This document shows positions 1 to 64,000 of a stretch of DNA of 64,000 bases, piece by piece. Origin of the DNA: Eledone cirrhosa (Eukaryota); the NCBI GenBank assembly GCA_964016885.1, contig OZ024740.1, forward strand, positions 359,042,001-359,106,000, written 5' to 3'. Below the pieces are notes generated by a model. The model was not told the origin of the DNA. It did no database searches and worked only from the letters and a program-made list of their open reading frames with translations. The translations under genes were made by a program, and so were the position numbers. Each line of letters opens with the position of its first letter. The stretch's first letter is position 1.

Positions 1-3000
1 TCATATATGTTAAAGTTCATCAGTTGTATCTAAATAGTTTGGATTGCCATTGCATAATACCTGTCATAATTAGAAGACGTTATTTGGAAATGTACTTTTA
101 ATGTATTTTAAATATAAATTATGTTAGCACAGTTACTTCTCACTAACCATCTTGTTGTGGCGAGATGAATAATTTTTAATGGGCCTTCACCATAGTTGAT
201 TAATTACTATATGTTCATTAAAGAGTCGTTTTGCAATGTACCTTTGTTGAACCTGATATATGTGTCTATTGAGATATAATTAACTTTAGATAATTCTTCA
301 ACATTTTATGAGAATCAAAGTTAGATTTAATTATCTCGTAGCGAAAATTCTTCACATTAGAAATATTTGTTCATGTTTAACCCTTCTATTATTGTATTTT
401 AGTCAAATACACTGCCTATTTGTTTCAATAAATTCTATAAATAACCAAAATGCGAGGGAATTCAATGAAATACTAGTAAGCTGATATTTAGAACATAATA
501 ATATAATTATGATGGGATGTTGTAATATAGGAAAAACAATTTTATAAATGAGTATACATTTCAAAATATCGAGATTTCCTTTTTTAAAAAAAGTTAGCTT
601 GGGCTGACATCGGTGATTCTTGAGCATAATAAAGCCCTAGGTTTATAAAAGTGCACTGTATATTCAAAAATCGCCTAGCCTTCCGCCACGTTACTAACTG
701 CTGCAAACAATTTTCAGTTTAATATCAGAGAACCACTATGCGGTCGTTCATCATGCCAGAAATAACAGCTAGATATCCCATAATTTACAGCTTATTATCT
801 TTATATATATTTAAATTTTACTGATTAAACAAAAATTTTATGAATATAAATTTCTAAATAAATTTGAAAAGTAGTGGGTTTGAGCAATGATAATATTTTA
901 TGCGGCCCAAATTAAGGAAAGTCGTCTTCAGATATAGCGTAATCTGATATTTGTAGCCCAATCTGGCAGCCATGGGTATCATCTGCTTAGTAAAACGAGT
1001 CGTTTATGTACAGAGAAAAAGAGAGAGTATGCAGATCAAATGCAATTCCATCAGCCTATGTCACAATAATGAAATCTAACAATTAGACTTCGCCACAAGA
1101 GACGAAAAATAGATTGAACATGTTTGCCCATTGAGTTTATACGTTCATCTAGAGGTTGATGTATAGTAGAGTTTATCCCACAAAGACATAAGGATGCTAT
1201 CTGAGTCCAAGTTCTGACTGAAGGATTAAATTTTAATGGTTTTATTGATATCTTTGAATTCCACATGGTTTCAGAAACATCTGTAATTATATAAATCAGT
1301 TTGTATTACTTCGATCTGGATCGGGATATTTTTTGTTTATATGATTACGTGACTCAATATCGATTCTCTGTCAAACCCGTTTCACTTAATTTAATAATGC
1401 TTTAGAAGATAGAGGAATATTAACATCTTTCTCCAATTCTCAGTGAGTGTGTGTGTGTTTTTATTTGTTTGGTAGGGGTGCTATAAATTTAAGTTAGTGC
1501 ACCTATATCAGAAATCAATTTACTTGTAGAATGATCACGTGAGAAAATGTTTCTATCATGCTGAAGAATCAGCTCCTAACAATGATTGCCTGTTAAGAAA
1601 ATCTTACAACAGATTCCATAGATCTGCGGTTTGTAGTGGGTCGAGCATAGAAATATAGGAATTTATCAACAAGGTGGGAAGCAATTGAAAATAAATCAGT
1701 TTTTAGCCACAAAAGGCTTAGTGAAAAGTAACTCTGTAAAAAGGCGATTCATTAAAATGTCTTTTAGACATGTCCTCTTAAAGAGGCGATTCATTAAATG
1801 TCTTTTAGAGATGTCCTCTTTTATTTGCAACAAGTTTTATAAAATAAATTTTCCTGTTATGTACTTAGATGAAACAGTTGAGTAAATTTAAAAAGAAATG
1901 TTTCTATACGTTGGATAAGAAAGAAAAGAGCAGCTCGTATAAATGCAGCTAGAGAACCTAAATTGTCGAATTTGTGAAATTAAACATTAACAATTTACAG
2001 CATACCAAGAAGCAATGCAAAGTTGAAAATGATATGTTCCCTATCTTGATACTAAATAATAGACTATTTTAAAACGAAATATGAAAGTTGGAAATTTGCT
2101 GTTGTGATTTTACATCAAATGAAGATGTAGGATTCATATTTGGATTCATATTTGGTGTGATTTTGGTAAGCATATGTATGTTAGTTCGAGATAAATATTT
2201 TCATCTTGAACTTGCAGATGCGACAGATGAGACTGACGAGTATTTTCTAGAATATCAGCGGTCAGTGACTTGTAAATGCTTAAGAGGTTATTTCTTCCAT
2301 GTCAACCAAGTCAGAATAATGTTTCTATCCGATTTCCATGCTGAAATCCGCTGAACAAGATTTATTAAATTTCTATCTCTTCCATAATAAGCAGTATCTC
2401 TCTCTTTCATTTAATTATGATAAAAGTGTTCCTGACCTTATATATGGTTCAACTGACGAACATATTCGACAAATCATGCTCTACGATCAAAGCAAGTGCA
2501 GTAGTAAAATCCTTTCGGAGTAATGCCGTATGTGATAGAACAGGAGGGTGGTTATTTTCCAGTTTCAAAAGAAATGGTGACTTCAGCCTAAAACTCTGGA
2601 AGTGATTGTTGTAGCAAATCATGCCATTACAACTAGGGATCTTAGTGGGCATTTCAATGTTAGTCCTAAGTAAGGTGTCAATTATTGTGAGGCATTGAAT
2701 TCGTTGCAGTCGTCATCACCGACCTCTTTATTGTTGTTGAATCTCATGATCAAAAGCTTTCCACTCATGACCATCCTGGATTTTAGTGCTATCGGGAACT
2801 ATATTATGTAATATGTATTCTTTCCTTGTTTATGTCGGTATGTTGTGAGTCGAGTGAGATTTGTCTGACATTTCTTTCAGATACTGTAATAATGCTGAGG
2901 CTCCCCCTTTGACGTGTAAATGATTGTGAGAGGTTGGTACTTAAGTATCTTTCCCACAGACATCACAGTTGTAAATGAAGTGTCATGGAAACACGCGATA

Positions 3001-4055
3001 ATAGAAATTTCATGGGAAACTGAGATGTTTTATTCTCTTATATTTTTTATATTCCTTACCTCTCGTTCGTCGTGCGCCTACTACTCTATTTACAAATGTC
3101 AAAGCTCCCTTAGGAAATGTATCGAAAGTAATTCCATTGCGTTATACATCAGGATGAATTGCACGAGAATTGCCTAATACCCCTTCACTGTGCCTCACCC
3201 AAATATTTCATTCATTGGTTAAGAGCTTTTTATCAAATTTCACAAATTCTCTTGTGTACTAATGATTAATTTTCCATCACTTCTAATAAACCCATCTCAC
3301 CGTATGAAGATAATACTGTTTTATACACTTAGTTAACCTTTCGTAATCATCTGTCATTTACATGTAGTGGAGGCACCTCATATCAATCTGGCTCTGAAAA
3401 TATTTCTAATAACATACCTGTCACGTTCAACAACACAGACACAATCGTTGCACATGTCAATGATAAATCGCGTCACAATACATGGACGACAGGCTACGAA
3501 AACTTTCAATTTCGCTACAATTGTTACGCTTCACAGTCTCTTATCTGTCTTTTGTGGTATTCTCTCATTAAAGCATATAAAGATTAGCCTTTTATTTTAG
3601 AATCAGTAAATACTGTAGCTCTGATAAGACGTTGACTTTCAATGGAATACTGAACTACGACGTTGTTGCTACTACATACACAAATATATTTACGTCATCC
3701 AAAGGAAATCTATCTAGTGGTTTCACAAAGTTTCAATCAGCAAAATACAAAACACTATTACTACAGATGCGCTGTCTTCTCACCTAATCTTTTCCACAAC
3801 TACAACTACATTTTCGCAACAGAAAGTGTTAGTTGCACAAAATCTCTCCAAAACCCAACCCCACCTCACATACATGATCAATGTTAAACTGTAGGTAAAT
3901 AGCATTTTAATGTTTACCATGTCAATCACACCAGTCTCGTAGTAGAAACCATTTCCACCTGAGTAAACATTAAAAAGAAAGGATCTCATCAACAACGAAA
4001 CTAAATTTTTATAGATCTTCTCGTTGCTGATACTATTTGCTGTTCGCAACTCCTA

Positions 4056-4275
4056 GTAAAAGGAGGTGGGATTTGAACTCAGAACGCACATAGCCCGATC
4101 AGGTACTGCAAAGCTCTTCATCCGACTGTTTGTACAATTCCGCTTATGAACTGTTGCTTTATTTATCGACAACGAAAGAATGAAAGACAAAGCTGACATT
4201 GTAGGGATATGAATGCAGAGGCCTGAAACAAATACCGAGGTATTTAATCCAACATTCTAGCTATTAGGACAATTT
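4056..4275 (-). mobile_element. Two degenerate tRNA-derived SINE fragments
   Basis: Diverged matches to the SINE below (gggatttgaactcagaa at ~4068; tttatttatcgac...gaatgaaagacaaag at ~4158). Confidence 0.55.
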
Positions 4276-7200
4276 GTTGCCACGAATTATATGATGATCG
4301 ATATTTCGTGCTGGTATATAATATCAATATATGTTCAACATATTTTATGTTTTGTACGGTAAAACATTGTAAATGCGTTCTGTAAATGATTTGTTTTTCT
4401 TTTTTCTCTGCAAATTAAATATGAAAATGGAATTTAGATATCGGCTTTTCATAATATACATTTCAAAATTATAATGAATTTCCCGAAATAATATATAGAC
4501 TAAGGACTTATTCAGTTTGGATATTTAATCTTCTATAATCTTGTCTTATTGAGGATGAGTTTTATTGAATAGATTATCGTTTGTTACTAAAATAATTATC
4601 CGGCCAATATTTTTTGCAGCTAATTCCTTCTATTCTCGAAACGTAGGTTGTTGGCCAATATTTTTTAATTTTATGACAAGCATCGTTCAGCAACCAATAA
4701 AGTAGCAGACATATTTTGATTCACATGAGAAACCATTCTACTTGACATATGTTTGTAGTGCTTTTGGCAAATTATTAAATTATAATATATGGAGGCTTTT
4801 GCAATGAACAGCTAGTATGACTTTCTATCTCAAGTGGAGTCTTGTTGAGTAGGATCTTGATTTTAGAAATACGTTACTAAGACTTCAGTTAACGAAGTAT
4901 CATTTCAGTTTTCATCTTTCCTTTAGAACGTTTATGACATGAAAATATCCCAGCATTTTAACTGCCTACAATGTATTACAAAATACATTACATAGCAAAA
5001 CAAAACTGAATATTAGATATCAAATATATCAACCAATGAAAAATTAGCGGTATCAAATTGAAATAAAATACAATTCTGTCACGCCTCTGCATTTATAAAT
5101 TGTGTTTATGAGATGAATAAAATTAAACTCAAAATATGTCGCAGTGGTATGTGTTAGCATTAACTCGTCACTTTAATTATTATAATAGGGAATTACTATT
5201 TATCTATTCAGTGTCGTTTGGATTACCTAGGTTCGATAAGAAACTTTCTTTCTTTTATATAGAGAGAAATCGCGTGATATTTCTAGTATTTTCATTTTTT
5301 TTCTTTTTTTTTCGTCTAGATCTTTCTCCCACTGTCACATTGCTCAGTGGCTATGACAATTTGCTTCGTTTCATTTCAAATTCATTTCTTAATAAATCTA
5401 CCTGTGGCTATAGAAGAATTTTTATCTATATTTAATTACTTTCAAATAAATATTTTATTTGAATATACAGCCATAGCCATGTATTATTCTTATGCCTACA
5501 ACTACTCCTGTAGATTGTAAATATAGATATACCATTCACTTACACAGCTCTGTATCATTTATTATGCCTGCTACTAATGCTGCTACATTATGAGATAGTT
5601 AGCGACCTCTCAACCTCATTCCTAGAAAAGTAAGTACTGATTTCTCTTGTAGAACCTATCCTTTGTTGAACAGAATACCTTCCAGCATCAATTCCTGTTT
5701 TGCTATGTTCGTGAACGAAACACCTGTTCTTTAATGTACCCGATTTTGCAGTAAAATAAATGGAACATGTAAAGGAAAACAAGGTATAATTTTCGACCTA
5801 ATTAGAAATATACACACAAAAACAGGAATATATTAATTTTTGGAGTCTTAATACCATGAATCTAGAACGTTGGAAAACCCTTAGGAACGCATAAACGTAA
5901 AAGACACGTATGAAAATTCTTTATTTTTAAAGTGTCAATTGTTGTAGTAAGAGAGAGGCAAGTGAAATATAGCTTAAGTGAAATATAACTTAAGAATATT
6001 CTAAATTTAGAAGAACCTCATTATTTGCATATTAATATGAAGTACACATTCATGAATTTCCTTGTTCATTAAAATATATACATATATTCAGAGACATACG
6101 CAAATGCAAGTGTGTTGCTGTATACGCACTCGTACAGTAAGGTGATGATACACACCCTTGACATCTGCACAATTTAGATCTAGGATATATTTAATTGAAA
6201 AACAGGGAGGAAGATCACATGTGAGATTAATTTTGGAAGAGGGGGTGATGGAAAATAGCACTATAAAAATTAGAAACAAACAAAAATTCATTATCTGCGG
6301 AACATAGGTTTCCAGCCTAGAATGAGACGCTTTTCCTTGAGTTTACAGGCGTCGTTTCTGTCACAGTGCTTGTAACAACACAACTTGAGAGCTGTTCAGA
6401 TGCGTGTCCAGGTGGGCTTATGTGACGCGATACGAGTATGAGGTGAACATAGGCATCTTACTAATTTTGAGAAATGCGCACTGAACAATGCTATGAACAA
6501 TGACTTGCAGAATTTGTAGTTTCTGTCGGGAAGACACAGACCAGGTACTCGGTCTTGTGAACCATAGTGTGAGAGCTCTGATGGAATACTGGTTTGGGAA
6601 TAAATGGAAATGCAAAACAAAAATAAATAAACAGAAACCAGAAAAAATAAAGGTCGTAACTTCATTATAAAGCATGGGATAATTGAGATGTTTCTCATAT
6701 CCAGTGGCAGTGTTTTTAATATTATTGGATCATTGTATTCTATAGCAAATTTTAACTAATTTTTTTTGTTCTGATAGGAGGTTTAATTGGCAACAATGAA
6801 AGAATAGTAGGGGGAAGACTTCCTTTAGTTCAATTGCTCTGAAACAGTTATAACGTTTCAGTTATTCATTCTTCAACTAAGAGTGAAGAAGACAGAGAAA
6901 ATGGCATTGTCATTTTGGCTATCGGCAAAACCATTCTGAAGTGATTGAATTGTGTAAGATTCTAAGTATATTTCGAACGACTTTTCGTGATGATGTCGAG
7001 TATGGTGGTGATGGTGATATATGGATAGTGTGAACACGAAAAATAAGGTTAATATTTTGCAAGTATCTAACATATCTAATATTGTACCATGCATAGGAGT
7101 AAATTTCACCGCGCGGTAACTTAATCACTAGAAATATATACGCATATATCTTTAGTAACTTTTTTGTTTTGTTTATTACACTGCCTGCTTGGAAATATGA

Positions 7201-7302
7201 ATAGATAAACAAATACAATTAGTAGAATATAAGGCCTTTGTTTGAAAACGTGTTTTATAATTTGTTTGAGCTTCTGAATGAAGAATGTATTAGTAAAATA
7301 AT

Positions 7303-7476
7303 TGTTTCTATTTTTGGCACAAGGCCAGCAATTACCCAGTGCACTACTGGTGCTTTATTTTATCGACCCAGGAAGAATGAAAGGCATAGTTAACCTCGAC
7401 AGGATTTGAACTCAGACCGCAAAGGGACGTAAGTATGCTGGAAAGCATAGTGTCCGACCCTCTACCGATATTGCCA
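7303..7476 (-). mobile_element. tRNA-derived SINE (Meta-domain-like), first of a tandem pair
   Basis: Minus strand has A-box-like tggcaatatcgg, B-box gagttcaaatcc, central ttcatt/ccttc..gggtcgataaaataaag and tail ccttgtgccaaaa..agaaaca; flanked by attagtaaaataat. Confidence 0.9.
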
Positions 7477-7490
7477 ATTAGTAAAATAAT

Positions 7491-7666
7491 TGTTTCTACG
7501 TTTGGCACAAGGCCAGCAATAACCCAGTACATTACTGGTACTTTATTTTATCGACCCCGTAAGGATGAATGGCAAAGTTAACCTCGGCGGGATTGAACTC
7601 AGAATGGCAAGGGCCGTAACTCTATGCGTCAAAGCATGGCGTCCGACCCTCTACCGATACTGCCAA
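7491..7666 (-). mobile_element. tRNA-derived SINE, second of the tandem pair
   Basis: Same family; attagtaaaataat occurs at 7289, 7477 and 7673. Confidence 0.9.
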
Positions 7667-8356
7667 AGTAAAATTAGTAAAATAATGTGTACATAATATA
7701 TTGGTTTATATATGGATTAGCATCGTTCTATTTGTATCCTATGACAACAATTTCCTGATATTTCGAATGAAATAATTCTATTGAAATTTCAAATTCAATA
7801 TTATTTTAATGTATATATGTATATATAAGAGTATATTTTTCTCTACTATTTAGTCGGCCTTTTGTTTGTAATTACAATTTACATTATATATCAACCTGTA
7901 GTTCAGCTACAGCATGCAAATATTTGTCCGTTTTCCTTCCAACTAACCTACACACCTAAACGAACTTCTGAAAGCGAAAATCAAAGTGTTTCAATTTCCA
8001 TTGTCTATACATTTGTAGCCTAGTAAAATCTTATTCCGCTTCATATCGCTTTACTTCCTTACTACTAACATATGTCATTGTTCCAAAATAAAACGGAAGA
8101 AAATATATTAAAATAAATTGCTGCCTCTTCTCTTCTGATAACATAGCATGGAACTAATGGTCCAATTTGTTTGTTCATGAGAGTACACATGGGTTGTTAT
8201 AAATATATATATCCGCTTAGGTGAAATAACTGTTGAAATAACTGTTGTGTTACCAATTCTACCTAATTCGTCCCATGGACCCACTGCTCTACTACTAAGA
8301 TATTACCTTCCAGTGTTCTACATCTCCCTCTCTCTCTCTATATATATATATATATG

Positions 8357-8503
8357 CATTACTGGTACATTATTTTATCGACCCCGTAAGGATGAAAGGC
8401 AAAGTTAACCTCGGCGGGATTTGAACTCAGATCATAAAGGGAGGTAACACTATGCTTCAAAGCATGGCGTCCGACCCTCTATCGATACTGTCAATCCACC
8501 GCC
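8357..8503 (-). mobile_element. tRNA-derived SINE, 3'-truncated at a (TA)n tract
   Basis: Minus strand ggcggtggattgacagtatcg...gagttcaaatcccgccgagg...ggggtcgataaaata. Confidence 0.9.
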
Positions 8504-8554
8504 ATTGCCAGAAATAATAATAATAATATATATACATATATATATTATATATAT

Positions 8555-10456
8555 ATGTATATATATATATATAATATAACGAGCGAAGTAACCCTTAAGC
8601 ACATCAATGATGAGGCATGCGAAATAGTGAAAAATCTCGGAATCGAAGATAGGACAGGACCACTCTTACCGGCGGTACCCACCTTCAATCTTAAGGACCA
8701 CAAGGTAAACTTTGATAATGACCCTAAAATAAGATTAATCTGCCCCTCTAAATCAGATATAGGTAAAATAAGCAAATATATCTTAGATAGAATCATCCCC
8801 CAAATTAAGGCTAAGGTTAACATTAAACTCTGGGGGAAGACCCAAGAAGCAATAAGATGGTTTAATAGCATTAGCAATAAGAATAAATCTAAGTTTATCC
8901 AGTTTGATATCGATGAATATTACTCATCGATATCACCTGAAACTTTGAATAGAGCCATTAAGTTTGCTAAGGATAACTCTGACCTTACAAACGATGAAAT
9001 TAAGATTATATTAGAAGCTAGGAAAACTATAGTCAAATTTGAGAACAGTTATTGGGTACGTAAAGATAGACCCTCTAACTTTGACATAACAATGGGCTCT
9101 AACGATTCGGCGGAAATAACTGATATTGTGGGGTTATTTATCGCCTTTAGACTCCAGGAAAAATTCAGCAATCTCCACGGCGGAATATACCGCGACGATG
9201 TTCTCCTCCTAGCTAAAAACCTTAATAACCAAAAACTAGAAAAACTACGCAAAGATATAAGAAAACTACTACTCGAAATAGGACTAACTATAACATATGA
9301 ATACAACCTTAAAGTAGTTAACTTCCTGGATGTCACACTCAATTTAAACTCTGGTTTGATTAAACCGTTTCATAAATTGAATGAAAATCTCAAATACGTA
9401 AATGTTGGGTCTAACCACCCCATCTCTATAATTAAATCTATCCCTAAAAATATTTCCCTTAGAATCTCGGGTCTATCTTCTAACATACAAGTATTTAAGG
9501 AACACGCCGAGTACTACGATAACGCCCTTAGTAAAGCAGGCTACCTCAACAAAACAGAGTACATAGATGGGAACAATCAAAACACCCAAAATAAATCCCA
9601 CATAGGTAGATATAATAACACAACACCAAACCACACTTACTACCATAGTATGCACACCAGTAAACCAACAAACAAAACTAATAGAAAGCGATGCAAGGAG
9701 TACTTATGGTATAACCCCGAATACAATAGCTCCATTAGTACAAATTTACCAGTACTCTTCTTTAAAATAATTAAAAGACATTTTCCCACATCACACAAAT
9801 ACCACAAAATCCTAAACCCTACCACTATAAGACTGTCATACTCTACAGCGTTAAACCTTGAACAACACATAAAAAAGATCAATACTAGAAGGTTAAACGA
9901 AAACACTAAGAACTTAAGTACAAAGAACCCCCCAAAAACAGTAGACAATACACTACAGAACATAAATAAACCACACCTAAGTTCGTCCGCAATACTACTC
10001 CAGAGAAAACCCAACGTACACAACTGTAACTGCACCTATCCTGACAACTGCCCCCTCGGCAATAACTGCCTGGAAAAAAATATTATTTATAAGTGTACCA
10101 TTAAATCCGGAGGCAACGAGTGGTATTACGTGGGATCAACGGCAACATCGTTTAAATCTCGATTGTATAGGCATTCTTACTCAATAAAACACCAGAGCCA
10201 AAGAAATGTAACAACTTTAGCAGAAAAAGCTTGGACGCTCAGGGATAGCAATCAAAAGTTTACCCTAAAATGGGAAAAATTAGCTAAAACCCAAAGCTTT
10301 TCCAGGAGCCAAAATTTCTGCAAATTGTGTAATCTTGAGATTTATTACATAATCACACACAAGAAGAAACTGCTGAATAACAGAATTGAACGAACATTAT
10401 TCTGCCGTCACAGAACTAAAACCCTTTTTTCCCACTACAAGCCGAATATTACATAA
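8555..10456 (+). CDS. Penelope-like element protein (RT plus C-terminal GIY-YIG endonuclease), 5'-truncated, Naiad-like
   Basis: Uninterrupted 633-codon frame with FDIDEYYSSI, FDITMGSNDSAE, GIYRDD, NFLDVTLNL, linker WYNP..HFP..IRLSYS, CNC..CPL...C, IIY..YYVGST, FKSR, CKLCNLE, CRHR. The Met comes from the microsatellite; real coding sequence starts at ~8573. Confidence 0.93.
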   Translation: MYIYIYNITSEVTLKHINDEACEIVKNLGIEDRTGPLLPAVPTFNLKDHKVNFDNDPKIRLICPSKSDIGKISKYILDRIIPQIKAKVNIKLWGKTQEAIRWFNSISNKNKSKFIQFDIDEYYSSISPETLNRAIKFAKDNSDLTNDEIKIILEARKTIVKFENSYWVRKDRPSNFDITMGSNDSAEITDIVGLFIAFRLQEKFSNLHGGIYRDDVLLLAKNLNNQKLEKLRKDIRKLLLEIGLTITYEYNLKVVNFLDVTLNLNSGLIKPFHKLNENLKYVNVGSNHPISIIKSIPKNISLRISGLSSNIQVFKEHAEYYDNALSKAGYLNKTEYIDGNNQNTQNKSHIGRYNNTTPNHTYYHSMHTSKPTNKTNRKRCKEYLWYNPEYNSSISTNLPVLFFKIIKRHFPTSHKYHKILNPTTIRLSYSTALNLEQHIKKINTRRLNENTKNLSTKNPPKTVDNTLQNINKPHLSSSAILLQRKPNVHNCNCTYPDNCPLGNNCLEKNIIYKCTIKSGGNEWYYVGSTATSFKSRLYRHSYSIKHQSQRNVTTLAEKAWTLRDSNQKFTLKWEKLAKTQSFSRSQNFCKLCNLEIYYIITHKKKLLNNRIERTLFCRHRTKTLFSHYKPNIT

Positions 10457-10627
10457 AAGAGGGACATCCCCCAACTATATAAACCTTAATCTAGTTAGAA
10501 AAATATAAAAACAATCTCTTCTCAACATATATTAATAACCTTAAATTACCATACTAATAATGAAAAGATATGCTGATGAGAATAGGTACAAATATGCGAT
10601 AATGAATGTGTCTAAAAACGTCCATAA

Positions 10628-11150
<523 letters not shown>

Positions 11151-11444
11151 TGCGTGGGTGAAAGAATACGTACACTTGAAAGAAAAATTTAAGTCTGAAT
11201 GTTAAGTGCAAACACAAAACCAACCACGCATATCTTTACTATCTCTAATCCTTCTATAGATTTAGAAAAATAACCAATAATATATTCCATAAAAAATGTC
11301 AAAACAACAGATGGGAATCTAATTACTCACTGCCACCAAGAATTCTCACTGCTATCGAAAAACCACTCCTTCAACTATTCTTCTAACAACTTCACCCCTC
11401 CCTCCTAATATTCTCTATAAAAACTAAATAGGTCCTCAGTAATA

Positions 11445-11561
11445 TTATTCTGATGAAATGACAGTAAATAATAACATTGAAATATTGAATGTCTGCATAA
11501 CTAAAAGTTTGTAGATAGCTGTTTTAGGTTATGTAACTGTTATAGAAACACGTGTCAATAA
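11445..11561 (+). ncRNA. Type I hammerhead ribozyme (minimal stem III, long stem II insert)
   Basis: uuauu-CUGAUGA-a-augacagu...acuguuau-a-GAAAC-ACGU-GUC^aauaa; stem I uuauu/aauaa; palindromic ACACGUGU; predicted cleavage after 11556. Confidence 0.8.
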
Positions 11562-11711
11562 ATTCCTTTCAACTAAACTGTATCCATTCAAATCTTTCTA
11601 TTTTTCTCCGGATTACTTTTGGAACTACAACTGGAACCGTCGAGCAAACTCTACGTGAGCTGATAATCTACTGTGTGTAATATTTATATTACAACACAAC
11701 GGAAAATACTG

Positions 11712-11760
<49 letters not shown>

Positions 11761-11986
11761 TATATATATAAGTATGTATACGTACATACATATATGTATA
11801 CGGACGTACAGTAGTATGTATATATATATATATATATATACATACATGCACACATATATATATGTACGTATGGATTCACCGAACATTTATTATAATGCTC
11901 GCTGTGTTTGTAAACAAACATCCCGAATTAAGCCGTGCAGTGTCTAGCAACCATCGTTGCTCATTTGTTCAACACTGACAAAGGAA

Positions 11987-12027
11987 CGCTGTACTAGTTT
12001 CAAGCTTATTAGCTATCGTCAGCAACG
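11987..12027 (-). ncRNA. Minimal type I hammerhead ribozyme
   Basis: cguug-CUGACGA-u-agcu-aaua-agcu-u-GAAAC-UA-GUA^cagcg. Confidence 0.85.
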
Positions 12028-12511
12028 TATACATTCATGCCACGTGGTTGAACGTCTGAACGTATATACTTTCCTTATGCATATTAACGGCTGAGCAGCC
12101 TAATTTGCATATCGAGTGAGTTAATCGGCCGTGAGCACCGAAAACGATAAACGGAAAAAATGAACCGAAATTTCATTTCTCACTCTTAGTACGGCTTTTA
12201 CTTAAATATAAGTATGTATACGTACATACATATATGTATACAGACGTACAGTAGTATGTATATATATATACATACATGCACACATATATATCTACGTATG
12301 GACTCAACGAACATTTATTATAATGCTCGGTGTGTTTGTAAACAAACATCGCGTATTAAGCCGTACATTGAAAAGCAACCATCGTTGCCCTTTTGTTCAA
12401 CACTGACAAAGGAACGATGTACTAGATATGCAAATTAGGCTGCTCAGCCGTTAATATGCATAAGGAAAGTATATACTTTCAGACGTTCAACCATCTGGCA
12501 GGAAGGTATAA

Positions 12512-12550
12512 GGTGCTGACGATAGCTAATAAGCTTGAAACTAGTACATC
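12512..12550 (+). ncRNA. Minimal type I hammerhead ribozyme (inverted copy)
   Basis: ggug-CUGACGA-uagcuaauaagcuu-GAAAC-UA-GUA^cauc; stem I differs from the 11987 copy but still pairs. Confidence 0.85.
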
Positions 12551-12987
12551 GTTTCTTTGTCAGTGTTGAACAAAAGGGCAACGGTGGTTGCTAAACACTG
12601 TACGGCTTAATTCGGGAGCATTATAATAAATGTTCGGTGAATCCATACGTACATATATATATGTGTGCATGTATGTATTTATATACATACTACTGTACGT
12701 CTGTATACATATATGTATGTACGTATACATACTTATATTTAAGTAACAGCCGTAATAAGAGTGAGAAATGAAATTTCGTTTCATTTTTTCCGTATATATA
12801 TATATATATATGAGTGAGAAATGGAATTTAGTTTCATTTTTTCCGTTTATATATATATATAAACGGAAAAAAATGAAACCAAATTTCACTTCTCACTCTT
12901 TGTACGGCTGTTACTTAAATATAAGTATGTATACGTACATACATATATGTATACAGACGTACAGTAGTATGTATATATATACATACA

Positions 12988-13045
<58 letters not shown>

Positions 13046-13048
<3 letters not shown>

Positions 13049-13273
13049 CATTTAATATTCTACCATACTATTTCATTCTAATACCATTATCGGACTGAGT
13101 TCAAATCCCGTCGAGGTTAACTTTGCCTTTCATCCTTACGGGGTCGATAAAATAAAGTACCAGTAATGCACTGGGTAATTGCTGGCCTTGTGCCTAAAGT
13201 AGAAACAATTATAAATTTTAAAGGATTGTAAATAAAACGAGTAAATCAGACAAAGTTGGAATTCCTTTTATTA
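13046..13273. repeat. ~110-bp dispersed repeat interrupted by a SINE
   Basis: Reverse complement of 37714-37820 once 13091-13212 is removed. Confidence 0.85.
13091..13207 (+). mobile_element. 5'-truncated tRNA-derived SINE with attat target duplication
   Basis: gagttcaaatccc...gtagaaaca; attat at 13086-13090 and 13208-13212. Confidence 0.9.
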
Positions 13274-13316
13274 ATATAATCTTCTATACATAATCATACA
13301 CACCCGTGTATATTTA

Positions 13317-13408
<92 letters not shown>

Positions 13409-13471
13409 TGACTGGTGACCTGACACATACATACATACATACATACATACATACATACATACATACATACA

Positions 13472-13507
<36 letters not shown>

Positions 13508-13530
13508 TATATAGTATAACAATACATATA

Positions 13531-13671
13531 TATATTTAATAATATACTGTATGTTTTTATTTTAAAACATTTTGAAAGCCACATAACTTTAAAATTCATA
13601 GCGAATGGCCTTCAAAATGTTTTTAATTAAAAACATACAGTATATTATTAAATATACTATACGTACATTCA
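13531..13671. repeat. Small foldback element A (arms ~13531-13581 and 13606-13656)
   Basis: Arms are near reverse complements; most of the unit recurs inverted at 14851-14958. Confidence 0.8.
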
Positions 13672-13677
13672 TATATA

Positions 13678-13771
<94 letters not shown>

Positions 13772-13775
<4 letters not shown>

Positions 13776-14600
13776 TAAACGGAATAGAAAATGCTGACAA
13801 ATTGTTCACAGTTGAAAAATGGCTTAATTAGGAATAAAAGAGTATTAGTGATTGTATGGGTTAGTATTCAGTTGTGGTTTTAAGTTTTTAAGTTTTTACC
13901 GGTTGCGCATTTCTAAATGCTTTTCAAAAATAATTTTGAGATAGAGTGTCCGAGCTGTTTGCTCTGATCTGATTAGTTTTGGGAATTCTACCTGTTTTTA
14001 TGTTAAAAAAGTGGCTCCAATTTGCAAAAATTCTTGTGGTCAAAACAATTTTGATTGGTCGGTAGAGGTCATGTGAATGTAAAAAATTGATTTTGCGCCA
14101 AGACTGTTTTTATGTTAAAAAAGTGGCTCCAGCAAAAATTCTTGTGGTCAAAACAATTTTGATTGGTCGGTAGAGGTCATGTGAATAAAAAGAATTTTTG
14201 CTGGAGCCACTTTTTTAACATAAAAACAGTCTTGGCGCAAAATCAATTTTTTACATTCACGTGACCTCTACCGACCAATCAAAATTGTTTTGACCACAAG
14301 AATTTTTGCAAATTGGAGCCACTTTTTTAACATAAAAACAGGTAGAATTCCCAAAACTAATCAGATCAGAGCAAACAGCACGGACACTCTATCTCAAAAT
14401 TATTTTTGAAAAGCATTTAGAAATGCGCAACCGGTAAAAACTTAAAAACTTAAAACCACAACTGAATACTAACCCATACAATCACTAATACTCTTTTATT
14501 CCTAATTAAACCATTTTTCAACTGTGAACAATTTGTCAGCATTTTCTATTCCGTTTACCAATATATAATAACTTGTGTGTTACACCTCTATTCTTTTAAC
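13772..14600. mobile_element. Foldback element B: 372-bp inverted arms plus ~39-nt tail, in (TA)n
   Basis: 13772-14143 is the reverse complement of 14190-14561 (three mismatches noticed); internal ~85-bp direct repeat; tail 14562-14600. Confidence 0.88.
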
Positions 14601-14622
14601 TATATATATATATATATATATA

Positions 14623-14815
14623 CGTTGAATCGGAGGTAACCACAGTAAGTAATGTACTCAATACATAGCAGAGTATAAAAGTTTTAATATAGATGAGATT
14701 CTACAGGACTAGAACCGTTTCATTCTTTAGAAATCATCACTTTTGGAAAGCCAGATTCCTGATGATTTCTAAAGAATGAAACAGTTCTAGTCCTGTAGAA
14801 TCTCATCTATATTAA

Positions 14816-14819
<4 letters not shown>
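14623..14819. mobile_element. Foldback element C: 60-bp arms, 20-nt spacer, ~57-nt tail, HHR-bearing
   Basis: 14680-14739 versus 14760-14819 inverted; (TA)n on both sides. Confidence 0.88.
14753..14803 (+). ncRNA. Type I hammerhead ribozyme
   Basis: agauuc-CUGAUGA-uuucuaaagaau-GAAACAG-uucuaguc-CUGUA^gaaucu; 6-bp stem I, 4-bp stem III; the other arm has G.U in place of A-U in stem III. Confidence 0.8.
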
Positions 14820-14854
<35 letters not shown>

Positions 14855-14959
14855 TGTACGTATAGTATATTTAATAATATACTGTATGTTTTTAATTAAA
14901 AACATTTTGAAGGCCATTCACTATGAATTTTAAAGTTATGTGGCTTTCAAAATGTTTTT

Positions 14960-15052
14960 GAATGGTGTTTTGTTGTATTCTTTATCTCTTAAATGGTGTT
15001 TTGTTTTATTCTTTATTTTTTAAATGGTGTTTCACTGTATTCTTTATTTTTT
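14960..15052. repeat. ~31-bp tandem repeat, three copies
   Basis: aatggtgttttgttgtattctttat... three times. Confidence 0.8.
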
Positions 15053-15149
15053 CCTTTTGCCAAGTCATTTAACTCTTTGCGTTGAAATTCATATTGTATT
15101 AAACATAAATACTTGATTTCAGTTAGACATTTTCCTTTATATTTTATAG

Positions 15150-15293
15150 ATATCTCAATGACAATGATATTCGCCATATTCCGAAAGATACTTTCCGAAA
15201 TGTTACGTCTCTATCCATTCTTTTGCTGAGTAAAAATAATTTAACATCTCAAGCATTTGAATCAATACAACATCTGAACAAGTTGGTCGAATT
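15150..15293 (+). CDS. Internal exon of host LRR protein (two repeats, 144 nt)
   Basis: ttttatag acceptor, gtgagt donor, phase 2-2; YLNDNDIRHIPKDTFRNVTSLSILLLSKNNLTSQAFESIQHLNKLVEL. Confidence 0.9.
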
Positions 15294-15639
15294 GTGAGTA
15301 TTTCTAATAAACCTTTTAAAATGTGTTTAATGTATTAAAGGTGAGTGATTTCACAGAAACAGCAGTGCGTCAGAATAAACATCCTACAGCATCTATTTAC
15401 GTTCGTCAACATTTTAAGTTTATAACATTCGAAAATTGGCTTGGCCATTCATTCCTCACCAATACGATGTAGTAGATTTATATGACAGCAATAATCCCCA
15501 GATAATTATCATAGATAAGAATGGTTATAATCGACCCAATAATGAACTTTCCACGCAATAATTGACATTGTACTAACTAAGAAGTGAAAGTCTGTATGTA
15601 ACTATATGCTTTCAGGTAATTTAATTTTAAAACAAAATG

Positions 15640-16100
15640 AGGGAGTGATTTGGTATAGATGATATATTGCTAGATTAAATACCTTACATCCGTTGGAACA
15701 CAGCAATCATTTTCCCAATCCTGCAGTTGATGTCCAGTTGGTGTCTTCAAGGTGATAAAACATGGCCTTCTACGCCTGCGAAACGTGGAAATGCAGAGCC
15801 AAGACGCTTAAGCGTCGAAGCTCTTTCCATTAATGGTGCCTGTGTAAAATTCTAGAGGTCAACATACGAGATAGGATTAGGAACGAAGGTAACGTGTATA
15901 CTACAGGAGTGCCGGTACCGTTTTGCGGGTCACATTCTGTGCCTCCAAGAACACCGCTCGTCCAAAATGTTGATGATGTGGACTCTCACCGAAAGCAAGC
16001 GGAAAAGAAGCCAATCGAAGATGACAAGGCGACCTACAACCCATCAACATCACCTGGCACAGATGTCAACGAGCTGCTGCCGACCGACAGCGTTTGAGAT
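15640..16100 (+). mobile_element. Degenerate RTE-clade LINE 3' fragment
   Basis: FYACETWKCRAKTLKRRSSFH*WCLCKILEVNIRDRIRNE resembles the RTE C-terminal LYGCETW...CLR.IL...DRI.NE block. Confidence 0.7.
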
Positions 16101-16822
16101 AATTGGTTGGCTTATGTTCCTAAACTAATATCTAAGAGTTAAGAGCTAAAAACATTAGAGTATCTACTCTTGTTCTTGTAGTTTCCAGTTTCTCCTTAAC
16201 AGGTCTGTTGCCGATAAAATGAGAACACGTAAAATGATGAGGTGCATTCCATTGATTAGAGTAACAGCTTCCAATATAAATCATCGAGTCAGTCAGTACT
16301 TTTCTTTTTTAAATTAATGATACTGTAGAGAGAAGCGGGTGCGAATGATCAATTTTCATGAAAGCTGAAATGTTTCATCATAATCATAACTAGTTTAAAT
16401 TTCAATCTATCTGAGTTAGACTATCATTCCACCCTCCGAGTTTTACAAAATAAATTCTTTATTAATCTGAATTGTTGTGAGACGTCACCAGGTCTGAAGA
16501 ATGAACGAAAGCATTATAATCGAGGAAATGGATTCCATAATATCTCAATTTTAATGGAATTTGCACTGTGTTTGAAGATCTCATGACCCTCGAATGGCTA
16601 ATTAGATACTTTATCCCTTTGCATAATTTCCTTACAAAAATATTTTCTAAGAAGTTCAAATTAAATATTGATCATTACAATCGTGTCTAACCAGTAAGAT
16701 CATTCAATCAAGAGTGAGTAAAATAAAATGATTTCGGTATTTCTTTCACGATTTAATAAATGGAAATGGAAATTATACAATTATACATTAAGAAGTTCTA
16801 ATATATAGATGTATGTACATGC

Positions 16823-16883
<61 letters not shown>

Positions 16884-16886
16884 GAT

Positions 16887-16975
16887 GTAGGCATGGCCGT
16901 GTGGTAAAATGTTCTTCCTAAGCACGTGTTAAATCCCATTCCATGCACTTTCGGCAAGTCTCTTCAAACTTTAGA
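16887..16975 (+). mobile_element. Head of a second, diverged tRNA-derived SINE family
   Basis: gtaggcatggccgtgtggtaa (A-box-like), gttaaatccc, gcactttcggcaagtctcttc. Confidence 0.5.
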
Positions 16976-17193
16976 CATAGACAGTTCTTTTCTGTATTTG
17001 CTTTCTAATATTTTTGGTATGGAATCATGGGTTGAAACAAATATTATCTTTTACTTTGGAAGGGTCGTGTTTGTCAGAAATATCCACGCTGTAATGAGTT
17101 TCGCTTCTGTTTTAATATTAGTCAAGTAACTCATACACACACATATATATGCATATAGGTGTTGTGATGAGTTACTGCGTATATATATATAAT

Positions 17194-17602
17194 ATAGTAT
17201 AAAAAAAACGAAAAATCAGTGATGCATCTGGACTCAGTTTATTGCGTGTTACAATTGTTTCGCCGGCAGGTAGCTCGAGACATGATCACTGTATGGATCT
17301 GGCTGATTCTACGGCTGCGGGTTCCTTCGGACACGGGTAGTTCGTTCGGAGCAAATTTTCTCACTCCGAACGAACTACCCGTGTCCGAAGGAACCTGCAG
17401 TCGTAGAATCAGCCAGATCCATACAGCGATCATGTCTCGAGCTACCTGCCGGCGAAACAATTGTAACACGCAATAAACTGAGTCCAGATGCATCACTGAT
17501 TTTTCGTTTTTTTATACTATCCACACTCTACTCTGTATGAATATTGAGTACTAATTTTGGCATACCGCCTATGGAAGCACCATAGCTACCATTATACACA
17601 AG
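17194..17602. mobile_element. Foldback element D: ~158-bp arms, 12-nt spacer, ~82-nt tail, HHR-like motif in each arm
   Basis: 17194-17351 versus 17364-17520 inverted; AATAAA at 17472; (TA)n flanks. Confidence 0.88.
17380..17470 (+). ncRNA. Hammerhead-like motif with variant core (mirror copy at 17245-17335, minus)
   Basis: cgugu-CCGAAGG(A)-...gcag...cugc..-GAAAC-AAUU-GUA^acacg; stems I and III fit, the CUGANGA box does not. Confidence 0.55.
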
Positions 17603-17626
17603 TATATATATATATATACACACACA

Positions 17627-17704
<78 letters not shown>

Positions 17705-19504
17705 TTATATATGTATGTGTGTGCGTGTGTGTATTTGAGTAAATATGAATGAATGTATGTATCTCCCCCCACCCAGATTAAATTTTTAACATGTCCTTAC
17801 ATGTGTTGTTTAAATTTCAATTACAAATTGAAACGACGTTGTCGTTCACAATTAGTCAATTAATAGTATGCAACATTAAACATTGATGAATAGTGTCGCT
17901 TAATATTCATTTTGCATTTATCAAACTTCACATATTGGCGCCTTTCTTTAGTTGAGCATCTATAGTATTCTACAAATTTTTGACGAGTCAAACGCTAACA
18001 TCCATATTCTATTTCAAGTGAATATATATGTATATTTTTGCATCTTGATAGAAGTATAGTTAACATGTAAAACACACATATATCGTTATATTAATATTTG
18101 CTGTAATTTGTAATAATTCTGTACATTAAGTGTGTGGAAATCTCGTAAATACTTAGCCTAGTAATTGACACTATTCCAGTGCATCTGGTGTAGTGTAGGT
18201 GCAGCTAAATAGTGTCAGTAACTAGGTCGTAGACGTACAACGGAATATGCTGATAGTAACATACTATTAAACATTAACGAATAGGTGAATCTAACGATAT
18301 ATGCTTCAGGCTAAAACCTCATTTTGCAACACCATGTTTAAAATCTATATTTGGTATTTTGCTTCTTATCCAAATTATGTACACTTCACAGGTATAGAAA
18401 TATTGATAAATATCAAATTCCTCTTATATCCTGCATCACTGTTAAATAATATATTTCAGAGTGATTTCTCAGGTATTATAGAACAAAGAGTATCCATTAA
18501 GTATTGGTATATTCAATTAACTACTAAATTTATCTTAAATAGGATCGTTTGTTTTTATATTGCTGGTAAGGAATGTTCAGTATAATTTCAATAAAATTCA
18601 TCAAGATCTGTTATAATACATGTATGTTACAATCCATCTTTTTAAATTATAAATATAATTTTATATATATTATATATTTATATATGTGTGTATATGTGTA
18701 TGTGTGTGTGAGAGAGAAAGGGAGGGTGTGTGTTTATCTCTGTGTGTATGCGTCTGCGTGTCTGGGTCAATGTAAAATACATATACACAGATATATTCGT
18801 ATTCTTTAGTTCCTTTTGCATTGGGCAACAGGAGATTTCCATTCCACGCGATTGGAAGCTTTGTCACTGGCTTACTCCCATTCCAGGTATTTTCTCGTCG
18901 TTTCTGTAGTAATTTTAATTGATGGAAGTAGAGCTATTAGTCTCGCACTCAGTCTTTTCTTCCTTCTTAACACAGGCTGAAAATGATGCTACCGTTGCCC
19001 AGGATAGGCTCCCATTTCATGTGCTCTTCGAAGGGCCAGATGAAACTGGAACTTAAATTACGTCAATTTCAAAGGAACATTAGAAAACGCTATATCCCAT
19101 CAAACACTAAATCAAACGTAACCCAGAATCCTAAAATCTGCCAGTATTCCAAACGCAAGAGATTTGCCTTCAGCGTAACTGTGTTCCTTCACACATCTTC
19201 CTGAGAGTCGATGCACTAACAGAAATGGGACCCCAAGCCAACATTTAACCCACTGTAAAATAATGCTGGTCCAGACTTTTCGTAATATTCATGATGTATA
19301 CAAGGTATGTGCGTGGTGAGATTTGTAAAATATTCAACTGATTATCATGAGTTGAGAAATTTTGGAATATCTCGACAGAGCGGTATGGTGCTAGTTGTTG
19401 TCTCAAATATATTGATGTGTTGAGGTTCAAAGTAAACGATGTTGCTGGTGAACAATTAAAGGAGAGATTGACCTGTCTGAAATTGGATGGTACATTGAGG
19501 AATT

Positions 19505-19586
19505 TTAAAGTTGTAGTCTACGATTTAACTTTTTAAAGATGTAGTCTACGATTTAACGATTTAACTTTTTAAATGTAGTCTACGAT
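19505..19586. repeat. Short tandem repeat (~28-35 bp, three copies)
   Basis: tgtagtctacgatttaactttttaaa repeated. Confidence 0.7.
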
Positions 19587-19779
19587 AAAACCTTTTGTAT
19601 GTAGTGAAGACGTTAATGAAATTGAATTCGTGGCAATGTATAGGAATAGAACAATTTTCTTTTTAGGTTTCTGTAACCAGATATTCTTGTGGCACACTGA
19701 AATATATTGATGGTAAATTTTGCTGCAGTGAAATTACGCTGAAACTAAGTTCAAGAGGATGAAAAGCAGATGTTGAGCA

Positions 19780-20110
19780 GAAATTCTGCGTGACTATTAC
19801 AATTAAAAATTCGATAGTGTATGCATGCATGAGTTGGTGAAACAAGTATATCAGCCTTAGAATTAACACCTGTGATTTACAAAGATAGATCAAACGCTAG
19901 GCCGAAACTTTTGCTCATCTTTATGATCCCTTCTATCGTGAATAAAGACATCATCAAAGTAGACATCTTCCATGACAAGGATAATACTCAAAATTTGGAG
20001 GAAGCGCAGATGAGCGTTGGTGAAATCATTTACATCGATGGAGCCCCCTTCGTTAGCTAATATGTGATGTTTGATAGTAATTTCCCGTTTATCAAGACTG
20101 AAAAATGTTT
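19780..20110 (-). mobile_element. Possible decayed Gypsy-type RT fragment
   Basis: Minus strand NAHLRFLQILSIILVMEDVYFDDVFIH resembles NAPxxFQ...YxDDxxI. Confidence 0.4.
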
Positions 20111-20960
20111 ATATGTGAAATAACATGCCAAAGATGAGTACAGGAAACCAGTAGGTGGAATTATTTGTGTTGTCATTTTTTAGTGTTCTTTTGTATCAGC
20201 TTCTGAACCTTAGAAGTTAGTTTTAGTAAAGATGCCAAAGAATATTGTTCACTATACCTTAGTATATTTAATCTATATACTGATATCTTCAGAAATGACG
20301 AAAAAAATGCTAAGAGAGACAAAATGAATATGAACAGCAATATTCTTTAATAAGCAATTATTGTCTTAAAAAATGACAAGCTGCAAATTTTAACCACAGT
20401 AAAAGGTACCGGTATGACACATGTAATACAAATGAATGTAATGAGAACAGAATAAAGCGTTTTCGGCAAGAAATATGTCAACCTAATTAATATTGCAAGT
20501 GAGGGAAAATTAATTGTCGTGTGCAGTGAGACAGTAAATGTGAAACAAAAATCTAAAGGTTTCAGATAAAAGGAAATTTATTTGAAAAGATATCAAACAT
20601 ACCTAGATCAAGAAACCTTATTATTGGAACCAGAATCATATTTATTAAATGTTATGTATGGCCTCTTGCATTCTATGAAGTTGATAACTAGACATTAACA
20701 AAAGTATTATGAAATAGATTTAGTATGCAGAATATATAGGAATTTTTACAGAATACAAAACCAATGATAAACTACTAAGAATGGCAAAAATGTTTTATTT
20801 TAAAACATCAAAGAAAGACAATTTCAATACTAGGGGCACTACGTTGGGAATATGGTTTGACAGTTAGTAGTAGGATTGGGAAAAGATGAAAGAGAAAACC
20901 AAGCATCAAGTGGGTGGATGATATAAAAAATTGAACAAACGTAAAATACAGATGTATAAA

Positions 20961-21145
20961 TGTTTCTAATTTTTGCACAAGACAATAATTGCTTTTTCTG
21001 GCAATGGAAGTTGATTACATCAACCCCAGTACTTGACTTGTACTTTATTCTATCGACCCCAAAAGGATGAAAGGCAGAGTTGACCGCGGTGGAATTTTAA
21101 TTCAGTATGTAAAGAGCAGGCACAAATATTGTTAAGCATTCTCCC
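20961..21145 (-). mobile_element. Older subfamily copy of the tRNA-derived SINE
   Basis: tgtttctaatttttgcacaag...tactttattctatcgaccccaaaaggatgaaaggc. Confidence 0.75.
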
Positions 21146-21460
21146 GAGGTTACATCTAAGTTGCCTATTCTCCACCCATGTAGGACAAGTTTAGTGACAA
21201 CAAAGGGAAGACAGAGATCATTAATCATGGAATTCCACATAACGAGAGATGACTCTAGTTGATGAATATGATATATAACATGTAGTGTAATGGTTAAATA
21301 GATGGACAGACAAATGGTAGAGCCATACCTACGCGTGTTTATGTTAGTATGTATGCGTGCATGCATGTATGTAAGAATACATGTATGCAAGTATGAATGA
21401 CAGTAAGTACGTACGTATGTATGCATGTATGTGAATATATATATATATATATATATATAT

Positions 21461-21712
21461 AACTGGTTTGATGATGGCTGACTGGGAGATTGAATCTCTT
21501 GAAAGAGAAACTTGGCGTAGAATGGTGAATGGTGGTGTCCATAATTTTGAGAACAGGTGCATAGAGCCCGAGAAGATCAAACGGGGTGTGCGTAAGTAAT
21601 GCCCTTGTTTATCTCTCGAAACGATCGGTATCTCCATTGAATTGAAGTGCCCTAAGTGTGGAAAACTTTGCTTGAGCAAATTTGGTCTCAGGAGCCATAA
21701 TCGCAGCCATGT
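21461..21712 (+). mobile_element. RTE/BovB-like LINE C-terminal fragment
   Basis: WEIESLERETWRRMVNGGVHNFE...CPKCGKLCLSKFGLRSHNRSH (C2H2 finger). Confidence 0.8.
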
Positions 21713-22622
21713 TCAGAGAAAACCAGTGAACTATGATCTCAACGGTATTGTGAGGGTTCACAGGTAACCTGATGCAAGACCTCATGCTAGGGAGATCCAT
21801 AGTTGTCGTCAGTGTGCGAAGGAGTGTAAGTCTCTAGCAGGCTAGAAAAGCCATATCCGAGCGTTACACATCTGAATCTGACAAGTGATTGGAATACGCT
21901 TAGCAGAGTTTGCAGCCATCATATATATATGTAAGTATGCATATATGTGTAAGTTTGAATATTCTAAAAGGATTTGACCAGCATTAACACTCGATATATG
22001 TAACTTAATAGGACCACTTAGCAAAATCATATTTCATATTTCATAAGTCATACTTTGGGCATCTGGACCAATTCGAAAGAGAATGTTTTCCGAAACAATT
22101 AATTTCTGTTGAGGCTTTCTTGGAACATAACAAGGACGGTTGAGGTGTCGTATAGAGCCCGATTATGGGCAGATCATTAGCCTTTGCTTGCACAAACATT
22201 AATTCACTTAGAAACATGACAGCTTTGTATCTGCAACAAAGGTTATGTAGGGAAGTAGCAGCTCTTTTCTTCCATCTCCACAGGAGACCCGCCCGAATGT
22301 TGGTAATATTCCTTAGTTTCTCTTCAGCGTTTAATTAGTTGTCGGTTAGATCTAAGATCATATGTTTCAATAAATGGAATATTCCATTTCTGTGTATTGA
22401 TGGATGTGTTTATGCCTTGTGGTTTTAGTAGAGACTCGAGTAGATGTTTGCTTGCATTGTTTCAAGTGCTCTACATTATGTTTGTTGTGATGTGGCAACC
22501 CTGCGGGACAACTTTATGTGTTGTATTAACAGCAGATCTTGATGAAGTGTTTTAACAAGACTGCATCATTTGCCAGATATATCAGGTCTGAAAAAGGGTT
22601 TTCGTAGTTAGTGAGCAGTTGG

Positions 22623-22623
22623 C

Positions 22624-22666
<43 letters not shown>

Positions 22667-22696
22667 ATTGGTGTCTGGTGTCTGGTGTTTGGTGTC
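22623..22696. repeat. (GTCTGGT)n heptamer repeat
   Basis: About 10 copies visible. Confidence 0.9.
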
Positions 22697-22843
22697 TCGT
22701 TTCTTTGTCGTTGTGCTTACACTGTTAAACATGGTCATGGCGATTTCTTTTGTTCCAACTGAATGTCTTTTTTGTTTCCTGAGATGCAAGAAAGATACAG
22801 ACCCACGCTGCTCTATCAAAATATATATGTACCTACAAACAAA

Positions 22844-22930
<87 letters not shown>

Positions 22931-22939
22931 GCACACGCA

Positions 22940-23040
<101 letters not shown>

Positions 23041-23599
23041 ACCATACCAATGACATGAGATGAGACGTTTAGCATGAATATGCCACTGCCCCGCTGAACT
23101 CCTAAGGATCGCCTATATTTGTATATGCTTTTATATGCATATAAGATCATATGCGTACGTGTGCCGATACGTATAAACACTCATGAACTCCTACAAACAT
23201 ACCCAATAGGCCAGCCATTCTCACTCCCTGCGCTAGTCATCTTGTCCGTGCACACATACTCTCAAACATAAACAAACACTACTCAGACAACTGCGCTTTA
23301 AAATCATCCTTGCCTAACGCACATCACGATGTTCATACCCTCCCAGCTTTGTACCGACAAACGCTCTCCTCCCAACACTCACACACAAACATACACAGAG
23401 GAGAACACTTGATTCACGATATTTATCACACTTCTTATAATTACTGAATATATGAGTACTATTCTAGGCTGCACGCTTCAAAAATAGTTGAATAACTATA
23501 ATATATTGTCATTGTAGTGTGTTCCGGGTTATATTCTTCTTGTTGACACTTCTTACAAGCATATTCTTATAAGCGAAAGAAATAAGCAATCATCGGAAA

Positions 23600-23797
23600 A
23601 TGTGACAATTGAAATATGAATTATACAATTATGGTTCACTGCATGAGTAACCATTAACAGTGAGTAAATAAATTAAGAACAAGGAGACATCTACGAAGTA
23701 GCCAACGCTAATCTAGTTCCTCGAAATGTCTTTTGAATAGATTAAAGACTGTATTAAAAACCTCTACATTAGATTATACATTAAAATATATTTTTGC

Positions 23798-23839
<42 letters not shown>

Positions 23840-24236
23840 CTGTCAATGCCACATGTATATTTGTATGCGTATGCATATTCGTTTGATTCCATTTTTTTAT
23901 GTTTACCACTGTTACCCGGTTGTCATGTAAAACTAATAACAATAGCAAGACAGCGTTTCAATAAATATGGAGCTTTTAAATATCAGGCAGAAATGAATAC
24001 TGTGGTTGATATCATTGACTAAATACATTAAAAAGCGTTGCCAAGCTAAGTCTTCATGTCAGTGACTAAAAATAATGAAATACAAGTAATACAACTCTGG
24101 TGCACTGCATAAGTACCCATTCACAGTGAGTAAATAAGTTAAAATCAAGGTCACATCTATGAAGTAGTCAATACCATTGAACTTCACCAAAATGTCGTTT
24201 GAATAACTTGAAGAATGTATTAAACATCTACATAAG

Positions 24237-24245
<9 letters not shown>
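23600..24245. repeat. Diverged direct repeat (~23600-23780 and ~24070-24245)
   Basis: Shared blocks acagtgagtaaataa, acatcta.gaagtag, aaatgtc.tttgaata and agattata, offset ~466 bp. Confidence 0.7.
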
Positions 24246-24281
<36 letters not shown>

Positions 24282-25559
24282 CAAGTTAATATAAATAAAT
24301 ATATGATCAACACTTATGTGTTTTTATTGTAAATTGACAATAAATTAGCTAGAATGAAATATTTTAATTCAAATACATATAGTCTGCCTGTATCGATCTA
24401 AAAAATAATAAATCTATACTCACAAGCGTATATCGGCAATGGCCTTGGTGCCTATACAAGTTTAAATTTCAAACTTCAAACCTTTTCCGCAGATCAGTCC
24501 GAAACTCAAAACGTAAACCTGTTTCACAAAGGATGGTATAATATTGACATAATTAATTAATTGTGAAATAATTAATTTTCTGTGATTCTCAATAGGCACC
24601 CAGAAAAATTAAAGTTACTTCACTTCGGAGAAATATCTAAGGTCTAGTTTATCGTATGCTAAATACATGTGCTTTTGCACACGATTACTTCCAGCATTCT
24701 AGCTCATACTCATGGCGCTAGAAATAACAGTCGTTTATATGGGATTACGAATTCAGCTCGACCGAGGGAGCAGTTGTATAATATAATTTATATATATATA
24801 TATATAACAAATGTATTGTGTATATTTACACACAATATCATCATTGTTGTCATCCTTTACTGCTACCACTACCACTCCAACCAATGATGAAGCATTCCTC
24901 CTTCCCTGCCTCCTTCTATCTCAAACTAAATCATACCTCACAGACCCAAGAATGATTTGCAAAACTCGTACAAATTGAAATCTATCACAACACACAAGCA
25001 ATCCAAACATATCCCACTATTCAATGCGCCCCAGATTCAGCACTAACCACCTAGGACAAAACACACAATTCATACTATTAACAACAGCAAACACCAATGC
25101 AAATATTCCACAACAACATCGCCGCTCCAACCAATTACTAAATCTCAAACACATTTAAAAACACGCATACGCATAACATGGAATCATAGAATCTGCCGCC
25201 GATATTTTCACCGCAACAGATTATGAATGCCGCAAAATCGTCCCTTTACTAAACCTCCAGGCATTCGATGCACCAATAAAAATAAAGATGGGAATCCATA
25301 CAAAACCAAATAAACAGTAAAATACCCCCTGTTGTTATAGTCCATACTTCCCTAAAACATCACAAACAACCGCAAATATATAAACAAACATTATCTTGTC
25401 AAACAGTGCCACCGAAACAACTCCAGGCATCAGTCGTTCGCTAAACAGGAAAACCCTTTTAATGCATGACTAATCAGCCCAAAAGGATACAAAAAACTTA
25501 ACCATCACGTAACACAAATGTCTGCTTTCAGCTCAGTACACAAACTTCCATTGCTGTCA

Positions 25560-27660
25560 TTAACAAACATGCCCACAACAAGAATTCCGGAAGAGCCAGT
25601 CTCAACATCTTAGCTTAATGCACAAGGCATCAGCCCTTCCATCAATACACAAAAATGAAAGATCCAATTCATTGAGGGTTGGATTGATGACCAACCACAC
25701 CACATCCCTTGCTTCATTGAAGCCCATCTCGACTACTCCTACCTGGAAGTTGAAGCGAGTGAGAAGAATTTTACAACTTGTCGGCAGAGGAAAGGGCGAA
25801 ATTGCTATTTTCTTGCATGATTCTTTTACGATAGCCACTCATGACACATTCCTTCTGTGAAGGATTTAACCGTAACTGGGTTCTATAGACCACTTCAAGC
25901 TGCTCCACTGTGTTTCAATGAATGTCTCAACAGCACAAATTCTTTTATCCAAAAGTGCCATCCTGATAACATACTAATAATGGGTGACTTCAACGTCCCC
26001 TGTATTGGTCTACAAACAGTTTAAAACCAGGTATTTCCACTTCAATCTCTTACAATGCGGCCGTAGAGTCAATCGTCATGTATGGGCTTTTCTCGACCCA
26101 ACTTGTGTTCACACCAAGAAGATGGCTCAAAGCAATTTTGGACCTAGTATTTAGTAACCACATAAACACCATTCACAATACTGCAGTGGAAAAAACCCTC
26201 CTTTTAGATTCCACCAGCCAAAGTTGAACACAGTGACATCTCTCCAGATCACCCATTTGATAACATATCTTTCATATGTCGACTGGTCTTTCACACACAC
26301 TTACAAACCTCCATCAACATCAAAACATATTGTGAGATATTTGCAGATACCGTTACAAATATATGTGCAAAACATACCCCAAGAAGATCTGTGAACAAAC
26401 CTAAATGCAGATATCTCAGGAATAGAACTATCATTAGAAAAATAAAAAGAATTATCAAAAACAAAGAAAAACAACTAAAATACTACCAGCTACAACACCC
26501 TATTCGATTGCTATTGCATTGCTTGAATCAACATAAAACATAACCGCCAAAGTAGCATGAAGACCATCATCAATAACCAAAGAACAGCTCAGGAGTACAG
26601 GGCCACTGAGAAAATCAACTCAATCCCAAAGCTTTTTTCATTTGCCAAAAGGTACAAGGTCGCTATCTCCACTCTCGGTCCTCTGACTGATGAAAATAAC
26701 ACCCTCCATGGTGGTGGGTGTAATTAAAACTATGACTGAGATACTACAGAAGTAATACTGCTGTTTTCAGCAATCCTGGTATGGCTGACCTGGACTGATG
26801 TTAATCCCCATTACATTATATCTGACATAAAGTTTGCCACCCCTGATATATTAGCGGATATAAATAAAAAAGTAAGCACAACTCAGTAGCTGGCCCCGAT
26901 AGTTTCCTTGCAAGAGTCCTGGATAATTGCCGACATCAACTTGCGTCCTCTCCTGCTAATCTTTGGAGAGACTCACAGGACGTCGGCTACATCCTTGAAC
27001 ATTTCCTCCTCTATTTTGTCGACCCAGCCTAATCTCACTCACCACTCATATTATCAAAGGATTTGAGAGGGTGTTGAGATAACGAATAACCCACTTCCCT
27101 GAGAGGAACAATCTGCTACAATCCAACCAGCATGGGTTCTCTGGTAGCAGAGACTACCTGATGAAGCTTCTCCATCACTTTGATGACATCCTAAAGCATT
27201 GAGAGATAGCTCCAATGCGGAGGTTATTTACTTTGATTTCAACAAAGCCTCTGGCAGGATGGAACACAACATCCTGTTGAAGAAAATATCCAACATTGGA
27301 GTGTGTAGAAAGCTAATGCCATCGATTAAATGTTTTCCGAAAAGCAGATCCCAGCATGTTATGGTCGAAGAAATACGATCAATTGCAGCCGAAGTCAGTA
27401 GTCCCACAAGGCATTATGTTTGTCCCACTTCACTTCATTGTCTAGATAAATGATATTATAGACGTCATCAAGCACATCAAGGTAAGAATTTTCGCAGATG
27501 ATTCCAAGCTCCTGAAGGTCATCAATGGAGTGGGAGACCGGACATGAATTCAATCGGATCTGCTCACAGAGGTCAATTATACAAAACCAATAGACAGTAT
27601 GACAGACTTTGTCTATTGGAGTCGACTAGAAAACCTCAAAAACGCCCTCCATCGCTTGCA
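25560..27660 (+). mobile_element. Degenerate CR1-clade LINE (APE plus RT), many stops and frameshifts
   Basis: ILIMGDFN, LDLVFSN, GPDSF, QHGF, IYFDFNKA, IFADDSKL in the expected order. Confidence 0.85.
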
Positions 27661-28624
27661 ATTAGGGAGACGATACGGGCGAAAATTTCTAATATTAGTT
27701 AGTCTAGCTTGTATTCTCCCAGTAGATGTTGTCGTATTAGTTAAAGTATGTTATATATGTGTGTGGGGGGGGGTGCGTGTGTGTGCATAGAGTTATGCAA
27801 ATCTTATCAAAATTGCCAATTTATAATATAATTTAAGCTGAGTGTGTTTATTTCATTATAGATAGAAATATAGATGGATTTGGGGGGTGGGGGGTTATGA
27901 AAAGAAGAAAATATCAACACATCATAGCAGAGAGCCTATTCAACAAATTAAGAGGATAGAATAAATTTCTTAAATTATTTAATAACCTTTAAAATGTTTC
28001 AATTCAACTAATACTTGTGCTACCAAAATATATGATAGTAAGAAAGGGGAAAATATTACATTTGACGATGTACAATGTTTGATGATTCTTTGCTATATTC
28101 CATATGTTTTCCCCCCTTTTTATTATATTTTTATAGCGTATTAGTTAAAGTATTTGTATTGTTATCAAATGATTTAAGAACTATATTCTATCAATGTAGT
28201 TTGTTATATATATATATGTGTGTGTGTTTATTTGTGTGTGTATATATATATGTGTGTGTGTGTAGGAGGAGGAGGAGGAGATTCTAATTGATCTTATATA
28301 CACATATATTTACTTGCATCCAATGCGTGCGTATTTAAATATACATATTTTGGTTTAGTTACATTTATGAAGAACAAGATCTAGTTGCATTAAAGAAACA
28401 AGTACTCGCACACACATATATGTCAATATGTGTGTACGTGTGTGTGTTTTTGAGTTTGTGTGTGTGTATTAGTAAAACTGAAAAGAGAGAAACCAAACTA
28501 TGGAAAGTGAAAAAAATCAAAATCAAATAAGCATACAGCTCTTTGAAGACCATTATTCAATGTTAACTTGACGTAGCTTATTAAATCATTGATATAAACG
28601 ATTTGCTTATATATATTTTTACAG

Positions 28625-28696
28625 ATCCTTTGCTACAAACCATATCGGAAAGATTCCACCATTTGCCTTCTCAAATTTGTCTAGTCTGAAATATCT
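28625..28696 (+). CDS. Internal exon of host LRR protein (72 nt)
   Basis: tttttacag / gtaagt, phase 2-2; SFATNHIGKIPPFAFSNLSSLKYL. Confidence 0.92.
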
Positions 28697-28923
28697 GTAA
28701 GTTGACGTTTTTTTTTTTTTGTTTTTGTTTTTTTTTGCCGGTTTAATTTTATATTTGTTTTAAAACTAATTATATTCTGTAATTCTATTCCAGAAGGTAA
28801 TACATCATTGCCTCTTATAATCGTTAACATAGTCAGTACGTTGTATCTAGCTAACTACCTGTTTACTTGTCTCTCTTTCTGTCTTCCTTGTCTCTCACAC
28901 TCTCCTTCTCTCTCCATCTTTCG

Positions 28924-28999
<76 letters not shown>

Positions 29000-29403
29000 C
29001 ATGGCTGTTGGCTTGCTTGTATCCTTCCACTTAGTCATTTAATAAATGTGCTTTCAGTATGTGATTTGACTGTATAGTTGATGGCCTGGAGCTATGTGTA
29101 ATTAATAAGATGTTACCTACTGAGCAAGAGCCGGATACTATAATGATAGCTTTTATCTAATAATGGTAGTTTGCGTTATGTAGAAACAGTTATTTCTTGT
29201 CGGCTCGAAACAGATCTGTATAGAACTTAAGAATCGGTTTTTACCATCTACATGTAAGTTCATTACTTGCCTTCCTGTTTTCTTGTGCCATTTACCTACG
29301 TGTGGTCTTTTATATGTTTGTTTCGGTAACTGATGTGTGCTTTTCGCAACTGTTTTGTCAACGACCGATTGCCAGACAATATAATCGATATTATTGTGTA
29401 TTG

Positions 29404-29509
<106 letters not shown>

Positions 29510-31067
29510 TTGTGTGCGTGTGTGCATGTGCGTGTGCATGTGCGTGTAAACATTAGCCGTTATGCTAAATCTTAAATCGATATGATTTTAAGAGGTAAAA
29601 TGTTCCTTATATACTATTTTTATTAATTCTGATGATTTCTATCTTTTGTTCATATAATAAATGAAGTAATGATTAATTATGTGACTGTTTAAGATTTGGA
29701 AGAAACGTGCATTAAAATCTAATATAATTAACCGTGTTGCTCTTATTTATCGTTGTTATACATATATATATGTATATATATATGTATATATATATATATA
29801 TATGTATATATACTGGGCGGTTTTACTGTATTGAGAAGACGACTATATCCTAGATATATCTACAATATTCAAATAGAATAACAACGTCGTTTCTAGTTTC
29901 ACACTCTTTTTCGGCTGCTTAGGCTTCACGTGTATAGTTCTCTCTTTTTCGGCATCTAGAGCAAATGTGATTAGTGCAAGTTTACTCCTTGAATTTGGAG
30001 TTTGACTGTTAGATTCATACGTCATCGATCACCTATGTATTTGTATTTTGTTTGTGATATATCTATCTTGTCTCTGTTTATTTAAGCGATATTATGAATA
30101 AGGCTTCGTTTATTATCCCTTATTTTTTATGAGTAATTCTAAATATGTTGATCTCTATTGCTTGGCTATTTGTATTTTGTGGTGTGGTGTGGTGTGTTGC
30201 AATTGCATATTGTTGGAAGGGTATGGTTAGCCTACGTATGAGTATTGTACTTCTGTTGCGAATAAATGACTTCGGACTATAGGTTTTACAGCTTATACAT
30301 TTGCCAACTATTATCAGACATCTCATAAACTGGAACATAAAACTCCAAACCATAAGCAAAAGAAAGCAAACAAATAGCCACGAATGAGCGAGGTGATTGA
30401 AGAATTTGATGGTAAACTTGAAAACAGTGAACTTCATGACACTATGTATGAATACGTATGTGTTTGTTTGTTTATGTGTGTGCTTGTATGAATATGTGTG
30501 TATGTGAGAGAGAGAGGGGGACAGACAGAGAGAGAGATAGTGAACTAGACAGATAGATAGATAGATTAGATAGAAAGAGAGAGAGGGGGAGAGACAGAGA
30601 GAGTCAGAGAGAAAGAAAGAAAGAGGGAGTATGTGCGTGCATGTGTTACGCTTGTTTATCTTTCGCCGCTTCACATTTAACAGCGCTAGCCGCCCGGAGT
30701 TTGTTTCTGTTATATATATATATACAGAAGGAAATTATGACAGCACAGTGGTTAGCCTTACTTTGCTTTAAAAAGTGAAGGATTGCATCCACCGCACGAA
30801 GTATTCTATCCAACACACTTACAAAAGTGTATATTTCCAGTTTTGATCATGAGGTTTCTCTACATTCATAAAGTTTATAATTTTGGGGACGTGTAACATG
30901 CTGCTTTTTTTCTGTGTATGATCGAACATAAATGTTAATAAATAATAGTATTAAGCAAAATATTCAATATAGTAATGCGAAAAGGATATAATTGTATAAA
31001 TCATTTTTTTTAAATACCATTTATATATATATAATAATTAAATTCGTATCTAATTTAATTGTTTCAG

Positions 31068-31139
31068 ATCAGTAGCCAGAAATCAAATCAGTGAACTGCT
31101 TAATTTTACATTTGCGAATTTAACTGGACTAAAAAAGAT
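31068..31139 (+). CDS. Internal exon of host LRR protein (72 nt)
   Basis: gtttcag / gtaagt, phase 2-2; SVARNQISELLNFTFANLTGLKK. Confidence 0.92.
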
Positions 31140-32469
31140 GTAAGTCATTTTTTTACACCCATTGCATGTAATGCAATATTTATTTTAAACTAACAATGAT
31201 GTAGATTTTAACAATAGTAGTTTCAATAAACATTTTTCCAGGAGAAATTATCAATGATTTTTATTGGTTAATTTGAATCAATTATTGAAATAGTTATGTT
31301 TATTTATACAATTATCCTACAGGAATCGAGCACTAACACATTTGTACATCAGCATTCTTTTCAAATCATAGTCGAACTTCAATTTTATAAATGCATGAGT
31401 TGTAAAGAACATCATTTCAGCTGAAAACATCAGCATTTGATGTGTATTTGAACATCAATTATTACTTTCATTTATAGTTTATATTCAGCAAAGCAGTAAT
31501 ACTTGTGTGAATTAGTTTTGTCAATGTTTCTGTAGACTTTACGCTCGAACTAATTGTTACATATTTACAAGACCTGTTAGATACAATTAAATAATGTTTT
31601 ATTAAAAGACTTCCCGATATATCATTCACTAGTTGGGTGATACTGATTCTTAACGCCTAGATTCGTTAAATAATTTAAATCCCTATAACTATTAGCATAT
31701 TTTTGTTGTTGTTTGGGTTTTTTTCTCGTAAATTCAAATTTAAAAAGACGAAGACTGAAGATTTTTCGTACAGAATCTATTAATATATTAATGGACCAAC
31801 ACGTGAAATAGTTTTTTGTTTCTTGAAATCACCAAAGCTCAGTTTGGTAAAATCAAACCACGATAATTATTCGACGTTTACTAACAACAGAAAAATACAT
31901 TATAAATCACATCAGTTATTTTTTTAAAGGATATCATGTCATGTGAACTCCATTCAGATGTTACAACTTTGTGGTTCAAAACTTTAAGAACGAACGGTAT
32001 ATCATATTTATTTATACTTTCATCAGATCCACTAATCTCTAAATACTTACTTTCTGGCATTATAACTGTTTATACTGGATTAGATTTATCACACGATTAG
32101 GTCAAATTTACGATCTTCTTCAGTTACTTTAAATCTAAACAATAGATATTCAAAGAATGCTCTTGATTGACGTTAGAAAACTGGATAAATTTGTTCCAAT
32201 TTATTTCTATCCGTTTGAATTTATTCTAGATCAATAAAACAAGTATTAGTAATCTGCTGGAGCTGATTCAACCGACATTTAGGCTTTTGACAATTGACTT
32301 TGTTTAAAAATGTCTTCAGTCATTTTACAAGCTATTATGATACGATTTACTTTTTAATAATAAATTAAATTATTTGTTTTTATCTCATGTCACCTACATC
32401 AAGGGTATTCAAATCCCTAAACCAGGATTGGTAGGTGGAATTTTGTGAAGAAAGTTGCAAGTTATAGAG

Positions 32470-33700
32470 AGAACAAGGATGGAGCTAGCAGACTTTATTT
32501 TAAGCTATTGGTGATCGAAAAGAGTCCTGATGTGTTGCTTTGACATGTCACCTGCCTTGCCATAAAGTCATAGAGTGCCCCGACGAATGTCGAAAAAAGG
32601 ATCATCGCAACCGAATCATTTTATCACCATCCACATAGCTATGTGTGGTACGGTGTCGAAAGACGGTTTCGAAATCCTAGAAGACAAGACAAACAAGAGT
32701 TCCGTTGTTCTCTGAATGTTTCATGCAGCTGTCCTGCACAGAAAATCAGGTATTGTCTGGGTTTCCCACATTTTGAGGAAGAGATTGAGTAATCTTCTCA
32801 AAAACCACCAGGAACAGACAACATCTCCAAATGGATGCTATCTGTTCCTGGTGACTTCCTTTGTTACATATTTTTTATGGCATCAAATGTTCACGAAAAA
32901 GGAGACTGCTGATGTGTTCCTTCAAGCAGTTCATGGGCGTTGTCGGGTGTTATTAAATATACCTGTTAAAGCTCGGATTGAGCCGTACAGTTCTTTGGCT
33001 CAGGCATAGACATTTCTATGGTGACTAGTGTCTGCATATTGCTGAAGTAGTATAGACTTTCCTACCCCGTTGTTAGAATGCCTCCCTAGTGCGAGTCTGA
33101 CATATCTGTTTGAGGTTTTGAAAGCATTTTTACTTCATGTTTCAGGTTGGATTTTGTTCAGATGATAGGCGAGCATTTCTTTTAGCATTCATCAGTCTTG
33201 GAGTTTCAAGGTTATTTACATCGAAGCATCCCTTGTTATTCCTTTACATGAAGCCAATGCTGTTCTCAACTGCTTCATGGATTATGATTCAGATTGTTGT
33301 TCACTCTTCATTTGTGTCCTTGGTGTTGACCTGGTTTTATGCTTGCTTGTCTGTGGTCTATTCTTGGAATCCACCAGATTGGTCTTCAAGTTTCGGTGTA
33401 GTGAATTTTCTTCTTGGCTACAATTGTAAATGGATTGATGTTACAAACGAAAGTGGACTGTGGGTCGGCTGCTGAGGCGTTTGTGATCCATCCACACCAG
33501 CCTTTTTTGTAGTGTTTGGTGATTGTACTTGCCCAAGCATAGAAGTTAGACCGGATTTCTGAACCGTATCATGTTCGAGAAAGGTGACCTTTACACATCT
33601 GCCGCCAACATGCAGGTCCTGCCTAGGAGATCCCAGTTTCACAAAACCGGCTCCAGTCATCCTTGACACAAACTGTTGGACTGTGTACAGGAGGGTGGAA
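32470..33700 (-). mobile_element. Degenerate RTE/BovB-like LINE fragment
   Basis: Minus strand LLQQYADT..NVYA*AKELYGS and a decayed ITN.LK...LLAPSLF RT block. Confidence 0.7.
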
Positions 33701-33902
33701 GATGAAAAAAGATCAATGAAAGAAATGCCTGAGGCGTCGTTTTAATTAGGGTAGATCTTGACTACCCTGAAAGAGACCAACTCACTGTGGTTTCACAGTA
33801 GTTCTCTGTGTGCATGCTGAGCATGTGACTACTTCTATAGCCTTGGGTTGAACAATAACTTTTAAGTGGAATTCGGAAGTCAGAAGCTGCACAGTGCTTA
33901 TT

Positions 33903-34017
<115 letters not shown>

Positions 34018-34044
34018 ACTCACACATACGCGTGTATATGTATA

Positions 34045-34458
<414 letters not shown>

Positions 34459-34847
34459 GGAGGGGTGCGTACACGCGTATATATATATATATATATGGGT
34501 GTGTTGTATGTGTGTCTCTTCATATTTGAAGCTAATTCATTCTTATTGAATAAGATCACAGGATTAAGAGAAAGTGTAAATAGTTTTACTTAATGTGTGA
34601 CAATTATTGGATTTCATATTCTATTATTTTTATATAGTTTAATTCTTAAAGTATTTTGTTTAATTTAATGTATACCTGGGTGTAAGGAGGGAAACCACAA
34701 ATAACAATAAATAACTCCGACACATTGAAACCGGAAAATCGTGATGTAATTCGTATATACAAATATTAGATATGGCAACGTTTAATACTTGAAACTATAA
34801 ACAGAATTATATTAGGAATTTTGATGAATTTTGATGAATAATATTAT

Positions 34848-35001
34848 TTGGCAGTATCGGTTGACGGTTGCAGCATAAAATTACGGCCCCATTACGGTTT
34901 GAGTACAAATCACGTCGAGGTTTACTGTTACTTTAATCCTTGCGGAGTCGAAAAAATAATGCACTGGAATAATTGCTGGCCTTGTGCTAAATGGAGAAAC
35001 A
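34848..35001 (+). mobile_element. Diverged tRNA-derived SINE
   Basis: ttggcagtatcgg...aattgctggccttgtgctaaatggagaaaca. Confidence 0.75.
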
Positions 35002-36173
35002 TTTATATTTTAGCCCATCATAGCTATATGAATTCTAAGCAATGCCATGTTAGCACCTCATTACTTTACGTTTCGTTAGTAGGAGCATAGGTAAAGTGAT
35101 TTGAAGACATGACACCTATCTTTTGATCTTTGTGCGCAGTGATCAATGCAGGATTTCGGATCATTTGATTCTGCTTCTCTCAGAGTGTGCCTGTATTTGG
35201 GAAATGAACACTTTATAAGTTTGGCGAATGTTTTCATTGTATTATTGGTAAATACACCGGAAACTGGTGTAAATGCAAGTAAAATGCTATAGAAAGGGAA
35301 AGGAAAGACACAATTATGAGCACTTGTAAATTTGCAAATATGATCACAGCAGATCGAGTGTCAGGTTTAACTTTGAAAATAGTAGATTATAGTGTGTGGG
35401 TGATAAAAGAATGAAAGAAGAGAGAAACAATGAAAGAGTGAGGGGAAAGGATAGTCCAAGACGTAATAAAATGAGACAGGGGCTGTCAGTAAGAGAAGTT
35501 AATATTAAGGCGTAAGAAACGACTAAGTGGATATTCTAACAGGTGAGGCCATTTTCCCATTGCATTATTAATATGTTACATCTTTCCATGATGGTCAAAA
35601 TATGTACCTGTAAGGATTGATCAATATAATTGACTCTTCTTTCGTATTAAAATGTCTTGCCTTGTGCATATTTAAAACATAATACAAATCTAATTTTCCG
35701 TTAAAGAGAAATTAAGCATACATATTAACAGATAAGGATACATTGAGAAGATAAGAGACAGAATGTCAGACATAACGCTAGAAAGAAAGGAAAGACAAAG
35801 ATTGAAATGTAGGAGAAGATGTAAAAGAATGAAAGTAAGAGAAGATAAAATGAGAGAGATGGGGAGAGGCTCTAAAATGTAGAGCAGTGTAACAAATTGA
35901 TACACCAAATGTGGTAGTTATTTTCAAAGAAAGGTGCGTGGTTGATAAATACAATAAAAGGAAGGAGTCTGATGAAAATTTGCCGAGGGACAAGAACAGA
36001 CTCTTAAAATATTGAATAGAACGAAGGAAAAAAATCCTAATGATATTTATAAACAAAATATGAAATATAAAATCAATTCAGCAAAAATCTGAGAAAACAA
36101 AAACAAAAAGAAAAATAAATAAGGAGGGCTATGCTTTATTCACAAACAAAAATAAAACTTTTTAAAAAATAAT

Positions 36174-36360
36174 TGTTTCTACTTTTGGCACAAGGCCAGC
36201 AATTACCCAGTGTATTACTAGTACTTTATTTTATCGACCCCGTAAGGATGAAAGACAAAGTTAACCTCGGCGGGATTTGAACTCAGAATGGCAAGGGCCG
36301 TAACTCAATGCGTCAAAGCATGGCGTCCGACCCTCTACCGATACTGCCAATCCACCGCCC
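36174..36360 (-). mobile_element. Full-length tRNA-derived SINE with 15-bp TSD
   Basis: tttttaaaaaataat at 36159-36173 and 36361-36375. Confidence 0.93.
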
Positions 36361-36678
36361 TTTTTAAAAAATAATGATGAAAAATGGGAATAAAGAAAAT
36401 AACTCAGCTAACAGGGTTTTATACAATATATATTTAGCTTAATGCTTAAATATAAAGATATATTCTTTATTATGATAAAGATAAATTCTACCTCCGCGAA
36501 ATTCAACTTCATAATATAAGAGTCGCATTAGATAATAAAATCAATTAGTCGGAATTATAACAAGAGTTAATGCACACAGGGTTCGAACAAATTTTAAACT
36601 AGTTATCAGCAAATCGTTTTCTGCAATCTAGCTAAACAAACTGTTGCTATACTCTTTCTCTTTCCACACATACACACA

Positions 36679-36758
<80 letters not shown>

Positions 36759-36762
36759 GTGT

Positions 36763-37684
36763 GATCTATATTGTTGATATACGATGTAAGTTATATATTT
36801 TACACTCAGCCTCACCGCTATGTCCGTGTCAGTATAAAATCTTTTCCTGGGTCCTGTATTTTCGTTGCTCTGGTAATGCGGCTGGACTGCCGACCGCTAT
36901 ATCTGATTTGCTAAGCTGTCTGAACGTAATGTTATTACTCTGGGGTCTTTCCTCATCCGAGTGCTCAAGCTACAGACCGATTATGCATATACGCTAGCTT
37001 GGCCGTATTCTAAAGCTTCGTCAATGCTGTACTAAAATTTATATTTACTCCTAGAATTAACGATTAACTGATTAATTTAATTAGATGATTCTATTGATTG
37101 ATTAATTGTTTAAGTCTGTTTGATAACTTCTAGTCGAGTGATTTATTCGGTTTGTCTAAAGGGATTCATTCCTTTATCTCAAATTAGAATTCACCGCCTA
37201 AGCGGGGGTTACCTCCCTTGGAGTAAACCACGTGTCTGTGGCGACATTTAAAGTTACAACATACCCGCTCTGGCTAAGAACGAAAGACTTGCTGAAGAAG
37301 TAAATCCTATGTTCTGTCGTCAAAAACCATTATAGTGCAGACTCCTGCAATAGGAATTTGTCGATCTTGGATTTGCAGAAACTTAGCGCTGATATTGTGT
37401 GCGATATTGCGATCTATATTGTGGATACACCATGTGGGTTATATATTTTACACTCAGCCTCACCGCTATGTCCGGGTCAGTATAAAATCTTTTCCTGGGT
37501 CCTGTATTTTCGTTGCTCTGGTCATGCGGCTGGACTGCCGACCGCTATATCTGATTTGCTAAGCTGTCTGAACGTAATGTAATTACTGTGGGGTCTTTCC
37601 TCATCCGAGTGCTCAAGCTACAGACCGATTATGCATACACGCTAGCTTGTCCGTATTCTAAAGCTTCGTCAATGCTGTACTAAA

Positions 37685-37692
<8 letters not shown>
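36763..37692. mobile_element. Non-coding element with ~280-bp direct terminal repeats (period 648 bp) in (TA)n
   Basis: 36763-37044 closely matches 37411-37692; unique internal segment with an HHR-like core. Confidence 0.8.
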
Positions 37693-37713
<21 letters not shown>

Positions 37714-37715
<2 letters not shown>

Positions 37716-37820
37716 AATAAAAGGAATTCCAACTTTGTCTGATTTACTCGTTTTATTTACAATCCTTTAAAATTTATAATGGTATTAGAATGAAATAGTA
37801 TGGTAGAATATTAAATGTTA
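37714..37820. repeat. Uninterrupted copy of the ~110-bp dispersed repeat
   Basis: Reverse complement of 13046-13273 without the SINE. Confidence 0.85.
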
Positions 37821-38007
37821 AGTGTTAATTGAACAAGTACTTTCATGCTTTCGCAATCTTCAGGTTCATAATGTGTGGTGGCAGTCAAGTTTGCAATTGC
37901 AAACTTGACTGTCACCACACATTATGTTATCACCAGTTATCACCAGAAACTTCAAGAGGCAAGATCTGCCAGTTTCAAGAAAGAACACACACACACACAC
38001 ACACACA

Positions 38008-38074
<67 letters not shown>

Positions 38075-38076
<2 letters not shown>

Positions 38077-39780
38077 CTTGGATCTTTAGGTGTTTAGACT
38101 TGTAATGTATTTATATTGACAGAATCTTCCTGAGTATAGTTCCCATTAGTACTATCGTTTGTATTTCTTCTATACGCGGGTTTCCTGGGATTTGGGATAA
38201 GTAATCATTAGATCCTTAGGTATCATTCCTAGAGCGCCTAAAACCATTGATATTCTTTTAGTTCTCAACTTCCACATTTTTCCAATATCTATCTCCAGGT
38301 CTTTATACTTGTTCAATTTTTCAAATATTTTTATAGATACATTCTTGTCTATTGGAACGGACATATCAATTAGCAGGGATATCCTCTTTTTAAAGTCCTT
38401 CAGTATTATATCAGGTCTATTTGCATCTATTTTGGGGTCTGCTATTTTTCGGATGCTAAAGTTCCACAAAATTGAGATGTGAACCTTTCTCGGGAGGTGG
38501 TTGATGCTCCCACCAATTCTTTTGATGGGGCAAGTCAAAATGCTTACACATTATGCAATGTGTGTATTGTGCAGCTCTGTCATGCCTGTTTAGGTATTCG
38601 GTTGGAGCTATAGGACTGCACATTGAAATTATATGATCAATGATCTCTGGTTGTTTTTTACATACACGGCATAATGAGTTGCATCCATTTTTATGATGTT
38701 GGCTTGATAATTTTTTTGTTGGCAGACACTGATCTTGTGCTGGTATAATCAGTCCTTCAGTCTCCGACTCCAGTCCAGAGGATGCCAACCACTGATGGGT
38801 TAAAGTTTTGTCAACATCGGGATTGTTAGCTCTTTCTGGATATTTTCCATACAGAGTCTTTTCTTGCCAGTTTCTGTAGCAGTTCTTTTTTTGCAGTTAC
38901 TTTTACCTGCTTTGCTTTTTCTGTGTTTTTCATTTCAGAAGTAATGGAAACTTCTGGAATGTGTAGTTCATTACTGAATTTTTGTGCATCTTTTGTAATG
39001 GAGTATGATCTTTTGTTGCTTTCATGTTTCAAAACGAGTTTTATCATCCAATCATGTGCTTTCTTTAGATATGTAGATAATCAAATTGTAGCAGCTTTCA
39101 AAGCACTATCTATCTGGATTAATCGACGTCCTCCTTCTTTCCCAGGGAGATATATTCTATATGTATCTGCCTTAGGGTAATGCATTCTGTGCATGGTTAA
39201 TAATTTTCTAATTTTCGTATCGAGCCTACGGATCTCTGTGCTTGACCAGTTGATGATTTGAAACTGTAGGTTACTACTGGTATGGAAAGTGTGTTCATGG
39301 TATCGATTCTATTCCTTGCATTCAACTCCGTCTTTAACATTGCTCTTACTCTGTGGTAACATTCATTTCCCTCATTGTCGAGGGCTTGATTCCATCTCCT
39401 TCATAAACACCTAGATATTTGTAGTTTCGTCTTGATCAAATTCCCTTATCTCATTCCCCCGATCAAGATTAATATCTGAACATCTCAGCCTCTTTCCTCT
39501 GGTGAACGTGGCTTTGGCGCATTTATCTGGTCCAAACTCCATTTTAATATCATCACTGAACTCCTTCACAGTGGATGATAGCCCTTGCAATTGCTCATCA
39601 TTTTTTGCAAATAGCTTCAGGTTATCCATGTAGAACAAGTGATTAAGGGTTTTGTCATGAACTTTATATCCATGATTTGTTTCATTGAGCATTTTACTTA
39701 ATGGCATGAGTGCGATGCAGAATAAAAGCGGTGATAAAGACTCACCCTAAAAAATCCCACAATTAATATTAACTTCTCAA
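38075..39780 (-). mobile_element. 5'-truncated R4/Dong-type non-LTR retrotransposon (RT plus restriction-like endonuclease), disrupted
   Basis: NHLFYMDNLKLFAK, ETEGLI.AQDQ, CRVC..E.IDHIIS.C, RHD, NRPDII, KYKDL, VLGALG. Confidence 0.9.
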
Positions 39781-40014
39781 TGCTTTTATTATTATTATTA
39801 TTATTATTGATCTGTTCGGACCTCTTTTTGCTCGCTCCCAGTAAGTCGCTTTATTTACCTGTTATAATTATTTGTTGTTAAATTGTTCTTGTTGTGTAAG
39901 GGATATAAGCCCTTGGACTTTGCCCTGTGAAGGGGAAAGTAAAATATTTGGGCCTTTTGGTCCAAATATTAGAACATTTTACTTTTTAAAAAAATTGTTT
40001 AAAAAAAAAATAAC

Positions 40015-41708
40015 ATGTCTGAGCCACGCCTCACAGCAATATGTCTCCTGTCGTGTGACTACGGCGTAAAAGTTGAGAGGAGGGTTACAAAAATTGATAC
40101 AACAAACACCACCACAAACAACGTGAACAAAGACAGCAATGACAACAACACTGAGAACACTAATTTTAAGAAAATTACCGCACCAACTACAACAATAACA
40201 GCGACAACCAAAATACAGACAACAGAAAAAACATCACAACAAATGCAACAACGATATTTACATCAATAACAAGAAAATAAACAACGACAACACCAACAGA
40301 AACAATACAAATTGCACCGAAAACAACAACAACGGTGGCACCAAAAACACAACCAACTACAACAGTGATAACAGCAACAACACCAACAACACCGTTTGTA
40401 GCAGTAGCAACAGCAACAGCAACAAGACAAGTAGCAGAAGTGGCGGCAGCAATAATGGTGCCGCTGAAAAAAGGGGCCACTTCTTTCGCAGGTGTGGTCC
40501 GAAATATAGAAGCAGTGCCAGTCACAGAGGAGGATATGGAAGTCGCAAGGGCCATGGTGACAAGAAATGACAAGAGAGTTTCCCTGACACCTCCACCCGT
40601 AAGCAAAATGTCACAGCGGGTGGAGAGATCCACGGAGGCTCAAATCCAAAAGGCCTTGGGGTGCGTCTGGGCGCACAAAACCCACATCACCCGAAGCTAA
40701 AAGTATGCCACAGTAGACGTACTTTTAGCCACCCCGCAAGAAGTGAAGTCTCTCTCTTTGGAAACCCTAAAGATTGAGGAGATAGTCTTGGTGCCCTCCT
40801 ACTGCGGGCAGAAAATTGTGAGGGTCAAAGTGACCCAGGTTTCGCCCGACGTGCCCATACATTGGCTGGCCGCGTCTGTACTTACAGGAATCGAGGACAG
40901 GACCACCATACTGCAAATACAGAGAATGGGAAGAGAGAACTGGTCAGGTATAGGCATGCAAATGCTAATACAAACTGACCGGGATTGCATCGCGGCCATC
41001 CCTGATATCATAGACCTCGAGGAAGGACTCCAATTTCCTCTAAGCGTGGAAGTAAGGCGCCCAAAGTGCTATCTCTGTGGGAAGGAGGGTCCCCTCAGGG
41101 CCTTCTGCCCACAGAAGACAGCCAAAAAGAGGGCCCCCTCCTTCCGAGGAGTTCATACCCCTCCCAGACGCCACGGAATCCGACATAAAGTATGAGGCGG
41201 GAATGAAGTGGCAAAAGGTCTGCCACAAAAAACAAAAACGAAAGAACCACTTGCTTCGCCATCCAAAAGCGAAGACAAACAAAGAGGGGTAAAGGCTGCA
41301 ATGAGACGTGCAGCAACACCACCACCATCACCATCACCATCACCAACAACAACCATACCACCACCAGCATCACTCAAAACACCAACATCGTAAACACAAC
41401 AAAACACACACACCCAACTGCAACAACAAGAAAACAGCAACAAAACCACCCCTCCCCTAAAAAGGTAAACAGCCATAAACATTGTACACCAAGGATTAAT
41501 GGAACATATAAAACAGCACACCGATATTTCAGACGTAAATTACCACACCCCACCAACACTAAGAAAATTACCAAGAAATATTAACCTTGTGGAAATTGAA
41601 CTCGAAGATTACAAACAATTAAAACAAAAATTCCCCAACGTAGTTGGGATTTCAGGGAGTCACTCTCCAAGAGAATCTATACAGATATCATCTTGGAGAC
41701 ACCCATGA
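40015..41708 (+). pseudogene. Tx1-like ORF1 (Thr-rich N-terminus, degenerate zinc knuckle)
   Basis: Fragmented frames; SFAGVV and RRPKCYLCGKEGPLRAFCP. Confidence 0.75.
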
Positions 41709-41793
41709 CCAGCCGAAGGGACGTTTCTACTGTCCCTTCCCCACACAATCAAGGTAAGTGATCCTTTCTCAGTTACCCCGTTCCTCACCGAGC

Positions 41794-44627
41794 ATGGCCG
41801 TACTCAGAATAGGCAGTATAAATGTACGTGGCCTGGGTCATCTTGGAAGTTAGGGCACCTGCTCAATGACCTCAGGTCACTAAACATAGATGTGGTGGCC
41901 ACCAGAATCTTCGAAGCACGAGCCTTCGCACCGATCTTCGGCGGCTACAATGTATACGCATCTCCCAGCCGACGAGGATCGGGGGGAGGGTTGCCGTGCT
42001 TCTTTGGAGAGGCTGGGAACTTGCCATACGATCCATCTTCCTGGACCCAGAAGGTAAGTCGGTGGTGCTGGACGTGCCCGGCAACAAAGGCAATGCTTTC
42101 AGGCTAGTAGCCGTCTACGCCCCAACAAGGGCAGGACGGCCAGATTTCTTCAGACGTCTAGATACTTTCTTGGAACGTCCCGCTCTTTAGTGTTAGTGGG
42201 CGACTGGAACGGTATCTTAGATGCACGCTGGGATTATGTGGGGATAGTAGACATGGCAGGAGGGTGTAAAAGCCTCAACAACCTGCTCAGACGTTTTGAA
42301 CTGTCTGACAGGAATAGACTGGATTATCCGTATGTGCCAATGTGGACATGGGCAAACCGCATCGGGTCATCCAGATCGTATTTAGATAGGGTATTCTGTA
42401 GGGAAACAGATAAGGCTAGTGAAGGTTGTCCACAATTTAAAGTAGTCGACTACACGGACCACAAATTTGTGATCTGTGAAGTTGACTTAGATAGACCCCA
42501 TATGCAAGGGCCCGGCTACTGGAAACTGAATACGTCGTTCTCGGCGCGCAATGTTTACAGAGAACGGATTAGCGAATTAGTTAAGAGTGCGTTGACGGTT
42601 GCGATCATCAACAACAGGTGGTGGTTTACCCTGAAAAACGTTATTAGGGTAGAATCGATAAGGTTTAGCAAAGGAATAGTGATAGAGGAGAATAGAGTAA
42701 AGGGAGAGTTAGTTAGAAAGCTAGAAGAGGCGTTTAGGACAGGCATCGCAACCGCCGTGCTTGCGGCGAGATTGGCACTCGACCAATTCTTCAACGCAAA
42801 GCAGAAGGCTACGTTGTCAGAGCTAGAGCGCGTGCTCTAAGACACGAGGGGACGAAATTCGTTAAATGGACCTAGGTGGTGGAGGCGCGACGTGGCAACA
42901 AGTCCACAATTCGGTCTTTGTCTGATCAAAACGAAGGGCGCATGTTGCACGAACCCGAGCAGATGTGTGCGGCTTTTCAACAGCACTTTGCTCAATTGTT
43001 CGGGAGCGGCGGCGGCCGGATCGGAGTATGGACTTCGGTGCATACCTCGACGGACTGCCGCGGCTCACTAAGACCGCAGAGCAATGCTGCGAAAAGCCGA
43101 TAACAGCAGGTGAAATACTGGAAGCATTGTCTGGCAGCACGAGGGGTAAATAGCCAGGTGGGGATGGCCTGCCCTACGATCTTTATGCGTATATGCCAGA
43201 CTTGTTCGGCGACCTTTTGGCAGATGTCTACTGCAACTGGCAGCAGAACGGGAGCATTCCCAGTTTCGTGAGCCGGGGAGCGGTGGCGCTGCTGAGAAAA
43301 GACCCGAACAAGGGGGACGTTATAGACAACTTCAGGCCCATAACTATGCTAAACGCAAAGTTTAAGATTTTGGCCAAGGTGTGAGCAAAGAGATTGGCGC
43401 TTGTCGTCGGTGATCTGGTGGGAGAGGCGCAGACATGCGTCATTTCGGACAGATCCATCCACGACAACCTCCATCTCATGCGATACATCCTAGAGAGGGT
43501 GGTTAAAGAACCTGGCACGAGTGGGGCCCTGATAAAGCATTTGATAGGGTCGACCATTGGTACCTGGCTGCGGTCCTCGAGGCGGCCGGCTTCGGGCCCG
43601 TTTTTAGGGGCTGGATCGCTGCGATGCACAGCGACATCTGCTCGATTGTGAGCGTGAATGGTCACCTGTCGCAGCCTTTCAGCATCATGCGCTCGGCCCG
43701 CCAGGGTTTCCCCCTCTCGTCCTTCTTGTACGTACTGGCCCTAGAGCCGTTACTGCACAAATTGGAGACGATGAAGGGGGCCCCACGCGAACTGGGATGC
43801 GGGAGATCCATGTCAGCTTACGCAGACGACGTCACCCTGGTGGTGTCGAGCACCAAACACGTCCAGATGCTCAGTACCGCTCTCAATGAATACGAAGCGG
43901 TGACAGGAGCAAATATAAGCCGGAAAAGTCGGTGGGCTTGCAACTAGGCACCTGGAGCGGCCAGTCCATGCCGTCCGACTGCATCGTGGGGCACGGGACA
44001 GAAGGACCGGTTAAATTGCTAGAGTTCTGGTTCGGTCCGGACCTCCAGGGCGTCGAAGACAATCAGCTGTTCGCTCTTTTCAAGAGAACTTTCAGATCGG
44101 GGCCTATGGACAACTTCCAAAAATTCCTGGCCTGGCAGTGTTACCGGGGAGCGTTGCCGGTTCGGTATAAGCTCTACAGGCACGGAGGTGCTGTCAGCCG
44201 AGCCTGTCCGAGATGCGCGCAGGGCGACCAAACCGTCCTGCACGCACTCGTTCAGTGCCCGAGGATTGCTGACTTGTGGAGCTATGTCGAACAGCTGTGG
44301 TCGCATTTAGGGCGGATCCAGTTATCGACTGAGTCCATTGTGCAGATAGCCCCGCCATCCTCCTTTAAAGAGGAGGATGGGCAGGCAGTTTTCATCTGCC
44401 TGGTGGCCATGACGAAAGAGATTTTGTGGTGGACAAGATTGAAAGGGTTGAAGACGGACACTTTCCTCTCCGGCCAATCCTTCTTGATTAACTTTTTCAA
44501 GTTTCACTTGAAGAAGAAAATCAGGGTGGAGAGGCAAGTGCTGTCTTCTAGTAAGTTTGTTGAAAGGTGAGTGAACGTGGCGAGTCTGGTCCGAGTGAAC
44601 GGGCCTGCTCTGAGTATACGCCTGTAG
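41794..44627 (+). pseudogene. Tx1-like ORF2 (APE plus RT plus C-terminal zinc motif)
   Basis: MAVLRIGSINVRGL, VYAP, VGDWN, YLDR, TDHK, GYWKLN, NFRPITMLN, RQG.PLS, AYADDV, CPRC..TVLHALVQC. Confidence 0.9.
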
Positions 44628-44894
44628 ACTGAGGATTGGGAAAAGTGAGAGAGGGCGCTTGCCCTGGTGGTCAGCGTGGCCGTGGTCTTTTGTATGGTTT
44701 TTACCACGCGTTACCCTCGGAGGATTCCCCCTTCTTGGGAAATTTTTGTTGTTTGAAGTTTTGGGGGATTTCTAGCCCGATTTTGTTATAACCTGTTTAC
44801 ACGACCAAAACCCACTTTGTATCGTCCTGTACTGTTCTGTGCCGTCTCTAATGTTTTTCTTTGTGTCAGCACTTGTGGCCAATAAAGAAACGAT

Positions 44895-47800
44895 TAATAT
44901 TCTTTGAGTCTCAGTTATTGATGTTATTTAACTGGAAAGTTTGTTGAAATGAATATCAGACTGCTACCTGCAGCCTCAGATATTCAGGACTTATCGGAGG
45001 GTTCTTGCTGTTCCCAGCAAGCATGCCCTTTGAAGTGTTCCAAAAAGCGGGGCTGGACTAATTTTCTTTACCCATCCTTGGAAACTCTTTGAGATAGTAC
45101 CTAGTGCGCCTATGACAATCGGGACCACTTTGACTTCATGGCAGTTACAAATCCTTTTTACCTCCCACTTTAAGTCCTGGTATCGGTTAATTTTCTCCCT
45201 CTCCTTTTCTTGCACTCCCGTGTCAAATGGGCAGGCTACATCTACAATCAGGCACGATCTTTTTTCCTTGTCCCAAACCGCCAGTTCAGGCCTATTATGT
45301 TCCAGTTTCTTGTCCGTCTGTATCCTGAAATTCCATAGCACTTTCACCTGATCGTTTTCTATCACCGACTCTAGCTTATGCTCATACCACTTCTCAGAAT
45401 GTGGTAAATTGTTTACTTTGCATAGGTGCCAGTGGATCAATCTGCCCATCATATCATGTCTCCAGCCTTTATAGTTAGTCTGTGCTAGGTGTTTACACTC
45501 GGATACAATGTGAGCCACAGTCTCCTCCCTCTCTCCACAGATCCTACACAGTGGGCTAGCCTTGTAAATATGCTCCTTGTAAATATGGTGTTTCACCCAC
45601 TTCGTTCTGAGGGTCTGCTCTTGCGCAGCCATTAGCATTCCTTCTGTAGCCTTTTTAAGGTCTCCTCTTGTTAACCAGTTCCATGTCTGTGGATCTCTAA
45701 ATTCAGTTTTCTCAAAGAAGGTACTATTAAGAGATTTTTCATAAAGGTTGCTCTTCCTCCTGGCTGTTGTTTGCTCCTTGGACATCCCCTGGTTTATTGT
45801 CCTCTCCTTCAGTACAATTCTGAGCATTGGCTCCCTACTGTCAGTCACGTATTTGTGTACGTTGTTTTTCTCCATCTGAACACAGTCCTCTATGCTAATA
45901 AGACCGCTTCCACCTTCAGATCTCTTTAAGTAGAGTCTATCGACATCACTCCTCTTGTGGAACATGTTGTAGATAGTCAATAGCTTCCTAGTCTTCCTAT
46001 CCATTTCTTTTTGTTCAGCAACATTCCATTTCAGAATTCCCGCACTGTACCTAATAATAGACAGAGCTCGGGAATTCACTGCACTTGTGGCATTCCTACT
46101 GTTCAGATGTGACTTTAATATGCTCCTTACTCTCCTAATGTACTCAGATCTTATCAATTCCTTCATTTTTTTGTTCTTGATGTCATCTGCCTGCAGAACA
46201 CCTAAATATTTGTATCCTTCTTCAGTGTCAATTTACTTTATCATCTCACCTGTTGGTACCTGGATTCCGTTGCTTCTGATCAATTTACCCCACTTCATCA
46301 CGAGGACTTCACAGTTATTAATACCAAATTTCATACATATATCATTGCTGAAAATACGGAGTGTCAACAAGTACATCCAACTACTTCTCACTCTTCCCAA
46401 AGAGTTTAACATCGTCCATGAAGAGGAGGTGATTGATTGATAGTAAGCTCTCCTTTTCGAAACTGGTATCCTGCTCTCACTTTTCGCAGTATAATGGTCA
46501 GGGGTATCAGTGCAAGGACAAACAACAGAGGGGACAAACTATCTCCCTGGAAGATACCTCTCTTTATCTTCACGCCTCCGAAGGATTCTCCACCCGATGT
46601 TAACTCTGTTTCCAAGGACTTCATGCTCAACAACTGCCTGATGTTATCTGCCACCTTGAAGATCTTTAGGCTTTTGGTTATCCAAGAATGAGGTACCATG
46701 TCGAATGCCTTTTTGTAATCTATCCATCCCATGGCAAGACCAGTGTGTCTCCTCTTGCAATTCCTCATTACCATCTTATCAATAAGTAAATGGTCTTTTG
46801 TACCACGGGACTTCTTTTGGCATACTTTCTGTTCGTCCGGTAACAAGTTGTTTATGTGGATGTGATGGTAGATTTCCTCAGACACAATGCTTGTTAACAG
46901 TTTCCACATTACAGACAGACATGTGATAGGTCTATAGTTGGTAACTCTTGATTCGGTCTTTCATTACCAGAACTGTGGTACCTTTTATCAACCACTCTGG
47001 TACCTCATCCGACATCAAGCAGTCATTGAACATGTTTGTCAGTTTGTCAGAGGGAGGTTATAATTTTGATCCAATCCCCCTGCACACCATCTGGGCCTGG
47101 TGATTTCCAGTTGGTTAGCATTTTGGCCTGCCCTTTAAGAGTTTCAACTGTGATACTCAAATCAGTTTGTTGGTGAGCTTGTTCACTAATCTCCTTTTGT
47201 ACTGTCTCAATCCACACTGCTTGATCATTATGTTCAACATCCTGCTCCCATATTCCTCTCCAGAATGTTTTAGTTTGTTCCGCGTCAGGGATCAATTCGT
47301 TGCCTCTTTCTTCCCCTTCAAGCTGTCCAAACAGCATCTTCTGGTTGTTGTCAAACATGCGGTTCTGTTTATACTCTGCTCTCATACCGCCTAATCTTTA
47401 CACTCTTTGCTACAGTGCGTTGCTTCAGTTCCCCTATGATGATATTTAGCCTCGTCCTCCGAGTTTTGTACTTTATTTCCAGTCTATTTTTAGTGTCTAT
47501 GTTTTGTAGTGTCCCATTCAGTAGGGACTCAAGCTTTCCAATGACATTTCTCATTTCCTTGATTTGACCATCAGTCGTTTCTTTCACCAAGGTTCTGATC
47601 TTTCTTGTTTGTTGTTTCCTCTCGTTTTTATGCCAAGTAATTTCCTCACCGCATTTGCTGTTGCTTTGGGGATATTGTTGCATTGGTGAAGGTTCCTCGC
47701 CTCAAGGTATGGGATGACTTTGTTAACCTTAGCTGTTGTTTCTTTTAACTTTTTCCTGTCTACAAATCTTAGGTTCATAGGTTTCCCACTATCATTTTTC

Positions 47801-48440
47801 ATTTCATCTACCACTATGTTTAGGATATCAACCAAATCTTGTCCTAGCCCGTCAGCATTCATTTCCTCAATGGCCTATCTTTGTTCTAGATGTTATTTAT
47901 TTCAGCATTCAGATCATTGTCTGCTTCGGATGTTTCCACCGTTCTCACAACCTTTTCACCTTCATTTCCCACTGGCTCGTTTGTCTGGCATACTCCACTC
48001 TCCATTTCTAACCTAATCTCTCTGCTCAGTTCCTTCAATTTCAACTCGATTATCCATCCATTAGTTCTTATTATGCATCCGTTTCCTATAGCCTTTTTCC
48101 TTCGGGTTACTCTTCAGGTAACATTCCATGACAGTTCTATTCAATTCTTTCGTCCAGTTGGTTCTTGCGCCTTTCATTCTTCTTCCTCCAACACCAGCAG
48201 TATTTAGATGACAGCCAGGTCCCTGCTGCTGGGCCAGAGGGCACTTGCTGGGTAAGAGTCTGTCACATGGTGTTCCAGTCTCCTCTTCACCGTTATTCGA
48301 ACTGTTTAGGTTCGACATTTAAACACTCATATCAAGGATTGGTGAATGTATGGTTACATAACCACCGGTGATTTCATCACCCCCAGTGATTTCATCACCC
48401 CCGGTGATTTTAGCGTGGCACCATCACGCTGGAGACGAAC
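44895..48440 (-). mobile_element. Near full-length R4/Dong-type non-LTR retrotransposon, frameshifted
   Basis: RTNWTKELNRTVMECY..GYRKRM, NWKSPGPDG, WIDYKKAFD, GIFQGDSLSP, CRICGEREETVAHIVSEC, RHD, HNRPE, VIGALG. Confidence 0.92.
48366..48410. repeat. 18-bp tandem repeat with internal hairpin in the R4 5' region
   Basis: ggtgatttcatcaccccc about 2.5 times. Confidence 0.8.
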
Positions 48441-48588
48441 ATAAATAAATAAACAAATAAATAGATAAAAACTAAAAAAATAAACATAACTTTCATTGTA
48501 ATGTTTGAATGTCTGACTTAGTTTTTTTTGTTTGTTTGTTTTTGTTTTTTTTACATTTTTCGTTTTTCAAGGCCAGTAACATCGGATG

Positions 48589-49482
48589 CTAGTGTTGTTG
48601 TCTTTCTTCTTTCTTTTCTTTTAATCCCCTCAGTCGCCTGAGGATCCTCCTCAGAAGCGCTAGGGATGCGACTGGGAGACGGACTAATTCATCGAAGGAT
48701 GTGCCGAGTTGGTGATGGTATGTCTCGATCGCCAATGCAGGGCATCGTAGCCAGAGGTGTTCACACTCCTCCTCCTCACTACCGCAGAGCGTAAAGCAAA
48801 AGAGGGGGGTGTTGTCTGAACGAATTTTTGCATGGTAGATTTGACATCGGCGAATGGAGATCGCTGCAGGACGGTTGGTAGGCACGGCATTATTCCCCCG
48901 ACAGAAGCCACACACGAAGCCTTGAGGACTCTTTTTCTGTATTCGAGTCAGGCCGCTGCAGATCCTGTGGAAGATACGTCGGAAAATCTGGCAGGAAATG
49001 GGCACGAAGTCTTGTCGGATCGTCCTGGAATATCCCGCGCTGGATGGGCCAGGGCTCGACTCGACGTCACCCTCCATGTATAGTAACTTCCGAAGATGTA
49101 GGGCGGGTCTTATAGCTCCGGTTGTCGAAAAGAAGAAAAACGACGTGTCTCCCACGTCGCATCTCTGGGTGTATACCAATCCGAATTTGACAGTTATCCT
49201 TTCGGGCATCCGACCGAACACACCGGACGTCCACGAAGGCCGCCACACGAGTAGGTTCCGGATTCTGGTTTATGCTCTGTCACCACAGGTGTTATTGTCA
49301 ATACCGCCGCCGCTGATGCTACCTCTATTGTTGTTAAATTCATCAACATCATCCACTTCTCGACCGCTGCTTGATGACGAAGAGAACGAAATGGTTTTCG
49401 CCTGACATTTACTGTGTGGTGCTAACGAAAAGGAAAAGAAAAAGGACGAAAAGGAAAGCGAGACTCGTCGCTGACAGCTGGA
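48589..49482 (-). mobile_element. Internally deleted Ingi/I-group-like LINE with 2A-like peptide, PHD-like region and C-terminal CCHC
   Basis: ORF 48589-49248: LLYMEGDVESSPGP, C..FHRICSGL..FVCGFC, LCGSEEEECEHLWLRCPAL; no EN or RT; simple-repeat tail. Confidence 0.7.
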
Positions 49483-50559
49483 TTATTATTGTGGAAGTAT
49501 ACACATCGCAGGAATTTTTGTTCCCGTAAGTTTGCGATTTTTGTACAGTTCAATTGCGAACGTATTTTTAAAATATTATATTGTTTTTTTTCTAAACACA
49601 CCCTGCTTCTCTTGAAGTGGTCGAAATTAATTGTTATTTAGTGTTCCTGGGCGAAATTCCAATTTGAACTTTGCATTTAGCAAATACGCCCCCCAAGAAA
49701 AATGGCGTCATTCAAAAAATCCATCTCTCTGTCATGTATACATTGCTGTTGCCGTCGTCGCTGCCGCTGCTGCCGGTGATGTTGTGTCAGTTTGTTGCTG
49801 TTGCTGCTCTCAAAAACTACTTCACTGATTCCCAATCGAGAAAGTAGTCATAATGCAGATTTTCTTTCAAAGTCCACCAGTTGTGCTGCTGGTACGGTTG
49901 TGATTTCTGTTATTACCGTCTGCTTTATCTTGAATTGGTGACTGTCAAAAATGTTTGTCTCACTCTTCGAAGCGACTATAACAACAACGAGTACAGAGAT
50001 TGCCGGATAAAATCCTTAGGAAAACATAGGGATAACTATCGTCTGAAAACGAGTACAGATGAGGGAGCCTGGAACGCTGTTGCTGCCGTTGCTGTTGTTG
50101 TCCGTAAATGCTGCCGTTGCTCTCTTCACCTGTTTCAATGTTGCTGTTGTTGCTGTCGATGTTCAGGTTCTTAGTGGTGATGCTGCTAATTTCATTTTTG
50201 CATCTTGTGTTTGTGTGTCCATAATTGTGTCCATTTTTGTGTGTCCATAATTGTGCTTGAGTCCCTCCTCTCACCTTTCAAGTCGCTATCCTGAGACGTC
50301 AGACTTAATGTGTTTTTTTGTTTTTTTTTATTGAGAAAAATATATAATGTTCAAATATTATAACGTCTCCCCTCCACAGGGCAAAGACTTACGAACTTTT
50401 CCAAATGAACTAGTGTTGTTGCTGCTGCTGCTGCTGTTTTTGATTTTAGCTACGTGGGAAGTAGAGGTTGTTGCGTTCAAAACTTTTGAAATTTGATTTT
50501 GTCTGTGTTCTGTTCTATAATCTTTCGACTTGTTGCTTATTATTATTATTATATCATAG

Positions 50560-50743
50560 GCGGTGGATTGGCAGTATCGGTAGAGGGTCGGACGCCATGC
50601 TTTTACGCATTGAGTTCGGCCCTTGCCATTCTGAGTTCAAATCCCGCCGAGGTTAACTTAGCCTTTCATCCTTACGGGGTCGATAAAATAAAGTACCAGT
50701 AATGCACTGGGTAATTGCTGGCCTTGTGCCAAAAGTAGAAACA
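50560..50743 (+). mobile_element. Full-length tRNA-derived SINE with 18-bp TSD
   Basis: attattattatatcatag at 50542-50559 and 50744-50761. Confidence 0.93.
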
Positions 50744-51333
50744 ATTATTATTATATCATAGTTTAGATTTGGCATCGTTTAAACTAAACATTTTGAGAGA
50801 GTTTAGAGATACAACCACAATTATTATTTTTGTGTTGTTGTTGTTTTGTTGTTAGCTGTTTTACCGGGTCACTAAATCAGTATATTTATATCTTTTGATG
50901 CCTTCCTCGCTTATTCATGTGTAGTGACACTACTACCATACCTCTCTTAACAGGAGGTAGTGAGGGAATAGTGGTGGTAGCGATGATGCAGTGGTGGCGG
51001 TGGTGATGGGATAGTAGTACTATAGTGATGTGTTGCGGCGGTGTTGGTGTTGGCGGTGGAACTATTTGGCTGTCGTTCGTAACCATTTTCTTTTTTGACT
51101 ATAACATTTCTGAAACAAAAGTAAATATTAAATATTGGGGCCCTATGCCATAATGTGATGCATTGTCACTTCCTGAGAGTTAAGATTGGTATCTTATGTT
51201 CCATTTGTTATCAGAATTATTCTATCACAATTGTTTTAAATATGTAAAAAATCAAAATATTACGGAGCGATTCCATAACACTCTATCCACCATGTACGCT
51301 ATTTATTATTATTATTATTATTATATTATTATA

Positions 51334-51520
51334 GGGCGGTCGATTGGCAGTATCGGTAAGGGGTCGGACGCCATGCTTTGAGGCATTGAGTTACGGCCCT
51401 TTCCATTATGAGTTCAAATCCCGCCGAGGTTAACTTTGCCTTTCATCCTTACGGGGTCTATAAAATAAAGTACCAGTAATACACTGAGTAATTGCTGACC
51501 TTGTGCCAAAAGTAGAAACA
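51334..51520 (+). mobile_element. Full-length tRNA-derived SINE in (ATT)n
   Basis: Same family; (ATT)n on both sides. Confidence 0.92.
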
Positions 51521-53716
51521 ATTATTATTATTATTATTAATAATAATATTTATTTCATGTAAACCCAATGCTCAAGATAGGCCAAAAGGAGAATTCTGTT
51601 AGCTGAATTGAATTTCTACTCATGTAACCATGTTGTAAACAGATAAAGAAATACATTAAATGTATATTTTTTTAAATCATAATAATATTTATAAATAATA
51701 TATAAAATAACTTTCATAAAAATTATTAACAAAATCTCAGAAGATAAAATCGAAAACATAAATAAGGATGGCAATGTTTTATTCGCAAACATACAAATAT
51801 GATGGTAAAAAAAATAGAATAAGAATATAGACAAGAATATAGACATATAAAGTAAAAGCAATGTATTTCTTTTTCTGCTTCTGACAATAAGAGGCCTGCT
51901 GGCGTACTTTATGCTTATAAAAGCTTCATTTTGACTGTGATTCACGTCGTGTTTATATTAAATACAGTATGTTTAACCACTTAGAACAGAATGTGGCGAA
52001 AAGGCATTGCAGCATATTGAATCCCTTTGTTAATTTCACATATACCCGGATTTGTTTTTCACAGCAGTGAAAATATTGATTTACCCATAAGCATGGTACC
52101 AACGAGAAGAAATACGATATAAGAACGTTGAGGAATTCTAATTTGAAAACGAAAGAAAACCTTTGGTCTTGTGATATATTTCCGTTAACCAATTATACAC
52201 AGCTCTGACGATGGTATACCGAACGCACCAGCTACGATTACTTTTCCTGGAAAATGCAATTCTCCACCAAATTAAATATTTCTTTAAATTCACTAGACTA
52301 ATGTTTATTTTAATTATCATTATCGTTGGGTCGGTAATTCTTTTTATGCATTTTTACAGCCGAACACGTAGCTCCGTATACTTTGGGGGTCTTGTAATGT
52401 TATGTTTCTTGTGTTTATTTTTGTTTTATTCTATTGAAAGTAATCTACCCAATATAATTTCAGTGCGTAATAGTACGGTTTTCTGAATGTTTTATATATG
52501 TATAAATCCGGTGAAGTTTATTTCATAATTGCCTGCACCAATTTAACCGTTTCAAAGATTATGGGGATTATTTTTATTTTCACTTCTCGTATTCCACTTA
52601 TCTATATTTCTATATCTTTATATTTTGATATTTTCTGCATTTGAACAAATGACACATTATTGACAGCTAGAGCTGATATATCGATCATGAATTACTTCTG
52701 TTCTTGATAACCCTCAGCATTATCTGATCGATCGAGCTTGATCTTATCTGTGAGAATTAAATATTCCAGAGCACAAGAAAAAACATGCAACAGTGAAACG
52801 ATGACAGCCTGCATGGTATGGACATATATCCTGCTATAACTCCTTTCTAAAAACCATTCTCCGGGGCACAGGTGAAGGAGGATTATAGAAGACGCAAACA
52901 AAGAAACTCCTCATCTGGGCTATCCTTGTTGACTGCCAAATGTGGTGTGTTATGATGATGGACGTTTACTGACTACCGAATGGGATGTTCTCATGCTTCC
53001 CTATAAATTGGCTACCAAACGAAGCGTGATTATGTCTCAGTGGCGATTGAATATTGAATGTGTGTGTCTGTATGTGTGTTTCAATGTGTGTGTGTGTGCA
53101 GTTTCCTGTCAACTAATCAGAAATTTTGTCTAGCATTTGAAAATATATATTTCTAATCACGTATACTCTGACATTAATTCCACATTCTCCCCATCCATAT
53201 CCTTTCTCTCGAGGACGTCAATCCCCTGCAAGCAATAAACATAAAGCCGGGCGTTGATTAAATGAAAGAATATTCACTTGAAAGCATACTCTTATGGAGA
53301 AAAGATAGCTGTGTCTCCTTCAAAATATACCACAACAGCAAAACTTTCATACATTTTACAATTGATTAGTCTGGCAATTTTTAATAAGCTGTCATAAAAA
53401 CTACAAAGAAAACATTATATCTAAAACATTATCGTTTCTCTTCAGAGACTGAAGCTGCTACACGAAGCATTTCTTGATAGTAAACGATAAGAGCTATCAG
53501 AAGTGATAGCAAACGTTTTCTCTCATTAACAAACATACATGTTTTATCGTTCATTCTCTTCTTCTGCAACAACTATGATATCGTTTCCTTCCCCTCTGAA
53601 TTTATTCGTCCTCCTCTTGTCATCGCTGGTTCTTCTGAATCTTGGTTATAAATACACACACATACACACACAGATATATATATATATATATATATGTATG
53701 TATATATATGTATATA

Positions 53717-53775
<59 letters not shown>

Positions 53776-53858
53776 GTATATATATGTATATATATATGTA
53801 TATATATGTATATATATATATGTATATATATATATATGTATATATAGGAACCAGTAAG

Positions 53859-53952
53859 ACCCCGACAGCTGAGCTCAAGCCGTTTCGACGGCTAATTCTG
53901 GACTAAATGAAAATTTATCCTGGTATTTAAATAGCCGATCTTCTCAAGGGGT
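53859..53952 (-). ncRNA. Type I hammerhead ribozyme, U3-A8 core variant
   Basis: Reverse complement of 56002-56095. Confidence 0.82.
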
Positions 53953-55079
53953 AATTCCATATATGGTCAAAGTGATTGTCAAAAATCAGTAGTAATTCTG
54001 TGGTTGCAAATTAGTAGGGGAGATGGTGGCTAAACCTGCCAGTAGGAGAAAGAGGGGAGGGGGTGGAGTAGACCCAATCAAGCGTTGGTAGTGCCAGCTA
54101 CAGCTGGGCATGAGGTCAAAGAAGATACAGGGGAGGGGGAGGGGGAGGAAGTCGGAACGGTAGGTAGAACAATGGGGGGTAGAAATATATAGGAAAGAAA
54201 AAAAAAAAAAAAAAAAAAGAAATACTGAGAGTGAAGAAAAGCAAATAAGTGTAAAGAAAAAAGTAAAGTAAATTAAATTCTACGACCTAGGTCTCAGGCT
54301 ATTGTTAGGCTAGAATAAAATAAAGAAAGAAAGAAAGAAGTAAAGAAATAAATAAATAAAGAAATAACGAAATAAGTAAAAGAACTAGGTGGGACGGATA
54401 AGGCAAGGACCCTTTTAAGAGGTATAAGTACGTAAATGATACGGTGACGGGTCAACAAAAGGGGCCAAAATACTAAAGAGACTACCACGAAATAAACAAT
54501 AAAGGTTTCCATCCCGGGCCAGCAACGACCCAGTGCAGCAAAGTGAACTTGTACGAGATAATAATTCTGAGTCCCTAGAAAAATATATACTAATGCTAAC
54601 TCTAAAAGATCTAAAACAAGCTACATGAAAGTTCGTACGAAATAAAGGTAGAATACGGAGAAATAAATTCAGAATCCACCCCGCCCAGAAGAAAAGCGAA
54701 GCAAGAAATACTGAAACGAAAAAAATATGGCATAAGTGCCACTAAGAAATATAGAGGGCACAGAGAATAGTGGGAGCGGTCGGAAAAAGGGGGCAAGTAT
54801 CCGGGGTCTAAGCCAACTGCTATAAAGGGCGGAGTCCGCCAAATCTATCATAGACTAGGGGAGGGGTGGTGGGGGTACTAAGGCTACATGGGGCCAAAGG
54901 GCAGCCTCGGGTGGGCGAGAAAAGACGCCGACAAAGGAGAAGAGCAGGGGTAGAAGGACTAAGGAGAGAGGGGGGGAATAAAGGAAGCGATAAAGGAATA
55001 CAAAGAAGATCTTACGTCTTCCTTGGCAAGCAGGGGTTACCCATTGCAAAATCGGCAAGTGGGGTGTTATAGCCCTAGT

Positions 55080-55736
55080 CTACCCCCCCCCCGGGTCATT
55101 ATGGGGTTTGAGGGCGAGGTAAGTCCTACGCAATCTATGTTTACATGCAGTGACCAGTTCATCTTTCTTGTTTAGGAGTTGGTCCGTCGAAAACAGCATT
55201 TGTAAAGTTTCCTCCGAGCATAAATTGCACGGACGGCGTCCTCCCGTGTAAGAATTGGCTCTGGACAGTAATCTCCAAGTGAGATCATAGGTGATGTTGT
55301 TGTCCTTGAGGTCCCATATGTGGCCCGAAAGTGTAGTGGCGTGACGCCGGGCCGGGTTTCGGAAGGTATGTCTATGTTGGTATAGCCGGGTCTTGAAGTC
55401 ACATGCGGTAAGTCCTATATAGGCTTTGTTGGAGGTATCCGTCCTCACGTTGCACTGGTAGATCACATTACGGTCTCTGCATCTATTGTCGAGTGGGCAA
55501 ATAGATCTATCCGGGCAGTTACACCTCCTGGTCGGTTCTCCATTGCTATTTAGGTTATTTCTGCCATCGGGGTTGAGTTTATTGTTGTTAGAGGAGACGA
55601 TGTTTTGTGCGAAGTTTGGTGTAGTGCTGTAAGAGAGTTTGATGGTATTTTTGTTAATTATGTTGTGGTAGCGGTGTTGTAATGGGAAGTGTTTTTCAAT
55701 GAGCCTAAAGAATAGTTTCCCGATGGGAGTTGTCAC
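55080..55736 (-). CDS. Penelope-like element C-terminus: linker plus GIY-YIG endonuclease (truncated)
   Basis: IGKLFF.LIEKHFP, IKLSYSTTPN, CNC..CPLDNRC, VIY..AYIGLT, FKTR, CNLCSEE, CKHR; homologous to the C-terminus of 8555-10456. Confidence 0.92.
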   Translation of the reverse strand: MTTPIGKLFFRLIEKHFPLQHRYHNIINKNTIKLSYSTTPNFAQNIVSSNNNKLNPDGRNNLNSNGEPTRRCNCPDRSICPLDNRCRDRNVIYQCNVRTDTSNKAYIGLTACDFKTRLYQHRHTFRNPARRHATTLSGHIWDLKDNNITYDLTWRLLSRANSYTGGRRPCNLCSEETLQMLFSTDQLLNKKDELVTACKHRLRRTYLALKPHNDPGGG

Positions 55737-56001
55737 CTCTGCGTTTTTTTTTTTTTCTTTCCTATATATTTCTACCCCCCATTGTTCTACCTACCGTTCC
55801 GACTTCCTCCCCCTCCCCCTCCCCTGTATCTTCTTTGACCTCATGCCCAGCTGTAGCTGGCACTACCAACGCTTGATTGGGTCTATTCCACCCCCTCCCC
55901 TCTTTCTCCTACTGGCAGGTTTAGCCACCATCTCCCCTACTAATTTGCAACCACAGAATTACTACTGATTTTTGACAATCACTTTGACCATATATGGAAT
56001 T

Positions 56002-56095
56002 ACCCCTTGAGAAGATCGGCTATTTAAATACCAGGATAAATTTTCATTTAGTCCAGAATTAGCCGTCGAAACGGCTTGAGCTCAGCTGTCGGGGT
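56002..56095 (+). ncRNA. Type I hammerhead ribozyme, U3-A8 core variant
   Basis: acccc-UUGAGAA-ga(u)cggcua...uagccguc-GAAACGGC-uugagcuca-GCUGUC^ggggu; predicted cleavage after 56090. Confidence 0.82.
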
Positions 56096-56186
56096 CTTAC
56101 TGGTTCCTATTACCCACTCTACTACCTCAAGTATTGAGTACTTTGGTGCGTTATGGTCCACCTGGTTCCTTACCACATTTCCTTCG

Positions 56187-56188
<2 letters not shown>

Positions 56189-56242
<54 letters not shown>

Positions 56243-56267
56243 GTATATATATATATGTATATATATG

Positions 56268-56324
<57 letters not shown>

Positions 56325-56503
56325 GTATATATATGTATATATATGTATATATATATATGTATATATATGTATATATATATATGTATATATATATATGTAT
56401 ATATATATATGTATATGTATATATATGTATATATATGTATATATATATATGTATATATATGTATATATATATATGTATATATATATATGTATATATATAT
56501 ATG

Positions 56504-56534
<31 letters not shown>

Positions 56535-56624
56535 GTATATATATATGTATATATATATATATGTATATATATATATGTATGTATATATATATATGTATAT
56601 ATATATGTATATATATATATATGT

Positions 56625-56665
<41 letters not shown>

Positions 56666-56741
56666 TATGTATATATATATGTATATATATATATGTATAT
56701 ATATATGTATATATATGTATATATATATGTATATATATATG

Positions 56742-56776
<35 letters not shown>

Positions 56777-56799
56777 GTATATATGTATATATTTATATG

Positions 56800-56834
<35 letters not shown>

Positions 56835-56982
56835 GTATATATGTATATATTTATATGTATATATATATATGTATATATATATATGTATATATATATGTAT
56901 ATATATATATGTATATATATATATGTATATATATGTATATATATGTATATATATGTATATATATGTATATATATATATATAT
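56189..56982. repeat. ~800-bp (TA)n tract punctuated by G
   Basis: Directly visible. Confidence 0.95.
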
Positions 56983-57030
56983 GAAATTTTAGTAAGTAAG
57001 TCAATTTTCATAATTCTCTTATTTTACGTC

Positions 57031-57092
<62 letters not shown>

Positions 57093-57131
57093 GACGTAAC
57101 ATAAGAGAATTATGAAAATTGACTTACTAAA

Positions 57132-57171
<40 letters not shown>

Positions 57172-57218
57172 TTTAGTAAGTAAGTCAATTTTCATAATTC
57201 TCTTATTTTACGTCTTTT
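56983..57218. repeat. ~50-bp unit in direct-inverted-direct order separated by (TA)n
   Basis: 56983-57034 (+), 57089-57136 (-), 57167-57218 (+). Confidence 0.85.
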
Positions 57219-57227
57219 ATATATATA

Positions 57228-57542
57228 TAAAATATGTAGTTTAGAAAGCCACAACAATGCAGATGGGAAATCTCGAGGTAAGAACTGAGTGAGAAATAGG
57301 GGAAAAGTGAAAATGAAAATGAAAACAAAACAAAGGTAGAAGGGTTACCGTAGTGGAGATTTAATTCCAATATTTTGGGCTCACGCCCATCAACGGGGGA
57401 AAGTTCCGAAAGGGGGGGAACAGGCTAAGCCGGAGAAAGTTGTAGTGTCGTTAAAACTTAGATTTCCCATCTGCATTGTTGTGGCTTTCTAAACTACATA
57501 TTTTACACATTTCACAATGCTTCAAGCAAACTTTAACACCCT

Positions 57543-57545
<3 letters not shown>
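57228..57545. mobile_element. Foldback element E: 46-bp arms, ~186-nt spacer, ~40-nt tail, in (TA)n
   Basis: 57228-57273 versus 57460-57505 inverted. Confidence 0.8.
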
Positions 57546-57576
<31 letters not shown>

Positions 57577-58411
57577 TATTTCGATATCCAATGATTTCAA
57601 TCTCGTTGCTTACAATTTACTCAACAAATTCTTTAGGGCACATGCATGGTATCAATTATATGGCAACATTCCCAGCCAGATGCCTAATCCATGAAAATAT
57701 ATTGTAATTATTGTATCGACAGATTAACAAATGCAAACTTTAAAGTACTTCCAATTTCATCAACTGAAACGGCCAGTATATATATAACTCTGCTAGAATA
57801 CAAATATCCAAGTGTATGCTATACTGTTTTAAATTCTGTGAAGAATTTGCTGATCATTGATTAATAATAAACCTATAATCAACAATTCCTGGATGAAGGA
57901 AAATTCTCATCAAACCAGCAAGTCCTTTGAGGGGTTTCCACATATCGACCTTACTACTAAATGTTCAGGTCGATGCTGGAATCCCACGTGTAGCATTATC
58001 TGCTTGGTGGTAATGCTGAATGTAGCAGCATGACTTCACCAATGTGGAACACTCGACCATCATTTTTCTTTCTTTTTTTCGATTTTATTTGTTTTCTTTG
58101 GAAATTGTCTTTTGTTTTTGTTTGATTTATTTTTATATTTGCTATCCAAGGTGGAAAATAAATAGCGGAGGCATAATGTTACAAGATAACCTTCTAATAA
58201 TATAAGTATGTATACGTACATACATATATGTATACAGACGTACAGTAGTATATATATATATATACATACATGCACACATATATATATGTACGTATGGATT
58301 CACCGAACATTTATTATAATGCTCGCTGTGTTTGTAAACAAACATCCCGAATTAAGCCATACAGTGTCTAGCAACCATCGTTGCTCATTTGTTCAACACT
58401 GACAAAGGAAT

Positions 58412-58450
58412 GCTGTACTAGTTTCAAGCTTATTAGCTATCGTCAGCAAT
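58412..58450 (-). ncRNA. Minimal type I hammerhead ribozyme
   Basis: uug-CUGACGA-uagcuaauaagcuu-GAAAC-UA-GUA^cag. Confidence 0.8.
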
Positions 58451-58839
58451 GTATACCTTCCTGCCAGATGGTTGAACGTCTGAAAGTATAAACTTTCCTT
58501 ATGCATATTAACGGCTGAGCAGCCTAACTTGCATATCGAGTGAGTTAATCGGCCGGGGTACCGAAAACGATAAACGGAAAAAATGAAACGAAATTTCATT
58601 TCTCACTCTTAGTACGGCTGTTACTTAAATATAAGTATGTATACGTACATACATATATGTATACAGACGTACAGTAGTATGTATATATATATATATACAT
58701 GCACACATATATATATGTACGTATGGATTCAACGGACATTTATTATAATGCTCGGTGTGTTTGTAAACAAACATCCCGAATTAAGCCGTACAGTGTCTAG
58801 CAACCATCGTTGCTCATTTGTTCAACACTGACAAAGGAA

Positions 58840-58880
58840 CGCTGTACTAGTTTCAAGCTTATTAGCTATCGTCAGCAACG
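58840..58880 (-). ncRNA. Minimal type I hammerhead ribozyme
   Basis: cguug-CUGACGA-uagcuaauaagcuu-GAAAC-UA-GUA^cagcg. Confidence 0.85.
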
Positions 58881-58961
58881 TATACCTTCCTGCCAGATGG
58901 TTGAACCTCTGAAAGTATAAACTTTCAGATTCACCGAACATTTATTATAATGCTCGGTGTG

Positions 58962-59116
58962 TTTGTACAAACATTCATAGTTTGAACAAACATTCATAGT
59001 TTGAACAAACATTCATAGTTTGTACAAACATTCATACTTTGTACAAACATTCATAGTTTGTACAAACATTCATAGTTTGTACAAACATTCATAGTTTGTA
59101 CAAATATTCATAGTTT
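58962..59116. repeat. 19-bp minisatellite, about eight copies
   Basis: tttgtacaaacattcatag repeated without spacers. Confidence 0.92.
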
Positions 59117-59138
59117 CTAAACACAATAAATCGAATTG

Positions 59139-59298
59139 AAATATATTTACATTAGACTTACCATTATATTAGAAAACATGAAATATATTTACATTAGACT
59201 TACCATTATATTAGAAAACATGAAATATATATAACAATGTTTAAGTTCTTACAGAGATGTTATAAAGGCTATAATAATTATTAATTAATCAATTATAT
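59139..59298. repeat. 42-bp tandem repeat plus segment duplicated at ~60874-60988
   Basis: atatatttacattagacttaccattatattagaaaacatgaa twice here and again right of the mariner. Confidence 0.8.
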
Positions 59299-59607
59299 TT
59301 AATTATATGTAAAAGGAATGTATTAATATAAATAGTGTATTATTTACGTATTTCAAAATATTAAACCAAGGGAGGTAATTCAAGGGATTTTACGGTGTTA
59401 GAGTTACAAAGTAAACTCTTAACTTTGGGTTATCTAAATATTATTGGTAAGTAACTATAATTGAATTAATATGCGTTGATCATAAATACTTATCTAAAGA
59501 ATATTTATCTTATATATGGCAATGAGGAATATGTGTGTGAAATTAATAAATTATATGTAAATGGTAAAATGTAAGTTATTAAAGTCAAACCTAAAGGAGG
59601 TTAGATG

Positions 59608-59707
<100 letters not shown>

Positions 59708-59962
59708 TAAAAAATTATTATATAAAATATATATTTTCACTAGCCATGACAGTTGGCAGGTGAACAGTAAACTGTACTGATGAAGGGTAATACCCAGAAA
59801 CATTAGTGTCTGCACTTCTGTTTACATGCCAACACAAGAGCAAGAATGAGGAGCTCATTCTACTGACATGGCTTTAAAATTGAGACTTGTTTACATAATT
59901 GCAAACGAATCGAATATTATTAGTAATATTCGAAAATCTCAGATTACAATTATATATATATA

Positions 59963-60871
59963 TACGAGGTGGGTAAGAAAAGTTCCAGGACTGATGTCAC
60001 AAAAGGTTTTTTTCAAACCCAAACTTCACACTAAGAGTTTTCTCCTTCAAAGTAACCCCCCCCCCCCGGAGTCTAATGCACTTTTCCATCCTTTTCTGCC
60101 ACGCTTGCATGCACTCCTTGAAGGGTTCTTCCGGGATCCTCCGCAGTTCCGTCGTCACGGCCTTTTTGATGTCGTCCACGTCGTCAAAACGGGTCCCCTC
60201 CGGATGCTACTCGAAGATCCGTGACTCATCACCGGTGATGACTGTCCCTAGCAAGTCTGGTTCCGTTTCAAGACGCTCGAGGATGTCCTGGCACACATGC
60301 ATGCGTCGACCTTTCTGGTCATCGTTCAGCAGTTTTGGCACCATCTTCGCGCAGACTTTCCGCATGTCCAAATCTCCAGGGAGAATCTTCCAGACGCTGT
60401 CCCGATTCATGCCCAGCTCATTTGCCATCAGTCGAACAGTCAGCCGACGATCGCTACGCACCATCTGTCTGACGCGCTCAACGTTGACCTCAGTCCTGGT
60501 TGTTAAGGACTTTCCACTCCTTTGGTCAACTTCCACGTCCTCGCGTCCTTCTTTGAACCTCTTGCACCCCTCAAAAACACACACGTGAGCGTGACATCGT
60601 CTCATCTCCATACACTTGCTGCAGCAATCCCAGTGCTTCTGACCGAGTTTTCAAGTTTGTTCGTTGTTCTGTGCTCATTGTTTGACGACCTGAAACAGAG
60701 GACATGTATATAAAATTATGAAGAAAAAAGTTTGATCGCTGCAGAGAGCTAATATTACAGTTACATACTCCAGGGGGATTACTTTGAAGGAGAAAACTCT
60801 TAGTGTGAAGTTTGGGTTTGAAATAAATCTTTTGTGATATCAGTCCTGGAACTTTTCTGACCCACCTCGTA
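59963..60871 (-). mobile_element. Non-autonomous mariner with ~100-bp inverted ends and internally deleted transposase
   Basis: TACGAGG...CCTCGTA in TA context; RFKEGREDVE.DQRSG, MRKVCAKMVPKLL, ITGDES, then a jump to the C-terminal W.KRMEKCI..G.YFEG. Confidence 0.92.
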
Positions 60872-61052
60872 TATATATTTACATTAGACTTACCATTATA
60901 TTAGAAAACATGAAATATATATAACAATGTTTAAGTTGTTACAGAGAAGTTATAAAGGCTATAATAATTATTAATTAATCAATTATATATATATATATAT
61001 ACATATATATATTTAAAGGATATATCTTTTTCATATATCAAGTTAAGAAACA

Positions 61053-61160
61053 TGCTACTGTACGTCTGTATACATATATGTATGTACGTATACACACATA
61101 CTTACATTTAAGTAAGTGCCGTACTAAGAGTGAGAAATGAAATTTCGTTTCAATTTTATT
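61053..61160 (+). mobile_element. Fragment of the HHR-repeat unit flanked by a 15-bp direct repeat
   Basis: Matches ~12690-12788; tcaagttaagaaaca at 61038-61052 and 61161-61175. Confidence 0.8.
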
Positions 61161-61945
61161 TCAAGTTAAGAAACAAAAACTAGAATTATCTACATACTTA
61201 AATATGCATGTGTATAAGTTTAAGAGTGTGTGTGTTTTTTGGTACGTACTCAACTGTAAATGTAAGTATTGAGGTGTGTGCGTGTTTGCTGTTCGTCTAT
61301 ACAAAGTTGTAAGAGTGTGGGTTTCTGATCGTAACAGAGCCAATAGGAAACTTGGAGGTGAGTGAGCGCGTGCATGTGTGACAGCAAACGATGTAGGAGC
61401 TAGGGGTATAGAGGTAACCGCGGGATATGTGTGCACGAGTAAATAAAGATTAAGGGAATTGGGGAAGGTATTTGTGATAGAGACATACCCAGGAAAATCA
61501 TACCTTATCAGTTGAATAGTCATTGTAATTAATAAAGATTTAAGAATTAAGAAATTAAGAAAATTAAAAAATCAAAAGATTTTGGAAATTTTTTTTTTTA
61601 AATTATATATTTTAAAAGAATATATATTTATATATATGACGAACCCGAATAATTCCACATTGTGGAAAAAGCTTAGCGAACATTCTACCAGATCTTCTGA
61701 AACATCATATTAATGTTCAAAGAAAATGAATCAATAAATAGGCGTAAGGCAAAACATAGAGGGATGATGATTCAGGAATGGAATACTACAAAAATGGAGG
61801 AATAAATACATATAGAAGTAGAGGGAAAATGTATAAGATTATCTACGTGTTGGATTGTTGTTTGTGTTTTGCTCTTTTACTGATTCAATTGCTGTTCTGT
61901 GTACTAAATAAAGAAACACAACTCGACATATCAATTTACAATAAT

Positions 61946-62127
61946 TGTTTCTACTTTTGGCACAAGGCCAGCAAATATCCTGTACATTACTGGTACTTTT
62001 ATTTTATCGACCTCGTAAGGATGAAAGGCAAAGTTGACCTCGGCGGGATTTGAGCTCAGAATGGAAAGGGCCGTAACTGTTTGCGTCAAAGCATGTGTTC
62101 CGACCTTCTACCGATACTGCCAATCCA
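61946..62127 (-). mobile_element. tRNA-derived SINE
   Basis: Same family, nearly full length. Confidence 0.9.
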
Positions 62128-64000
62128 AAAGAATAAATGCAATCACGGAGCTTGGTGTAGAATAAAGGCGTATATGAACCCATATAGTCTCGCTCTAAAT
62201 ATTTAAGTTTTGATCATGCTATCGTTAATTACATCTAGCTGATCCAGCAAATAAACATCAACAGGATTGTATGTTTACAAAATCATGCAAGAACATATCT
62301 CAGCATCTTGCAATAAGTTATCGGGAACTGACGAAATGTAATGAGACTAAATATTTGTTTTTTACACGCAAACAAATTGTATATGGATTCATATAAACTC
62401 TTATTCTGAATCACTCTGTGTTAGTTATCACTAATCACGAGCATAAATATGTGTGCATATGTGTGCCTGTGTTACATGACGATATAACATTGAAGTGTAA
62501 TGAAATATAAATGGATAGTGTATGTATTTCCTGATACTTTCCTATGCCAACTTTTCTATTATCTGTTACAGATTTGTTTCTGAATAACGTAGCATGAGAT
62601 ACTGGTTAATTCTTTATCTAAAGCTGTCGTTAGAATGTGTTAGTAATCTAGATGGTAATCTATTTCTATATCAATGAGACTTTCTTTTATAGAATATATT
62701 AATAGCATGCTGCAAATAAACCCATGAATCATCGACATTTTATGATTTTGAACGAAGCCATTTATTTCCACTGAATCGAGAAATGTGTTACTCACTGTTT
62801 CATAGATGTGTGTAGTCCAATTAATCAATCCCACAATCGTGTTAATGAAGGATCTTATGTCGATATATTGACGGTGGTTTTTGCTAGACAGTTGATGTTT
62901 TCCCCGTCTTTTTTATTCTTTAAAATGTTTATATTCAACATGTTACAGCCCTAAGTGAATAATTTATTGAATATAGACATTTATCAATAAAAGCGGAAGA
63001 TTGTTAGTAAATGAATTATTTCAATGTAGTTAGTTTAGTGTATAAAAAATAACATTGATTAACTATGTTGTATTTTTAGTGAGCAATAGAACGTGTAAAT
63101 GGCGATCACTTGCTTTATATACGTGTCGTCATAATTGCCTGACACCAAGTCATAAGATATCTTCTTGCAAAATAGGCCCATCATCCTACAAATCTGATCA
63201 CTTTATAAGGCATAAGGCTAGTTATATCAGCAACATTCAAAGTCTCAGAATATTAAGACAAGGCCCATCTAGTACGGCGTTTGGATTTAATTGATATTAA
63301 TATATTTTCTTTCGACAACGCACGAGGAAAATGTTATGACACAGGATGAACTATTTTTTCTAGTTTATTAAAAGTACTTATTAATTGCAGTAAGGTTAGA
63401 ACAGGGAAATTTATCGAGATGACAAAAAAGAAAAATTCAGTGTCATTAGTTATTCTAGGATTTCGAGATCGCATATAATCCACGTACATTCTTACTGGGA
63501 ATCATTGTGTGGTCCTATGTTCTCTTTCATACGTGTAATCTTTTAAGAACCTTTGAATATCAAAATTATGAAAGATGGTGAATGGAAGGAAGCGATGAGA
63601 AAAGAGAAATCTCTTCATCAGCATCAGTATTTTTGCTATCATCATAATTATCATGATTATGATCTTGATCAGAATAAATAAAATTCTATTGAGCGAAAAT
63701 ATAAAAGCGTTTTTTTTTTTGTCTTAATATTCTGAGAGTTTGAATATTGTAGAGTTGATTAAATTGAAATATTTGTATTGATATTTTATCGATTTTTATC
63801 AATTTAAGTTAAATGCATAGTAAACTCGATTACAAATGAGTTCGGTCATGGAAAAAAACACTGTGGTAAAATGAATATGATTAAGCACTAAGACAGAGTT
63901 AATATCATAATCACAATATCCATTTTTTTAAGAATGTAAATCATGATAGCTATACATGCAGGGTGTGAATAACCGATCTTGATCTACATCGTCTAATCAA

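What the first reader, a model, noticed from the sequence alone, without database searches (positions are those of the whole stretch)
11768..12990. Same HHR repeat in both polarities, with compensatory stem I changes and an inversion breakpoint at the ribozyme
Seen: HHR on minus (11987-12027, stem I cguug/cagcg) and on plus (12512-12550, stem I ggug/cauc). Both stem I strands differ yet still pair, and the core is identical. Unit 2 stops at ...gatgtactag (12425), inside the ACUAGU palindrome about 6 nt from the predicted cleavage site, then flips orientation. Inference: pairing is under selection, the inversion may reflect RT switching template near a cleaved RNA end, and the locus could self-cleave from either strand.
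Basis: partly seen in the sequence, partly recalled or inferred. Interest (0 to 1): 0.75.

Follow-up and report, generated by a model that had tools for sequence, protein, structure and literature searches.

The report
Back-to-back Penelope-type hammerhead retrozyme insertion
This is one of thousands of back-to-back insertions of a 425-base non-coding repeat with a predicted self-cutting RNA motif, likely pasted into TA repeats by a Penelope-type jumping gene; its junction lies six bases from the predicted cut, but other copies break all along the repeat, so the match is likely chance.

Summary
The sequence observation holds. A type I hammerhead motif sits on both strands, with an identical 31-nt core, and the inversion junction lies 6 nt upstream of a third predicted cut site. 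The interpretation mostly fails. The core has 10,046 exact copies in this genome. Copies share two fixed 3' ends in (TA)n, have variable 5' ends and are often joined head to head: the known Penelope-like (PLE) footprint on a non-LTR retrozyme. Breakpoints show no spike at the cut (8 seen against 6.7 expected within 15 nt; similar densities just before, just after and 35 nt away). An excess of up to about twofold near the cut is not excluded. This junction keeps bases upstream of the cut, so the template was likely uncut there. The compensatory change is one pair (U.G, A-U, G.U) marking three subfamilies. A read-through RNA is predicted to bury both ribozymes in a duplex. Unusual here: the two ribozymes come from different subfamilies, suggesting a mixed template. 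Earlier scan notes describe what appears to be this family, and similar junction claims, on other DNA of this genome.

The parts
11712..11767 (.). (TA)n tract at the 3' end of the left arm; likely target site, shared tail to tail with the neighbouring young Penelope-like element
   Evidence: sequence; family 3' ends lie in TA tracts in 47 of 58 and 79 of 107 arms; the neighbour's copies end here
11768..12425 (-). Left arm, about 1.55 monomers: starts at -6 of unit 2, runs through +275 into unit 1 and ends at the short 3' site (about +218)
11986..12028 (-). Predicted type I hammerhead, U.G subfamily; 6-bp stem I, stem II AGCU/AGCU over a U.U mismatch, 2-bp palindromic stem III; predicted cut 11992/11991
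   Evidence: no Rfam match
12147..12425 (-). Unit 2 (-6 to +275): G.U-type over +1..+46, nearest to U.G-type copies from +53 on; carries only the last 6 nt of a core
12420..12426 (.). Head-to-head junction (-6 of the left arm joined to about -122 of the right arm), 1-nt overlap; unique in the family
12426..12797 (+). Right arm, about -122 to the long 3' site (+275), G.U subfamily, with a 22-nt deletion near 12615
12510..12552 (+). Predicted type I hammerhead, G.U subfamily; C-to-A at 12511 breaks pair 2.5-1.5; predicted cut after 12546
12812..12849 (+). Duplicate of the 3' tail between short TA tracts
   Evidence: (family D10)
12859..13011 (-). Third, short 5'-truncated piece (about +124 to +275), tail to tail with the right arm; probably a separate insertion; runs into a TA tract ending at 13047

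Best explanation
This locus is a head-to-head insertion of a 425-nt non-coding repeat with a predicted type I hammerhead, likely made when a Penelope-type reverse transcriptase/endonuclease cut a TA tract, primed one DNA copy from each side at the repeat's two fixed start sites, and the two unfinished copies were joined where they happened to stop. Shown: copy number, two fixed 3' ends about 55 nt apart, TA flanks, variable 5' ends, head-to-head pairs, breakpoints spread along the monomer, three stem I subfamilies. Inferred: the enzyme, an uncut or re-ligated (multimeric or circular) RNA template that is read through the ribozyme site, end joining, ribozyme activity, and a mixed template to explain the two subfamilies at this locus. 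The two opposed ribozymes are a by-product, not a two-strand device.
For: 10,046 exact cores and 16,453 exact copies of a +90 anchor. Of 203 family arms in the sample, 122 end in a head-to-head junction, 73 plainly, 8 in a tandem join. 3' ends cluster at about +218 and +275 and lie in TA tracts; of 61 pairs 24 use one site each, as this locus does, 15 long/long, 2 short/short, 20 have an unassigned end. This matches the inverted 5'-truncated copy, the one-sided tail and (TA)n targeting in PMC8557442 (passages) and the cutting and extension of both strands with two internal start sites in PMC11167929 (parts 1-2 of 4). Arms of one insertion share a subfamily in 38 of 43 pairs against 22% of random pairs. 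5' ends within 15 nt of the cut: 8 seen, 6.7 expected (n=70) and 5 seen, 4.7 expected (n=69) in two overlapping samples. Genome-wide probes give 0.17, 0.25 and 0.21 inverted junctions per 100 nt just after, just before and about 35 nt before the cut, against 0.18 overall. 8 of 27 junctions just before the cut keep 3 or more template bases that the partner arm does not supply. The genome holds many GIY-YIG frames (150 scored of 10,597 candidates) and a very young PLE-like family with the same two-end, TA-flanked, often opposed layout.
Against: The autonomous partner is not identified: among 44 GIY-YIG loci and the window, matches to the repeat were copies of the repeat or its sister family, TA tracts and one weak tail-like hit. 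Cleavage, transcription and circles were not tested. No Rfam hammerhead match; the isolated motifs do not fold better than shuffles (z 0.81 and -0.17). A cruder estimate gives about twice as many inverted junctions next to the cut as 35 nt upstream (90 and 81 against 42), and head-to-head ends alone show 7 against 4.1 within 15 nt (p=0.13), so a modest ribozyme effect is not excluded. No A-to-G bias that would mark an edited RNA template (109/13,754 against 84/12,247, p=0.35). This locus is one of 5 of 43 pairs with unlike arms.
Confidence: 0.82

Rival explanations
1. One reading: the reverse transcriptase reached the 5' end of a self-cleaved RNA, switched template and produced the inversion.
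For: The junction is 6 nt from the cut. A crude count gives about twofold more inverted junctions within 7 nt of the cut than at -37..-31. 12 of 27 junctions in the -6..+1 probe are compatible with an end at or after +1. Unchecked earlier notes report ends at the cut in some elements of this genome.
Against: This junction retains -6..-1 with only a 1-nt overlap. No step at +1: density before the cut is not lower than after it. Of 81 arm passages at risk at +8, 77 continue past -8. Sampled ends are denser at +60..+90 (19 of 122 head-to-head ends) than at -15..+15 (12 of 122). Chance two-base microhomology is about 1.3 to 1.6 times richer at -6..+1 than at -37..-31.
Confidence: 0.08
2. The locus is a composite of separate events: an older U.G copy and a G.U copy were joined by later insertion into the same TA tract, ectopic recombination or gene conversion, so the two ribozymes never shared one insertion.
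For: The arms carry different subfamilies, unlike 38 of 43 pairs; unit 2 is mosaic with four clustered changes at +47..+52; a third piece and a tail duplicate show that the site was hit more than once.
Against: The pair has the usual one-short, one-long end layout and a flush junction; the junction-proximal 46 nt of the left arm match the right arm's subfamily; alternating two-monomer arrays exist in the family (L115), so a mixed template is plausible.
Confidence: 0.2
3. The locus is a functional element kept to self-cleave from both strands, with pairing selected at this site.
For: Both cores are intact and stem I still pairs at 2.3-1.3.
Against: Both copies carry uncompensated stem I changes; in copies from loci not fetched by the exact-core pattern the core differs from the majority at 3.4% of bases against 2.3-2.5% in flanks; read-through RNA is predicted to trap both motifs in a long duplex; opposed motifs are routine in the family.
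Confidence: 0.04
4. The inversion is an assembly artefact.
For: No listed contig from other runs spans the junction.
Against: Arms differ by 8-15% and by subfamily; about 61 junctions of the same kind with different breakpoints were found in the sampled loci; short-read contigs break in a 10,000-copy repeat and may come from another individual.
Confidence: 0.03

Closest known systems
Metazoan non-LTR retrozymes (PMC7229834: passages and part 3 of 6 read; bioRxiv 10.64898/2026.07.22.740005: part 1 of 5 and passages)
   Same: Non-coding, low-GC tandem monomers with one type I hammerhead each; thousands of copies; weak palindromic stem III; U.U at the base of stem II as in axolotl HHR_Amex2; co-occurrence with PLEs.
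   Different: Monomer of 420-453 nt is a little longer than the 170-400 nt reported; mostly dispersed, 5'-truncated, two-armed insertions with fixed 3' ends, which the passages read do not describe for retrozymes; RNA, circles and cleavage not shown here.
Penelope-like elements, endonuclease-bearing clades (PMC8557442 passages; PMC3846280 passages; PMC11167929 parts 1-2 of 4)
   Same: 5' truncation, partial tandems, an adjacent inverted 5'-truncated copy in head-to-head orientation, a tail at one end between two start sites, (TA)n targets, read-through of the ribozyme (in vitro the uncut RNA was the dominant substrate).
   Different: No ORF; tail about 55 nt rather than 30-40; no sequence link to a coding PLE found.
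Opposed hammerhead pairs in Schistosoma PLEs (PMC4209133, part 1 of 4 read)
   Same: Motif pairs about 100-700 bp apart on opposite strands were already noted; here the cores are about 500 bp apart.
   Different: Those are minimal motifs of coding elements; this is a canonical type I motif with a 6-bp stem I in a non-coding unit.

Membership tests
Type I hammerhead ribozyme | Core CUGANGA, GAAA and UH around three stems, stem I open | tested here: met
   CUGACGA, GAAA, GUA; stems I (6 bp), II (4 bp over U.U), III (2 bp); 94% of cells paired in 34 distinct copies. Core copies in that alignment were mostly chosen by the exact core.
Type I hammerhead ribozyme | Match to a curated hammerhead model | tested here: not met
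   No Rfam hammerhead hit at gathering score or at E up to 5; the U.U at the base of stem II and the short stem III may explain this (inference).
Type I hammerhead ribozyme | Covariation of stems | tested here: inconclusive
   1 of 17 pairs changes on both sides, as a subfamily trait.
Type I hammerhead ribozyme | Self-cleavage | not testable with these tools
   needs in vitro transcription
Non-LTR retrozyme | Short non-coding tandem monomers, one type I hammerhead per unit, low GC | tested here: met
   Monomers of 420-453 nt in runs of 2-7; no ORF of 150 aa or more lies over the finding
Non-LTR retrozyme | High copy number, dispersed | tested here: met
   10,046 exact cores, 16,453 +90 anchors
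Non-LTR retrozyme | Transcribed into monomeric linear and circular RNA | not testable with these tools
   no RNA run was listed; an ABAB array is only a hint of a two-unit template
PLE-mobilised non-autonomous element | Fixed 3' ends with a tail, 5' truncation, head-to-head inverted copy | tested here: met
PLE-mobilised non-autonomous element | Insertion into (TA)n | tested here: met
   47 of 58 and 79 of 107 3' flanks
PLE-mobilised non-autonomous element | Sequence shared with the 3' end or pLTR of a coding PLE | tested here: inconclusive
   no clear match among 44 GIY-YIG loci and the window's PLE-like copy; only a small part of the genome's PLEs was examined

The most novel reading that the evidence does not exclude
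The insertion was copied from one mixed RNA, a dimer or circle joined from monomers of two subfamilies, primed at two different monomers, so that one event fixed two ribozyme variants back to back; and the mild, two-sided excess of junctions within 7 nt of the cut records reverse transcriptase stalling at a re-ligated or folded ribozyme junction rather than falling off a cut end. Both would be genomic evidence for ligated retrozyme RNA as the transposition template.
Probability: 0.2. Interest if true: 0.6.

Novelty: new member of a known kind. Interest (0 to 1): 0.28.

Why it matters
The locus itself is ordinary. Its value is as a negative control and a test bed. With over 10,000 copies the family shows that opposed hammerheads and a breakpoint near the cut arise without any special mechanism, and that the copying enzyme reads through the ribozyme site. 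The large set of two-armed insertions with subfamily marks makes the open question of how Penelope-type inverted structures form testable: one template or two, cut or ligated. One search that asked for all four terms (Penelope-like, head-to-head, hammerhead, junction) listed no paper, and the retrozyme search listed none that tabulates such junctions by title or abstract; subscription journals and supplements were not seen.

Tried and rejected
Rfam: no hammerhead hit, only TA-repeat matches to microRNA models. A first junction pattern was mis-specified and uninformative. Second hit of the junction 17-mer is unrelated sequence. Sequencing runs: no RNA holder listed; contigs and RAD reads gave no listed piece across the junction, which proves nothing either way. 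A-to-G editing bias: none. Subfamily crossovers at the cut site: discordance across -34..+3 (4 of 129) is no higher than in other intervals. A U.U intermediate subfamily: rejected, 21 of 30 are U.G copies with one change and 9 have the other downstream type. Genome-wide counts of the G.G and A.G mismatch states were not obtained; the sample has 0 and 1 of 107. Autonomous partner: not found; Pfam and PDB gave no hit for the neighbouring 672-aa frame, so its PLE label rests on motifs seen by eye. Alignment A1 held one row with wrong coordinates and was not used. Look-up of earlier notes by sequence returned nothing. Rows dropped before counts: 6 overlapping loci and 4 of 111 copies without intact upstream stem; 59 of 262 arms that were short tail pieces or distant look-alikes; 7 near-duplicate hits on one contig subtracted from the 98. 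The control density at -37..-31 uses an anchor fraction (11 of 30) that is biased low, so that density may be overstated.

Full report
What is there. The region 11768-13011 holds three pieces of one repeat between (TA)n tracts. Positions are counted from the predicted cut (+1 is the first base after it). The left arm (minus strand, 12425 to 11768) runs from -6 through one full 428-nt monomer and ends at about +218. The right arm (plus strand, 12426-12797) runs from about -122 to +275 and has a 22-nt deletion. A tail duplicate and a short opposed piece follow. The motif reads as type I: 6-bp stem I plus a 5-bp upper stem, stem II AGCU/AGCU over a U.U mismatch, and a 2-bp palindromic stem III. 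Rfam gives no hammerhead hit and the isolated motifs fold no better than shuffles, so activity is predicted, not shown.

The family. The window lies in a 3.0-Gb animal genome. The core has 10,046 exact copies and a +90 anchor 16,453. A second locus lies in the same window at about 58200-58970. I mapped the copies in 157 fetched loci, several overlapping, and that second locus. Of 203 family arms, 122 end 5' in a head-to-head junction, 73 plainly and 8 in a tandem join. 3' ends cluster at about +218 and +275, and TA tracts follow in 47 of 58 and 79 of 107 arms. Of 61 pairs, 24 use one site each, as here; 15 use the long site twice, 2 the short site twice, 20 have an unassigned end. This is the layout described for Penelope-like elements: 5' truncation, an adjacent inverted truncated copy, a tail on one side, (TA)n targets (PMC8557442, passages; PMC3846280, passages). 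A purified PLE protein cuts and extends both strands, starts at two internal sites bounding the tail, and prefers uncut RNA (PMC11167929, parts 1-2 of 4). Opposed hammerhead pairs 100-700 bp apart were already noted in Schistosoma (PMC4209133, part 1 of 4). The unit itself fits the non-LTR retrozymes (PMC7229834, passages and part 3 of 6; bioRxiv 10.64898/2026.07.22.740005, part 1 of 5 and passages). Supplements were not read and may list related families.

Claim 1, compensatory stem I. In 107 of 111 core-bearing copies with an intact upstream stem, pair 2.3-1.3 is U.G in 58, A-U in 29, G.U in 13, U.U in 3, and C-G, U-A, A.G, A.C once each. It is the only one of 17 pairs with a change on both sides in a 50-row alignment (34 distinct rows). 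Position 1.3 is about as tightly linked to the unpaired site +29, so the pattern is subfamily descent: one double change inherited thousands of times. In favour of selection on the source elements, the three amplified states all pair, U.U has 162 exact copies against 4,601 for U.G, and 21 of 30 sampled U.U copies are U.G copies with one change. The copies at this locus are decaying: each has uncompensated stem I changes.

Claim 2, breakpoint at the cut. In two overlapping samples chosen without regard to the 5' end, ends within 15 nt of the cut number 8 (6.7 expected, n=70) and 5 (4.7 expected, n=69); head-to-head ends alone give 7 against 4.1 (p=0.13). Three genome-wide probes caught junctions in 7-base windows: +1..+7 (174 hits, 15 of the first 30 inverted), -6..+1 (98 hits, 27 of 30) and -37..-31 (90 hits, 14 of 30). 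On a common denominator the densities are 0.17 (0.06-0.40), 0.25 (0.13-0.44) and 0.21 (0.08-0.43) per 100 nt, against 0.18 for the whole monomer. Without that restriction the two windows at the cut hold about twice the control (90 and 81 against 42), part of it from sister families and richer microhomology. So an excess of up to about twofold is open, but there is no step at +1. My count by eye of the list puts about 15 of 82 junctions at +1 and about 50 at -3..-6; it is approximate. 8 of 27 fine-mapped junctions keep three or more upstream template bases that the partner arm does not supply, and 12 of 27 are compatible with an end at or after +1. This locus keeps -6..-1 with a one-base overlap. 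A copy made from a cut RNA could not contain those bases without a further jump. With two arms per insertion and a 14-base window, about 1 insertion in 15 would look like this by chance (arithmetic from a 425-nt monomer).

Claim 3, cleavage from either strand. In a head-to-head pair the antisense arm is transcribed before the ribozyme in both directions. Folding 11768-12800 puts 39 of 43 (plus) and 40 of 43 (minus) motif bases into a long duplex with the other arm, with stem probabilities of 0. Cleavage would need a promoter inside the locus. No RNA data were available.

What is unusual here. The two arms of an insertion share a subfamily in 38 of 43 pairs, against 22% of random pairs, which points to one template per insertion. 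This locus is among the 5 exceptions. The junction-proximal 46 nt of the left arm match G.U copies exactly, the rest is nearest to U.G copies, and the right arm is G.U with some U.G-like downstream sites. One array in the sample alternates two monomers (monomers 2 and 4 identical, 15-16 differences to 1 and 3; L115). A mixed dimer template would explain the locus in one event; a template switch or later recombination would too. I could not separate these.

Surroundings. The left TA tract is shared with a much younger element: a 672-aa frame at 8438-10456 with reverse-transcriptase-like and C-terminal GIY-YIG-like motifs seen by eye (no Pfam or PDB hit). About 130 of 150 scored genomic matches are identical over its last 159 aa, full frames are 785 aa, many are opposed pairs, and copies end at two sites, window 11601 and about 11712, mostly in TA. 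It shows that PLE-type machinery was recently active, but no sequence shared with the repeat was found, so the partner remains unknown.

Earlier notes. The scan has reported what appears to be this family (422-nt monomer, two fixed ends) and several similar ones; some follow-ups found ends at the cut, others judged the match chance. One of these notes prompted the genome-wide probes. I count none of them as support.

Verdict. A real but ordinary copy of an abundant retrozyme family with a Penelope footprint. Observation confirmed; the cut-end and two-strand interpretations are not supported; selection on stem I is plausible but rests on one pair. Interest 0.28.

Noticed in passing
window 8438-11712 (+): 5'-truncated copy of a very young PLE-like family (785-aa full frames, about 130 copies identical over the last 159 aa, opposed pairs, two 3' ends about 110 nt apart in TA). 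A hammerhead-like motif lies in its 3' part at about 11450-11493. Clade not tested; earlier notes speak of Hydra-type elements in this genome.
   Followed up: partly
window 58200-58974 (-): Second locus of the same repeat, U.G subfamily, 95% like unit 1, two cores, with an internal deletion in its 5' part and a short tandem repeat upstream.
   Followed up: partly
window 13559-14963: Nested long inverted repeats (378-nt arms at 99%, 145-nt arms at 97%) with a different hammerhead-like motif at about 14753-14805 that also has U.U at the base of stem II; likely another two-armed insertion.
   Followed up: no
window 59771-59816 (+): Another hammerhead-like motif with an A.A juxtaposition at the base of stem II.
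   Followed up: no
L115 (G000:C1:19311500-19318800): Five-core array whose monomers alternate ABAB (2 and 4 identical), a hint of a two-monomer template; L157 holds near-identical monomers in two opposed arms.
   Followed up: partly
L230:7700-8520 and several of L264-L323: Sister families with the same ribozyme 3' half but altered loop II, upstream stem and +30..+120 region.
   Followed up: no
monomer +60..+90 (about window 12330-12360): The densest cluster of head-to-head 5' ends in the sample (19 of 122) lies at the GTTT-rich near-palindrome, not at the ribozyme.
   Followed up: no
window 55080-55790 (-), 42058-46960: Further retroelement remnants: a 236-aa PLE-like C-terminal frame and LINE-like endonuclease and RT fragments.
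   Followed up: no

Follow-up and report, generated by a model that had tools for sequence, protein, structure and literature searches.

Predicted bulged hairpins as probable signals for the reverse transcriptase start sites of Hydra-clade Penelope-like elements

Introduction

A stretch of 64,000 nucleotides of the Eledone cirrhosa genome (the window) contains three elements, A, B and C, each of which carries the same short bipartite motif in a tail that extends only one of its ends. What does this motif signal, and is it connected with the one-sidedness of the tail? The Hydra clade of Penelope-like elements (PLEs), its hammerheads, its one-sided tail and the two start sites have already been published. 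Mechanistic work on the origin of the one-sided tail and of head-to-head copies was called for in PMC8557442; in PMC11167929 two start sites were placed, not the signal.

Results

Elements A, B and C and their Hydra-clade parents

The features of the three elements are compiled in Table 1. Element C (53844-56190) is a 5'-truncated Penelope-like element of which only the inverted pLTR copy runs on into the tail; a tail on one side only is likewise seen in the two short foldbacks, A and B. Judged by their sequences, A, B and C are the truncated ends of three Hydra-clade Penelope families. The initial annotation had proposed that the motif links the ORF-less foldbacks to GIY-YIG elements, and ORF-bearing parents were indeed located for both foldbacks, an endonuclease (EN) fragment in L135 for A and L142/L025, with an RT about 50% identical to that of C, for B. 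The ORF of L140 was rejected as parent of B and assigned to family 6.

Table 1. Coordinates of the features of elements A, B and C in the window
Feature	Position	Strand	Basis or remark
Hairpin 1, family A	17525..17552	+	ACTC...TT-GAGT-ACT; alternative 5' arm at 17530
Tail of element A	17521..17604	+	One arm only; inverted arms end at 17520 in most pairs
Tailed arm of foldback A	17364..17520	+	Inverted-repeat detection
Tail-less inverted arm of foldback A	17194..17351	-	Ends in (TA)n
Divergent hammerhead-like fold, family A	17380..17470	+	Stem I CGTGT/ACACG, non-canonical 5' core, predicted cut after 17465; by eye and fold
Hairpin 1, family C	56116..56142	+	Sequence
Tail of element C, 80 nt	56111..56190	+	Inverted repeat, raw reads
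Type I hammerhead, U3-A8 core variant, tailed arm of C	56002..56095	+	Predicted cut after 56090
Short inverted pLTR arm of C	55744..56110	+	367 nt, 100% identical inverted repeat
5'-truncated Hydra-clade ORF (linker and GIY-YIG endonuclease) of C	55080..55790	-	ORF
3' pLTR of C, mirror hammerhead (core 53864-53947)	53844..54210	-	Tail-less end in (TA)n
Hairpin 1, family B	14653..14674	-	Sequence
Tail of element B	14621..14679	-	About 10 nt below family norm
Tail-less arm of foldback B	14753..14819	+	Intact hammerhead 14753-14803, predicted cut after 14797

Family C is young. At least 150 places scoring 98-100% were found in a genome search, and the family contains intact 717-aa ORFs, one of them at L131:5488-7638, as well as a tandem array (L131-L132) with a period of 3,531 bp. 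Its units are 99.97% identical, the motif is present at four of its junctions, and the last end is tail-less. A perfect head-to-tail array of this kind agrees with repeated passage round a circular or multimeric template RNA.

The three elements had been described as unrelated. This holds at the DNA level, where pairwise blastn returned matches of 8-11 nt only, but not for the parent proteins, which are homologous: their endonucleases are 37-43% identical and, in a 12-row tree, formed a group (95/93) that excludes four non-Hydra ENs. The sequences RW[KR] and CxCX5C are diagnostic for the Hydra clade (PMC8557442). RWR, an N-terminal RWK-type motif, is present in families C and B, the region being missing in the A parent, and the CxCX5C linker precedes GIY-YIG in A (L135), B (L078/L142) and C (L131 and the window). 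DKT, changed from DKG, is found in families C, 6 and K; none was seen in the open frames of B, and the region is absent for A. CCHH is lacking; CxxC and CxH flank the conserved E and N in B and C, and the single A parent is degenerate there. A canonical sense hammerhead is predicted near the 3' end in B and C, and the predicted core of family A is non-canonical. The elements are inserted into (TA)n, and they show the tandems, the inverted 5'-truncated copy and the tail at one end that characterize the insertion unit of EN+ PLEs. No family was assigned to the Hydra ORFs by Pfam.

The elements share with the Hydra clade of C-terminal EN+ PLEs, as presented in PMC8557442, the sequences RW[KR], DKT, CxCX5C and CxxC/CxH around E and N, targets of the (TA)n type, partial tandems together with an inverted truncated copy, a tail on one side and, for B and C, a predicted canonical sense hammerhead. 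They differ in tail length, about 58-85 nt here versus 30-40 there, and in the 3,531 bp unit of family C, which is not below 3 kb; the size of generally <3 kb is a tendency of the clade rather than a diagnostic (PMC8557442).

As to the ribozymes, the description of three hammerhead elements needs correction for A and B. The hammerhead of A is divergent, its core in the family being CCGAAGGA (CTGA in 3 of 23 copies), and is regarded as a putative ribozyme; in B the intact hammerhead is located on the tail-less arm. In the Rfam scan of the window, the 150 of 155 matches listed were microsatellite-driven miRNA matches, with no hammerhead among them. Like the hammerheads of Penelope elements and non-LTR retrozymes (PMC4209133; bioRxiv 10.64898/2026.07.22.740005), those found here are of type I with a palindromic stem III, including the U3-A8 core variant already described in PMC4209133; the hairpin discussed below differs in being a separate downstream element. 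The foldbacks themselves were rejected as non-LTR retrozymes, that is, ORF-less head-to-tail tandem hammerheads, because their arms lie head to head and A, B and C have ORF-bearing parents, of which the foldbacks are truncated ends. A further family of type I hammerheads is represented at 34133-34178 (-); the five copies seen all stop 50 nt past the cut and are tail-less.

Occurrence of the motif in the window and in the genome

The motif was recovered at its three annotated positions, 17524-17551 (+), 56115-56141 (+) and 14654-14675 (-), in each case on the hammerhead-sense strand and 3' of the predicted cleavage site, with a (TA)n run at a distance of 33-52 nt. The bipartite form occurred in none of 300 Markov-simulated windows. 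In the 3.0-Gb genome, which is rich in AT/CA microsatellites, it was matched exactly 65,016 times as compared with 0 matches for a reversed control pattern, and the decamer alone was found 106,404 times versus 3,954 in the control (27-fold enrichment). A variant form with GCTC, predicted from the coral and sea-cucumber consensi considered below, gave 20,262 sites versus 78 for its control; when 30 of these loci were fetched and inspected by eye, nearly all turned out to be element ends followed by a TA or CA run. The genome-wide enrichment bears out the proposal that the motif is a conserved cis-signal at Penelope termini.

Within the window, the decamer by itself is weak evidence. Seven occurrences with one mismatch were observed (7.01 expected), and 1,047 of 42,207 complex 10-mers are present at least three times in this repeat-rich sequence. 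The output of a repeat finder was dominated by microsatellites. The identical decamer is present in all three elements as annotated, although its exact three-way identity is partly accidental because most copies of family A have TATTGAGTGC instead (21 of 23, from 30 loci), and the window copy of A is an atypical one. For family B, the junction pattern gave one match, and no partner arm was found for the decamer in its 3' UTR.

Structure and conservation of the hairpin

Rather than the decamer, the conserved feature is, on comparative sequence grounds, a bulged stem with covarying pairs, a predicted RNA hairpin of the form RCTC-(upper stem, variable loop)-TW-GAGY-RC; the suggestion that ACTC/GAGT can close a hairpin was thereby confirmed at the level of prediction. 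The consensus, built by fetching decamer sites that fail the strict pattern, which led to further families, comprises RCTC, an upper stem of about 3-7 pairs, a variable loop, a two-base 3' bulge (TT or TA), GAGY and then RC. One family has a C(UUCG)G loop.

Pairing was evaluated over 25 clusters (153 copies), all of which were retained even though at least one is an obvious artefact; the clusters are related, and the invariant CTC/GAG core, being imposed by the search patterns, carries no weight as evidence. At the base of the stem the pair is A-U in 15 clusters, G-C in eight, G-U in two and A-C in none. In the upper three pairs, 61 of 75 positions are paired (62 of 75 under the other register rule) versus 42.7 +/- 3.1 after permutation, a value reached in 0 of 20,000 permutations. 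A pair-count gave 94.8% of cells paired and 26 double changes (0 of 500 shuffles). Two of the five measures that it yields, one for pairs with double change and one for further pair types, were no higher than in shuffles. Sites with GAGC as right arm start with GCTC in 95 of 100 cases among the matches listed. G-U exceeds A-C by 75 to 8 over the copies and by 11 to 3 over the clusters, which points to a hairpin acting on the sense strand.

Taken singly, the hairpins are of ordinary stability (z -0.2 to -1.1), for C and B the MFE fold is not the one proposed, and only the lower four pairs were returned by RNAalifold. In element A two registers are possible: one starts at 17525, with a gap of 4 nt to the tail-less break and perfect pairing in sister families, and the other, starting at 17530, corresponds to the MFE fold. 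The spacer between the arms ranges from about 9 to >25 nt with the upper stems paired, and hairpin 2 of family K (L343-L361) has a 63-nt inner region between its arms, so the loop length is free. Family K was considered as a counter-example with a second stem 40 nt away; this was rejected, as the true 5' arm lies 3 nt past the tail end and is followed by the long inner region.

The hairpin is also present in consensi from other animals. Inspection by eye of the six in the supplement of Craig et al. (PMC8557442) revealed a clear hairpin in three, a variant in one and none in two: it lies after the hammerhead in Hydra-2_Amil (coral) and in Hydra-2_Ajap (sea cucumber), stands at the start of Hydra-1_Ajap and occurs as a variant in Hydra-1_Crog (copepod), whereas Hydra-1_Amil stops before any tail and Hydra-1_Obim is ambiguous. 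The other four matches to the 3'-half pattern in that supplement lie in coding-like sequence. The main text of the same paper mentions no hairpin, stem-loop, bulge or dimer, yet its consensi contain the hairpin. In a metagenome scan, five of the 80 stretches examined (from 120) contained a loose hammerhead pattern; four were chance-like and one (L160) was genuine, combining a hammerhead and a perfect hairpin with the end of a Hydra EN. No hairpin was detected in six downstream segments of other hammerhead or non-Hydra families, one of them known only from tail-less copies. This distribution suggests that the hairpin is specific to the Hydra clade.

A further Hydra-clade element, 38% identical to family C, occupies 8438-11710 (+) of the window. 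Its hammerhead, at about 11445-11560, has a long stem II, and a decayed core resembling a hammerhead is found near 10570; the tail shows only a degenerate long-loop candidate for the hairpin. Hairpin-bearing families that lack a canonical hammerhead, often arranged as direct pairs 572-603 bp apart, were observed elsewhere (L302-L305; G000:C1, about 18.4-23.1 Mb).

Two hairpins at a fixed offset from the element ends

Each family checked at a tandem junction carries the hairpin twice. Copies that run past the tail have a second hairpin of the same consensus directly after it, a copy that the initial annotation did not include. Insertion ends are mostly located 3-5 nt before hairpin 1 (tail-less end) or hairpin 2 (tailed end). 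In raw DNA reads from two runs, the family C unit passes into (AT)n mainly at L131:5317 (2,925 and 2,600 reads) and L131:5397 (7,398 and 8,050 reads); the L131 hairpins start at 5323 and 5401, 5 and 3 nt past these two ends. Further loose ends at 5308, which also leads into TA, and at 5384 look like sister subfamilies. The important register is that of the tail-less end, 3-5 nt upstream of the motif, and not the one to the tail end downstream to which attention had been drawn.

The gap to hairpin 1 is 4-5 nt in A, B, C and J, with 8 nt in family K and 6-9 nt in family 6 as exceptions. For hairpin 2 it is 3-5 nt in five families, namely C, K and three more, three of the five being represented by a single run-on copy; in family B hairpin 2 is reduced and about 7 nt from the end. 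Counted from the predicted hammerhead cut, hairpin 1 lies 25 nt away in C, 27 nt in B and 59-64 nt in A. Because this distance varies more than twofold, the ends appear to be measured from the hairpin. Both types of end finish in TAT-like letters matching the TA target. The ATG of a tandem unit comes after both hairpins, 165 and 87 nt downstream of them in family C. A tailed end contains no copy of hairpin 2. That this hairpin is absent from the tailed copy and yet sets its end implies that it would act only on the template, which is the strongest argument for template action.

Pairing of tailed and tail-less ends

The first 100 listed ends of family C comprised 49 of the tailed and 51 of the tail-less type and formed 34 head-to-head pairs. 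As listed, 32 of these pairs were mixed (p 3.5e-8), and all 34 were mixed once the two exceptions had been inspected. With the 12 mixed pairs out of 13 in family B (by eye, four doubtful pairs being inspected), one end of each kind was present in 46 of 47 head-to-head insertions; re-inspection covered the discordant pairs only. Insertions with two tailed ends exist but are rare (L099, L323). Among the 153 copies, partners were tailed in five cases versus tail-less in 41, with 18 other stops and 89 copies for which no partner was found. The ORF-bearing long arm was tail-less in 19 rows and tailed in 17.

Arm differences in 35 pairs averaged 2.4 within one insertion versus 6.8 between insertions. 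In element C of the window each arm holds sequence that is missing from the other, so that neither was copied from the other and a simple snap-back is excluded. Self-priming on an antisense template has been proposed in PMC3846280; as a single snap-back it does not fit this element.

Discussion

The motif is the first of two homologous predicted bulged hairpins, which together probably anchor the reverse transcriptase on its RNA and fix the starts of copying by one dimer, one start on each strand, and the placement of the hairpins likely explains the extra tail at one end of each insertion. In the model, an RNA of more than unit length, or a circular one, would present the hammerhead, hairpin 1, the tail, hairpin 2 and then the ORF. 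A protein dimer would bind both hairpins and the endonuclease would nick both strands of a TA repeat; priming would take place at two UAU sequences, of which one protomer would use that directly 5' of hairpin 1 for one strand and the other protomer that directly 5' of hairpin 2 for the opposite strand. The resulting cDNAs could each have any length and would be joined head to head, and tail length would equal the distance between the hairpins. The initial annotation had offered RT recognition, 3' processing and a promoter as functions; the first fits best, and the other two fit poorly. Tentatively, the process may be taken further as an obligatory, programmed twin priming, in which one dimeric RT-endonuclease copies twice a single RNA held by two ancient hairpins, the start at each hairpin serving for one copy and each copy going to its own target strand.

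A close likeness is to Poseidon PAc (Frangieh et al. 2024, PMC11167929), whose protein extends both strands, both being nicked, from two internal RNA start sites that bound the tail. There, too, the targets are AT-rich and a dimer is predicted, RNA 3' of the start sites is needed, and a binding element was inferred there. Poseidon belongs to another clade, and no difference in start site between the strands was seen (PMC11167929).

In the model proposed here, both starts are fixed and linked to hairpins. L1 twin priming likewise uses two primers on one RNA and leads to an inversion; it differs in that the second priming of L1 is internal and variable. RNA structures that fix the start of an RT are known from the template-defining elements of telomerase RNA and from hepadnavirus epsilon. 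No homology of sequence or structure is claimed with L1, telomerase or epsilon.

Alternatively, the signal might act at the DNA level, the GIY-YIG EN recognising the stem as sense single-stranded DNA or as inverted half-sites, nicking beside it and resolving an intermediate to the tail-less end. The tail was ascribed to EN-mediated resolution in PMC8557442, the D. virilis EN required the tail for recognition as reported in PMC11167929, and mixed ends would result here as well. We nevertheless regard this as unlikely, since hairpin 2 is equally offset to the tailed end yet absent from such cDNA, tail-less long arms cannot derive from a shorter tailed arm, and upper stems remain paired over spacers of such different length. 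It is very unlikely that the RNA is cut just before each hairpin and then copied by ordinary TPRT from the new 3' ends. Fixed offsets and a hammerhead close by would agree with such processing, but two independent RNAs should yield half unmixed pairs, as opposed to 46 of 47 mixed; moreover, the hammerhead cut lies at a different and variable distance, and Poseidon starts internally on uncut RNA (PMC11167929).

The position of both hairpins upstream of the ATG in tandem units would suit a control element of the 5' UTR (promoter box, translation operator or packaging signal) whose nearness to the ends is secondary. Compensatory pairs and the G-U bias argue for a single-stranded structure rather than a promoter box, and the hairpins keep a tighter spacing to the ends than to the ATG; this reading is just as improbable as RNA processing, though the hairpin may have a secondary role in translation. 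Passive inheritance or chance, with no function, is the least credible reading and hardly deserves belief: common ancestry of the families and the partly accidental decamer triple would favour it, but the stem has been kept with double changes and in other phyla, although the flanks are unalignable and the proteins 31-51% identical.

In the accessible Penelope literature, with subscription papers, preprint supplements and figures mostly outside its reach, no description was found of the hairpin pair or of the near-strict rule of mixed ends; the accessible part of the octopus repeat paper (PMC13282606) contains nothing on the hairpin. As an element of 25-30 nt with built-in compensatory variants and a fixed offset, in a young family with intact 717-aa ORFs, the signal is directly testable. 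As a simple marker it serves to annotate >85,000 ends of elements in this genome, and it is relevant to the way in which RTs related to telomerase define a template. If the proposal of programmed twin priming is true, the hairpin, conserved between corals and molluscs, would be a clade-wide template-defining RNA element of telomerase's sister group and would offer a portable signal by which RT start sites could be programmed.

Other repeats in the window include a family with direct and inverted copies at 11825-13000 and 58131-58977, which has a hammerhead-like core near 12517. A 19-bp tandem array at 58924-59151 adjoins the copy of a repeat family. A foldback of 378 nt (arms 99%), with a nested duplication in its interior, is located within (TA)n at 13766-14567. 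Broken ORFs at 38170-46960 are presumably fragments of a LINE RT and endonuclease.
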